Source of the DNA: Podarcis erhardii
Taxonomy: Eukaryota
NCBI GenBank assembly: GCA_964252035.1
Contig: CAXUOO010000304.1
DNA: 64,000 bases
Strand: one strand, 5' to 3'
The notes under the pieces were generated by a model. That model did not search any database and was not told where the DNA came from. It saw nothing but the letters and a program-made list of their open reading frames with translations. The position numbers were made by a program, and so were the translations under genes. The stretch's first letter is position 1, and each line of letters opens with the position of its first letter. Positions 1 through 64,000 of the stretch are shown here, piece after piece.

Positions 1-33
1 ATGCATCTTGTTCTAACATATACATATATATAT

Positions 34-211
34 ATATATGTATATAGCTCTGTGCGCGAATCTTGACTCAAAAAATACAGAGTTATGCATAGAGGTAGAA
101 AAGATTTCTGACCGCGGATATTTTTATATATGTATATAGCTCTGTGCACAAACCTTGACTTAATAAAGTAGAAGTATGCATAGAGTTAGGGAAAAAATCT
201 AACCGCGGACA
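34..211. repeat. Degenerate ~92-bp tandem duplication
   Basis: atatatgtatatagctctgtgc...tatgcatagag.tag...ccgcgga at ~34 and ~126. Confidence 0.8.
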
Positions 212-479
212 GTTGGTTACAATTATATACATATACCTCTATATATATATATATTTTATACATAAATCTTTGGTACAACACGTATCAGTATATGTCTACA
301 CAAATCTAAGTTTCCCATATTATATCCGTATCAAGGTGTGCTTCTGTACGCAGCTTTTTTCTATGCAAAGTACACTAGAGTCGACTTTTTCATACGTAAG
401 CAAATTAATTCAATAGAGTCAACTTTTTCATGCATATATATACATTCTCGTGTAGATGCATATAGGTGCTCGTGGGATT

Positions 480-1249
480 CAAACTGTAAACTAAAATCGT
501 TGTATACAAGACCACATACACCCGATTTCCTACTTGTATTGGATGTATAATGAAATCTTTCATTACGAGCGCAGGACGCTCTCTCCAAACGAAATTGCTA
601 CGCAGTGCTGCCGCTGCAGCCTTGAGATCTTCGATACAGCCATTCCATCCTTCTTTGTTTGTATTAATGAAAAGTATATCTGCTCCTGAAAATACAAGCA
701 GTCATGCATACGTCAAAAGTCTAGTACTTGCATCAAAAATTCAGGAGGTATAGATTATATTTGCACCGCAGTTGCCCAGCTTCAACTACACCAAGCAGCT
801 TTGTATCTTCCTTTACTACACATATACATATATATATATATATGTATCATCTCTTAATCCTCTATTTCTGTCACGTGTGCGTTTCCTGCCCACGTAATAC
901 TTCCCTAATGGTCTCTGCCAACTGAAACCGAGTAGATTGTGTTGGTCTTTCACACGTTATGACCCTCAATAAACGACGGATCTTTCACTCCTTCACCTTC
1001 GCATATTCCTGGTACATGCATTGATGTAGATTGATGTATGTGTGTAAAGAGATGTAAATGAACAACAAAGCTGTTTACCAAAATTACAATTTTCTCTCAT
1101 TATTTCGACGTTTTTGTCAGCAGACAAAGCACATCTTGCCTCCCCCTTGTCTCTGTGTGAAGCGTTCAAAATTTCAAACAGGTAGTCTTCAGCCCTGTTG
1201 CTAACGTTACTATACATTATGATATGTCTGATTATATCAGTAAAGTGTA

Positions 1250-1281
<32 letters not shown>

Positions 1282-1675
1282 AGCTCGTCTTCTTTTGATT
1301 AGAATACACATATAGTTGGTGGGGGTGCGACTTCTTTATTTCTTCTCTCATTTCGTTCAAAAACAAAAATGCTTCTAAAATTCCGTTTTTGTACTCGGCG
1401 CGCCTCCTGCAAACATGCTATTTTTTCCACTTAATCATTGGAGAAAGCCTCATATGGTACCGTGCCGTAAACTGATTCCATAGTAATCTGTTCAACTTCA
1501 AGTGTCTTGGAATTTTCGAAGAATAGTGCGCCCAGACGTTCTTTCCCACAAACAATGAGAACTGTACAAAACATCTTTCTTGCTCTCTAAACATGTGTAA
1601 AGATGTAAAATTAGCATGCCTCGTTCCTCCCCCCAGATACACACCTCTGGATGACCGAAGAACCGACGTGAGTAC

Positions 1676-1713
<38 letters not shown>

Positions 1714-2960
1714 CTCACGTTCGACTCTCTACTTTGGATAAGTATATCCACTCGCACATCTTGCCTTGAAAATCTCCCATGCTATAAAACCTCGACAGAG
1801 ATATACTCATATATAGATGTGTATTCCTTGTCCGATAACCGAGACAGCAGTTGGTAAACCTAGCTTCAGCATACATACGTAGTACGAACATATATATCTC
1901 TCTCCAGAAATGTAAGTACAGCTTTCTATGGGCAACAGTAGGAAACAAAGACCTCCAGCAGAAAAAAGAGGCAAAGTCGAAAAGTCACCCAAACGACTGT
2001 CCATAGCTTCGCCAGAAAAGTTGAAGAAATTAACTAGCGACAACGCCATCTATAGACGCGAAGTTGCAACTCATAAACGATAGAAACAGTTGCGCACCAC
2101 CTTCTGTCAGTCGCTTGTCTGGTTTCGATGGTCTTGCTCCTACTGCTGTAGTTTTACATATATCAAAGAGATAGAGAGAGGGAGATGTTGGGACGATATT
2201 TGCCGCATTTATTAGATGATTTGCATATCGTTCTTGTTGTCGCTGCTTGAAAAAGAGCGGTGACGAAAACATAGAAAACAGATCTGCTGTAAACTTGAGA
2301 GGACGCCTACTGAACTAGCTACTAAACACACTTATATTATATACCTGGCAAGAAAGCGAGAGACGCGAAGACAGAACGGGAGTTTCCTGTAGACATCCCT
2401 GTACATCCTAACCTTGCTGTTTCTGTTCTCTATAAATGTAAATCTTTGTAGAGAAGAGAGAGGAAATGGGACAATGGGTTACCGTGTGACAGTTGAAGAT
2501 TGATTCGGTGGTCTCTTGCTGCCTAACCTGCACGGGCGCAGTGAAGAGCCACAGTCCCAGCATCAGTGTAGGAAAGACGATTAGGATTTTCGTGTATCGA
2601 AGCGCTGCCACTTCGACGTTTTATATCGCATGCAACGCTCAATCTATGAATGTTGTCAATTTCAGCTGCAGCTGAGTGCAGCTGCTGCTGCAGATCCGTC
2701 TGCCACTCGTCCGACACCTGCTGCTGTTGCTTTTCTCTCTGCTTCTGCGGGTCCTGCATGGAAAGCTGCTCTCTCTGCAGCTGCAGAAGCTGTTGCTTTT
2801 GCGACAGCAGCTTATCTCGCATACTTGCATAGCGAGAAGCGTAGAGTTGCTGCATGTATTGCTGCTGCTGTTGTTGTGAGGCCTTCCCATGCAGACGCAT
2901 GCACTCAGCCAGTTTTGCGTTCGATCTGTGCTGTACATAGGCTTGCCGAAGAACCAAAGG
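480..2960 (-). pseudogene. Older decayed paralog of the same family (weaker)
   Basis: Fragments VGKNVWAHYSSKIP (1418..1642 ORF), ALSADK (~1,125-1,140; cf. VLSADK at ~19,450-19,465) and ALRSNFVWRERP (~575-610), with Q-rich low-complexity sequence at 2,700-2,900. Confidence 0.4.
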
Positions 2961-4121
2961 GTCGTGGATATCAGCGTGCTTTTCAACTAATTGTCTTACC
3001 TACAAATGACAACATACGATATGCATATATGCATACGTGTAAATATCCATAGTGTGTCTTTTCCAGCATGACATTCGCTTGACAAGTATGCAGATTCAGT
3101 AAGAGATACTTAAATATTCGCTTTGAATAGAAATTTCTCGCTCGATGTTTGACTTTTTACATGATAATGTACGTATATATGTTTTGTGGTATGTAGTGCG
3201 TATATGTCTGTGCACTTCGACATTAAAGTTATTGAAGAATGATCATACACATTTACAATTATGTAAATTTTTCTACCTTATCTACATGATATTATTTTGC
3301 TTTAATCGGTATATCAAACTGAGATCTAGTACTTCATTTTGTTCCATCAATCGAACTACCTTCACAATATTGACTACTTGTATATATATGTATACATATA
3401 TATGTATATATATTTGCACGCATGCACGTATGGACATTGAAGTATGATAAATTTGTATGCGAAAGGAGTGAATCTGCTAGCTTTTCGATTTATTTCGTTA
3501 CTTGAAGTTAGGGTTTATATGTTTATTGTGGTAGAGTGTTGACCGAAGCTAAGCAAGTGGAGCGTTTGTACACATGTGTATATGTGATACGTATGTTATA
3601 TATGTACACTCATAAGTTTGGTCTAATGCACGTAGGGGACGGTTTTTCAGATGCTGTTTCGGTTATAAAAACGGAACATGTATATTTACAAATGCTATTT
3701 GCTGAACCATTGACTTTCAAGTTTGTATATAGGTGAATATTTACATGAAGATACATATATATCTATTTACATATATATAGCTGTCTTCCCTCCAACAGTT
3801 TCTTCTATTGTTTCCGGACTCCAGAGGAGTCGACTGTGTCCGCAAGCTTCGGCACAAATTGATTAGCATGTTTTTTGTATCATAGGCATCGTATCACAAA
3901 GGGTCCATATATGGATGTTACAACCAGAGCCAAAGATACGTACACAAGTGAACTACGTAAACTTACACAGCAGCAGAAAACAGTTCATGTGTCTACAGGG
4001 TGCTTCAATAAAACAATTTTATCATACTCCAGAGAGGAATACCAGCTAATCAACACTCACATAAGCAAATGTATACAAATGTGTCTGTATGTATATATAT
4101 ATATATATATTTTAAAAATAA

Positions 4122-4225
4122 GTGTATAGATGTATCCAAATGTATTCATACTGTTTTATATATATATATATATAAATATTATAAAAATATGTGTATAGAT
4201 GTATCCAAATGTATTCATACTGTTT
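4122..4225. repeat. ~68-bp-period duplication around a (TA)n tract
   Basis: gtgtatagatgtatccaaatgtattcatactgttt occurs twice. Confidence 0.8.
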
Positions 4226-5586
4226 CCCGACTCAGTACATATATATACATACATACATAGATAGAAGTTTTAATAGAAGGGGTTATCTGTGGATTATAGC
4301 GTTTCGGGAAGACCCTTTCACCAACTTACAGGGAAAAGCACACAGAAAAAAAGGAAAACCATTTTCATCACTCTCTACACGTTCAAATACATGCTTGGCC
4401 ATCTACGCGAAAGAACGGCGCTGAATGCTTACAAAAAAAGATGATTTTGAAGAGACGTTGCACAGTTATGCTAGGACAATGTAGTTTCCTTAAAAGGTTT
4501 CTTACTAAAAAAACGTAAACGATCGTACACATGTGTAGAATTTTATATAAGTCTGTACTAATTCGCGCACATCAGCTGCAAAGCTTCTAGTACATATATG
4601 CGTATTTGTTGGTATAAGAGTATGTTAAATATGACTGATTTTGCTTTGACTCTAGCTGCGTACTTCTTAATGTTAGTTGAGATTTTGAGACACCCTCGAT
4701 TCAGTAAAATGATAACATAATTTCTGGAACTTTCCCAGTTAACAAATTTCTCTTTCCTGACCCAGCGTGTAACAGCACACGGAAAACGTGCACTTACTCT
4801 TATACCTTGATACATACACATATAGACCTTCACAGTAAATAGAATTTCTGTGTGCTACGTGAGGTGATTCTTGGAAACTTTATTCTATAATCTTCACGAC
4901 CAATGAACGCATAAGATGTGATTACAACCATATAGTCATTCGCCCACGTGAACCACGCACACATGAGAAAATTATCAGCTACTTGCACACACATATATCC
5001 GTATATATGTGTGTATATAATACGTACTTATTCTTTATCAACGTTTCTAACCGCTAGCTTCGTCCGAAAAACTGCAGAAGTATGATTATCATGGTGAATA
5101 CAGGGGACCCAAACACGTGTTTCCGCTAGCATTATCTGGATTGGTAAACCTACACACCTGCCTAGATACATGAGATGTACAGATAAGTCTACAAACTAGT
5201 TAGATCCACACGCATATACAGATAGACAGATTTAGATAAGTTGCTTGTCAGAAAAACATAGCGGAGCACGAGAAGAATGTTCCAGGTAGCCTGAGCATTC
5301 ATAAGTTTGAGAGTGCTGTTTGCACCTATACGCTATTGTGGCACATATTATATATACACATAATTAAATCTAATTGCACTCCGATGCTTGACCTGAGAGC
5401 GTGCCCCTTAAACCTATCACACAGTTTACATGAAGTATGTAATCTGAGGAGCTGCAGTATACTGCAACCAGATTTACCTGTAGTGTTTCGCAAATCCGTT
5501 TGTCAAGGACTGCGAAATTTTTGACGTATTCATTTGAAATCACTAAGGTAGACTGTACGTTCGTAAATATATCAGAACTCTCTCTC

Positions 5587-5632
<46 letters not shown>

Positions 5633-8600
5633 CACATATATATACATATATATATTTACACATGAATTTTCATAGCGTTAGCTCTCTCGAAAATGCGAAG
5701 AAGCAAATTAAGCGAGCTTCAGTAACCAATCTGCATTTTATTCCACAAAAAATTTACATAAAGACGCTTGCGCTTGCTTTCAACTGTCGACGTAGATGCG
5801 TATATACATCCCTAAAAACACAAACATTAACATAGCAACGCCCGCAAAGCATTTGAAGTTATGAGTTAGACATTTGAATTACCTGTAACACTTACTTAGC
5901 CCAAACGTGTAACATGTACTCTTGTGTACTCAGAAGGAATATTTATATGTACAGGCACATAGAACATATATTTATATATATATATATATATATTCAGAGT
6001 TTTTGCATGATATAGACTAATTGTGAGATGTGCATACCTCGTACTGTTTGGCTTCCAGAAGTCGCTTGAGTCGGTCGAAAGCTTCATACGGCAATCGGTG
6101 ATCACGTGGACTCTTCCCGGCTACCCTGGCTGCTGATGCTGCTGTGTTTGATACAGCTTTTGAAGCAACAAAGGTACAGTTCTTCCAGTCGGACCGGCAT
6201 GAAGTCATTCTATTTGAAGCATGACACAATTCACGAGGTTGCTGCCGTACTTGTAGCTCCAAAATGCATTTCTGTGTTTCAGCAGCAGCAGCAGCGGCAA
6301 GAGCCAGTGTAGCACAATGCATGCTGGAGATAGCAGCAGCAGCTGTAGCAGCAGTAACAAATGCAGCACAGCAGTCGCTGAAAGCAGTAGAAACAAGAGA
6401 GGTGGCAGGTGCAGCGTGAAACTGACCGCTGAAAACAACAGCAGAGAAAGCACTAGCAACAGGTCTGTCTGCAGCAACAGAAGCCTCTGCAGCAGCAGCA
6501 CCATTGAGAAATAAAAAGCACAATGCAGGACGGATAGAACACGGCGGTGCTGCGGCTTTCCGACGACCCTGCTTGTTCACATGATTTTTCGAGGTAGCCA
6601 GTAGAAGTCGCTGAAGCTGCTGAAGCAGCAACATTAGCAGACGATGCATCTCCCTATGACTGGCAATGCAAGGTGTTGCGAGCGTAGGCGATTCAGAAAT
6701 GCATAAGGCGGCAGAGTTCCGCATTTTGAAAAATTTACCATTCAGTTGGCACTTTCAGTTGCTGTCGCTGCTACTGTTGTCGCCGATGAAACTGATTTTG
6801 GTGCTGTCGCTGCTTCTGCTGCGTGTGAGAGTACCGTTTCATTTGATTGTGGGAGCTGAGCTCTAGGTCAGTTATTATTATGAGGCTGAAACCGAGGCAG
6901 CCGCAGCCTCCGCCGTGATGACGACTGCCGCTGTTACTGCTGTTGCGAGGGCGGCCATCGCTGCTGATACTGCTGCTGGTGTGGAGGAGACAACTGTAGG
7001 GGGAGCAAGAGGCGTTGCACCTTGAGGCTGCAGAGGCATCCCGCCCTATGTGGATGTGAGCAAAAATTTCTGCGTCGCTTTGTGATAACCCATTGTAGTG
7101 GTTCAAAAATTGGCTGGTTCTGTTGGCTGATGCTGAAGCTTGAACTACGTATCAGCAGATACTGTATGGAAAGAGACAAATTTGGATAATTACACAAGCA
7201 GTAGCAAGAGCAGAAATTACAGGAACTATGTAATTACAAGCTGAAGCAGTGACACTCGTTGCGTTCAGTGCTGTGCCATCTGCGTCGTTTGAAAGTAGTC
7301 TTCACTATGGAGCTTGCCCAAAATTGCTGCAGCCCTATTTCCAGTTACCACTGCTGCTAAGTTTGCTGACATTGAAGCTAAATCTTGTGGAACTGCTAGT
7401 CGTCCGCCTCGTCGGCTGCCGCTCTATTCACATCTGCTGCAGCTTCATGCTGTTACAAATTCCGATGTGTAACATGCTTTTACTTCGTCGTATTAGTCGA
7501 CACATTGCAATCTAATTAAAATTTTCAGTCGGATAGAGCTTATGAGAAAACGCAACGCGTGCTGTTGCCGCTTTGCGCAGTACTGTCTGTTTTTTGTCCT
7601 CCTGCTTGTGCTGCTGTTGCTGCTAAATCTAATCTGGCTTCGTGTGCACCGGTGCGTGCTATATGTTCTGCTGCATTGTCTGTTCTTGTTTATGTCGATG
7701 TTGCTGGTGCTTTGACGAGTGTTAGTACATGAATCATCACATGTAGATGCAAAGAAAAAAGTACATTCCTATGTGTAAATGTGTTCGTGTGTAAGTGTAT
7801 GAGTGTATATGCATAATAAAACTTACACGTGTATATATGTTCAAAATACATCTGCAACAAATGATAATGACAAAAAGCTGCACTACTGGCTGTATACGTA
7901 CAGTAAAAGAACTGAAAAGGTAGAGGTGAGCTATCTTTGAACTATGCGTGTCTGGACACCGGCAGGGAAGTGGTGACTCACGTGGATCTTGGTTATTATT
8001 TATCGTGGATTCTACTATATCCCTGAATTGTCGTGGAACGTGGCTGCTGCTTATGTGCACTAAAATTCTGTGGCTCCTTCTGCAACTGCCGTTGTGCTTA
8101 AATAGCGTGCAGAAAAGTTTTATCGTATCGGGACCGATTTCTTTTCCACCCCGTTACTGCTCGAGCTGATCCTGCGGCTATTTAATATCCAACTCGCTCT
8201 CCTGCGACTGCTGCGGGAACCGTTCCCTGTTGCTGCCAGTGTGAAATCCGATCTAATTTTTGTCGCTATTATTGGTGCAATCTTATCCACAGTACCTTTC
8301 ATGCGTACGAGCGCTTTGAGAGAATAAAGCGTTGCGGTTCGAGACACGTCAGAGTATTAACGCTTCTGCTTATTTTTTGTCGAGAATTTACTCAGCAAAT
8401 AAAAGCGGGTCAGCGCCACAGCTATCAATTTACTTTCGGGGACTTCTGGAAAGAAAGGTCAAAAACGATTTGCTGTGGGGCTTACAGCACCACAATCAGC
8501 ATTAGGAGAAACACTTTTATTACGTGCGTCGTTCGAAGAAGCCTATCGAGAAATTTCTCTCCAAAAGCGCCAACGGTAAAGTTCCAATATCGTGGAACAT

Positions 8601-9399
8601 TAGGAAAAGTGTAAGTTTTTGCAAAGGACATATTTTAAAGGGTAAGTCGAAGACGTGGATTTAACGGGAAGAGCGCAAACGAAGTACTATAGCCACGATA
8701 GGCCGTTCATAAACCTGCAGAAAAGTTCGGTGTCACAATATATAATCATCAAAGTAGTGGCTAGTCTATAAAACCCATCTCAACTATCAAAAACAGTTCT
8801 CACAGCCGCCTACGGCGGGGCTGATTGTTGTTGTTGCGGCGGCTGCACACAAGCGGGCTGCAGTGAGATTAGAACAATTACATGTGAAAGGGGGCTGTAT
8901 TTCGCCTAGAATTATGAGGTGCAGCTCAGAAAAAAAAAATAAAATTCTCGTACACTTGGACTGTGTGCTGCAGCAATGTTAGCGCTAAGCCTTGCCCCGT
9001 CAGCGCCGATGCGGCAGCAGCTATATAAGCTACTGCTGTGTCAGCTGCTCTTTCTGGTAATGCCGAGAAAAGTTCTTTACCTTAAAATGCATGTGACCGA
9101 TCATAGGGATCCAGCGACGCCAACTACAAAGCGAAGTAGAACGCCGCATCTTTTCCATCTAACACAACAAGATGCTTTTTGTCGCAGTCGCACTTTCTGC
9201 ATTAACAACTCATGCGTTACTCCCTTCAAAGTGTTCAACCCACCTTCTTTACAAAGCTTTCTGGAAATTTTTATAGTTATCGTCATATTTCGCTGCTAGC
9301 AGGGTTGCGCCCAATTCATAAACATGGCGAAAACTCGAATCTGTGTATGGACTCCCGCATATATCAAGCACTATAAATATATTGGCAGGATATCCTGCA

Positions 9400-12300
9400 T
9401 TCTACTGACTGGCTTTACTGCTGTACGGTATAGCTGTGCAAGCCCAAGCTATCAACCTGGGCGTATAAGGACAGAGCAGGAGCCACATCCATTCCAGAAT
9501 TTCCGAGATATCATTGATTTGGCAAACGCAATATATGTCGTCATATTCTCCATCATTGCATACCTTTGGTTTACTCGACGAGGGTCCCGAAACAATAGGG
9601 AAGCCGCTACTTGTCGTCTCTTATTGGAGGACCACATTGACTTAGACTGACCGATCATTACAATTTCGGGCTTGCACTGGGAACTGGCTTTGCATAAGGA
9701 GAGGCGATGCTTGATCACTGCCTCATGCTGGATCACAAACTTTTTGTGATGTAGACTGGGCGTGACTGGCACAGTTTGTATGACAGTTTTTAAAAATATG
9801 TACAGTGCTTTTCTATGTCACGTCAAGGTTCTTGTGCATGTGCCCCTCTCTTTCAAGCAGCTGCTCTTTTTCATGGTGTGATTTTCTGTATGTATTTTGT
9901 GTATTTTCCTAGTTTATGTCTTTTCTGTTGCCACTCTTTCACTTTCTATTGGCTCACAAGCATGTGCATATCCATATTCGCTCAGATAAGTATGTGCGTT
10001 TACGATGCTGTAATAACTTCCTTTTATGGTATAAGGCATCATTCGCAGACATTAATTCTTTGTAGATAGGCTTGTAAAAACGATCAGTTTGTTGATAACA
10101 AATCTAAGCGCGCAGCGTGGCGTGAATATTGTTTTTTTGCGAAACTGCTATGAAGAATTTACATTATTGCTAGTTGACGAATGGTGACTGCAGCTCTTTG
10201 GCGTGTTGCCAGTATACGGTCGCAATCAGAATTACTGCTGGGAAGTTGTTGATCGAGATAAAAAAAAACGAATGCTTTTCTGGTGTATTAGATAGATTGA
10301 AGTAGCAATATCTGCACTGAATCCGAACTCATTTCAATCGTACAAGTCGGCCTCACTAACCCTAGCTTTGGTAGAGCTAATGGTTTGCTATTTCCAGAAT
10401 TCCGATCTAGAAGTGAAGGACAGGCATTGCCTCTTCCCATTGATAGGCTGCGTAATAGAAGATACTGTTCTGAAGGACAGGCATTGCCTCTCCCCATTGA
10501 TAGGCCGCGTAATAGAAGAGACTGTTCTGCTTAAGCTGAACTGTCAAAACATTATAAACTAATTGACATATTATGAGCGACAAGGTCCTGGTTGAGAAAT
10601 GCGAACTAAGTGCTTTGCTATTGGTACTACATGCTAGAGCGACAAAGTATTGATTGCGAGACAAATCATGCTTATGAGGGTATAGTCTCCCTCGTTTATA
10701 ATCTGTCGTACAAGGACACATATGAGGGAAAAAATATAATCTGATAAATAATCGTTATCTTTCTGCCAACCTTTGAATCGTTGATGGCTGGCACCTGCTG
10801 TAAGTATCCAGTCACCACCTTCTTCCGAGTCTCTCGAACGGGTGAAGGAAATTTAATTGAAGTGACCAACGCTGAGCCTTGCAGCTTTTGTACCACAAGC
10901 AGGAGCAAATTTAAAGCGCGCGAAATCATATGCTTGAGAAATTTGATAATGCAATGCAATATGGTTGCGCTCTAATGGACAAAGTTTCGAAGCAGCTCAG
11001 GAACTGCCATGTTCAACTCTTCACTATGAGCTCAATCGAGTAGAGAGAAATTCCGTATGTTATCACTCTTCGCCCCATTCGTACTCGACCAGCTGCGGCA
11101 ATGCCGCTCTTGAAATGTGCCACGCAAACACAATAAAACCAAAAGGCTCGGCCGTGAATTTTTCACCATGCTCTCTGCGTTGACAAGGGACCGAACGCTG
11201 AAGTACATTATTGGTTTAGACTAACATGCCGTAGTACGCAAGAAAAACGGGATCTCGCTCAGCAGCCAGGTGCATAACTTGAATTTCTGTCTCCGTCTAC
11301 TACCAACCCCAGCGATCAGCTTCCACTGCAAATTTCCTCGTATCTCATCATTGATAACAATGCAGCTTCGGTAGAACCCGCCTGCCCATTTGTACACTGC
11401 CAGGAACAAGTGGCACTAGTTGAAAATAAAACCTGTATAATGCTATACATATGTTTCCGCTTTACTGTAGATCTAGAGTTGGGCCTCGAGCATTGGCGCG
11501 TAAGATGCGTATCGATATTTACATTAGTAGCGTTTTATCCGACGTCCATACACTGCTAGAACTCTGTGAATGCAGCCTTATTTGGGCAATCGAACCCTGG
11601 AGACAGATACGTATAAACGTTTGTACCGGTTGAACATGCGGTAGAGTTTTACCTCATGGGTCAAAATGAAATTTTGTCTCTATTCAAGCCCCCACATAGA
11701 GAGTTCTGCTTTGCACTGTAGCACCCTGTCAACAGAGTCAAAAACCCTACACGTTAATTCTAAATGTCTGACATCTATACTCTTCTGTTTGAAAAACGTA
11801 ATTTTTCTTATGCGTCGCTCCAGTATCCGCTGTTTCGCCGGGATATTATTTCTTGTAAAAGAGCTGCATTGCATACGTATGCATACGTATGAATATCATA
11901 GAAGCCGTGATTTGCCCAGTATCATTTAGATGGATTATTTTGTATAAAAAAATAAAAAATATCTCTTATCGAATTTTTTTAAAAATTGCTCAGGTAGGAC
12001 GTACAGTTAACATGAACGCGAAAGGATTCTTGACCTCGGTGCATGGGGTTTCGTCTGTATATTGCTTGTTGTAGTACACGAGTAGTAAACGTGAACTCCA
12101 GTATTTCGGCTGAAAAAATTTTTTTCAAACGTTATAGCTACCGCCTGTTCCGAGACAAAGACATTCATTGTCGCATTTCATGACGGGCCAGTAAAACCCA
12201 CTATAGTTTTTCTCGAAGCAAAAGCTGTAACCCAACCATAGTGTGGACGAGAATGAATTCGCATTTTTGTGATCACGCTAAAGAATCTGGTGTGTTCTGG

Positions 12301-13100
12301 ATCAGAAGTCATGACGTAACATTGTACACCTGCTTGTTTTCAAGAACCGCTTACAACATTGAAGAGCGCTCAGAACTACGATAACTTCATACAAAAAAAG
12401 TATTTTCATCCAAGGCCAGCGTGCAAGGACAAAGTAAGCGATGCGCAGCTTGATATATTTACTCGACCGTGTCTGTATTGTTATTCTGTAATATGGAGAT
12501 GCTGTTCCTAAATAGGAGCAATTAGAACAGCAGCATGAAAAGATTCATAGAGAATATTCTGGTTTCGTTAGCGTTGACCTCAAGAAAAGAGCATGAAGGG
12601 GGAGGGCCAAAGTTCGGAATACTCAGGCTCTCTGATGAGCCGAGCTTACCACTTTTTAGTTAAATTTGCGTGGTCTACAAGCGAAAAAATCGATTGTACT
12701 GTCGACAAATGTGGTAGTCAAATAATTCAAGCCATTTGGGCAAGGACCGGCGCACTAAATCTTTTACGAATTTCTTCTAGTACATGACCTTGTTCTACCC
12801 TTTATCGACAAGAACATGCTCCGCGTTAACTCAGCATGAAGAACAGATCTATTCCCAAAGGGGAATACTGTATATCAATCAACGTGGAATCTATTTGTGT
12901 ACCCCATATTTTTGCAATTGAGCGTTGGGTTGGCAGCGTAATCCAGCTATCAAAAGAACTGGAGGCTATGTTGGCCAGCATTAATTTAAGAACTGATTAC
13001 ATCGCAAAGCATTTCTCTCCCACGTAGGTGCGCGCCCCTGCGACGTTTCTACCAGCGACACTTTTGCTGGGGTGGCGTTAGGCAAATTGGTGAACGGTCC
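9400..13100 (-). pseudogene. Older decayed paralog of the same family
   Basis: Minus-strand fragments LLFRDP...WR.YDD (~9,540-9,620), LLVVQKLQGSALVTSIKFPSPV (~10,830-10,900; cf. LIYLVHKASTANTAIPALAPMPV at ~20,150-20,230), LAVYKWAG (~11,390) and QYRHGRVNIS...GLG*KYFF (~12,380-12,480). Confidence 0.5.
10414..10527. repeat. 57-bp tandem duplication (2 copies, frame-preserving, 19 codons)
   Basis: tgaaggacaggcattgcctct(t/c)cccattgataggc(t/c)gcgtaatagaaga(t/g)actgttc at 10414 and 10471. Confidence 0.95.
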
Positions 13101-13139
13101 GTAAGATACAGTAGTCCCCCCAGTTTGTTGATTGAGAGG

Positions 13140-16100
13140 TTGAGAAAACAGCTGTTGCTCATACAGTGGTTGCAGCTGGCATTGAGGACCTAGGATTGCT
13201 ACGAAATTCTCGCTGCAAAGCTGATTTGCTTATAATTCGCACCTACGCGATTTGCGCCCACAACGGATGTAAAAAACATTGAGTATTGTATTTAGCGAGC
13301 GACTGCACTTATATACACGTAAAGCTGCAGCAGAAGCAAGCTTATTTTTGACGGCAGCAAGACTGGTGGCAAGACTGCAGGAGCAACGTGAACAGGTTGT
13401 GAAATAATTATAAAAGGGAGGTGACCTGCTATGTTGATGTCATCTACAACATTTTCAAGCAGAGAGTTATCGGAAAAAACACATTTTTTTAGCTATGTTG
13501 AATGCACATATTCACCAATACAAGTAGCAAATTTTTTTTGACTGCTATTGCAGGCATCACAATGTGCAATTCAGCATCCGCCCTCTCCTAAACTTTAAAA
13601 TAAGAAAAACCGTAGCTGCAGTACCAGCGTGTCAAATAGCAGCAAAACGATCAGCGACACAAATAATTGTCGCGCTACGCTTCTACGCTTGTTATACATT
13701 CTGCTACGCCTTGAAGGCTCTAGCATTGCGCCGGCTTCTGAGACACAACAGCGCATTTTTTGCTGCAAAAGGCCGAAGTGGAGCACTCTTGCTGAACCAA
13801 AAAAGAGTGCTCTTTTCCTGAAGCTTTGATTTTAATCAGGTTAGAAAGCAAACTGTTACACAGCGAAAGCTGAGCTGCATATATGGAGAGCGCAGATTGC
13901 TCACTCTACCAGTTTGCAGCAGACTGATAAGAGGTCAGGCGGTTGTACACGAGAGAACGCCCTTGAAAGAGTTTACCGATGCCATTTACAGCTCATCTAG
14001 TAATAAACTATGTTAAATATTGAACATATGCGTAGATGCACATACATGAACGCATGAATTTTCATTTGACTAAGTATGAGCATGTGAAGTGCAGTGTACA
14101 ATTGTAGGATAAATCTTCCATCAGTATACGTTTGTTTCCTCCCAAACTTGGCGAGGGAAAGTAGGAAAGCAGCTTTTGAGTTATAGTGGACAAATTCTTT
14201 TTGTGCTGTTGGTGCTGCTAGTGCTGCAGCTTCATCGCTTGTCGTCGTTACCGCACGAAAGGCAGCTTTCGGTGCTGTTTTCGCTGCTGATGCAGGTGCT
14301 ATAACGGAAATAGCGAAAAGTTCATCAGAAACAGCGTTGGCAGATCAAGAAAGACGTCTAGCTACAAAATAACTTTAAAAGTGTAGTTCATGCTCTGATC
14401 CATCTGCACGCAACAATATCAATCACAGCAGCAGCTCTGACAACAGATTCAACTTACAGGTTCAGTAGTACTGCAACACAGTCGCAGCACACAAGACCAC
14501 AACGGCGTCAGAATGGCGACCGCAAATGCAGAGCTACGAGCAAATAAGCAACAACAGCAACAGATCAGTTGAAACACAAGGCACAAGCTGAGGAAGCCCT
14601 TTGATGTTTTACAAGCAACATGTATTGCATAGAATTGCTATCACCAGCAGCAGATTACATAAGGAAGTATGTGCAAAGAATCATGTGATTATTACTCCAT
14701 GAGATTACTTGTAACCTGCATCTGTGCTAAAGCTAGAGATATTGATGAAGCAATCTATCTGAAGGGTAAATATAGCTGCACATCCACCAACAGGCTATGG
14801 AAGAGCATTTAGATCCTTAGCTGGACGAAGAGCGGCAACAGCAAGTGTCGAACAAGATAGAGACGTCCCTAAACGTGGAAGGGCCATCGTTTTTGCTCAA
14901 ACAATTGAGTTCCAGCTGCAAACAAGTTAAGGGTCGTTTAATGATACTGTATTGAATCTACCATTTCTGCTAAACGACCAAAAATAGATGCGCAGAAGAA
15001 TACGAAGCACCAGCAAAACCCGCAATATATCTTCAGCAGATTACAATTTGATGAACGTACACCGGAACTGGTTAGCGAATGAAAGCAGCAAACAAGTGTT
15101 TGTAACACCCTGTAACAGCTGCAACACTCCAGACAATACCTAAAGCCGAAAAAGACCTTCTGCAATGCTTCATAGTTTGAAAAGCACTGGCCACTTAGAC
15201 ACACTAACACACACACACACATACACACACTGCAGAAGCAATTTTTTCAATGATTTAATGCGTATCAGCGAAAAAGTATCAGAAGACATGTAAAACGGCA
15301 ACTAGCGCAACACAAAAACAGAACGGTAGGAAAAAGACTGGCCCGCGCAGTAGAATCGATAAACCACAATAGCCATAGCATCGATATAAACAGAATATTC
15401 TGGCTAGCGTTATTAATTTCAAAGCGGAACCGCACCAGTACCTAACAGGATCTAGCATTAGCAGCAGCACCTTGGTAAACAAGAGGAGAGAGCGGCAGGA
15501 CACAGGTGAAACAGCCGTTAGCGCTGCGCAATAAGAAAAAGATCAACAGCAGTACGAAAACCTTTCCCAATACTTCTATAGCATGCATACATATATATAT
15601 ATATATATGTATACAGACAAGCGTAATACCGAATCAGCTGAGCTGACCAAGCTAGCAGTCACGTATGAAGACCACACCCAGCAGTCGCAAATAGACACTG
15701 CCGCTAGAAGCCGAGGAAATTTAACTACTGCTGCAGAAACGGGTACTCTCAAGAGAAAAAGTAACAACACTCCCAGCACATGCTACAAAAGTAGCAGCAG
15801 CATACACAATCTCTCATTCTGCCTTTAGTAGGAGGCAAACAAGTACGCATGCGTCCGTCAGTGCCTGCAACTGCTGCTGTTGCTCACTCCGATGCATCTC
15901 TTGATGCACGGCAAACGCCTGACGCTAGGAGGCGGTGGCAGAAGCGCGCCTGCGAGCGCCTCTTTTCGTCGTTGTGAAACGGCATCATCCACACCAGCGA
16001 CCCCACGAGCAGCAAATTGTGCTGCTTAGGTCCGCAGGTACACACCCGACGCAAGAATTAGAGCACCAGGTACTGAAAAATGAACGACGCACATTGGAGA

Positions 16101-16300
16101 ACTTCTCGGAAGGAATGACACAGTTACGAAGGTCATGAAAGCAGCAGTGGCGACACTGAACAAAATTGAAAACAGCAGTGCCACACTGCAGATGTATATG
16201 TATTACATATATATATATGTATATATATGCTTGAATTTTCAAATGAATAGGTGTATATAAGAAAAACGTATTTAAAACAGCCGCAGCTGGACACTACTCA
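13140..16300. repeat. Ancient paralogous block, copy A (direct-orientation homolog of ~38,050-41,300; its distal part also matches ~21,500-22,350 and ~27,800-28,680)
   Basis: Shared anchors: cagctggcattgag(a)gacctag/aagg (13,174/38,077); atctgcacgcaacaata (14,402/39,390); gcatgcgtcc.tca.tgcctgcaa.tgct.ctg...ggcggtggcagaagcg (15,848/40,788/22,017). Confidence 0.8.
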
Positions 16301-17799
16301 ATAATGCAACACGCGCTGCTGGTCTGGTAGACGTGGCTGCCATCTAACTCTCAAAAACGTCGTTGCTTCATCAGCCTACAGTGCTCATCTTTGCTTCCGC
16401 TGCTCTTGTTAATGTTTGACAAAAAGCTGCTTCATTGTTGGTTGGCTTCAAGTTTATCGCCGTGGGGCGTCCATTTCAGAAGTACTGCGCATTCTGCATC
16501 GTGGTCTGCAGCTGCCGCTTTCTCAAGATAACTTTGTAGTGAATCGGCGTATTGCGAGAAGAATTATCTAATCTGCCACTGCTGCCTCGAGCAGGTGCCC
16601 ATAAATCAAATGCAGCGTCATCTGCTGCTGCTTCTGCTGCTGCTGCACCTGTTCAAAAACCAGAACGTGGCAAATTCGTCTGATAACATCACCATATCCT
16701 ACAATGAATATAAGAAAAGCATGCGCAATAATACATGCTGCTCAAACCTGTTATGTGCAGGCATACTGTCAGGTGATATATGAAAATCCTCTGTACTGTT
16801 AGGAAGCATGAAACAAAGTTCTCACATTGCGACGTTGAGTAAAATATTTACATTCCATTCTTCAACATAGACGGGCCTTTTGCATGTAGAGGTTCAGGTT
16901 CCAAACACAGCTTTTTTCTGTTTTACCTAGATATGTTGATCTCTGACGCGGGGAAGCATTATCACGCGGCAGCCCTGGGCGATACCTGATCTCAACTCTT
17001 CAGCTTTATTTCCTTGTCTGTTAAACCTTTGCCTAGATATTTGTGGTATCATCCATGTTGTTTGTTGTGGCGCTGTTGTGCTTGCGTATTTTAGTTCGGT
17101 GTACGGAATATGGATGCTAAGACACATTTGCTAGGAAACGTTTACCCTTTGAAACTTACCCTCATGTTTATTCGGCGTGGTTGACCAGTATTGATGGGAA
17201 CTCAGCGTTGTAACTTGGCTGGTGCAGGTGTTGTGTTTAGCGGTGAAAATTCTGATGCTGCAGGCTTTGTCGTGGATGTGACTCTGTTGCCGCTGCTCTG
17301 CTTTTAGCGGTGTGCTCACGGATCTATTGTACTTATGTGTAGGAAAGCAAATCAGACGTATTGAAGACTGGTATTGATGATAACATTATGCTTTGCCTTG
17401 AAGCTGCTGCTAAAATCGAGACCACAGCGAGAAATTCAATGTCAGCAGCACTTTAATGGTTGATGCGTCGACTGTGAAGATTTGTGGTTTACTACTCCTA
17501 TATATCTTATACGACGGATGGTTCAGTCAGCATGCCTTTCTCGTAGAAGTTTGCAATCAGTCGTGTTTACATAATGGAATGAAGAGCGAATGGCAGTAAC
17601 CACCTGACTGCACGACTATCTTAGAGACACACGAGTATCGGCTTTGATAGCGACGCAAAATCAAGTGTCACAAGAGTCACGTCGGAGGTGGAAACAAGTA
17701 AAAGACTTGAAACTCTCAAATATACAAATCCTACAGTTTCTATAAGAATTATTGCCGAAAAAGATTGTCACCTGTCGCAAATTTGCCTGCTGTGCAAAC

Positions 17800-20700
17800 T
17801 ATGCATTTGAGCGTTTGATGCGGCATTAAGGTTTCCGCTAGTCGTTCGTGAAGTTCAGAGCTCAACTGTCTCTCGCTGTACTTGAATCAACTGTCTCATT
17901 TCTGTTCCACCTCTTAGTCTGCGGCTTTTCGCGTGTGGGTCCTCAAGCAATATGGCAACCTGCACGATTCGATTTCCGCCGTTTGGAGGATGCAGTTGTT
18001 TTAGATGTGTTACCAGCCTTTCCTGCGCTATGTGGGTTATTTCATATGCCATGGTATATTCCAGTGCTCAGCCGCAAAACCTGCCTTTTGCTTCTACAGA
18101 CGGTGCTGGCCTTGTCTCACCTAGTGAGACACCTTGGCTTGCCGTAGTATTAGGGATTCTAGTGCTGTTTCTGATGCTGTGGAGGGCATTGGAGACAGCT
18201 CCGCGACGTGAAAATAGGCGGAATGACAGATTCGATCCGATACACAGACGTTTTCTGGACTGGAATCTATAGGATTCAGCGGGCCTACGTAGCTCGACTC
18301 ATCGGCTATGAACACTAGATGGCACCAGCGATGCTTCCAGTGACTTGTCTCAAGGAGATGTGACCCCAAAAAGAATCGAAATGTAGTGCCATTTTGCGCT
18401 CAGCGACGGCTTTCAAAAAGTTTATGGGTCCAAATGATGTCTGCGACGACATTCTAGTCTCTGTTGAGTGGATGTTTGTTGTTCAGCTCAAGTATCGAGA
18501 TCAATTACTTTTCATTTCAAGAAAACCTATGCTGCCGAATAAGTTCAAACTCTTTGCTGTGAATGAGCGACTGGTCTTGATTTTAAGACGATTTTGACTT
18601 TCATTGACACCGATTATCAACACTAGTACGTGGTACTGATGTGATAGAGAAGAAGACGCATTTGCGTTGTGATATCTAATTTGAGTAGTAACTGTTTGCT
18701 ATACAGAAGAGTCGCCGAGTTTCAGCACTGCATTTGGGCTAGGTCATTTTTGAGAATTCAGCTATAATCAGATTAGTCCACTTTAATATACTAACGCTTC
18801 CGAGCATCTCGTGCGGGTTTGTTTTGCCATTGAAAACATACACTACGTTTTAGGCGGGGCACATTGACTTTAGCCTACCAAGCGGGCATACGAGAAAAAA
18901 TCAGAAATCGTGAGCTGTTGAACAACAGCAAATACCTAAATGTTGTACCGATGTCAAGTTCATCTAGATAATGAAAGGCAGTCATGCTGACCGATGTATA
19001 CCCGTGTGGTTTACTTTTATACTGATGACGTGGGACCGCCATACTACACAGCTTGATGTGTGTCGGTCTTTTTTTGGACGTTGAAGCGGATTCCTTTGCC
19101 TGCATATAAGATGACTATCTATACATGTTTACATAGGCGAAGAATGTCGTCAACAGCCATAGAGCCCTGGCATAGGAAAGGGTGGTGAGAGACGGTGCAA
19201 GCTCAGCGCGCCCGAGGTTCCGTTCATATGGGAAATCTCTGCGTCAAGTCCACATTCAAACCTCTAAAAGGTCACCTTTTTCATTTTTCGGCATCTTGGC
19301 GTATTAGGGCTGCGATGAAGTCTGACGACACCAACATTCTCGAGTAAAAGAAGTAGATATCTTTTTTAAAGCGCTGAAGGCACCACAAAATGCAGTTGTC
19401 TCTTTTCGCCTCAATCGGAGACCAGAAAAACACTTTCCTTGGCGCGTGTTTGTCAGCGCTTAATACTCAAACCTGATGGACTATATGGAAGATGCAGTAA
19501 AAACTTGTCATATAACGTAACAAGATTCAACGCGGCCGAGAGGAGGTAAAGACGAGACGAGAATGAACGCGGGGACACTATATCACCATTTTGATAGCGC
19601 TGAACGTGCTTCTTATGGTTGTGTATTACTCGAGAACAGTTGCTGTAGATCATGTGTACGACACGGAGTTTCTCATTCAATCGCGTCGCGGCAGCAGAGA
19701 TATACTTTTGGACAGATTGTCCGGTGGCACTCCAGTTCAATTTCGTTAAACTGTCGTATTTAGGTTCATTTTTTTTTACATATTGCTGCTGAACGAAACA
19801 AACAGTCTGACCCTGTTTGCCAACGCCGTATGAGTGTCATAGAAACCAATGCAGTTTTATATCACTTGTTTTTCGCAAACGCTACGTAACCGAAACGGAC
19901 ATAGCGGTTGTTGGCATTATATGCAACGTGATTTGAGACCTTGGAAAAAGGGCGAGATAGCTGAAGAGTCTCTTAGTCTCCCCCAATTGTCGCTGTGGAT
20001 TGCCCCCCATTGCCTGCAAAAGTTACGAAAGAAGTAATTGGAATCCAGAATTCACTGCATGTATTGTATATACTGGTGGAGTTTGAGATGCAGATAGATT
20101 CAATGTATATTAATCTGCACTTGCTAGAGTCCGTTTTTTATCACCAGCGACCTGAACTGGCATTGGCGCTAGAGCTGGAATTGCCGTGTTCGCAGTTGAT
20201 GCTTTATGTACCAAATATATCAGTTCGGCCCAGTGGAAACAATGCTAGTACGAACGCGTGGCTGATATTGGTGCAATCAGTTCTGTTGATACGAAATGAT
20301 GTGCGCCACAGAATCTGTGTTTAGGGACACAGGACGATCGGGAGACTCTTTTCACGTGGTATTTGCGAGCCAAGGCGGGCATCTGCCCTCGTGATACTTT
20401 TTTGATCGGCCGATTTGTACAGTATCGCTAAAAGAGCTCAGGTGTCGACATAGTTTATAGTAGAGTGAAATACGACAAAAAGACACGAAGTCAACCTAAT
20501 AAACTGTACAATTGCTCTCCGGGAATATAGACTAGGATGAGAAGGTAAAGATAAACTATCGGATCGAATCGCAACTGTTACAATGTCCAACGGGAAAAGA
20601 CGCTTGCTTGCGAAAGGCTGTATAGATAATTACCAACACAATCAGACCCACATCTACCTTTCCTTTGCATGATGCATGACGCTTTACATCAATTACCGGA

Positions 20701-21300
20701 GCAGCGCCTACGGTTATCAAGAAATCACGGTGAAGTCTTATGAACGTATCATCGCGTCTACTCAAAAAAACGACAACCTACTGAAGTGCATGAGGTTTAT
20801 CAGGTAGACTTCAATATATCTACAGCAGCCAAGTTTGAGTCAGCTAACATGATGCGATGTCATTTGCATAATTTTTTTTTTTCGGTCAATACCGGTTCCT
20901 TCCCCCTTCAAGACACCATCGTGAAATTGATTTTTCGAAAAAGCTAGTGTAAGTGTATTTCAGGGGGGAAGCTCCAAACTTTTGCTTGATACATGCCTAT
21001 TTGGCTAATTCATCTGCATAAGGTATTCTTCCGGCCCTACTGTAAGCGTGCGTTCAGCCCCGTGCAGCAACGACGGCATAGTCTGATCAATATGGGATCC
21101 AAAAAGCATTTCTGTTGCACTGTTTACATAAGACTCTAGACTGTTTATACCACCAAGGAGGTTGAACTGCTGATACTACGTGGCTACTCTACCACTTCGT
21201 GAAGCTGCAGAATCACAGTTTCTCGTGGACAACCCATTCTAACCTAGCCTTCTGTCAACTAATGCCAAGCGAGTACATACGCTAGCCGATATCGGATCTA
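17800..21300 (-). pseudogene. Decayed member of a multi-copy Eimeria-type hypothetical-protein family (possibly esf-like; name unverified), repeat unit 1
   Basis: About 3.5 kb of protein-like fragments in shifting frames with many stops. Fragments align to paralogs elsewhere in the window: DDTFIRLH...VGLIVLVIIYTAF vs GDEVVRLH...VELNVILVIYTAY; HNHKKHVQRYQNGDIV...LYDKFLL vs KHDHKV*IQRNQSGKIL...LYGKFVL; QVAILLEDP vs QVAASLLFRDP. HPF/HPSLY-type motifs are present. Confidence 0.6.
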
Positions 21301-22311
21301 GAATCCCAAGAGAGGCGGAAATGCGAAGCAGCCAAAATTACTGTCCAAAGCAACATACATTGATAATCACCAGCCACGTGCACACACAGATAACACACAA
21401 ACACATACGCACACGCATACACACACACGCACATTGCTGGCATAGTTGTACTAACGATATGATGAGTACTGGCATCAATGTAGCAGAAGACATACACAGC
21501 AGCAACTAGAACACCAGCAAAACACAACGGTAACGAAATTCTGGCTTCAGCTTCTAAGATACAGTAAAAACTACAGAATTAATTGCACCATTATAGATCG
21601 TTATTCGGTGCCAACGGTACGCATTCCAACAGCAGCCCCGAAGAGAAACAAGCAGCAACAGCAGCATCTCGGCTGACAAGAAAAGAGCAGTACAGGTCTG
21701 TGAGACTGCTGTTAACACTACAAAGTAACGGAAACTTTGAAACACAACCAGATCCAAATATCGCCGTCGCAAACACTTCGCTATAATTCACTCATATATA
21801 TATATATATACTTCAATAAAGACGTGCTTCGAATCGGAACGGCTTCATCGACCAGACTAGCCGTCGCATATGAATACTAGGCATAGCAGTTGCAAACAAA
21901 TTAAACGGATAGCAGCAGCCGAGATTCAACTGCAACTGGAGAAGCGGGTATTCTCACAACACAGAACGACTGCACTACCGAGGGAAGTGCAAGAGCATTT
22001 TGGATGCATACACCACGTCCCTGAGTGCCTGCACCTGCGGCTGCCGGTCCCTCTGTTGCTTGTCTCTTGGTGAAAGGCAAATGCCTGCAGGAAGGCGGCG
22101 GCGGCAGAAGCCAGCCTGGAGCAGCAGCAAGGACACGAGCAAGTAGTTGTGTTGCGATGATGTGGAGGTGGACAAGACACAGAAGGAAGAGCAGAAGTAA
22201 GAACAACGCGTCGCGTCGTCTCGTCGGAAGACATACAACAACAAAGATCGACAAAATCACCTGCAGCATTGACAAGTAATGCAACAAGCTATGCAACGTT
22301 CGCAGACGTTC

Positions 22312-22345
<34 letters not shown>

Positions 22346-22461
22346 GCGTGAAGTTGTCAAGCGAATATGTCTATACGAAGAGTTTTACCTGGAAACAACG
22401 GCAGCAACAGCAACACACAATTTTTTATAATGCAGCAGGTAGTGCTGATCCGATGAACGTT

Positions 22462-22585
22462 GCTGCCATGTGAGTCTTAGAAGCAGACTTGCTGCTGATA
22501 TGATGGTCATTGCTGCCACGTGAGTCTGAGAAGCAGACCCGCTGCTGGTCTGATGGAGGTCTCTGCCATGTGAGGCTTGGAAATG
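22462..22585. repeat. ~50-bp degenerate tandem repeat (2.5 copies); also at ~28,795-28,918
   Basis: ctgcca(t/c)gtgag(t/g)ct(t/g)(a/g)gaa occurs three times. Confidence 0.75.
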
Positions 22586-23999
22586 TTGTAGCCTAATAAG
22601 CCTACAGTGCTCTTCGTTGCTTCCGCTGCACTTGCTAATATGTGACAAAACGCTGCTTCATTGTTTGTGTGCTGCAGTTTTCTCATTCTGGGGCGTCCAT
22701 TTCAGAGGTCCTGCTGCGTTCAGTGCTGCACCTCGCGGCGCCTTCTGCATCGTGCTCTGCAGCTGCCGCGTCGGCGCCTCTCATAATAACTGTGTTATAA
22801 ACCGGCCTAGGGCTAGAGAGTATATCTAATCTGCCACTGCTGCCTCGAGCAGGTGTCCAGAAACTATATGTTGCTGCTGCTGCTGCACCTGTTTGAGAAA
22901 CAGGACGTGGCAAATACGTTCAATAACATCACCTTGTTCTACACTGCACATAAGAAAAGAATGCACAGTAACACATGCTGCTCAAAACTTTTATGCACCC
23001 ATATACTGACAGGTGATATATGAAAAGCCCCTGTACTTCTAGAAGCTCTCACATTGCGACGTTGAGTAAAAGTACTTTACTTTCTTCAACAAAGACGAGC
23101 GTTTTTTCCAAGGCAGCTTTTCTGCTTTAGCTAGATTTGTTGAGCTCTGACGCGGGGAAGCATTACCACGAGGCAGTCCTGTGCGATATCTAATCTCAAC
23201 TCTTCAGCTTTATTTCCTTGTCTGTTAAACCTTTGCCTAGATATTTGTGGTATCATCCATGTTGTTTGTTGTGGCGCTGTTGTGCTAGCGTATTTTAGTT
23301 CGGTGTACGGAATATGGATGCTAAGACACATTTGCTAGGAAACGTTTACCCTTTGAAACTTACCCTCATGTTTATTCGGCGTGGTTGACCCGTATTGATG
23401 GGAACTCAGCGTTGAAACTTGGCTGGTGCAGGTGTTGTGTTTAGCGGTGAAAATTCTGATGCTGCAGGCTTTGTCGTGGATGTGACTCTGTTGCCGCTGC
23501 TCTGCTTTTAGCGGTGTGCTCACGGATCTATTGTACTTATGTGTAGGAAAGCAAATCAGACGTATTGAAGACTGGTATTGATGATAACATTATGCTTTGC
23601 CTTGAAGCTGCTGCTAAAATCGAGACCACAGCGAGAAATTCAATGTCAGCAGCACTTTAATGGCTGATGCGTCGACTGTGAAGATTTGTGGTTTACTACT
23701 CCTATATATCTTATACGACGGATGGTTCAGTCAGCATGCCTTTCTCGTAGAAGTTTGCAATCAGTCGTGTTTACATAATGGAATGAAGAGCGAATGGCAG
23801 TAACCACCTGACTGCACGACTATCTTAGAGACACACGAGTATCGGCTTTGATAGCGACGCAAAATCAAGTGTCACAAGAGTCACGTCGGAGGTGGAAACA
23901 AGTAAAAGACTTGAAACTCTCAAATATACAAATCCTACAGTTTCTATAAGAATTATTGCCGAAAAAGATTGTCACCTGTCGCAAATTTGCCTGCTGTGC

Positions 24000-26900
24000 A
24001 AACTATGCATTTGAGCGTTTGATGCGGCATTAAGGTTTCCGCTAGTCGTTCGTGAAGTTCAGAGCTCAACTGTCTCTCGCTGTACTTGAATCAACTGTCT
24101 CATTTCTGTTCCACCTCTTAGTCTGCGGCTTTTCGCGTGTGGGTCCTCAAGCAATATGGCAACCTGCACGATTCGATTTCCGCCGTTTGGAGGATGCAGT
24201 TGTTTTAGATGTGTTACCAGCCTTTCCTGCGCTATGTGGGTTATTTCATATGCCATGGTATATTCCAGTGCTCAGCCGCAAAACCTGCCTTTTGCTTCTA
24301 CAGACGGTGCTGGCCTTGTCTCACCTAGTGAGACACCTTGGCTTGCCGTAGTATTAGGGATTCTAGTGCTGTTTCTGATGCTGTGGAGGGCATTGGAGAC
24401 AGCTCCGCGACGTGAAAATAGGCGGAATGACAGATTCGATCCGATACACAGACGTTTTCTGGACTGGAATCTATAGGATTCAGCGGGCCTACGTAGCTCG
24501 ACTCATCGGCTATGAACACTAGATGGCACCAGCGATGCTTCCAGTGACTTGTCTCAAGGAGATGTGACCCCAAAAAGAATCGAAATGTAGTGCCATTTTG
24601 CGCTCAGCGACGGCTTTCAAAAAGTTTATGGGTCCAAATGATGTCTGCGACGACAATCTAGTCTCTGTTGAGTGGATGTTTGTTGTTCAGCTCAAGTATC
24701 GAGATCAATTACTTTTCATTTCAAGAAAACCTATGCTGCCGAATAAGTTCAAACTCTGATTTTTTTTTTAGTCTCTGTTGAGTGGATGTTTGTTGTTCAG
24801 CTCAAGTATCGAGATCAATTACTTTTCATTTCAAGAAAACCTATGCTGCCGAATAAGTTCAAACTCTTTGCTGTGAATGAGCGACTGGTCTTGATTTTAA
24901 GACGATTTTGACTTTCATTGACACCGATTATCAACACTAGTACGTGGTACTGATGTGATAGAGAAGAAGACGCATTTGCGTTGTGATATCTAATTTGAGT
25001 AGTAACTGTTTGCTATACAGAAGAGTCGCCGAGTTTCAGCACTGCATTTGGGCTAGGTCATTTTTGAGAATTCAGCTATAATCAGATTAGTCCACTTTAA
25101 TATACTAACGCTTCCGAGCATCTCGTGCGGGTTTGTTTTGCCATTGAAAACATACACTACGTTTTAGGCGGGGCACATTGACTTTAGCCTACCAAGCGGG
25201 CATACGAGAAAAAATCAGAAATCGTGAGCTGTTGAACAACAGCAAATACCTAAATGTTGTACCGATGTCAAGTTCATCTAGATAATGAAAGGCAGTCATG
25301 CTGACCGATGTATACCCGTGTGGTTTACTTTTATACTGATGACGTGGGACCGCCATACTACACAGCTTGATGTGTGTCGGTCTTTTTTTGGACGTTGAAG
25401 CGGATTCCTTTGCCTGCATATAAGATGACTATCTATACATGTTTACATAGGCGAAGAATGTCGTCAACAGCCATAGAGCCCTGGCATAGGAAAGGGTGGT
25501 GAGAGACGGTGCAAGCTCAGCGCGCCCGAGGTTCCGTTCATATGGGAAATCTCTGCGTCAAGTCCACATTCAAACCTCTAAAAGGTCACCTTTTTCATTT
25601 TTCGGCATCTTGGCGTATTAGGGCTGCGATGAAGTCTGACGACACCAACATTCTCGAGTAAAAGAAGTAGATATCTTTTTTAAAGCGCTGAAGGCACCAC
25701 AAAATGCAGTTGTCTCTTTTCGCCTCAATCGGAGACCAGAAAAACACTTTCCTTGGCGCGTGTTTGTCAGCGCTTAATACTCAAACCTGATGGACTATAT
25801 GGAAGATGCAGTAAAAACTTGTCATATAACGTAACAAGATTCAACGCGGCCGAGAGGAGGTAAAGACGAGACGAGAATGAACGCGGGGACACTATATCAC
25901 CATTTTGATAGCGCTGAACGTGCTTCTTATGGTTGTGTATTACTCGAGAACAGTTGCTGTAGATCATGTGTACGACACGGAGTTTCTCATTCAATCGCGT
26001 CGCGGCAGCAGAGATATACTTTTGGACAGATTGTCCGGTGGCACTCCAGTTCAATTTCGTTAAACTGTCGTATTTAGTTCATTTTTTTTTACATATTGCT
26101 GCTGAACGAAACAAACAGTCTGACCCTGTTTGCCAACGCCGTATGAGTGTCATAGAAACCAATGCAGTTTTATATCACTTGTTTTCGCAAACGCTACGTA
26201 ACCGAAACGGACATAGCGGTTGTTGGCATTATATGCAACGTGATTTGAGACCTTGGAAAAAAGGGCGAGATAGCTGAAGAGTCTCTTAGTCTCCCCAATT
26301 GTCGCTGTGGATTGCCCCCCATTGCCTGCAAAAGTTACGAAAGAAGTAATTGGAATCCAGAATTCACTGCATGTATTGTATATACTGGTGGAGTTTGAGA
26401 TGCAGAATAGATTCAATGTATTTTAATCTGCACTTGCTAGAGTCCGTTTTTTATCACCAGCGACCTGAACTGGCATTGGCGCTAGAGCTGGAATTGCCGT
26501 GTTCGCAGTTGATGCTTTATGTACCAAATATATCAGTTCGGCCCAGTGGAAACAATGCTAGTACGAACGCGTGGCTGATATTGGTGCAATCAGTTCTGTT
26601 GATACGAAATGATGTGCGCCACAGAATCTGTGTTTAGGGACACAGGACGATCGGGAGACTCTTTTCACGTGGTATTTGCGAGCCAAGGCGGGCATCTGCC
26701 CCTCGTGATACTTTTTTGATCGGCCGATTTGTACAGCATCGCTAAAAGAGCTCAGGTGTCGACATAGTTTATAGTAGAGTGAAATACGACAAAAAGACAC
26801 GAAGTCAACCTAATAAACTGTACAATTGCTCCCCGGGAATATAGACTAGGATGAGAAGGTAAAGATAAACTATCGGATCGAATCGCAACTGTTACAATGT

Positions 26901-27610
26901 CAACGGGAAAGACGCTTGCTTGCGAAAGGCTGTATAGATAATTACCAACACAATCAGACCCACATCTACCTTTCCTTTGCATGATGCATGACGCTTTACA
27001 TCAATTACCGGAGCAGCGCCTACGGTTATCAAGAAATCACGGTGAAGTCATATGAACGTATCATCGCGTCTACTCAAAAAAACGACAACCTACTGAAGTG
27101 CATGAGGTTTATCAGGTAGACTTCAATATATCTACAGCAGCCAAGTTTGAGTCAGCTAACATGATGCGATGTCATTTGCATAATTTTTTTTTTTCGGTCA
27201 ATACCGGTTCCTTCCCCCTTCAAGACACCATCGTGAAATTGATTTTTCGAAAAAGCTAGTGTAAGTGTATTTCAGGGGGGAAGCTCCAAACTTTTGCTTG
27301 ATACTTGCCTATTTGGCTAATTCATCTGCATAAGGTATTCTTCCGGCCCTACTGTAAGCGTGCGTTCAGCCCCGTGCAGCAACGACGGCATAGTCTGATC
27401 AATATGGGATCCAAAAAGCATTTCTGTTGCACTGTTTACATAAGACTCTAGACTGTTTATACCACCAAGGAGGTTGAACTGCTGATACTACGTGGCTACT
27501 CTACCACTTCGTGAAGCTGCAGAATCACAGTTTCTCGTGGACAACCATTCTAACCTAGCCTTCTGTCAACTAATGCCAAGCGAGTACATACGCTAGCTGA
27601 TATCGGATCT
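24000..27610 (-). pseudogene. Same family pseudogene, repeat unit 2
   Basis: Near-identical copy of 17,800-21,300, sharing most stops and frameshifts, plus a 110-bp internal duplication. Confidence 0.6.
24659..24867. repeat. 99-bp direct duplication separated by an 11-bp filler GATTTTTTTTT (period 110)
   Basis: tagtctctgttgagtgg...gttcaaactct at 24659 and 24769. The same structure occurs at 31003-31211. It is single-copy in unit 1 (~18,455-18,553). Confidence 0.95.
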
Positions 27611-28632
27611 AGAATCCCAAGAGAGGCGGAAATGCGAAGCAGCCAAAATTACTGTCCAAAGCAACATACATTGATAATCACCAGCCACGTGCACACACAG
27701 ATAACACACAAACACATACGCACACGCATACACACACACGCACATTGCTGGCATAGTTGTACTAACGATATGATGAGTACTGGCATCAATGTAGCAGAAG
27801 ACATACACAGCAGCAACTAGAACACCAGCAAAACACAACGGTAACGAAATTCTGGCTTCAGCTTCTAAGATACAGTAAAAACTACAGAAATAATTGCACC
27901 ATTATAGATCGTTATTCGGTGCCAACGGTACGCATTCCAACAGCAGCCCCGAAGAGAAACTAGCAGCAACAGCAGCATCTCGGCTGACAAGAAAAGAGCA
28001 GTACAGGTCTGTGAGACAGCTGTTAACACTACAAAGTAACGGAAACTTTGAAACACAACCAGATCCAAATATCGCCTTCGCAAACATTTCGCTAGAATTC
28101 ACTCATATATATATATATATATATATATATACTTCAACAAAGACGTGCTTCGAATCGGAACAGCTTCATCGACCAGACTAGCCGTCGCATATGAATACTA
28201 GGCATAGCAGTTGCAAACAAATTAAACGGATAGCAGCAGCCGAGATTCAACTGCAACTGGAGAAGCGGGTATTCTCACAACACAGAACGACTGCACTACC
28301 CAGGGAGGTGCAAGAGCATTTTGGATGCATACACCACGTCCCTGAGTGCCTACAACTGCGGCTGCCGGTCCCTCTGTTGCTTGTCTCTTGGTGAAAGGCA
28401 AATGCCTGCAGTAAGGCGGCGGCGGAAGAAGCCAGCCTGGAGCAGCAGCAAGGACACGAGCAACTAGTTGTGTTGCGATGATGTGGAGGTGGACAAGACA
28501 CAGAAGGTACAGCAGAAGTAAGAACAACGCGTCGCGTCGTCTCGTCGGAAGACATACAACAACAGAGATCGACAAAATCACCTGCAGTATTGACAAGTAA
28601 TGCAACAAGCTATGCAACGTTCGCAGACGTTC

Positions 28633-28678
<46 letters not shown>

Positions 28679-30349
28679 GCGTGAAGTTGTCAAGCGAATA
28701 TGTCTATACGAAGAGTTTTACCTGGAAACAACGGCAGCAACAGCAACACACAATTTTTTATAATGCAGCAGGTAGTGCTGATCCGATGAATGTTGCTGCC
28801 ATGTGAGTCTTAGAAGCAGACTTGCTGCTGATATGATGGTCATTGCTGCCACGTGAGTCTGAGAAGCAGACCCGCTGCTGGTCTGATGGAGGTCTCTGCC
28901 ATGTGAGGCTTGGAAATGTTGTAGCCTAATAAGCCTACAATGCTCTTCGTTGCTTCCGCTGCACTTGCTAATATGTGACAAAACGCTGCTTCATTGTTTG
29001 TGTGCTGCAGTTTTCTCATTCTGGGGCGTCCATTTCAGAGGTACTGCTGCGTTCAGTGCTGCACCTCGCGGCGCCTTCTGCATCGTGCTCTGCAGCTGCC
29101 GCGCCGGCGCCTCTCATAATAACTGTGTTATTAAACGGCCTAGTGCTAGAGAGTATATCTAATCTGCCACGGCTACTTCGAGCAGGTGTCCAGAAACTAT
29201 ATGCTGCGTCATCTGTTGCTGCTGCTGCTGCACCTGTTTGAGAAACAGGACGTGACAAATACGTTAAATAACATCATCTTGTTCTACACTGCACATAAGA
29301 AAAGAATGCACAGTAACACATGCTGCTCAAAACTTTTATGCACCCATATACTGACAGGTGATATATGAAAAGCCCCTGTACTTCTAGAAGCTCTCACATT
29401 GCGACGTTGAGTAAAAGTACTTTACTTTCTTCAACAAAGACGGGCGTTTTTTCCAAGGCAGCTTTTCTGCTTTAGCTAGATTTGTTGAGCTCTGACGCGG
29501 GGAAGCATTACCACGAGGCAGTCCTGTGCGATATCTAATCTCAACTCTTCAGCTTTATTTCCTTGTCTGTTAAACCTTTGCCTAGATATTTGTGGTATCA
29601 TCCATGTTGTTTGTTGTGGCGCTGTTGTGCTTGCGTATTTTAGTTCGGTGTACGGAATATGGATGCTAAGACACATTTGCTAGGAAATGTTTACCCTTTG
29701 AAACTTACCCTCATGCTTACTCGCGTGGTTGACCAGTATTGATGGGAACTCAGCGTTGTAACTTGGCTGTGCAGGTGTTGTGTTTAGCTGTGAAATTCTG
29801 AGATGCTGCGGGCTTTGTCGTGGATGTGACTCTGTTGCCGCTGCTCTGCTTTTAGCGGTGTGCTCACGGATCTATTGTAGTTCTGTGTAGGAAAGCAAAT
29901 CAGACGTATTGAAGACTGGTGTTGATGATAACATTATGCTTTGCCTTGAAGCTGCTGCTAAAATCGAGACCACAGCGAGAAATTCAATGTCAGCAGCACT
30001 TTAATGGCTGATGCGTCGACTGTGAAGATTTGTGGTTTACTACTCCTATATATCTTGAACGACGGATGGTTCAGTCAGCATGCCTTTATCGTAGAAGTTT
30101 GCAATCAGTCGTGTTTACATAATGGAATGAAGAGCGAATGGCAGTAACCACCTGACTGCACGACTATCTTAGAGACACACGAGTATCGGCTTTGATAGCG
30201 ACGCAAAATCAAGTGCCACAAGAGTCACGTCGGAGGTGGAAACAAGTAAAAGACTTGAAACTCTCAAATATACAAATCCTACAGTTTCTATAAGAATTAT
30301 TGCCGAAAAAGATTGTCACCTGTCGCAAATTTGCCTGCTGTGCAAACTA

Positions 30350-33300
30350 TGCATTTGAGCGTTTGATGCGGCATTAAGGTTTCCGCTAGTCGTTCGTGAA
30401 GTTCAGAGCTCAACTGTCTCTCGCTGTACTTGAATCAACTGTCTCATTTCTGTTCCACCTCTTAGTCTGCGGCTTTTCGCGTGTGGGTCCTCAAGCAATA
30501 TGGCAACCTGCACGATTCGATTTCCGCCGTTTGGAGGATGCAGTTGTTTTAGATGTGTTACCAGCCTTTCCTGCGCTATGTGGGTTATTTTATATGCCAT
30601 GGTATATTCCAGTGCTCAGCCGCAAAACCTGCCTTTTGCTTCTACAGACGGTGCTGGCCTTGTCTCACCTAGTGAGACACCTTGGCTTGCCGTAGTATTA
30701 GGGATTCTAGTGCTGTTTTTGATGCTGTGGAGGGCATTGGAGACAGCTCCGCGACGTGAAAATAGGCGGATTGACAGATTCGATCCGATACACAGACGTT
30801 TTCTGGACTGGAATCTATAGGATTCAGCGGGCCTACGTAGCTCGACTTGTCGGCTATGAACACTAGATGGCACCAGCGACGCTTCCAGTGACTTGTCTCA
30901 AGGAGATGTGACCCCAAAAAGAATCGAAATGTAGTGCCATTTTGCGCTCAGCGACGGCTTTCAAAAAGTTTATGGGTCCAAATGATGTCTGCGACGACAA
31001 TCTAGTCTCTGTTGAGTGGATGTTTGTTGTTCAGCTCAAGTATCGAGATCAATTACTTTTCATTTCAAGAAAACCTATGCTGCCGAATAAGTTCAAACTC
31101 TGATTTTTTTTTTAGTCTCTGTTGAGTGGATGTTTGTTGTTCAGCTCAAGTATCGAGATCAATTACTTTTCATTTCAAGAAAACCTATGCTGCCGAATAA
31201 GTTCAAACTCTTTGCTGTGAATGAGCGACTGGTCTTGATTTTAAGACGATTTTGACTTTCATTGACACCGATTATCAACACTAGTACGTGGTACTGATGT
31301 GATAGAGAAGAAGACGCATTTGCGTTGTGATATCTAATTTGAGTAGTAACTGTTTGCTATACAGAAGAGTCGCCGAGTTTCAGCACTACATTTGGGCTAG
31401 GTCATTTTTGAGAATTCAGCTATAATCAGATTAGTCCACTTTAATATACTAACGCTTTTGAGCATCTCGTGCGGTTTTGTTTTGCCATTGAAAACATACA
31501 CTACGTATTAGGCGGGGCACATTGATGTTACCCTACCAAGCGGGCATACGAGAAAAAATCAGAAATCGTGAGCTGTTGAACTACAGCAAATACTTAAATG
31601 ATGTACCAATGTCAAGGTCATCTAGATAATGAAAGGCAGTCATGCTGACCGATGTATACCCGTGTGGTTTACTTTTATACTGATGACGTGGGACCGCCAT
31701 ACTACACAGCTTGATGTGTGTCGGTCTTTTTTTGGACGTTGAAGCGGATTCCTTTGCCTGCATATAGGATGGCTCTCTATACATGTTTACATAGGCGAAG
31801 AATGTCGTCAACAGCCATAGAGCCTTGGTATAGGAAAGGGTGGTGAGAGACGGTGCAAGCTCAGCGCGCCCGAGGTTCCGTTCGTATGGGAGTTCTCTGC
31901 GTCAAGGCCACACTCAAATCTTTAAAAGGTCACCTTTTTCATTTTTCGGCATCTCGGCGTATTAGGGCTGCGATGAAGTCTGACGACACCAACGTTCTCG
32001 AGTAAAAGAAGTAGATATCTTCTTTAAAGCGCTGAAGGCACCAAAAAATGCAGTTGTCTCTTTTCGCCTCAATCGGAGACCAGAAAAACACTTTCCTTGG
32101 CGCGTGTTTGGCAGTGCTTCGTCTTCAATGCTAATGGAATATATCGAGGACGCAATACAAACTTACCATACAGCATAAAGAGAATGTAATCGGCTGAGAG
32201 TAGTGATTGTCGAGAACGGGTTGTATGCAGGAACAATATTTTGCCACTTTGATTGCGCTGGATTTAAACCTTATGGTCGTGTTTTACAAGATGTTAGCTG
32301 CCTACTGATTTTCTTTCTTGTAGTAGATCATGTATAAGGCACATTATTTTTCATGCGAGACGGCAGCAAGAATATACATTTTGGACAAATGGTCCGAATG
32401 CGCTCTACTTCAACAGCGACCAACTGTCGTGTTATCTTTGATAATAATACTTGAACATATTGCTGCAGAAGCGAACGGGAAATTCTGACCTGGTTTTTGA
32501 ACGCCCTATCCGTGCATGTAACAGAAGCAACGCTGTTTTAGATAACCAGGCTTTTCGCGAACGTTACGTGTTTCTGACCAAAACGGCCATAGCGCTTCAC
32601 TTCTTTGCAACGTGACTTGTGGACACTCTTCTGGTTCCCCACAGCTGCGGCTGTAAATTGCTTACCCACACGAGGTGTGTCGTGCCTGCAGAAACAACGA
32701 AACATGTATTTGGCATGCAGACTTTACTACATGTACCATATAAGCTCTGCTGGACACAGATGGAATTGGAAATGCAAATGAAGAACGGATGAATGACTGA
32801 AAGAGTCAGTGACTTTGGTTCTTTAGAGAACCACTCAGATTAAAAGAATCCCTCTCTTCCCTCTCCTACTCATATCTTCCGAAGGCACTGGAATCTATTG
32901 AGGTCTCTTGCTTCAGTGCACTTGCTTTTCGACTTTCTCTGTTGTGCATGACCATAGCCTCAATGAAACAACTTCTCACTCTGGGATAGCTGCTCGCCAT
33001 TGTAAGCGAATGACTGTCCTTGACAAAATTTTTTAGAATTGATGTATATCGCACTCTCATGCGCGAAGAGGCAAAGTTCTAGAGTGGGGACGGGGAAGCC
33101 CCAACAGTAGGGGATCATATATGACTTCCCAGTCAAATAATGCAGACAATGGTGTTGACACTGGTATACTCAACTGGTGGATAGGTTCACAGGTGCTTGA
33201 AAGTGCCTTTGAGAATATCTTTGATGCAGACTGGCATGAAGCTTATTTCTACATCAAATTTGCTATAAAAATGAGATATACGAAAGCAGTCAATCTTCAA

Positions 33301-36300
33301 GCGCCTCTGGTCATGCATTTCTTCGGCAGCCAAGATACAAATGTCTTCAAGCGTCCTATATGAGAAATTCTCAGTTTACTGACAGGGTGCGTATATGCCA
33401 AACAGGAAGCGAGTTGCTGGCTGTCTCGTTGATAATTTCATAGTAATGGCAACTCGCGGGCTAAGGCGATTCCTTGTTGCACTTATTCGCTACTATTATA
33501 AATCAACCACTAGAATATGTACGCGGATAAAAATGGTTATTTTTAGATGTATATGTTACCAAGTATACGAAAGAATCAACGCGTCGCGCATTTTGCCGTT
33601 TACCGCGTAGCTGGTGGACTGGACAAGTGTGCGGCGCGCCATGTTTGCGGCTATGAGGCGACAGTCCAACCTTTGATATTGTCATCTAAATTTTTACGAC
33701 TTTCGTTAGTGGAAGCTGAGCTGCTCTGGCTAGGTTACATTGAACCTTTATTGGTGACGAACATGATGGATTTGGCAGGGCAAATCTGCCAGCTGATTAT
33801 TACGACTTAATCCGTGAAGGCTATCCTAAATTTTGTGTGTACACTCCAGCTTAACGCCACGACGCGCCACAGTTGCACATGATAATCTTTAACATAGAAT
33901 GTACTTGAGGTTACATGCGTGATTTGATAAAAAAAAAATTCAAATCTACGTATTCAGTGAACATAGATACGAGCGGCTACGGAAAAATGCACTATTCTAT
34001 TTAACGCTCTCGTGATCTACCGCGAAAAGCCTCTGAGCAGATCCTGCTATTCCGGCACAGTGGTTTTTTTATGTATATATACAGTTGACTGTCAAATTGC
34101 TGAATGGACGCCGCGTGTTACCTTTACTTCTAATGTAATCACCATGCGTGCAACATTGCAACTGTCTCGACTTCGCCAGCTCTACGTGATGGTATCCGCA
34201 CTGAAGGCGCCTCAGTTCCTCACACAGATAATGGTCTACGTTTTCTTGTGAATGTACATTAATACCTGCAAATGACCATGCTGATGGAGATGGTTCAAGT
34301 CTGTATTCCTTGACAAAAGTATGCGCATGTACCTCATTGGTCACCGTGTCTATAAAACGGAGAAGCGAGTAGCGAGTGAAGACATAGGATTAGCAGTGTT
34401 CAGCTATTCATCGAAAACAAGTAAAGTTCTGTAAGGTGTTTGCGGCACGGAAAGAGTCCACCTTAAGCTCTCGACAACAGCATACAAGAGCGAGAAAGCT
34501 GGGTAGCACGCGTGGAGACGCAAGCGCTACAGGAAAGCATTCAGAGGAATGGATGGTGGATCCTATCTGGATGTGATATCTGTAGACTATCATATTATGT
34601 GGTATTTGTAACAAGCATTTACTTAGCTTTCATCTTGGTGAATGAATGATATGAAGCATTGAAACGATAAGTATACGAATGCATTTTTCAAATTCCATGT
34701 CTGAGGATATTGTCTGACGCTATCTCGGCCTCATCGTTGTCGCAGTTCGTGTCAAAACGTCTCTTGTTTCTACAACTGCATGTGATCTGGTCGTAGTAGA
34801 TGGTGCAGCCGGTTTGATTACAATCACTTCAGTTTCCGTTGTTGCCTCGTCTATACATGTGAAGATATATATGATATCTAGTATACAAGTATACTCTGTG
34901 AAGGTTGTGGAAGCGCTGTAGTCACGAGTTTCTGCTCGTGTGTGATGTGTAGCGATACACTGGTGGAATTTTGGTCGCGTACCGTGACGCTATTTGTATG
35001 CATGAGGGGAAATTAGCAAGCATGTAGAATCGTGCTGGAGAAGCAATTTTTGCTCAGAAGGCAAGCAGGAGCAGTATCAGTAGCAGAGAAGCTAACACTA
35101 TGTATAGCTCGTTGTAGCCTTGAAAGTTGAGCTTGAAACCAGATTAATTGTTTTCATCTGCCTCCTGTGAGAGCTTGGACTTTTTTGGTGGAAAACGTCC
35201 AAACTCTCACAGGTGAATGCTCTGTAAGACAATCGCAGCATAGTAACAAAATACGCAGGAGCGGCAGCATACTAGCGAAAAACGCAGTTGCAATGGCAGC
35301 AGAGACCCTAGCTAAGATTGCACCAGCCGTTGCATCATTGGGAAGATCGAAGCTGCGGCGAAGGAAACGGGAAGTTCTGCGTCGACAAGAGCACCCGAGA
35401 CTTCTTCCTTGGCACGTGCTGCTAGTTTCCCTTCTGCTGCGGGTAAGAGTCAGCTAGCGAACGGTTATGTATGTAGAGAAGCAGAAATGATGCCAAGTAT
35501 TAGTAATATCTGAAACTGGAGTCAAGGAACCTTCGTGTGCAGCTGCAAGTTTCCACCTGCCCTTGCGATCGCAGTTGGCGTTGCCGTGTTCGCCCTTGCT
35601 ACACCAAGCACCGTGATGTAAGTCACTCATACGCGGTGAAAACAATTTGGTACATATGCGTCCCACCCCAGATTGAAATCAGTGCATTTGAAACTGTCGA
35701 CGAGAGGTATTGTTTGTGTCAGGCTCTTGCGATCACACCTGTTGATCTTCTCAGACTTTGTGATTCAACACACACAGCGATCGGATCAACAATGACTCTT
35801 TTCACGCTCGACCGCCGTACCTCTGTGTCAATTTCTCTCAATGGGATGATTCACATGCTACCGCAGGCCTCGACACATGCCACGGTGCGGTATAATTTGA
35901 CTTGAGTATTAATTGAGGAACCTACCAAAACGGCTGATAAATTTTGGGACGAGAGCCCGATCTTGTGTCGCAGCAAATTTGCTCGTGGTATGCTAGATTC
36001 GTGCTTGACCTGTAGGCTGTGAGATCAGAAGACAATCATCCATTGCAAAACACGCAGAATTCCACAGCGCAGAATGTGGACGTCAGACTCGGCGGTTCAG
36101 GCTGAAAGCATCGGCGCGTATCATCAGTTTGCCGGCTGAGCGGCCCTTGAAGAATTTGTTCGCTTCACCCTCGACGATACGACAAGACTTTTGTAAAGTG
36201 TCGGGAGGGAGATTAGTCGTTCTTGGGTCATTTATTGAAACGGGTGACGAGGTCGTGAGGCTCCATGGTATAGTTCTAATGGCGATACGCGCAACTTCGC

Positions 36301-36850
36301 TAAAAAAAAACAACATATACATGATGCATTACCTCTGGGAACAAAACGTAGAAGTGGAACTTAATGTAATACTAGTCATTTATACAGCCTACTGTAAGCT
36401 GGCGTTTTTCCCATTGACATTATCGAAGTAGCGATTCCTTCGTAGACTTGTTGCTATCTAGAGCAAACTATTGTGATTCAGCTAACAGCCCACTGGTGCG
36501 ATAACCTTTGCAGATTTTATTTTTGCTTATCAATTTCTCAGTGTGAATAAGTGAATTTTCAAAATTGCAAGTGTGTGCTTGACGATTCGTGAACGCAAGT
36601 GGGGAAGCTCCGAAAACACTGCATGATTGTGTTTGACTGGCTACGCCTGCGTGTAGTAGCATTGCCTTGCGTAAAATAAGCTAGCGTTAAGACCGATGCA
36701 GCAACAATAGCAAAGTCTGATTCATACTGGATTCGAAAAACAGTTCTGTGGCAGGGTTTAGATGAAATTTTGACTGATTTACACCACTATGGCGGTTTCA
36801 CTAATAGTGCAACCTGATCAAACTATTACTCCATGAAGCTGTAGACACAC
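30350..36850 (-). pseudogene. Chimeric family pseudogene: left part from the recent amplification, right part (from ~32,110) an older diverged paralog with an inverted segment
   Basis: Near-identical to units 1/2 up to 32,110, then diverged but alignable: 32,110-32,450 to 19,450-19,750; 35,570-35,850 to 20,175-20,400; 36,520-36,850 to 20,920-21,200. LRGKRQNARRVD at ~33,570-33,610 resembles the domain end seen in other copies. Confidence 0.5.
31003..31211. repeat. Same 99-bp duplication plus T-rich filler, in unit 3
   Basis: Identical structure to 24,659-24,867. Confidence 0.95.
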
Positions 36851-37286
36851 TTATTGTGTACAGTCCATTGTGCCATTTATTGTCAATCATTGAGATGGTG
36901 ATTCCAGTTACTGCATATTCTGGTCGATATTTGAAAAAAAATTTCAAGTTTGGTTTTCATCAAAATGGTAAAATTACTGCAGATCACGTACCAATTGGCC
37001 AGTTTGTGAAAATGCATCTTTCCTTCTTCGTATAGTTTACAATAAACTCGTATTTTGCCTCTCGAGGATGGATGGGGCAACTGCTTATTCTCATTCGTAA
37101 GAATATTTTAGTGTAGAATTGTAGATCAGTTTTATGAGATCGTTTATGTGAGCGGGTCACACAACACTCCAATATTTGCAAATCTCTCTGTCATCTTAAG
37201 TTCGTCAACATGCATTTGAAACAAGTGAGTTGTGAGTTCCTTGCTAGTCTGGGAAACAAAGCAATTTAGGAGCCATTGATTCCCTT

Positions 37287-37328
37287 AATTGGAACGATAC
37301 AGAGAAGATTAGCATGGCCCCTGCGCAA
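37287..37328 (+). pseudogene. U6: U6 snRNA internal fragment (equivalent to human U6 nt 29-70), lacking the canonical 5' end and truncated in the ISL
   Basis: AATTGGAACGATACAGAGAAGATTAGCATGGCCCCTGCGCAA is 42/42 identical to the conserved U6 core as I recall it (ACAGAGA box, AGC triad, 5' arm of the ISL). The expected continuation GGATGACACGC is absent. Confidence 0.93.
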
Positions 37329-37406
37329 CGTGCATTTGAAACAAGTGAGTTGTGAGTTCCTTGCTAGTCTGGGAAACAAAGCAATTTAGGAGCCATTGAT
37401 TCTCTT

Positions 37407-37448
37407 AATTGGAACGATACAGAGAAGATCAGCATGGCCCCTGCGCAA
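37407..37448 (+). pseudogene. U6: Second U6 snRNA fragment (one substitution, GATT to GATC)
   Basis: 41/42 match to the first copy, exactly 120 bp downstream. Confidence 0.92.
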
Positions 37449-38049
37449 CGTGCATTTGAAACAAGTGAGTTGTGAGTTCCTTGCTAGTCTGGGAAACAAA
37501 GCAATTTAGGAGCCATTGATTCCCTTAACTCTCTACGAAAAAAAATAAAAAGGTACCAATTGAGATTTTATTAACGTCTTACGCTGATTCCAAGGCTTGA
37601 AACACTAAGTTTTACCGCGTTCAGCAACACAATGCACGAGCTTGCACGCATGCTGCGTTGATACTGCCTGTCGCTACTATGTACGCTTATGCCGCTCTCA
37701 GAATAGAGACAGATCGCACAGAATGTATATTAAGGCAGCAAATTTCATATACCATTTGATCAAACATTATCACACATACATCTATAACAATTGTATAAAA
37801 TTTGTGCGGTTTTTCGTTTCTTCGTTCGCTTGTTTCGCGCTAAATGACATATAAAAACAAAATGTCATGAATCAATACAGTCTGCACTGTCTACGCACTT
37901 CATGAGAGCTCTACTATAGAGCGTGATGGCACGACTCTAATATGCAACAGATCAGAATTAGAGACACTACATGCTGGTGTGACGTAATCAAATTGACAAG
38001 TTGTTAGTTAAACATAAGAGTCCACAATTCAGTGACTGAGTTTGGGAAA

Positions 38050-41000
38050 AATCGCTGCTGCTTAGGTTTTTGTTCCAGCTGGCATTGAGAGACCTAAGGT
38101 TGTTGTGTTGTTGCCAACTTTCTTGCTGTGAAGCTCATGCACTTAAACAATTCGCAGCTACGCGGTTTTGGTCAAGGAAAAAGCATAAAAATTCTGGATA
38201 TACTTTATGAAGTGCATGCACCAGTATACACACTATGCTGCAGCAGACGCACGTCGGCTTTTGAAGGCAACAACACCGACTTTAAGGCTGCAGGAGAAAT
38301 ATGCGCAGGTTTTGAAAAAGTAACGGGACGGGCACCTGCTGCAGCGATGTCATCTACAACCTTTCATCATAACATTTTCAGAACTAGATTGCACAAAATA
38401 AAGGTAACACGTGTTTTCAACAGCTACAGCAGGGCATGACAACAAAACAAATCAACGTCCATCCCCTTCGGAACTTCAAAGTGGCTCAGAACGCAGCTCA
38501 GCAGCAACCGGACGATCAACGATACATAGTGTCGCACAAGTCTAGGTTAAAAGTTAAAAGACGTTTTGAGAACTTCAGCACTCTGCCTGCGCAAACAGCA
38601 CCAGGTTACCAAATTAATGCACCAGGAACAACTTCGGGGCCACAGCAATCAAACAGTACGCTGTCTGCTGCGATTAATAGTATAGAAGCCCGACGTATGC
38701 TGCATAAAAAATAAATGTTCTTCCTGTAAAGCTTTATCGTGCATTTCGATTATATACAGTTTTTGAAGCGGATTGTGATACAGCAAGTGATGAGCAGCAC
38801 ATGTGACACGCAAATATGCGCGTCGTATCAGCTTTTGCGGTAGGAGCAGCAGTAGTGCTTTATGCGCGTTGCACTTGCCAGAATATAGTGCATCAAACTA
38901 TTTAAAAGTAACGCGGTTTTTCACGAGCAAATGCAGTGAAAGGAAAACGTCTGATACATGATAATGATTTGGTAAAAACAGATGTGAGCTTCTAAACATA
39001 TGTAGACGTGCATATCCACATACATTCAAGGCACTCCTTATCATCAAAAAACGGATGCGCATGTGAGCTGCGCGTGTACAGTTGTATAAATAACCGACTA
39101 CTACTGTTAGTTCACGTCATTTCTGGAGTAAGGAAAAAAAAAAGAAGCAGCTTCTCAGTCGTGGAGCCCGAACTCTTTTCGTGCTCTTGCTGCTGCTAAG
39201 GCGGCCCCTTCACTGATTGCCGTTGTTAGAGTAGAAGCAACAGCCTTCGTTGCTCCTTTCGCTGCTGATGCAGCTACTGTTATAAAGACGGGGAAAGTTT
39301 ATTAGAAAAATGCCTTGGCAAACCAGTAAATTGGCCCGAGCGCTACAAAAGTAACAGTAAGCGGAAAGATGTAGTCCATGCGCGGATCAATCTGCACGCA
39401 ACAATACCAACCACAGCAAAAGAAGCTATAACAGATTTAGCTGCACATGTTCAATAAATATAGCAGCAGAAAACAACGCAGACCGCAGCGCGCAGAAACA
39501 AAAAGATGTAAAAAACTTGAATGCCAGTGAAGAGCGTTGAGCAAACATGCGAACAAGAAAACAGTTAAAATCACAGGACATAATTTCTGAATCAGCCTGA
39601 TGATCTAATAGCAACTTTTACTCCATGAGAACTCGCCGTCATAGCAGCAGGGATCACAATGAAGCATAAGCAGGAAAAAAACAAACATTTATCCTAGCTA
39701 CTGCACTATAAAATCCACAACCAGTGGCACCTTGATCAGCTACAAAAAGTTGGAGATTCAGTGGCACCAACAACAACCGCAAGAGCAAGAACGAAAGATT
39801 ACAGCAACAATAGGTTAATAATACGGCCACAGATTCGAGGAAAAATATCAAGAACTCGGCTGCAAATAAGTGAGGAGCATAGGTCTGAAACATGGATATA
39901 TGAATATTGACAATTATTAACAGATCAACAAGCATAGCTGCGCAGAAAAGAACGAAACAACAACACGATCCGTAGTGCAGAGTTAGCAGGGTACAACCTA
40001 GAATTGAGCAGGGAATGTGACACTTCGAAGGCAAAGCAGGAGCAAGAAAGTGGCTGCAACATGCTACAACAGCAGCAACTCGATCGGCGGAAACCAGGAA
40101 TGTCCTTGTGCAACGCAACACACATTGCAAAACACGAGCCACTACCAAAACTGCAGACGCAGTGGTACCAGCTTTCGAATGAGTACAGCCTCAAGATAGC
40201 AGAAAGTATATATCACATGTTCTATAACAACAACAGAGATTAAGCAGTGAGAAAAAGCTGGCCTTAACGCGGGAAAATTGTTAAAACCAAGATAGCCATA
40301 GCACCAATAGAAAAAAATTTCCAACTACCAGCAGCAGACTAAAAAAGCAACCGCAGCACTACCTGACAGGAGCTCGCAGCAACAGCGGCATCCCGCTGAC
40401 AAGAGAAGAGACCGAAAATATACAGATGAGACCGCTGCTAGCGCTGCGCGACAGAAGGTACTTTGCTAGCAACACCAGATTCAAGAGTAGCTTACTATTC
40501 CAATAGTTCTGTATGCATATATTCACCCACATGTACATATACACATATGTACATCTACGTCTGCTTTTTTTTAAACACGTATGATCATAACGGAACAGCT
40601 ACCTGACCAAGCTAAAGAAGAGCAAAGCTAGCAAATGCAAACACACACTGCAGCTAGTAGCAACGGAGCGTCAAATGCAGCTCTCGAAGCAGGTTCGCCG
40701 AAAAGACTGAATATTTTTGCTACTGTAGGTACAAGGCAAAGCATACATGATCTCTCATTTTGCTTCCAATCGGAGGCAATCGAATACGCATGCGTCCCTC
40801 AATGCCTGCAATTGCTTCTGCTGGTCCCTCTGCTGCTTCTCTCGGTGCACGGCGAATGCCTGCAATAGGCGGTGGTGGCAGAAGCGAGCCTGCATATGCC
40901 TCTTCTTGTTGTTGTGGAACATCAGCGCCACCATACCTACCAGCAACATCACGAGCAGCGAATTGTGCTGCGTGTATCTGCAAGTGCACACGACATAAAA

Positions 41001-41300
41001 AACGGAGTAGTGTGAAAGCAACTGCAGCATTACAAACAATGGAACCAGCAGTGCTACATCCGCTGATATATATATGCGTGATTCCTTCAAAAATAAATAT
41101 GTATATATATATATATATACTTGTAAACAAATGTTTCTTGCCGAATATTGATAGCAATATATAAAAGAATATACATTGCATTCAGCTGCAGAAAGCATGC
41201 GTTATTTTGCGGCAGACAATGCATCAGCAGAAGTCACACATAATATCAACAGTGCAAAAATAGTGTGAGCAGACAACAGTAGCTGCAAAATGGTTGCAGA
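38050..41300. repeat. Ancient paralogous block, copy B
   Basis: Colinear, moderately diverged match to 13,140-16,300 (same anchors as copy A). Confidence 0.8.
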
Positions 41301-42949
41301 GAAATCAACCTATATGTTGCAGGTGCACATGACTTGCGTAGACTCCAAATCGAAAATGTCATAGACTCGCAGAAATACAGGAAGTAGAAACTACCACAGC
41401 TAGCATGCAGCAACAGGGAAGACGGTTCAGCAGCAGCAAGACCAAAGAGTGAAACCAAGTGCAGATCATCCAGGTGTACGTTGCTGCTGCAACAACTGCT
41501 GCGGAAGCACCAGTACAGATGGTTCCTGAAACTGCTGCGGTATAGCAGCAAAACACGGATACGAGAATTAGTAATAGCAGCAGCAGTGGCAGAATTGCTG
41601 AAGCGACAGTGAGAACTCACAGTCACGAACAACTCGAGACAGGATGACAAATAAAATAACTTGCATTACTCCTAAAAACACAGGCAGCCAAACGAAGTTC
41701 GCTTGCAGTGTCGAGAAAGCGTTGCTGTAATTAAGCAAGGAAGCGAGGGACGTACTTACAGAACAACTGTTAGCAGCATCACGGTGAGCCATCACACTTG
41801 CAGGTCGACAGGCTGGTAAGTCGATGTGGTAACAATCTTGCCAGTTTATCTACGCGTGTGAGTGTGTGATGGCAGGTAGACAGTTTTCGCAACAGCATCA
41901 AGGCGCTACACGAAAGTAGAAGAAAAGTGATCTTGTTGTGGGCAGCAGCAGAAGAAAGTCTTTTAAATTGATGTGTGAACTTGCACATCCGTCACTTGAC
42001 GTTGCAGCTGACTTATCAGAAAGAAACTGTTGATTACCTACGTCAGCAAACTTACCTGCGGATAAATAGCTGGTTGTATGGTTCCGGCGCTTGTCAGCTT
42101 TCCTCCGCTTTTTTCGGATGCGGTCGCACGCTTTTCTTCGCCGGAATTTCTTCGTGAAGAGTTTGCGCTTGGCGTAGTTTCTGCTGCAGCGAACGCGCGA
42201 TACTGCTGCTGATAAGGCTGCAGCAGAGGCCCCTTGCCTCTGGAGCTTCTATAAAGTGATGTGACAGCGGATGAAAAACAGAAAGTGGGCCTCACCAGCG
42301 AAGCTGGTGCATTGTTTGAAGCACCAACAACGATAGCAGCAGAAGTTTTTCTAGAACTGCTAGACAAAATTCGGCGCGGTAAAACATAAGAAGCCATTAT
42401 ACTGACTAACCAATACTATATTTGACTTTTTTTGTCGAAAAAGCCGTCAAAATACTCGGACACGAATATTGCTTCCTTGTTGATGGGGTTACTCCCTTCC
42501 GACCTTACTGTTTCTGCAACAGCTGCAAGGCTTGTGCGGCTGCGGCTGCCCACGGGATGCTGCCCCGCGGTGCTGCTGTGGAACAAAAACGTATTTAAAC
42601 GACGACGAAAATACAAGACACCTGTTCCTACAAAAAATTTCACACGTAGCGCTGCGTGCAGAGGCTGATATCAGAACTTTACACCAAGAGCCTTAACAGA
42701 AAAGCAGCAGCAACAGAAGAAAAAATAGCAACAGTGATGGAAGCAGCTAAATCAGAGCATTACGCATATTTTCTTTCTACGCACATAAAGCGGAGTTCAC
42801 GTTGCCCGCAACCGCAACGGAAACAAAAACCTCTCCGTCTTTAACAAAACGAATAGAAAAAAAAAGTTGGTTCAGAAATAGCAGGCTATTGTAGAAAGAG
42901 AAGAAAACTTTGTGTACCGCAAAAAATAATAGATTTCAATTATTCGTCG

Positions 42950-43600
42950 ACAACGACATCAGCGAACCGCATGCAAGTATAAGAAATGCGGCACGCGCCG
43001 CATCACCGTCAGAATTAGCATCAGCGGTTATAGCGGAGCAATCGGCGCAGAGATGACAGCAGGCCACCCTACTTGGAACAGATGAAACAGCAGAATGCAG
43101 CATTGAAAGAATCTCCAGCATTTGGAGCTGTAAGCAGCATCAGCATTCTTAGTTTGCTCAGCAGCAAGGACAGCCAGTATTTCAGCCGCAGCAATACTGT
43201 CAGTAGCATGAGGATAGCTGTAGCACCAAGGCGGAAAAGAAGAAAACAACGCTTAGCAGCAACAGGAGGGCTAGCGTGTATGACAGCTGTAGCAAAACTT
43301 TCAAAAGCAACAGCGGCAGCCGGGGAGACGGGAGAGCTTTGTATGCCAGTGTTGCCTCAAGTATGAAGAGTATTTTCAGGTGCGTCGACAGCCGAAGATA
43401 TGTCAGCTGCCAGCTTGCCTTCGACATTCCCATCCCATCAACATCCGGATTTCACAGCTGCAGTCGCACGGTTTTCGTCCTTGACAGCGACATCATTCAC
43501 CGCAATAACCATAGCGACAACTTCAACGCAACGGACCCAGCTGATATAATTGAGGACGCGCGTCGGCAACAGCAACAGACACTCAGGATTATGAACATGG
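42950..43600 (+). pseudogene. Possible N-terminal fragment of a related family gene (hydrophobic stretch then RRKQRLAATGG)
   Basis: ORF 43073..43366. An RRL/RLA motif after a hydrophobic stretch also appears in minus-strand fragments at ~6,900-7,000 and ~8,790-8,900. Confidence 0.25.
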
Positions 43601-43992
43601 GGTGAAGTCATACGTTTTTTTTACTTACGCAGCAGCAGCAGCAACGTCGCAGCTACATATAGCAGTCATTTCTATCCTGCTTGAAGTTGCTGACAGGGAG
43701 ATTATTCGTAAAAGAAGAAGAAACTCTACGGTGCCTATGCAGCTTCGTGAACACCACCCATCACTCAGATAAAAAAATTAACCGCTCTAGCGCAAAATTG
43801 ACCAGCCACAATCGCAGCAGTTAGACACGCTACTTAAATTTGTCCATTCCTGCACTATAACGCAGGATCATCCAACTTTGGTCATCATGGTTACGTTGTA
43901 TTTTGTACCCGTAAGCACGGTGGGATCAAGTAGTACCTCGTTCTGAGCGCACTGATTTTAGGTGAATACGGTTTTTGTTTTCGGTGAATAAG

Positions 43993-44030
<38 letters not shown>

Positions 44031-45365
44031 ATATACGTATATATATGTGGATATGATACAGAACACGTAACCTCGAAAGCTTGTTATTGTTGTAGTCGGT
44101 AGATGGAGCTATGAAGTCTCATTGAAATTGCATTTTGACAAGACGTTGAGACTAGGGCAGAAAAGCTCTTTTTTCCTTTGACGCCGGCGCAATAATCTAT
44201 GACCACCACTCACACCATATGAACCTTGGCCAAACCCGGCAAGCTCGTTTCCCGCAATTACTTCTATTTAGTTCTAACAAGTGTAGCATTTCATGCAAAG
44301 TGCTGAAAACCGCTTTGAAGGAGTGACGAAAAATTATCATGATCATGCGCTTTAAAAGATAACGTACCGCACTGGTGAACTGTAGAATCAGATCATACCT
44401 AATTTACAGGTGCAATACGGCCAATCATATCGAACACTGTGATTGGAGGAGGCGCTCAAACTCTATATGCTTGAACCTTCTTTATTCATCGTTTGAACTT
44501 GTTTCCAAGTTTCTTTTTTCGTGACGTTGAGCTCAAAGGTCACTGCTTATCTATCATTTCCCCAAGAGATTAATTTTTGTGCTAGTGAAACCGCGAAAAA
44601 CTCGTGCGCCAAAGCCCAGAGGCAAAACTGCTGTTTTTCCAGTAAAAAAAAGGATTCTTGTTGCCCCCCTGTGCGAGTAAATCCTCACTTTGAAATACAC
44701 CTTATCACTTTGATAAACACATTCCAGAATTGCATGATAACATCATTGTGCCCATTCATGCTAACGGAATACTTCCGGGGGTTCAGTTTACGAATATACG
44801 GTTGCGCCTTTGGAGTTACTACGGGCCGTATCTACAACCTGTAGGCCTCTAACAAGCGACAACGGGTGGCAAAACACGCTTGAGCTAGTAATTACCCAGC
44901 GAGAGTACGTATACTTGTGTGTTTATATTCTAATATATATATTTGCATATATATTGATATATTTGTACAAAAACAGATTAGCGGTATGATAGCCGCTTTT
45001 GTTGAGCTGTTGTATGATCTAAAACTTCATAACTGGCACTTACTAACAGGTAGCTTTATCTGGTTGGCAGTGGGCGCCTCCCACTACTCTCGCCGCTACA
45101 AGGATTTAAGGGCAAACCGGTTTTGGATACGTCACCATGCATCCGTGTAAATCCAAAACCATATGTTTGTATAGAGTCCTCCTTGTTGGTTGACACAATC
45201 AATGCGCTACAAGAAACTTTATCGCGTAGAGAAGTATATAGAATGGAGCACTCCACAAGTTTTTTTGAATATTTATCACGTACACACGTACATGATTGAT
45301 GTATAAAATCTATTCTTAGACGTTATCTGTATCCTTTTTGGCCATTTAAAAAATTGATCCGTCTT

Positions 45366-45400
<35 letters not shown>

Positions 45401-45950
45401 TATATCTATACATAAATATACATTAGAGTGTGTGAATGTAATCGTATCCAGTCTGTCGTTGACCTGTGGCTCTCTACTCTGTCTGGAGGGTCAGCGGCCA
45501 ACAGTCAGTGTTAGTCGCATGTGTAACGAGTTCCGGACTACGTATAGTAGCAACAGCAACACCAGTTGTCAAATAACTGTACGACAACGGAGGCCGCGGC
45601 AGTCAGAGCAGCGCAAGCAACGGCTCTTGTATTGCACGCAGCAACTGCAGCAAGAGCAGTACGTCCGAGTATCAGCAAAGCTAACACTGCGCGCACAGCA
45701 ACATCGGCAGCAGCTGCCTGCGTGAAGACGAAGAGTGGAAAGTGAGAATATGTAAGCACAGCTTTCTCAAATCGGTAGCTTCCCCGTTTCCTATGATGCA
45801 GCAGTACGGTTGCTGTACGCAGCAAAGCCATGGTAGAGATGACTTGCACATTCTCGATACAGGAGTCCACCACTACGAAACGAAGATATCATCAGCTACT
45901 TAGCAATCCTTGAAGTCAACTAACGCTACCGCCACCACTTACTTTACATT

Positions 45951-45993
<43 letters not shown>

Positions 45994-46989
45994 GATCATA
46001 TCAACCCGTGCTGCAGCCTAACGTATCATACGCTTCGAATATTAAATGCAGCTACGGTAACGGTGCCACCCGCAGCAGCTTGCCCGCTGCAGCAGCAGCA
46101 GTCACAGCAGAGAGGTAGGAAAATGCTCACTGACTGCAGCAGCCACTGCAGAAGATCTGTAATTCCAATTATTGTGAAAACAAACACCAGCCGTCTCAAC
46201 CCCAAGCACGAGCGAAACTTGCTGCAGCAGCAGGTACATGCACAGCTGCAGATCTGGCAGCAGTTCTTCAGTACAACAGAAGCGCAGGATACATAAGTCT
46301 CTCGAAATACCGAAGATAAAACAGATATTCGAAAAACCATATATAGAAGAGAGAGAAAACGAGCATAAGCCGTAAGGCGGCTGCTGCAACTGCGGAATAT
46401 TGCACGCAATTCGCCTTTTTCTGACGAGTTGGTCGAAAACATAAGCTACGCACTTCAAGTGTACGCAGTTATATATATCGATTTCTCAGAAAACATTGCA
46501 ACATAAAGCAACACCTCCACTTGTTACCAAACAAAATTTTCTAACCAAAAAAGTGCCGTCACGTATGTGTACTTATGCATATACGTATATATATCAGCAG
46601 CTTTATACCACTCCTACGATGTATACGGCAGAAGGATGCGTGAAACTTATACATAACTGGAAGGCACACTTCTAACTTAGACATACAAAGGTAAAAATAG
46701 GGTATATGAACCAAAAAGAGACATGCAACTGTCTATACATATATATATAAAGAGATCCATAATATACAAACGTTATCAATATATATGTATATATATCTAC
46801 CAATATATATATATATATATCTGGATGTGGAGTTGGCTCTGAGCAACTGTCACAGTATATAAACAAGACAATCCAGCGTTGCTATACAACACTGCTTAAA
46901 AAAGCACACTACCTTTCATCCGCAATACATCAACGACCACCATGCACATATATATATATATATGTATATGTTTATATTTACTGCTGAAG

Positions 46990-49100
46990 CTACTTGTATG
47001 AACTCTCGTAAAAAACATTGAATAATAGTTTTAGCAGGTCAAGAATCCACAGCAGAATTGCTTGAAAACTGAGGTCCGACGTGTCGTTGCTGCTGCAGCT
47101 GCTGACGACCGTGCTGCTGCTGTCCTCCATGAGGCCGTCGAGTTTGCAGATGGGGCTGCATTGATTCGCGAGAAGAGCAGAGAGGCCACTCCTCTTCTGA
47201 CGCTGCTGCTGTTGCTGAAGGAGCCGCAGTAGAGCGTGCGCCCTCAACAGCAAAGTCTGGCGCAGCAGTGACAGCGCCGCGATCGTTGCAACCACTACCA
47301 ACCTCACGGAGCTCTGAAGGGGAAGAGGTGGTCTTTTCATCACGTTGGGGTGATTCGTTGGTTGGAGGAGTACTGAGCAAACCCGAAGCTGCATGAGTAG
47401 AAGGTTCTTCAAGTGGCTTGAGGAAACCAGCAGCCGCCCGCAAATCGCACGCATGCGCTGCTTGGCTGCTGCTGCTAACGACAGCGCCTTCACTCGCTCG
47501 CAGCACACGAGCTCCTCTGGACTGCCAGCAGCCACCTCGCCCTCTTCCACGCAGTCCTCCACGAGCTGGCCCCGCACTAAAACTGCTGCTGTTAATGATG
47601 AAGTTGGGGCGACTGCTGCAAGGGGTGTGGTTGTCGTCGCTGTTGCTGCTGCCTCTTTTGTGGAACGCGTGCTGAAAAGCCGTCCGGTTTCTCTGCAGCA
47701 GCTTGCAACCCGTTCGGCTCTGCTTTCTCGCTGCCGTTACTGCCGCTGACAAAACTCGTCTTCTCCTGAAGAGCACCAGCAGCAGCCGCGCAGCGAAAAA
47801 GCCGCAAATTCAAGTGCTGCTGCAGCAGCTGCTGCTGCGAAGAAGTTTTCGCAGCGACTCCACTAGAGGAGCTGCTGCTGCTATTGTTGCTGTTGTTCTC
47901 ACTGCTGGGGATCAAGGAAGGAGAGCGTCTCCCACTTGCCACACTGCGCCAGCTGCGGTTTCTGCTGTGGCGCGCTGGCGTCGAGAAGGGAGTCGCATGC
48001 AGATGCTGCCGCAGCGTGTGTCTTTGCAGCTTCAGAAGTTCCTGTCTGCCGCACTGCTTTTCGCCGCCCCACTTCCAGCTCTCGCACTGCTTTCTCCGCT
48101 GCTGCTGCAGCAGACGCCAGGAGAGCAGGCCCGCTTTTTTTTTCGCTGCTGTTGATGCAGTAGTAGTGGAAGAGTCGCGTATCTGCTGGGGGTGGCGAAG
48201 TCGGCAGTCAACGCTTTGCGAGGACTGCGCACTCTGCGGTGTAAAGCAGCAGACTGCCCCTCCAAGTGCCGCTGTCGGTGCCACTGCTGCGGCGCTGGCT
48301 TCCACTGCTTCTTCTCTCGTTCCTCTCCCCCCTTCCTCTTCTCCAAACCGAGGAGCTGCTGTTCGCGCTGCTCCCGAGGACGCTGAAGCCCCCAATTCTC
48401 CGTGTTTTCTGCCACTACTGTCACTCTCAGTCCGTCGTTTTCCCCCCCTCCCCCAATAGACGACGTCTCCTCCTGCTCCTGCTGCTGCTGCTGGTGTTGG
48501 GGCCCCCCCTGTTCTTGGGTGTCCACGGTCTTGGTCTTCGGAGAAGCGGCAGTTGCTCCTCTTCCCTCAACAGCAGCAGACGGCTGCTGAAGACTGTCCA
48601 CTCTGCTGCAGAAGTGCTGCCTCACTTGTTCTCGCAGGCAGCATGCACTTGAGTGGAGGCGTGGCTGTTGCTTTCGCTGCTGTCTACCGCCTTCCTCGCT
48701 CTTCGAGAGCACTGCAGTCGTTGCGTCTTCGACTTGCTCGACAGCCCCAAGCAAAAAACACCTTCTCGACGAGTCTCCACTCCCTGCAGCTTCTTGCTGC
48801 TTTGAGGGTGGCTGCTGCTGCTGTTGCCCCAGTGGGGGAGAGCCAGAAGGGCGTTTTTTGGGCTCTTCAGCTCGCGTTTCATGGGCAGGAAAAGCAGCGC
48901 AGACGCGTGGAGTTGGTGGAACTCCTTCACTTTCTGCAGTCGAGGCTGCAGCAGCAGCAGCAGTAGTCAGCGAAGCGGGCGCAGAAGCAACGCAACAGAC
49001 AACAGCTTCTGAGGTTGCTGCTGCAGCACAGAACACAGCTGGTTCCAGCGCAGAGACAGTGCAGTCTGACGAGGCAGTCGCCGGGGAGACAAAGACACGT
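46990..49100 (-). CDS. Probable 3' continuation of the SUN gene, or a separate low-complexity gene, broken across overlapping ORFs
   Basis: Overlapping minus-strand ORFs of 334, 267, 245 and 195 aa with the same A/Q/S/E-rich composition. At least two frame hand-overs fall on C/G homopolymer runs. Confidence 0.4.
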
Positions 49101-51590
49101 GCGAAGTGTCGAAACTCGCTTCGGTCTCTGTCGAGTCGCCGCCTTCACGCTGCAAACCGAAACGCACTGGCACCTCCTCCACAGACTGCTGCTGCGCCAC
49201 CACACACTGCGTTTCTCGCTGCTGCCCGCTCCCGCTTCTTTCCTCCTCCTCCTCGTCCTTTTCCTTTTCCTTTTCCTTTTCCTTCTCCTTCTTCTTCTCC
49301 TTCTTTTCCGTGAGTGCTCCACGCTCTCGCCTCCTCTGCAACTGCAACTCTCGCTGCTGCAGTAGAAGGAGACTGCGTAGACGGCTGCACTCCACAGCAG
49401 CAGCGTGGGCCAGAGCTGCGACTTTGCGGACTCGCACACTGAGCCACGCTACGAGAAGCAGCAGCAGCACCCACAAAAGGTGCAGCGTCGACAGTTGGAG
49501 CAGCATGTGCACGTTTGAGTGCAAAGCGAGACTCACCAGCAGCAGCAGCGTCGTTGTGACGACTGTGCGCGCAGCGCTCACTAGCCAGTCGAGAGCCGCA
49601 GCACCCCACTCGCAAATCAGCAGCTGTTCGAACCACCCAGAAACTCGTTCTTCCACTTCGACTGCTTCTGCGTCTGCCCCCACGCTGCTACTACTGCAGT
49701 GCGTTGTCTGTCGTAGACGCTTCGCTCGAAGAACTCCAGCTTTCCACGCACAGCTGTTTTTGGGGACGAATTTGCTGGTGCAGAGTCGACGGGCAGCAGT
49801 AGTGAGAGACTCGCTGACCCGCGCTCCCCAGTGCAGCAGCGCCAGCAGCAGTTGCCGCAGCCACAGCCAACAAGGAGTGAACAGTTTGGAAACTGGATGA
49901 GTTGTCGCAGCAGCAGCAGCAGTAGTCGCCCAGCAGCTGTACAAGTTCTGCAGCAGCCGACGAGTAGTAAACCCACCGCCGCCACTGATGGTATTGTTGC
50001 TGCTTGCAGCGAAAACGGAGTCCCCAGATTCGCTGCTGTCGCTGCGACTGCTGCTCACTGCAGTGAAAAGGGCTGAGTCTGCTTTTCCCAACTTCCGTCG
50101 TCTCTCTTCTTCACGCTTCTCTCCCAAACTGCCTCCACGCGCTCCTCTTGCTGCTTCTCCTGCGTCGCTGGAAGCCTCTCGCTTCTGTCCTTGTTGAGCT
50201 TGATGACTAGCCGCTAACAAACAGCGCCTTCGCTGCAAAACTGCAGCGCTGTTGCGCAGACGAGTTGCAGCAGCAGCAGCAACAGCAGCAGCTGCTGCGG
50301 CAGCCCCCCCCCCACACGCGGAACTGCTGTTTTCGTCTTCTTCGTTGCTTCTTCTTCCCTCGTTGTCTGTCTGAGCTAGGCAGTCCGCTGCAGCTCCGAG
50401 TTTCGAAGAAGAAGAAGCAGCTGAAGCAGAAGCAGCAGCTGAAGCAGCAGCTGCAGCTGCTGCTGCAGCCGCAGTAGTAGCGGCGCTCACCACCGCAGCA
50501 CTACTGAGAGAGATCTCTGCGGTGGTGGTGAGGGGCCCTCCAGCAGGCTCCTCACTGCTTCCTCTTCTTCGCAGCCCGGAAAGAAGCGAAGCTGCAGCTG
50601 GGTTTCCCTCGAAGAAAACGGCTGCAGCTTCATGCTGCTCCTGCTGCAGCTCCTCCTCTTCTTCTTCTCGGAGTTGTTGCTCGACATGTCGACGCTGCTC
50701 TTCTTCTTCTTTTAGAGGCCTCGAAGCAGCAGCACACAAGCCCCTTCGCCTGCCGCTGAATTTGTTGTTGTGGTTGCTGCTGCAGCAGGCGTAGTCGCAG
50801 TAGTCGTCGTAGTAGTAGTCGTCAGTGGGTGCAGCGCCTTCTTTTCGACAAAGTGTCGAGAGAGGGTGCGTGAGAATCGCCGCAGCTTCTGCTGCAGCAG
50901 TGGCGGCTTCAGCGGCAGCCTCTGCTGCAGCTGCAGTGGCAGCTCTGAAGCGCTGCTCAGTGTCTTCGACTGCAGAGAGTTTGAGCAGCAGCGACAACTG
51001 CGGCGCAAACAGGTCGAACTGCGAAAGGCGGTGGAACAAGAAAGAAACCAGCTCCTGCAGCAGCTGCAACAGCACGCCCTGCTGCAGACTCTGCTGTCTC
51101 TGCTGCTGCAACAAAGTCCCAGTCTCCGTCAGTTTCTCGCGCAGCTGCACACCCACCTGCTCGACTGCCTTCATTCTATCCATCAGCGTCAGCAGCACGT
51201 GTCCGCCTCCTCCACTCTTCCCCGTTCCCGCCCCTCCTCCTGAAGCGCCACTGCTGTTGTTGCCTACTGCAGCTGCTGAAGAGGCCCCTCCTGCTGCTCC
51301 TGCGCTAGCTACTCCACCACTCCCATTACCTCCACTGTTTCCTCCTCCTCCTCCTGCTGCTGCTGCTGCTGTTGTTACTGCAACGCCTGCACTGCTGCGC
51401 CCTAGTGGGGCTGGTTGCTGACTCGCATGCATTGCACTGGGTGCATGTGGCTTCTCCCCGTTCTTACTTACTTGTGAGTGAAAAAGAAGGCCTCCTTTTG
51501 GTGTAGCCGTTGTGCTGCTGCTACTGCTTCCACCCGGGGCAGCGGCAGTTTCTGCAGCGAGGAGAAGCTGCGAAAAAGAAGTGCCTGGAC
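48967..51590 (-). CDS. SUN-domain gene, exon with coiled coil (HVLLTLMDRMKAVEQVGVQLREKL...) and hydrophobic/TM segment (LLLLVSLAL...LLWVLLLLLVAWLSV, ~49,435-49,570)
   Basis: Acceptor ttttgtcgtgcag| at 51591 in phase 1 reads without a stop into the 821-aa ORF 48967..51432. A coiled coil plus TM downstream of the SUN domain is the usual mid-SUN architecture. The true 3' end is uncertain (see frameshift finding). Confidence 0.72.
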
Positions 51591-51911
51591 CTGCACGACA
51601 AAAAGTCGCTTCATTTCAACGCGCATCAAAATGTGGATGTGGTTTACATAATCAGCACATGTATGACATATATATGGATATCTTGTATGTATGTATGTGG
51701 GCGGGGGCACCTCCCGTGTTACCTTTATCGAGCCTGATCAGGTGTGCAAGATATGCGCGTCTTACGTATGATTTTTTATTGATGCGTGAGTGTGTCAAAG
51801 TGGCTTCGCAGACTGAGAGAGAGAGACAGAACCGAGAAAAACGTGGAGAAGGGTGTGCAAGCCGAAGAAGAAGACACCCCCAAGAGCTTGCGAACGAGCG
51901 TTTGAACTTAC

Positions 51912-54900
51912 TCGAGGAAGAAGCTGCCTCGGCTGCGGCTGCTGCTGCTGCAGGCAAGTTTTGCAGGAACATCTGCAGCAACTCTTGCTGTCGCTGTTGC
52001 TCGTCTTTATCCAGTGCGGCTGTGGGTGAAGTTCGGCTTTCACTGACAGAATCAACAGCAGCGTCTTTCCTGTGCGAAGCAGGAGACTTTGAGGGTGCAA
52101 AGGCCTGTGTCCGCTTCGCTGTGGCAGCTGCCGCATGCACCAACGCCGTACTGCTGGAGTTCGTGGTCAGTCTGAGCAGCTGCGTCTTGCTGTCTCCATT
52201 GTTCACCCAGTGAAGCAACTCCTCCACTAGAGAACGCTGAGGCAGCAGCTGTTCTCGCAGCTGCAGTTGGCGCTGTAAAAAGAGACTCTCCGACGTGGCT
52301 GGTGCAGCTGTTCGCACGGGTTCGACTCTCTGCTGAGGCAGTGGATCTCCACTCAGTTTTTTGGGGTGATAAAGGACCCGTATGCACGGAGTCTCTCGCA
52401 GACGCTGCTGCAGAAGAAAAGGCAAGTGCTGCTGCTGCTGCTGTTGCTGCCGTTGCTGCAGCAACTCCACGGAACGGGCGTCTACTACCTTCTTCACTGC
52501 TGTATCAACACCGGGAAAAGACGCTGCAGCCGGACACCCACCTGTTGTGAGTGCTGGTGGATCTGACGGCGCCTCGTCTGCATGCACAAGAGGAAGAACA
52601 GCCTTTCTAGACACGTGAGCGTCGACCCCACTGCTTCTGTCTGCGACTCTGAGCAAGCCCTGTCGCCTCTCTCTGTTGTTTCGACACTCAGTCAGCAACT
52701 TGGGACCGCTCTTCGCCTCCTCCTCTGCTTGCGACGACTGCAGCGCTGCCTTCAAGTCTGCTCCTCTACCCTCACTTCTACTACGAATACGTCGACTTCC
52801 ACTACTACGAATACTGCTGCGCTGGTGGTCGGCAGTAGCAAGCGCCAGCGCAAGCGCAGCTCTTGTTTGCTCGCAGTTGGACTGTTGCTGGCGTCGTTTT
52901 GCAGCTGCCCACAAGCTGGGAAAAAAGCGCAGACGCGAGTGGAGCAGTGCATCTGGCAGCCACGACAAGCAGGCGCCTCCTCGAGTGTGGACTCTGCTTT
53001 TTTCCTGCTTCTGCTGGAGCTGAGAAAGAGCGCCGACGGCTGAATCGACAGCTGCAGAAGAGGCGAGTTCGGAGCGTCTCCACGAGGAGGTGGTGCAGCA
53101 GGGGTGGTTAGCTTCCGCATGCGCAGCACTTTGCGCAGCAGCCAGTGGACTTTCACCGCTGCTCAGTGCACTGCTGCGAGTCGCTGCTACGGCCTCTGAA
53201 CTGTGCGCCTCCTTGCTCCAGAAAGAAAGCGAGAAAACGTACAGCAGCGATCGCAGCAGCGACTTGGGACTCTCTGCTGCGTCTGCTGCTTGCGCTGCCG
53301 TCGTTAGTCTCGACGGAGACGGAGGAGGACGCAAAGGCAGATCTGCTGCTTCAGACAAAGTTTGCAGCACCACTTCTTCTCCTTGCTGCTGTCGGTGAGG
53401 ATGAGGATGCATCACCTGCTGCAGCAGCAGCGCCTCCTCTGCGCTCTCCGTCGCCGCTTCTTCTTCGTTGGCGCTTTGGCTGCTCCTGTTTCTGCTGCTG
53501 TGGTGGTGGAGGTTGCGCGTTTCTGCTTCCTTTTTTCTGCATGCGTTCGGTGGACAGGAGGACTCACCAGCACCAGCGCAGCAGCCGTCTGCGACAGACT
53601 GCCTAGCAGACTTCTGCTCCTGCACCCCTTCTTCCACTACTGCTGGATGCGAGTCTTTCGCCGTTTCTTTCGCTGTCGGCTCTTCTGCTGCTGCTGCTGC
53701 TCCGGTGGCTTCGAAGTAGTCAAGCGCAACTCCTGCCTCAAATGAGTCCTCCTCTTCCTCCTGCTGCTGCTGCTGCGGGCGTCTTTTCTGCTGAGGAAAC
53801 TCGCTTTCTTTCGCTACTTCTTCGACTGCTGCTGCTGCGAGAGCTTCTGTGCCCTCTGCGTCGACCCCACTCTTCTCCGTAAAAAATCGACTACCACTAG
53901 TACTAGTAGAACTACTCCCACCACCCCCAGAGGAAAGAGCAGAAGCAGCCGGATGTGGTGGAAGTTTCACTTGTTGTGGCTGCTGATGACGACGATCAGT
54001 GTTTGGAGCGATCCAGTGCGGTTGCAACGGATCGAGCCCTTTCTCCGCAGTTGCCGTTGGTTCCTCGAGTTTGTCGCGCTCTTGCTGTTGAGGCTGCAGA
54101 CGAACTTTCTCTGCTGCGCGTGGTGCAGCTTCCTGCTCTGCACGCACCGCAGCAGAAGTGCCGAAAGAGGCACCAGACTTTGAGTCTCGAGTTCCACGTG
54201 GAGACAAACTTTTTTTCATTTTTGGGGCTTCTTCTCTCATCACGCGTGTCGCTTGCGCAGCTGCTGCAGAGTCCACCGCCACTGCCGCAGAAAACAGCCG
54301 CTTCTCTGCACTCGCTGCAGCTGCAGACTGATACTTGTCCACAACAGACTCTGCAGCTGCTTCTGGGCTTTCTCTCACAGACCAGCCAGGCTCGACTACC
54401 ACTTCACCACCGTCTGCGTCTTCACATCTCTCTTGCTTTCCAAACAGGCGACAACTTCGCTGTGCGCTTTCCACTCCCACTTCAGCCGCCACCTTTTCAG
54501 TATTTCGTCTGTTTTGTTGCCCCTCTGCCTCTTGCTGACGATCTCCACCTGAAAAAACAGCAGCACAATTATCACCATCAGCAGCTTCTCCCTGAGCCAC
54601 TTGCGTCTTCTTTTCAACTGCCAGTGGTGACGTTTCGCAACGTTGTCGTTGCTCCTGTTTCTCCTGCTGCTGCTGCTTTGGGGTTCCACCTGTTTGTCGC
54701 AGCCGTTCTTCTTCTTTTGCTTCGTCACTCTTCTGCTGCTGTGTGGCTTGCTGTTTCCTCTCCTGTTCGCCACTGCGACCCTGCAGCGCGGGAAACTCTT
54801 CTTTTTTTGCATGCGACTGCTGTTCCGCCTGCTTCAACTGCGTCTGATCAAGATCCAGCGTCTGTTCAAGTAGTTGCTGGTGCTGGCTTTGCTGCTGTGG

Positions 54901-56002
54901 CTTCTGCTTTTCTTCTTCTTCTTCGCCCACTGCTAGTGGAGACTGCGAGAGCGTCTTCCCCAACTGTGCCTGCTTCTTCTGCTGTTCTTGCTTGTCTTGC
55001 AGCGCTGAAAGAGACTGCGACTGCAACTCCTCTTGCTTTTCGCTTCGCTGCACTTGGAGCCCTTGAAGCGGTAAAAGTGCAGAGAGCTGCCTCTTTGGTG
55101 GCTGCTGCAGCTGTTCAACTCCACTTGTTTGTTGTTGTTTTGGTATTTCTGCATCGTTTTCTCTCAGGCGTGGTTGCTTCGACTGCTGCTCCTCCACCAC
55201 TAGTTGCGGCGAAAACCCTTTTCTTTGCCTTGATGCTGACGACTCCCACTTAACTTGTGCATCCTCCACTCGCTCCTGCTGCTGCTGCTCCGCTTCTTTC
55301 TCGTGTAAATGTGCCACTTGCTCACTCTGGAAATCTTCTACTTGAACCTCACGCACTTGTTGCTGCTCACGTACAGACCCTCTTGCCTGCCGCCGCCCCT
55401 CTACTCGCTGCTCTTCCTGCAAAAATTGGATCTTCGCTCCTTGTTGCGCCTGTTCTCCAAATTGCGCCTGTTCACCAAATTGCGCCTGTTCACCAAACTC
55501 CCCCTTTTCTGCAGCCTCCCCCTTTTCTGCAAACTCCCCCTTTTCTGCAGACTCCCCCTTTTCTGCAAACTCCGCCTTTTCTGCAAATTGCCCCTTTTCT
55601 GCAAACTCCCCCTTTTCTGCAAACTCCCCCTTTCCTGCAGACTCCCCCTTTTCTGCAAACTGCCCCTTTTCTGCAAACTGCCCCTTTTCTGCAAACTGCC
55701 CCTTTTCTGCAAACTTTTCCTTTTCTCCTGTGGATGGCTCCTGCAACTTCTTCTCCACTTCTTCTTCTGCTTCTTCTTCCACCCGCTGTTGCTCCGCTCG
55801 CAGTTGTTGCTCTTGCTTGAGAAACTGCTGCTGCAGTTGTTCTTCTTGCAGTTGCTGCTGCAGTTGTTGTTGTTCTTGTTCACCTTGAATTTGCGACTCG
55901 AGGAATTGAATGCCAGTGGCGCCGAAGACTTGCAAAGCGGTGAGAGAGCAGTAGAAAAAGGCGTTTCTTTTTTCGTGAGAGATCAGACGCACTTTCAGGA
56001 AT
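51912..56002 (-). CDS. SUN-domain gene, 4,091-nt exon: end of SUN domain (FLKVRLISHEKRNAFFYCSLTALQVFG), then Q/E/A/S-rich low-complexity region
   Basis: Inside the 1514-aa ORF 51652..56196. Acceptor ttgtctgcag| gives ...CWAK-FLKVRL...YCSLT.LQVFG, the typical SUN C-terminal motif. Donor tcga|gtaagt at 51911 (phase 1). Confidence 0.88.
55444..55713 (-). repeat. 18-bp coding minisatellite, 15 units, encoding (F/S/A)AEK(G/A)(Q/E) x12 then FGEQAQ x3
   Basis: Read directly: plus-strand units such as ccccttttctgcaaact(c/g). The translation in the 1514-aa ORF is FAEKGQFAEKGQ...FGEQAQ. Confidence 0.95.
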
Positions 56003-56905
56003 CTGCAGACAAAGCGGTTTAAAAGACGCATGCGCATCGTTTGTTGTTCCTTCGTTTCGACTAGTGCTTTCCCAAAAACACTTGCGACTACAGCAACTCC
56101 CTGCAACTCCCTCACTACACAGAGTCGTCCAGCTTTTCTCGTGTGTCCGTGAGGTGTACATACACCCCCACACTCACACTGGAGCTGGAGACACACAGTG
56201 CAGCAGACACGCCCACCTCGGACCTACACTTTTGTATATACATATATATTTGTGTATACAGAATGTGATTATTCTATGCAGAGAAAGCTCTGCTTTGCAT
56301 TTTTTCCCGCCTCTTCAAGTGCATGTGCAGAGAAGCCACACTGAAAAACACCAAAAGCATCTGTTCTCCCCCTGTGACTAGAAAGGAGGATTGTTCTTGG
56401 AACCTGTACCGGGTACTACACACACATACACGTCGACTCGAGATACACGTATACAGACGAAAAGCTTCCACAGCTCTTTACTCTACTCATGGGGGGACAC
56501 GCAGAGACACAAATCGATATCCGAAAAATTCAGCTTTTTTCCACAAACTCGTGTATTTGTGTGTGTTTATATGTTTGTACGTTACGGCAGTGTGCGCGCG
56601 ACCCAGAAAATCTGATCGCAGTTTCTGATAACCTACTTTACCTCTACATAGAAACAAATCAGACCAATCGCTGCGTATATAAATGCAACTGTTTACGCAG
56701 TCGCCATAAGAGAGAGCAAGCAGAGTGAGCAGCGAAAAAGAAAAGCAACACCGAAAGCAACGAGAATTTGTAGAGCGAGAGTACTGAAAAATTGTTACTG
56801 AAGCACCAACCGTCTGCTAAACACGCACATGCATAATAATATTTGTATACTCACATATATATATATGATTGAAGTACGTTCACCCAGATAGAGGTACCAG
56901 TGGAT

Positions 56906-56946
<41 letters not shown>

Positions 56947-57247
56947 CTTCGTATATTGCTGTGTTTTTATCTTTAATTGTGCACGTAGGAGAAAAGCGCG
57001 GGGAACGATGTATTTGGAAAAACTCGGAGAATTCAAGAAAGGGTTCTACAGACTCCAAACCAGCAACTGCTGCAGCATAGTTGGAGACGTTATATTCAAA
57101 AAAAGGTGTAGATCATTCACTCAGAGCGAAGGGATGCTGCTACAGCACAAAACACGCACAAAGCAGCCAGCGTCAACCCAGGAAACGCGTAGACGCAGCA
57201 GCAACAACAGAGAAAAGCGAAAAAGGGAGAAATCGTCTTTCTCTCAC

Positions 57248-57379
57248 TTTGCCCAGCAAGCTCTTCCATCATGCAGCGTAGAGCACATTGTATTGACGTC
57301 GAAAATTTCTTGCGCAGTCTGCCAATTGGTCTCCAAGTTGGCCATCAGCCGCCACTGTTTTGTAGGGTAAGAATCCGAT
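57248..57379 (-). CDS. SUN-domain gene, internal exon: (G)SDSYPTKQWRLMANLETNWQTAQEIFDVNTMCSTLHDGRACWA(K)
   Basis: Acceptor ttgcatgcag| and donor |gtgaga; 132 nt, phase 2 to phase 2, in frame with both flanking exons. Carries the S..YPT..W..L..F/L motif of mid-SUN domains. Confidence 0.92.
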
Positions 57380-59034
57380 CTGCATGCAACAACATCACTG
57401 GATCAAACAAATCCACTACGATCAGCACCGCCAGAACATGCACCAGCAACACACCCAACACCATCACCACATGCAGCAGCACTATATGCGCAGAATCAGC
57501 GCATGCAGCAGCAGCACTATATGCGCAGAATCAGCACATGCAGCAAGAATACAAGCAAGGCTGCAGCAGTGTATGGCTGGGCTACACTAGCCCTGCAGCG
57601 AAAAAAAGCCAGCAGAAGCCGCCTCGATAATAAAGCAAAATTTTCAGCAACGTGCAACTACACTCAAGTCCCGTGAAATCCTTACTCTGCATATCTGCAT
57701 GCCATATCCCCTACACTGCAGAGATCACATTCTACTATATACTAAATTTATCAGTTCCTTGTTTGTTGCCCAAAGCAGACGGGTCTTTGTTGATTCGCCA
57801 GTCACCGCATTTACGACACATGGAATGTATGTATAGAAGCAATTGCAATATCATTGAAATACAAGAAGAAGAAGAAATAGAGAAACTAGAAGGGGCACCA
57901 CTGACAGAGAAGCAGCGGCGGCAAGAACCGAAGCATCAGCACAAGCCGAGGCAGCCAAATAATGAAGCGCAGAGTTGCAAAAGACATCGCAAATTAACAG
58001 CGATACACAGCTCACACCAAAGAAAATCTCTATGTCAACAGCTGTTTAAGCTTTTAGCTGCAGCAAAAACAGGCGACAAAAAGAAGCAGCATTAGTATTA
58101 AAAACGCTTGCCGCAGCAACAGCAACAACTGGTGATCTGAAGAAAACACATGCATTATACGCAGCAAAAACAGTACAGCAAAGTGTTATTTCCATAGAGA
58201 GAAAAGGAAGAGACAACAGCAGCATGTACGGTGGAGAAAAGGAAGAAGTCCAAAAACTGCATCCCCGCGACTCAGTAACTCTTCCACTTACGGTGTATGT
58301 ACACCGCATTATGATAGCAGCAAGAGAACGACTGTCCAGACCAGCGCTCTCGCTACAGATGAATGATAAATGTGCGAGTTCGTTCACACATGCAAATGTC
58401 AAATCAAGAAAAGAGAAGGTCACTAGGAACACGATGCCAGCACCACCCAGTGACAAAGACTAACACCTTCACTCATTTTGATGTGAATAATCCTTCTTGC
58501 TTTCCGGTGTACATACACCGTGCAAAAAACAATTCTATGTCCTGAAATGGCACTGAATTTGCATATATGCACTCAGACTGACGTCGATATAATCTTTGTC
58601 AAACAGTGAAAGCATGGCATTGCAAATTGAGGGAGAAAAAGCATAAAAAGTGCAGCAACAAAGATGCAGAAGCAGCAGCAACAGCAAGGGCAGTAACAGC
58701 AGAGATGTTATCAGCAGCTCCCAGAAACAAGAACAGCAGCAGTAAAAAGCTAACCGAGCAAATCAGCAAGAGCAGCAGCAAAAGCAAAACTGCGCCATAC
58801 TGCCAAAACAACCGCAGAAAGCAGCCAAGCTTCCAAGGGTAGTAGCTCTAGAAACAGGAATGTCAGCACTTTCCTTGTAGAATGAATCGCAGAAAAAAAC
58901 TAGAGAAGAACCGCCAGCCAGCCATCCAGCATAAGTACCGCTAGCACCAATAGCAGCAGCACGAGCAGCAGGTGTAGCCGCAGTAAGAGCAGCTGTAGCT
59001 ACAGTGGAGGAATATTGCAGAATCGTCTGCTTAC

Positions 59035-59186
59035 CCGAGAAGTTGAATATGCCGGAAAGCAGAAGCAAAAAGCTCCAAACTCCACACAGCCACTTGTTCC
59101 ACGTGAATTGGTTCTATAAAGGAGAGAACAAAAAACTTCTGCCGCAACTCGCAAGGCACCAGCATATACGAGTCAACGTCGCTTCT
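59035..59186 (-). CDS. SUN-domain (mid-SUN, Slp1/SUCO-type) gene, internal exon: RSDVDSYMLVPCELRQKFFVLSFIEPIHVEQVAVWSLELFASAFRHIQLL(G)
   Basis: Acceptor ...ggaacag| and donor |gtaagc; 152 nt, phase 0 to phase 2. The translation matches the Sad1/UNC SUN core pattern D.YML.PC...KF.V..(L/F).E.I.V..I.....E.F.S.F. Absent from the ORF track because it is short. Confidence 0.93.
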
Positions 59187-59252
59187 CTGTTCCCATACAC
59201 ACACAAAAACACCACCAGCAAAGAGAAAACATAATCATATACTAGTCGCAAG

Positions 59253-59296
<44 letters not shown>

Positions 59297-59592
59297 AGTA
59301 AACCATATCAACACAAATAGAAATACTTGTATACCAGATAAAGTTCAACCACGTTTGCAAAGTATCATATACTGTTGTGCAACGCATGCAAAGATCTATA
59401 CATATATATATATATACCAACTCAAAGATATCATTGAGTAGTGCAATTGTGTAGATTTGGAGACTGAATGCAGCTGGCGCTGTTTCTCATATGCACAGCA
59501 ATAAAAAGTACACACATTCCATGCGCGCGACACTGCAGAGCATCACCTCCTTGAATGACGTGATTTGTCTTCATCCACCTTGGTATCCCACT

Positions 59593-59627
<35 letters not shown>

Positions 59628-60224
59628 TAAACACAGAGCTTGGAAAGTATATATATATATATATTTATTTATATATAGGTAAGTACAGAAATTTTTATAT
59701 ATGAATTCACCAAACGCTGTTCGATATACTGGACACAACAATAAATCAAACAAATGGAAAGCGCATGAGCCGAAAACGACCACACATGCGATCCTGTTTG
59801 AACATCGATATGAAGTATCATATATACAAGTATTTTGCATATGTATATATATATATATTTTATATATATATGTATGTATAGACTACTATAGACGCACTCA
59901 ATATCACTTTCAGGTTGATTAGTTGCTTGACATGAAATTGGTCCTCAAAGATGAGCGCCAGATTGGATACACTCGGAGGTGCATGCAGCATAATAGGTGG
60001 GCCCTGATGACGAACGTAGGCACACACATGTTGTATTTGAAAATTTGATAAATTCTCGATGTGTGTATCATCCACAATTCTCTGTCCTGAAGTGGCACTG
60101 AATCTGCGCATATGCATTGAGACTGAAGTCATGTGCTGCTTCATATCTGAACTGAAGAGAGAAGAACACTGTGAGCTTGACGAAGAACAGCATCCTTCTC
60201 TCCCTACAGAGAAAGAAGCTTTAC

Positions 60225-62040
60225 CTGAACAGCTTTGACATTATGCATGCCTTTGCTACTGGCGACGATCCGGGCACCCGCGTCTAGAGACGCGAAATCG
60301 AACTTGAGTTGCTTTTCAGGTCGAAAAACTCTGCCTTTCAAGAAAGGCCTTCCATTCAAGAGGAGCGTGTGCTGCAGCACACGCTCTGCAGCAGGCGAAA
60401 AAGCGGAATTCCTTCGTGAGAAATTCGCATCCTCTTTCTGCGCTTCATCGACAGTAGCCGGCTCCTCACTGACGACAGTAGAAGCTTCTTCGTCAAACCG
60501 CTGTTTTTGCAAGTGCGACTGCAGTGCGCCTGCACTGGTGTAACGCTTCTCCTCCACCTCCTCTGCTGTTTCTATCGCTGTCTCTAACGCTGTCTCTATT
60601 GCTGTCTCTATTGCTGCTGCTGCCGCCTCCGTTCGCTGTGCTTTCTGTGGAAACTGCTGGGCCTCGTGGTTTTCTGCAGAACTTTTTCGTTCCTCTTGAA
60701 CAGAAAGCCGCGCAGAGGAAAGTTGCAGAAACTCCTCAGCGTGGAGTTTCTGCTGCGACTCTACACGCAACTTCTGCAGTTTCGACGCATGTTTCTCTTT
60801 TTCTGCTGCCGAGTAAACCTGTGCTGGCTGCGAGTAGTCTGCGCGAGTAGTGGTGGTAACACCCGCACCAAACTGCTGCAAAAGCAAAGTCGAGTCCTCC
60901 CCCTCCTCCTTCTCCTCCGCATTAGCAGCACTGACTACTGCTTTTCTTTCTCCTCCTTTTCCTTCTTTTTCTTTTTCTCCAGCAGCAGCAGACTGTCGAC
61001 GCACTGACGGGTGAGTGAGGAGCTCTGCAGAGTCTGCTCCTTCTGCAGCAGTCGTCCACCCCAATGTGTTTTTCTCCTCACAGAGAGTCGTTTGTTGGTG
61101 ATTTTTTCCCCCCCCTTCTTTGTCTTCGAGCTTTCCAGTGAATGTTCGATCTCCACCACCAGCTCGCGAAAAATCACACGCAGCCCGCTGCTGCTGCGCA
61201 AAGAAGCGCTTTTCTCGATTATGCAGCAGCAAGTTGTTCCCCTTTTCTTCCCACAGTGGGGGCTGAAGCTTTTTTCCAAGAGACTGCGCGTTAGTAGCAG
61301 CACCTCCTCTCTCTCGCTGTCGCTGTTGAGGAGCTTCTTGTTGCTGCTGCTGCGAAGTCTTCCGCAGCTGCTGCTGGTGAAAGCCCTTCTTCTGCTTTCT
61401 CCAACCCTTTCCGTTTCTGCGTTGAAACACCTCGTGGACGGCTGTTCTCTGCATGCATGCAGACTCAATTCCTTCCTGGGTAGTGGTAGTGGTGGTGGAG
61501 GAGGAGGAGGAGACGGACGAAAAGTGTGGGGACTTGTTTGGAGGAGCGAAGACGGCGAGATTTGCAGGCTCACAGCAGCCAGCGAAAGAGGCCGCGGAAA
61601 CTGCTGCTGCAGCAGCTTCCACAGGTGCACAGCTGTGGAGAATTGCGCAGGAAAAAAGATCTCCACTGCCTCCTTTTTCTTTTTCTTTTGCTTTTTCTTC
61701 GCTCGAGACTGCTGCGAATCCAGTCTCTGCCGTTTCGGAGACTTCGGAAAAAGCAGTGCCCCGAAAAAGAGAGTGTGCGGCTTGCTCTGCTCCTTCTCCC
61801 ACTCGCCAAAAACAACAACGCTCTGTCGCTGCTGCTGCTATCGCCACTGCTGCCATTTTGGGGTCTTTCGTTTTTCGGCTCTTCAGCAGCAGTCCCTTTT
61901 CTGCTTGCTCCTTCTCCGTCGCTGCGTTCTCCAAGTCTAAAGCAACAAACGCATCAAGAGGCAGCTCGCGAACCTTCAAAGAAAACACCTCAAAAAATCC
62001 ACTCCTAAGCTTACTACTACTACGAGTTCCACTCCTACTC
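60225..62040 (-). CDS. SUN-domain gene, large low-complexity exon ending in the SUN N-terminus (KFDFASLDAGARIVASSKGMHNVKAVQ)
   Basis: Lies within the 625-aa ORF 60204..62081. Acceptor cttctcactgctcag| at 62041 and donor cag|gtaaag at 60224. FASLDAGARIVAS resembles the (N/D)(Y/F)AS...GA.I start of Slp1/SUCO SUN domains and splices in phase 0 to the 59186 exon. Confidence 0.85.
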
Positions 62041-62335
62041 CTGAGCAGTGAGAAGTGAGCAAAAAAACAGACCATATACATATATATATGTGTGTGTGTG
62101 TGTGTGTGGGTATGTCTGCTGCTTGGTCTTCGTATTGTGAATGAAATGGTGCACAGTGCAGCAGCAGCAGCGGCGGTTGTTGGTTCTGTGTAGATCCGTC
62201 ATCTATATATATATATATATATGTATATGTATATGCGCACATTTTCTTGCGGGAGAAGGTGTGTGTCGGTTGAAGAAGAAGCACGCGCCAAACAGACAAA
62301 CATTCAAAGAAAAAGAGCGCGTTTATTTTACTGAC

Positions 62336-64000
62336 CGGTTCGAGGCCTTTCCTTCCACGACAGCGGTCGACGGTGCTCTTCTTGTTCGCACACTGCCTGA
62401 TCGTCTTCTTCTTGATTTGTGGTGCGCTGTGTGAAGTGAACTTGAACAAAGCCACTTGCAGCAGCACCACCATCGCCAGCAGATGCAGCAGCAGCCTGTG
62501 CGTCAGCAACTGGGGAAGAGGAAACTGCAGCATCAAAGCGTGCATCTGCAGAAACACCAGCTGCATGCAGTGCATGCGCAGCAGCGACTTCACGTGCTTC
62601 CTCACAAGCAGCAAACGCACACGCAGGAGCCACACACTGCCCTCCCCCAGCTTCCACTGAGAAAGCGTCTTGCGTGGAAGCAGCAGCACCAGCAGCAGCG
62701 CGACCGACGCAAGCATGCTGTTGCTGCAAAGAAAAAGAAGAAGAAGAAGGAGGGGTGGGCTCTTCTTGGAGGGTGTGCGAGAAAAAACGCAGGCGACTAC
62801 TGGGCGAGAAAAGAGCTCTGCTAGAAGAGCGAAGAAATCGCTCGAAGCCTTTCGCGGGCGTTTTCCATGCCCTCCTTTTCTGAGCAGAAAAAGGCTCCAT
62901 TTCGTGGCTGCTGAAAACGTCTTTCGCCAATGCCGTCGACACCTCCACAGCAACAGAGGCACTTTCCCTCGCTTTCTGCTTGTTGTCCGGCAGCGAAAAA
63001 AAAAGCATGCAACAACAGCGACGAAGCAGCAGTGGAAATCTTCGACGACGTCTCACTGGAGTGTCGTCGAACAGCTGCTGCAGCCCCACTTCACGCAGTT
63101 TCCCTCTGTGGCTGCCTTCGCTACTAAAGGCGAGCTCGTTGAATTTGCAGGCGTTGTTTGTGCGCCAGCATCTTTTACTAAATAGGCTCATGCGGCTGCT
63201 CACCGGTCTACTTTCGTTGTCGCTGTTTGAATGACTCTTCCAAATTTCGCTGTTGTCCACGCTGCTGCTGCTGCCAGCCGTGCTGCTTTTGCTGTCGCTT
63301 TGTGTTTGTTCCTTTTCACTGGCAGCTGCTTCTGCTGATGGAGGAGGAATGCATGCAGGGGAACACGGTGGTAGGAATACGTTTCGCTGTTGCCCCCCCC
63401 ACAAGTCAGGAAAGTCCACTAAAGAGCAGCAACTGCTGTTGAAAAAACCGCTCAAGTTTTCGTCACTTTGGGCAGCTGAAGCACCAGCAGCGACAGACCG
63501 TGAATCCGCAGCAGCAGAGACAGACTTATCTCGTCGTCGATCTCGGTGGGTGAAGCACGGAAACAGCCGCGTCCGAATCAAGCCCGAAACAAACAAACGA
63601 CGACAAGGAAGTGAGCTCGTTTTTCTTCCAAGTCGTCGCAGCAGCAAAAGCTCCTGGACATTCTCGCAGTGGTGCGCGTTTTTCCGCTTTTCAAGCAGCT
63701 GCCACTGCTTCTCTGCAGCCAGCTGATTCGAAGAACTTCTGCTGCTGTTCTCTCCTTCACGCCTGGCTGCCGTTGTTGTTTCCCCGAGAAAAAGAAACTC
63801 GCTGTCTCTGCAAGAGCCGTGCTGCTGCACTTCTAGGCTGGACTGTGCAAAACCCTTCTCTCTGTCTACTTCATGTGGGCAACATACTTTTTGGTGCGCA
63901 GGCAGCTGTTCGAGCGCAGACAAACGGCTGTGTTCCTGTGTGCTGCCACACTGCTCTTGCATGCGCCACTGCTGCTCCTCTTTCAGCAGCTCACAAGCAT
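62336..64000 (-). CDS. Probable upstream exon of the SUN gene; reading frame open to the window edge (5' partial)
   Basis: The 544-aa ORF 62328..63962 has no stop upstream to base 64000. Candidate donor g|gtcagt at 62335 is phase 1, while the 62040 acceptor is phase 2, so the junction is unresolved. Confidence 0.55.

What the first reader, a model, noticed from the sequence alone, without database searches (positions are those of the whole stretch)
37206..37528. A U6 snRNA core fragment captured between 78-bp direct repeats and tandemly duplicated
Seen: 42 nt identical to the catalytic core of U6 (ACAGAGA box, AGC triad, 5' half of the ISL), twice, in the layout A-U6-A-U6'-A. Both junctions show microhomology: A ends ...cttAA where U6 has ...AAAATTGG, and the U6 end GCGCAA overlaps the CAAC that precedes the first A. 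Established: a U6 cut in the ISL loop cannot act in splicing, and truncated U6 retrocopies in mammals are made by LINE machinery, whereas I recall only LTR (chromovirus-like) elements being reported in Eimeria. Inference: an RNA-templated insertion (reverse transcription or RNA-patched break repair) with an unusually long duplication, followed by unequal exchange. If the array is transcribed, it could give a small RNA able to pair with U4, U2 or 5' splice sites. It is also open whether the fragment came from parasite or host U6.
Basis: partly seen in the sequence, partly recalled or inferred. Interest (0 to 1): 0.8.

Follow-up and report, generated by a model that had tools for sequence, protein, structure and literature searches.

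The report
U6 fragment inside small tandem duplication
A 37-42 letter piece of the spliceosome's U6 RNA sits as filler at the joint of a small duplicated stretch of non-coding DNA in a lizard-borne coccidian parasite, and it looks like a scar of DNA break repair rather than a working gene.

Summary
At 37206-37528 a 120-bp unit is repeated 2.7 times (98% identity), laid out A-U6-A-U6'-A. A is 83 nt. Each U6 piece matches the U6 catalytic core over 42 nt, perfectly in copy 1 and with one change in copy 2.

It is not a U6 gene. Rfam passes its threshold on the core alone. The 3' strand of the internal stem-loop and a T-run terminator are missing, the putative 5' hairpin is only weak, and A resembles U6 no more than shuffled sequence does.

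Because 2.7 is not a whole number of copies, the first product must have been A-U6-A: an 83-bp direct duplication with 37 nt of filler, and 2 and 3 nt of microhomology at the joints. One more unit was added later.

The same window holds a second event of this design, with 99-nt arms, an 11-nt filler and a preserved empty site. I therefore read the array as break- or replication-repair by template switching, not retrotransposition with a long target-site duplication.

Not settled:
- whether the template was U6 RNA or the U6 gene;
- whether it was parasite or host U6;
- whether the array is transcribed;

The event is ordinary in kind.

The parts
37206..37528 (+). Whole array: 120-bp unit x 2.7, layout A-U6-A-U6'-A
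   Evidence: TRF, the repeat finder, sequence
37206..37288 (+). A copy 1 (83 nt, keeps the native left flank). It has A at 37210 where the later copies have G. It contains GTGAGTT twice in tandem at 37225-37238.
37287..37328 (+). U6 piece, copy 1: 42/42 identical to the conserved U6 core (ACAGAGA box, AGC triad, 5' strand and loop of the internal stem-loop). Only 37289-37325 (37 nt) is unambiguously U6; AA at the 5' joint and CAA at the 3' joint are shared with A.
   Evidence: Rfam alignment
37326..37408 (+). A copy 2, with a private T at 37403
37407..37448 (+). U6 piece, copy 2: 41/42, with a private T-to-C change at 37430 next to the AGC triad
37446..37528 (+). A copy 3. It ends at ...CCCTTAA and is followed by unrelated flank, with no U6 after it.
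   Evidence: no U6 hit here at E<=10

Best explanation
The array is a neutral, non-coding repair scar with no function as U6.

Step 1 (inferred). During repair of a break or a stalled fork in a single-copy stretch L-A-R, the growing strand copied A. It then switched on 2-3 nt of microhomology to a U6 template (U6 RNA or the U6 gene), copied about 37 nt of the core, and switched back to the start of A. The product was A-U6-A: an 83-bp tandem duplication with templated filler at its joint.

Step 2 (inferred). Unequal exchange or replication slippage between the A copies added one 120-bp unit, giving A-U6-A-U6-A.

Step 3 (shown). Three transitions have since accumulated, one of them inside a U6 core.

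The enzymology is not shown. It may be polymerase-theta-like end joining, or capture of a fragment at a staggered break by end joining.
For: (1) Copy number. Exchange between 120-bp repeats adds whole units, so an array of 2.69 copies must go back to a 203-nt A-U6-A state.

(2) Boundaries. Both ends of the array coincide, within 0-3 nt, with the two ends of the U6 match. That follows necessarily if U6 lies between two copies of A. It would be a double coincidence, roughly (4/120)^2, if this were a truncated array of U6 genes.

(3) Sharp edges. Identity to U6 falls from 42/42 to chance. A against the U6 5' and 3' parts scores no better than shuffles (P = 0.76-0.99), and the third A gives no U6 hit at E<=10.

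(4) Microhomology of AA and CAA at the joints.

(5) A parallel event in the same window. At 24659-24867 and 31003-31211, 99-nt arms flank an 11-nt filler. A single 99-nt copy at 18455-18553, in the first unit of the 6.3-kb amplification, preserves the empty site. Plain tandem duplications lie at 10414-10529 and 4088-4225.

(6) No sign of function. There is no open frame through the array. Its folds are no more stable than shuffles (z from -0.4 to -1.8). One U6 copy has mutated.

(7) Precedent.
- Tandem duplications of about 100 bp to 10 kb with microhomology and templated insertions at the joint (PMC8654963).
- Short patches templated from distant transcribed loci at breaks (PMC5110952).
- Polymerase theta copying RNA (PMC8195485).
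- Coccidia filling breaks with short foreign DNA by end joining (PMC10636329).
Against: No empty site for this locus was found, and no reads were laid, so the ancestral state L-A-R is inferred. The donor U6 of the parasite was not available, so the microhomology lengths rest on the Rfam consensus.

Templated insertions by polymerase theta usually copy sequence next to the break. Here the template is at least 26 kb away, or is RNA.

Whether this parasite has polymerase theta was not tested.

There is an ascertainment bias: this filler was noticed only because it is U6.
Confidence: 0.55

Rival explanations
1. A reverse-transcribed U6 fragment was inserted at a widely staggered break. Fill-in of the overhangs made a 78-83-bp target-site duplication. 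Unequal exchange then added a unit.
For: The layout and microhomology are the same. U6 is an abundant nuclear RNA, so it is a likelier donor a priori than a 100-bp gene in a large genome. RNA-derived patches at breaks are known. The parallel 99-nt/11-nt event could equally reflect a habit of widely staggered breaks.
Against: There is no poly(A), no retroelement sequence and no reverse transcriptase in the window (Pfam). Only decayed LTR elements are reported for Eimeria. The sequence does not distinguish this version from template switching during synthesis.
Confidence: 0.2
2. The 120-bp unit belongs to a multi-copy family (a satellite or dispersed repeat) of the parasite, and this locus is only one small array of it.
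For: Runs of a second organism, from three studies, hold 5-16% of the sampled words of 36200-38500 but under 5% of 37452-38500. The array could account for up to about 13% of the words.
Against: Two other runs of the source sample hold none of the words. Neither of two exact A-derived patterns (28 and 29 nt) occurs in JGI metagenome contigs, and A is absent from the rest of the window. The held words may lie in the left flank instead.
Confidence: 0.1
3. A decayed or collapsed array of real U6 genes (pseudogenes).
For: Rfam aligns the full-length model to each unit above its gathering score. A weak 4-bp hairpin sits where the 5' stem-loop should be. GGAAC and GUUCC could mimic the telestem.
Against: Neutral decay does not leave 42/42 identity next to chance-level flanks. 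The universally conserved GGAUGA strand of the internal stem-loop is absent. There is no T-run terminator, and only about 17 nt are left for a spacer or promoter. The array ends coincide with the ends of the core.
Confidence: 0.05
4. Assembly artefact: over-expansion or chimeric joining.
For: Spanning reads could not be examined. The one run that holds the stretch is probably the source data.
Against: The three copies carry distinct variants. The array is only 323 bp, and the flanks are unique. That run's contigs hold 96-100% of the sampled words.
Confidence: 0.05
5. A transcribed locus giving a U6-core small RNA, or its antisense, that pairs with U4, U2, 5' splice sites or U6 itself.
For: The ACAGAGA box and AGC triad are intact in copy 1. 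There is no T4 run inside the array on the + strand, and the first TTTT lies about 40 nt downstream.
Against: No RNA run holds the flank. No structure stands out above shuffles. One copy is mutated next to the AGC triad. No recognisable promoter was found.
Confidence: 0.05

Closest known systems
Small tandem duplications with microhomology and templated filler at the joint (polymerase-theta end joining of aborted repair synthesis; PMC8654963)
   Same: A direct duplication of about 100 bp. A short insertion lies exactly at the joint. There are 2-3 nt of microhomology on both sides.
   Different: The filler here is copied from a distant small-RNA gene or its RNA, not from sequence next to the break. 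The pathway is not shown in coccidia.
Class 2 templated sequence insertions: RNA-derived patches at double-strand breaks (PMC5110952)
   Same: A short piece of a transcribed distant locus, with end-joining features and no poly(A).
   Different: Class 2 insertions have no flanking duplication. Here an 83-bp duplication flanks the patch.
LINE-mediated U6 retropseudogenes and U6/L1 chimeras of mammals (PMC4476161, PMC6789731), and the 3'-truncated copies noted in the lizard host
   Same: An ectopic DNA copy of U6 sequence.
   Different: Those start at U6 nucleotide 1, are joined to LINE sequence or poly(A), and have target-site duplications of about 7-20 bp. This one is an internal fragment cut at both ends, with 83-bp arms and no LINE trace.
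Capture of organellar DNA (NUMT/NUPT) at breaks by end joining in coccidia (PMC10636329)
   Same: The same group of parasites, short (about 100 bp) foreign filler at breaks, and non-coding sites.
   Different: The source here is U6, not organellar DNA. Flanking duplications are not described for those insertions in the passages I read.
U6 spliceosomal RNA gene (Rfam RF00026)
   Same: A 42-nt catalytic core. The bit score is above the gathering threshold.
   Different: The 3' strand of the internal stem-loop, a convincing 5' stem-loop and the terminator are all lacking.

Membership tests
Functional U6 snRNA gene (RF00026) | ACAGAGA box and AGC triad | tested here: met
   Perfect in copy 1. Copy 2 has U-to-C one base 5' of AGC.
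Functional U6 snRNA gene (RF00026) | Complete internal stem-loop (5' strand, loop, and the GGAUGA... 3' strand) | tested here: not met
   After GCGCAA the sequence is CGUGCA... and the 3' strand is absent (alignment). The predicted fold shows no such stem-loop.
Functional U6 snRNA gene (RF00026) | 5' stem-loop and 3' part homologous to U6, with a terminal U-run | tested here: not met
   A against the consensus 5' and 3' parts is no better than shuffles (P 0.76-0.99). There is no T4 in the unit. Rfam marks non-standard pairs in the 5' stem.
Functional U6 snRNA gene (RF00026) | Score above the Rfam gathering threshold | tested here: met
   54.0 and 51.9 bits against 44, but the score is carried by the 42-nt core.
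LINE-mediated U6 retropseudogene | Complete U6 5' end, joined to LINE sequence and/or poly(A), with a short target-site duplication | tested here: not met
   It is an internal fragment (about nt 29-70, numbering from memory). There is no poly(A) and no LINE sequence, and the arms are 83 bp. No reverse transcriptase domain was found in the scanned ORFs.
Tandem duplication with templated filler (template switching or theta-mediated joining) | Insert lies exactly between two direct copies of the flanking sequence | tested here: met
   The A-U6-A layout. The non-integer copy number requires it.
Tandem duplication with templated filler (template switching or theta-mediated joining) | Microhomology at both switch points | tested here: met
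   AA (2 nt) and CAA (3 nt), judged against the Rfam consensus because the parasite's own U6 was not available.
Tandem duplication with templated filler (template switching or theta-mediated joining) | Empty site (single A, no insert) in a relative or paralogue | not testable with these tools
No hit in metagenome contigs. An empty site was found only for the parallel 99-nt event, at 18455-18553.
Tandem duplication with templated filler (template switching or theta-mediated joining) | Identified donor template (RNA or DNA) | not testable with these tools
   There is no other U6 in the window, and the rest of the genome cannot be reached.

The most novel reading that the evidence does not exclude
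The array is transcribed and yields a small RNA that carries the U6 catalytic core without its internal stem-loop, or the antisense of that core. Such an RNA could titrate U4, U2, 5' splice sites or U6 in the parasite. It would be a naturally arisen snRNA decoy, born from a repair scar.
Probability: 0.04. Interest if true: 0.75.

Novelty: new member of a known kind. Interest (0 to 1): 0.3.

Why it matters
If the template was U6 RNA, this is a natural example of RNA-patched break repair in a lineage where only decayed LTR elements, and no LINEs, have been reported. Together with the second event in the window, whose empty site is preserved, it points to duplication-with-filler as a recurring mutation type in this coccidian. 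That would help in reading how its tandem repeats are born.

It is also a caution for annotation. Rfam calls two full-length U6 genes here, and neither can be one.

Beyond that, it is a single, probably neutral locus.

Tried and rejected
Reads:
I searched only with A and the flanks.
- Local scripts on the closed machine still read the window file.
- The findings tool itself widened my place query 37452-37960 to 35952-39460.

Unit A elsewhere:
- Two exact scans of metagenome contigs found nothing.
- The findings index found nothing; a blank there means nothing.
- There is no other copy in the window.

Organism identity by my own tests failed. Pfam found nothing on 34 ORFs, apart from two sub-threshold chance matches at E>0.1. 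The word-based protein search found nothing, nor did the Atlas. Four exact-protein look-ups were also blank. That the window comes from a coccidian co-assembled with a wall lizard rests on earlier notes of this scan and on the Q/A/S-rich ORFs.

Ideas rejected:
- Permuted or intron-bearing U6: A holds none of the missing U6 parts.
- Structured RNA: no fold stands out above shuffles.
- Coding repeat: there are stops in all frames.
- An organellar or rRNA piece in the left flank, to explain the words held by the second organism: no Rfam or Pfam hit.
- Homology of the array to the site upstream of the old paralogue at 13054: none.

Full report
WHAT IS THERE

The window has one tandem array at 37206-37528: period 120, 2.7 copies, 98% matches, no indels. 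Read directly, it is A-U6-A-U6'-A.

- A is 83 nt and lies at 37206-37288, 37326-37408 and 37446-37528.
- Between the A copies lies sequence identical to the conserved core of U6 snRNA: the ACAGAGA box, the AGC triad, and the 5' strand and loop of the internal stem-loop.
- 42 nt match U6 (37287-37328 and 37407-37448).
- The first two (AA) and the last three (CAA) of those 42 are also the end and the start of A. So 37 nt are unambiguously U6, and the joints carry 2 and 3 nt of microhomology.

Rfam RF00026 hits both units at 54.0 and 51.9 bits against a gathering score of 44 (E about 1e-10), and finds no other U6 in the 64 kb. Neither the core nor A occurs elsewhere in the window, with zero expected by chance.

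The copies differ at three sites, all transitions:
- 37210: A in copy 1, G in copies 2 and 3.
- 37403: T in copy 2 only.
- 37430: C in U6 copy 2 only, one base 5' of the AGC triad.

NOT A U6 GENE

Rfam aligns its full 105-position model, but only the core aligns.

- After GCGCAA the universally conserved GGAUGA strand of the internal stem-loop is replaced by unrelated sequence.
- The unit has no T-run.
- Only about 17 nt would be left between successive 'genes'.
- A compared with the Rfam consensus 5' part and 3' part scores no better than shuffled A (P = 0.76-0.99).
- The third A, which has no core after it, gives no U6 hit even at E<=10.

Identity therefore drops from 42/42 to chance at both edges. 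Neutral decay of a pseudogene would not produce that pattern.

No reading frame is open through the array. Neither strand of the unit or of the whole array folds more stably than dinucleotide shuffles (z from -0.4 to -1.8).

HOW IT AROSE

Unequal exchange or slippage between 120-bp repeats adds whole units. An array of 2.69 units therefore goes back to a 203-nt state, A-U6-A. That state is an 83-bp direct duplication with a 37-nt insert exactly at the joint.

Both ends of the array coincide, within 0-3 nt, with the two ends of the U6 match. This is automatic if U6 lies between two copies of A. It would be a double coincidence if the array were a truncated series of longer U6-derived units.

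The G at unit offset 5 is shared by the two A copies that follow a U6 piece. That fits the middle A being a recombinant made when the extra unit was added. The two private changes of the middle unit came later, or arose in that event.

A SECOND EVENT OF THE SAME DESIGN

At 24659-24867, and in its copy at 31003-31211, two perfect 99-nt arms flank an 11-nt filler (GA followed by a T-run). The first unit of the 6.3-kb amplification carries the same 99 nt only once, at 18455-18553, with the same flanks. That is a preserved empty site. GATTTT occurs twice within 45 nt downstream and may have been the local template; this is not proven.

Plain tandem duplications of 57 and 69 bp lie at 10414-10529 and 4088-4225.

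Small duplications, with or without filler, are thus a recurring mutation type in this DNA. The U6 array is the one case whose filler can be recognised.

MECHANISM

I read step 1 as template switching during repair synthesis. The strand copies A, switches on AA to a U6 template, copies about 37 nt, then switches back on CAA to the start of A. The scheme works for either strand polarity, so the template can be the U6 gene or U6 RNA.

Precedents:
- Tandem duplications of about 100 bp to 10 kb, whose joints show microhomology and templated insertions (PMC8654963).
- Short patches from distant transcribed loci at breaks (PMC5110952).
- Polymerase theta copying RNA (PMC8195485).
- Coccidia readily filling breaks with short foreign DNA by end joining (PMC10636329).

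The sequence shows no poly(A), no element and no reverse transcriptase.

RNA is the likelier donor a priori because U6 is abundant. That argument is weakened by ascertainment, since an anonymous filler would not have been noticed.

The 42-nt core is near-invariant among eukaryotes, so host and parasite origin cannot be told apart.

CONTEXT

I could not identify the organism myself. Pfam, a word-based protein search, the Atlas and exact-protein look-ups were all blank. Earlier notes of this scan describe a coccidian co-assembled with a wall lizard. The long Q/A/S-rich ORFs fit that.

The array lies in a long stretch with no detectable coding sequence. It sits 430 bp left of an old 3-kb non-coding paralogy: 37960-40991 against 13054-16045, 59% identity, with no frame conservation.

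WHAT COULD NOT BE DONE

There is therefore no test of spanning reads, copy-number variation or transcription.
The findings tool widened one place query by itself.
- One run, probably the source, holds 96-100% of the sampled words.
- Runs of a second organism hold 5-16% of the words of 36200-38500 but under 5% of 37452-38500. They therefore hold something in 36200-37451. That may be the array, which could explain up to about 13%, or part of the left flank, where Rfam and Pfam see nothing. This is unexplained.
- No RNA run holds the flank.

VERDICT

It is best explained as a small tandem duplication with a U6-templated filler, later expanded by one unit. It is ordinary in kind, and a neat but single and probably neutral example.

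Noticed in passing
window 24659-24867 and 31003-31211; empty site at 18455-18553: A second 'duplication with filler': two perfect 99-nt arms flank an 11-nt filler (GA plus a T-run). It is present in two units of the 6.3-kb amplification, while the first unit has the 99 nt only once with the same flanks. GATTTT occurs twice within 45 nt downstream and may be the local template.
   Followed up: yes
window 37960-40991 versus 13054-16045: An old colinear paralogy of about 3 kb (59% identity overall, blocks at 66-76%). Similarity appears in all frames with stops, so it is non-coding. It brackets the 6.3-kb amplified region, and both copies are A-rich on the + strand.
   Followed up: partly
window 37225-37238 (and the same offsets in A copies 2 and 3); 37210: A contains GTGAGTT twice in tandem, a consensus-like 5' splice site motif. 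Only the first A reads ATG five codons upstream of it; the later copies read GTG. This is probably chance, but it is curious next to a U6 fragment.
   Followed up: no
window 36200-37451: Sequencing runs of a second, coded organism from three studies hold 5-16% of the sampled 31-mers of 36200-38500, yet under 5% of 37452-38500. Two other runs of the source sample hold none. It is unknown what part they hold.
   Followed up: partly
window 10414-10529 and 4088-4225: Plain two-copy tandem duplications of 57 and 69 bp (94% identity) without filler. They show that small duplications are common in this DNA.
   Followed up: partly
window 37262-37364 and 37382-37484: Rfam RF00026 reports two full-length U6 genes above its gathering score although only 42 nt are U6. 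This is an annotation trap.
   Followed up: yes
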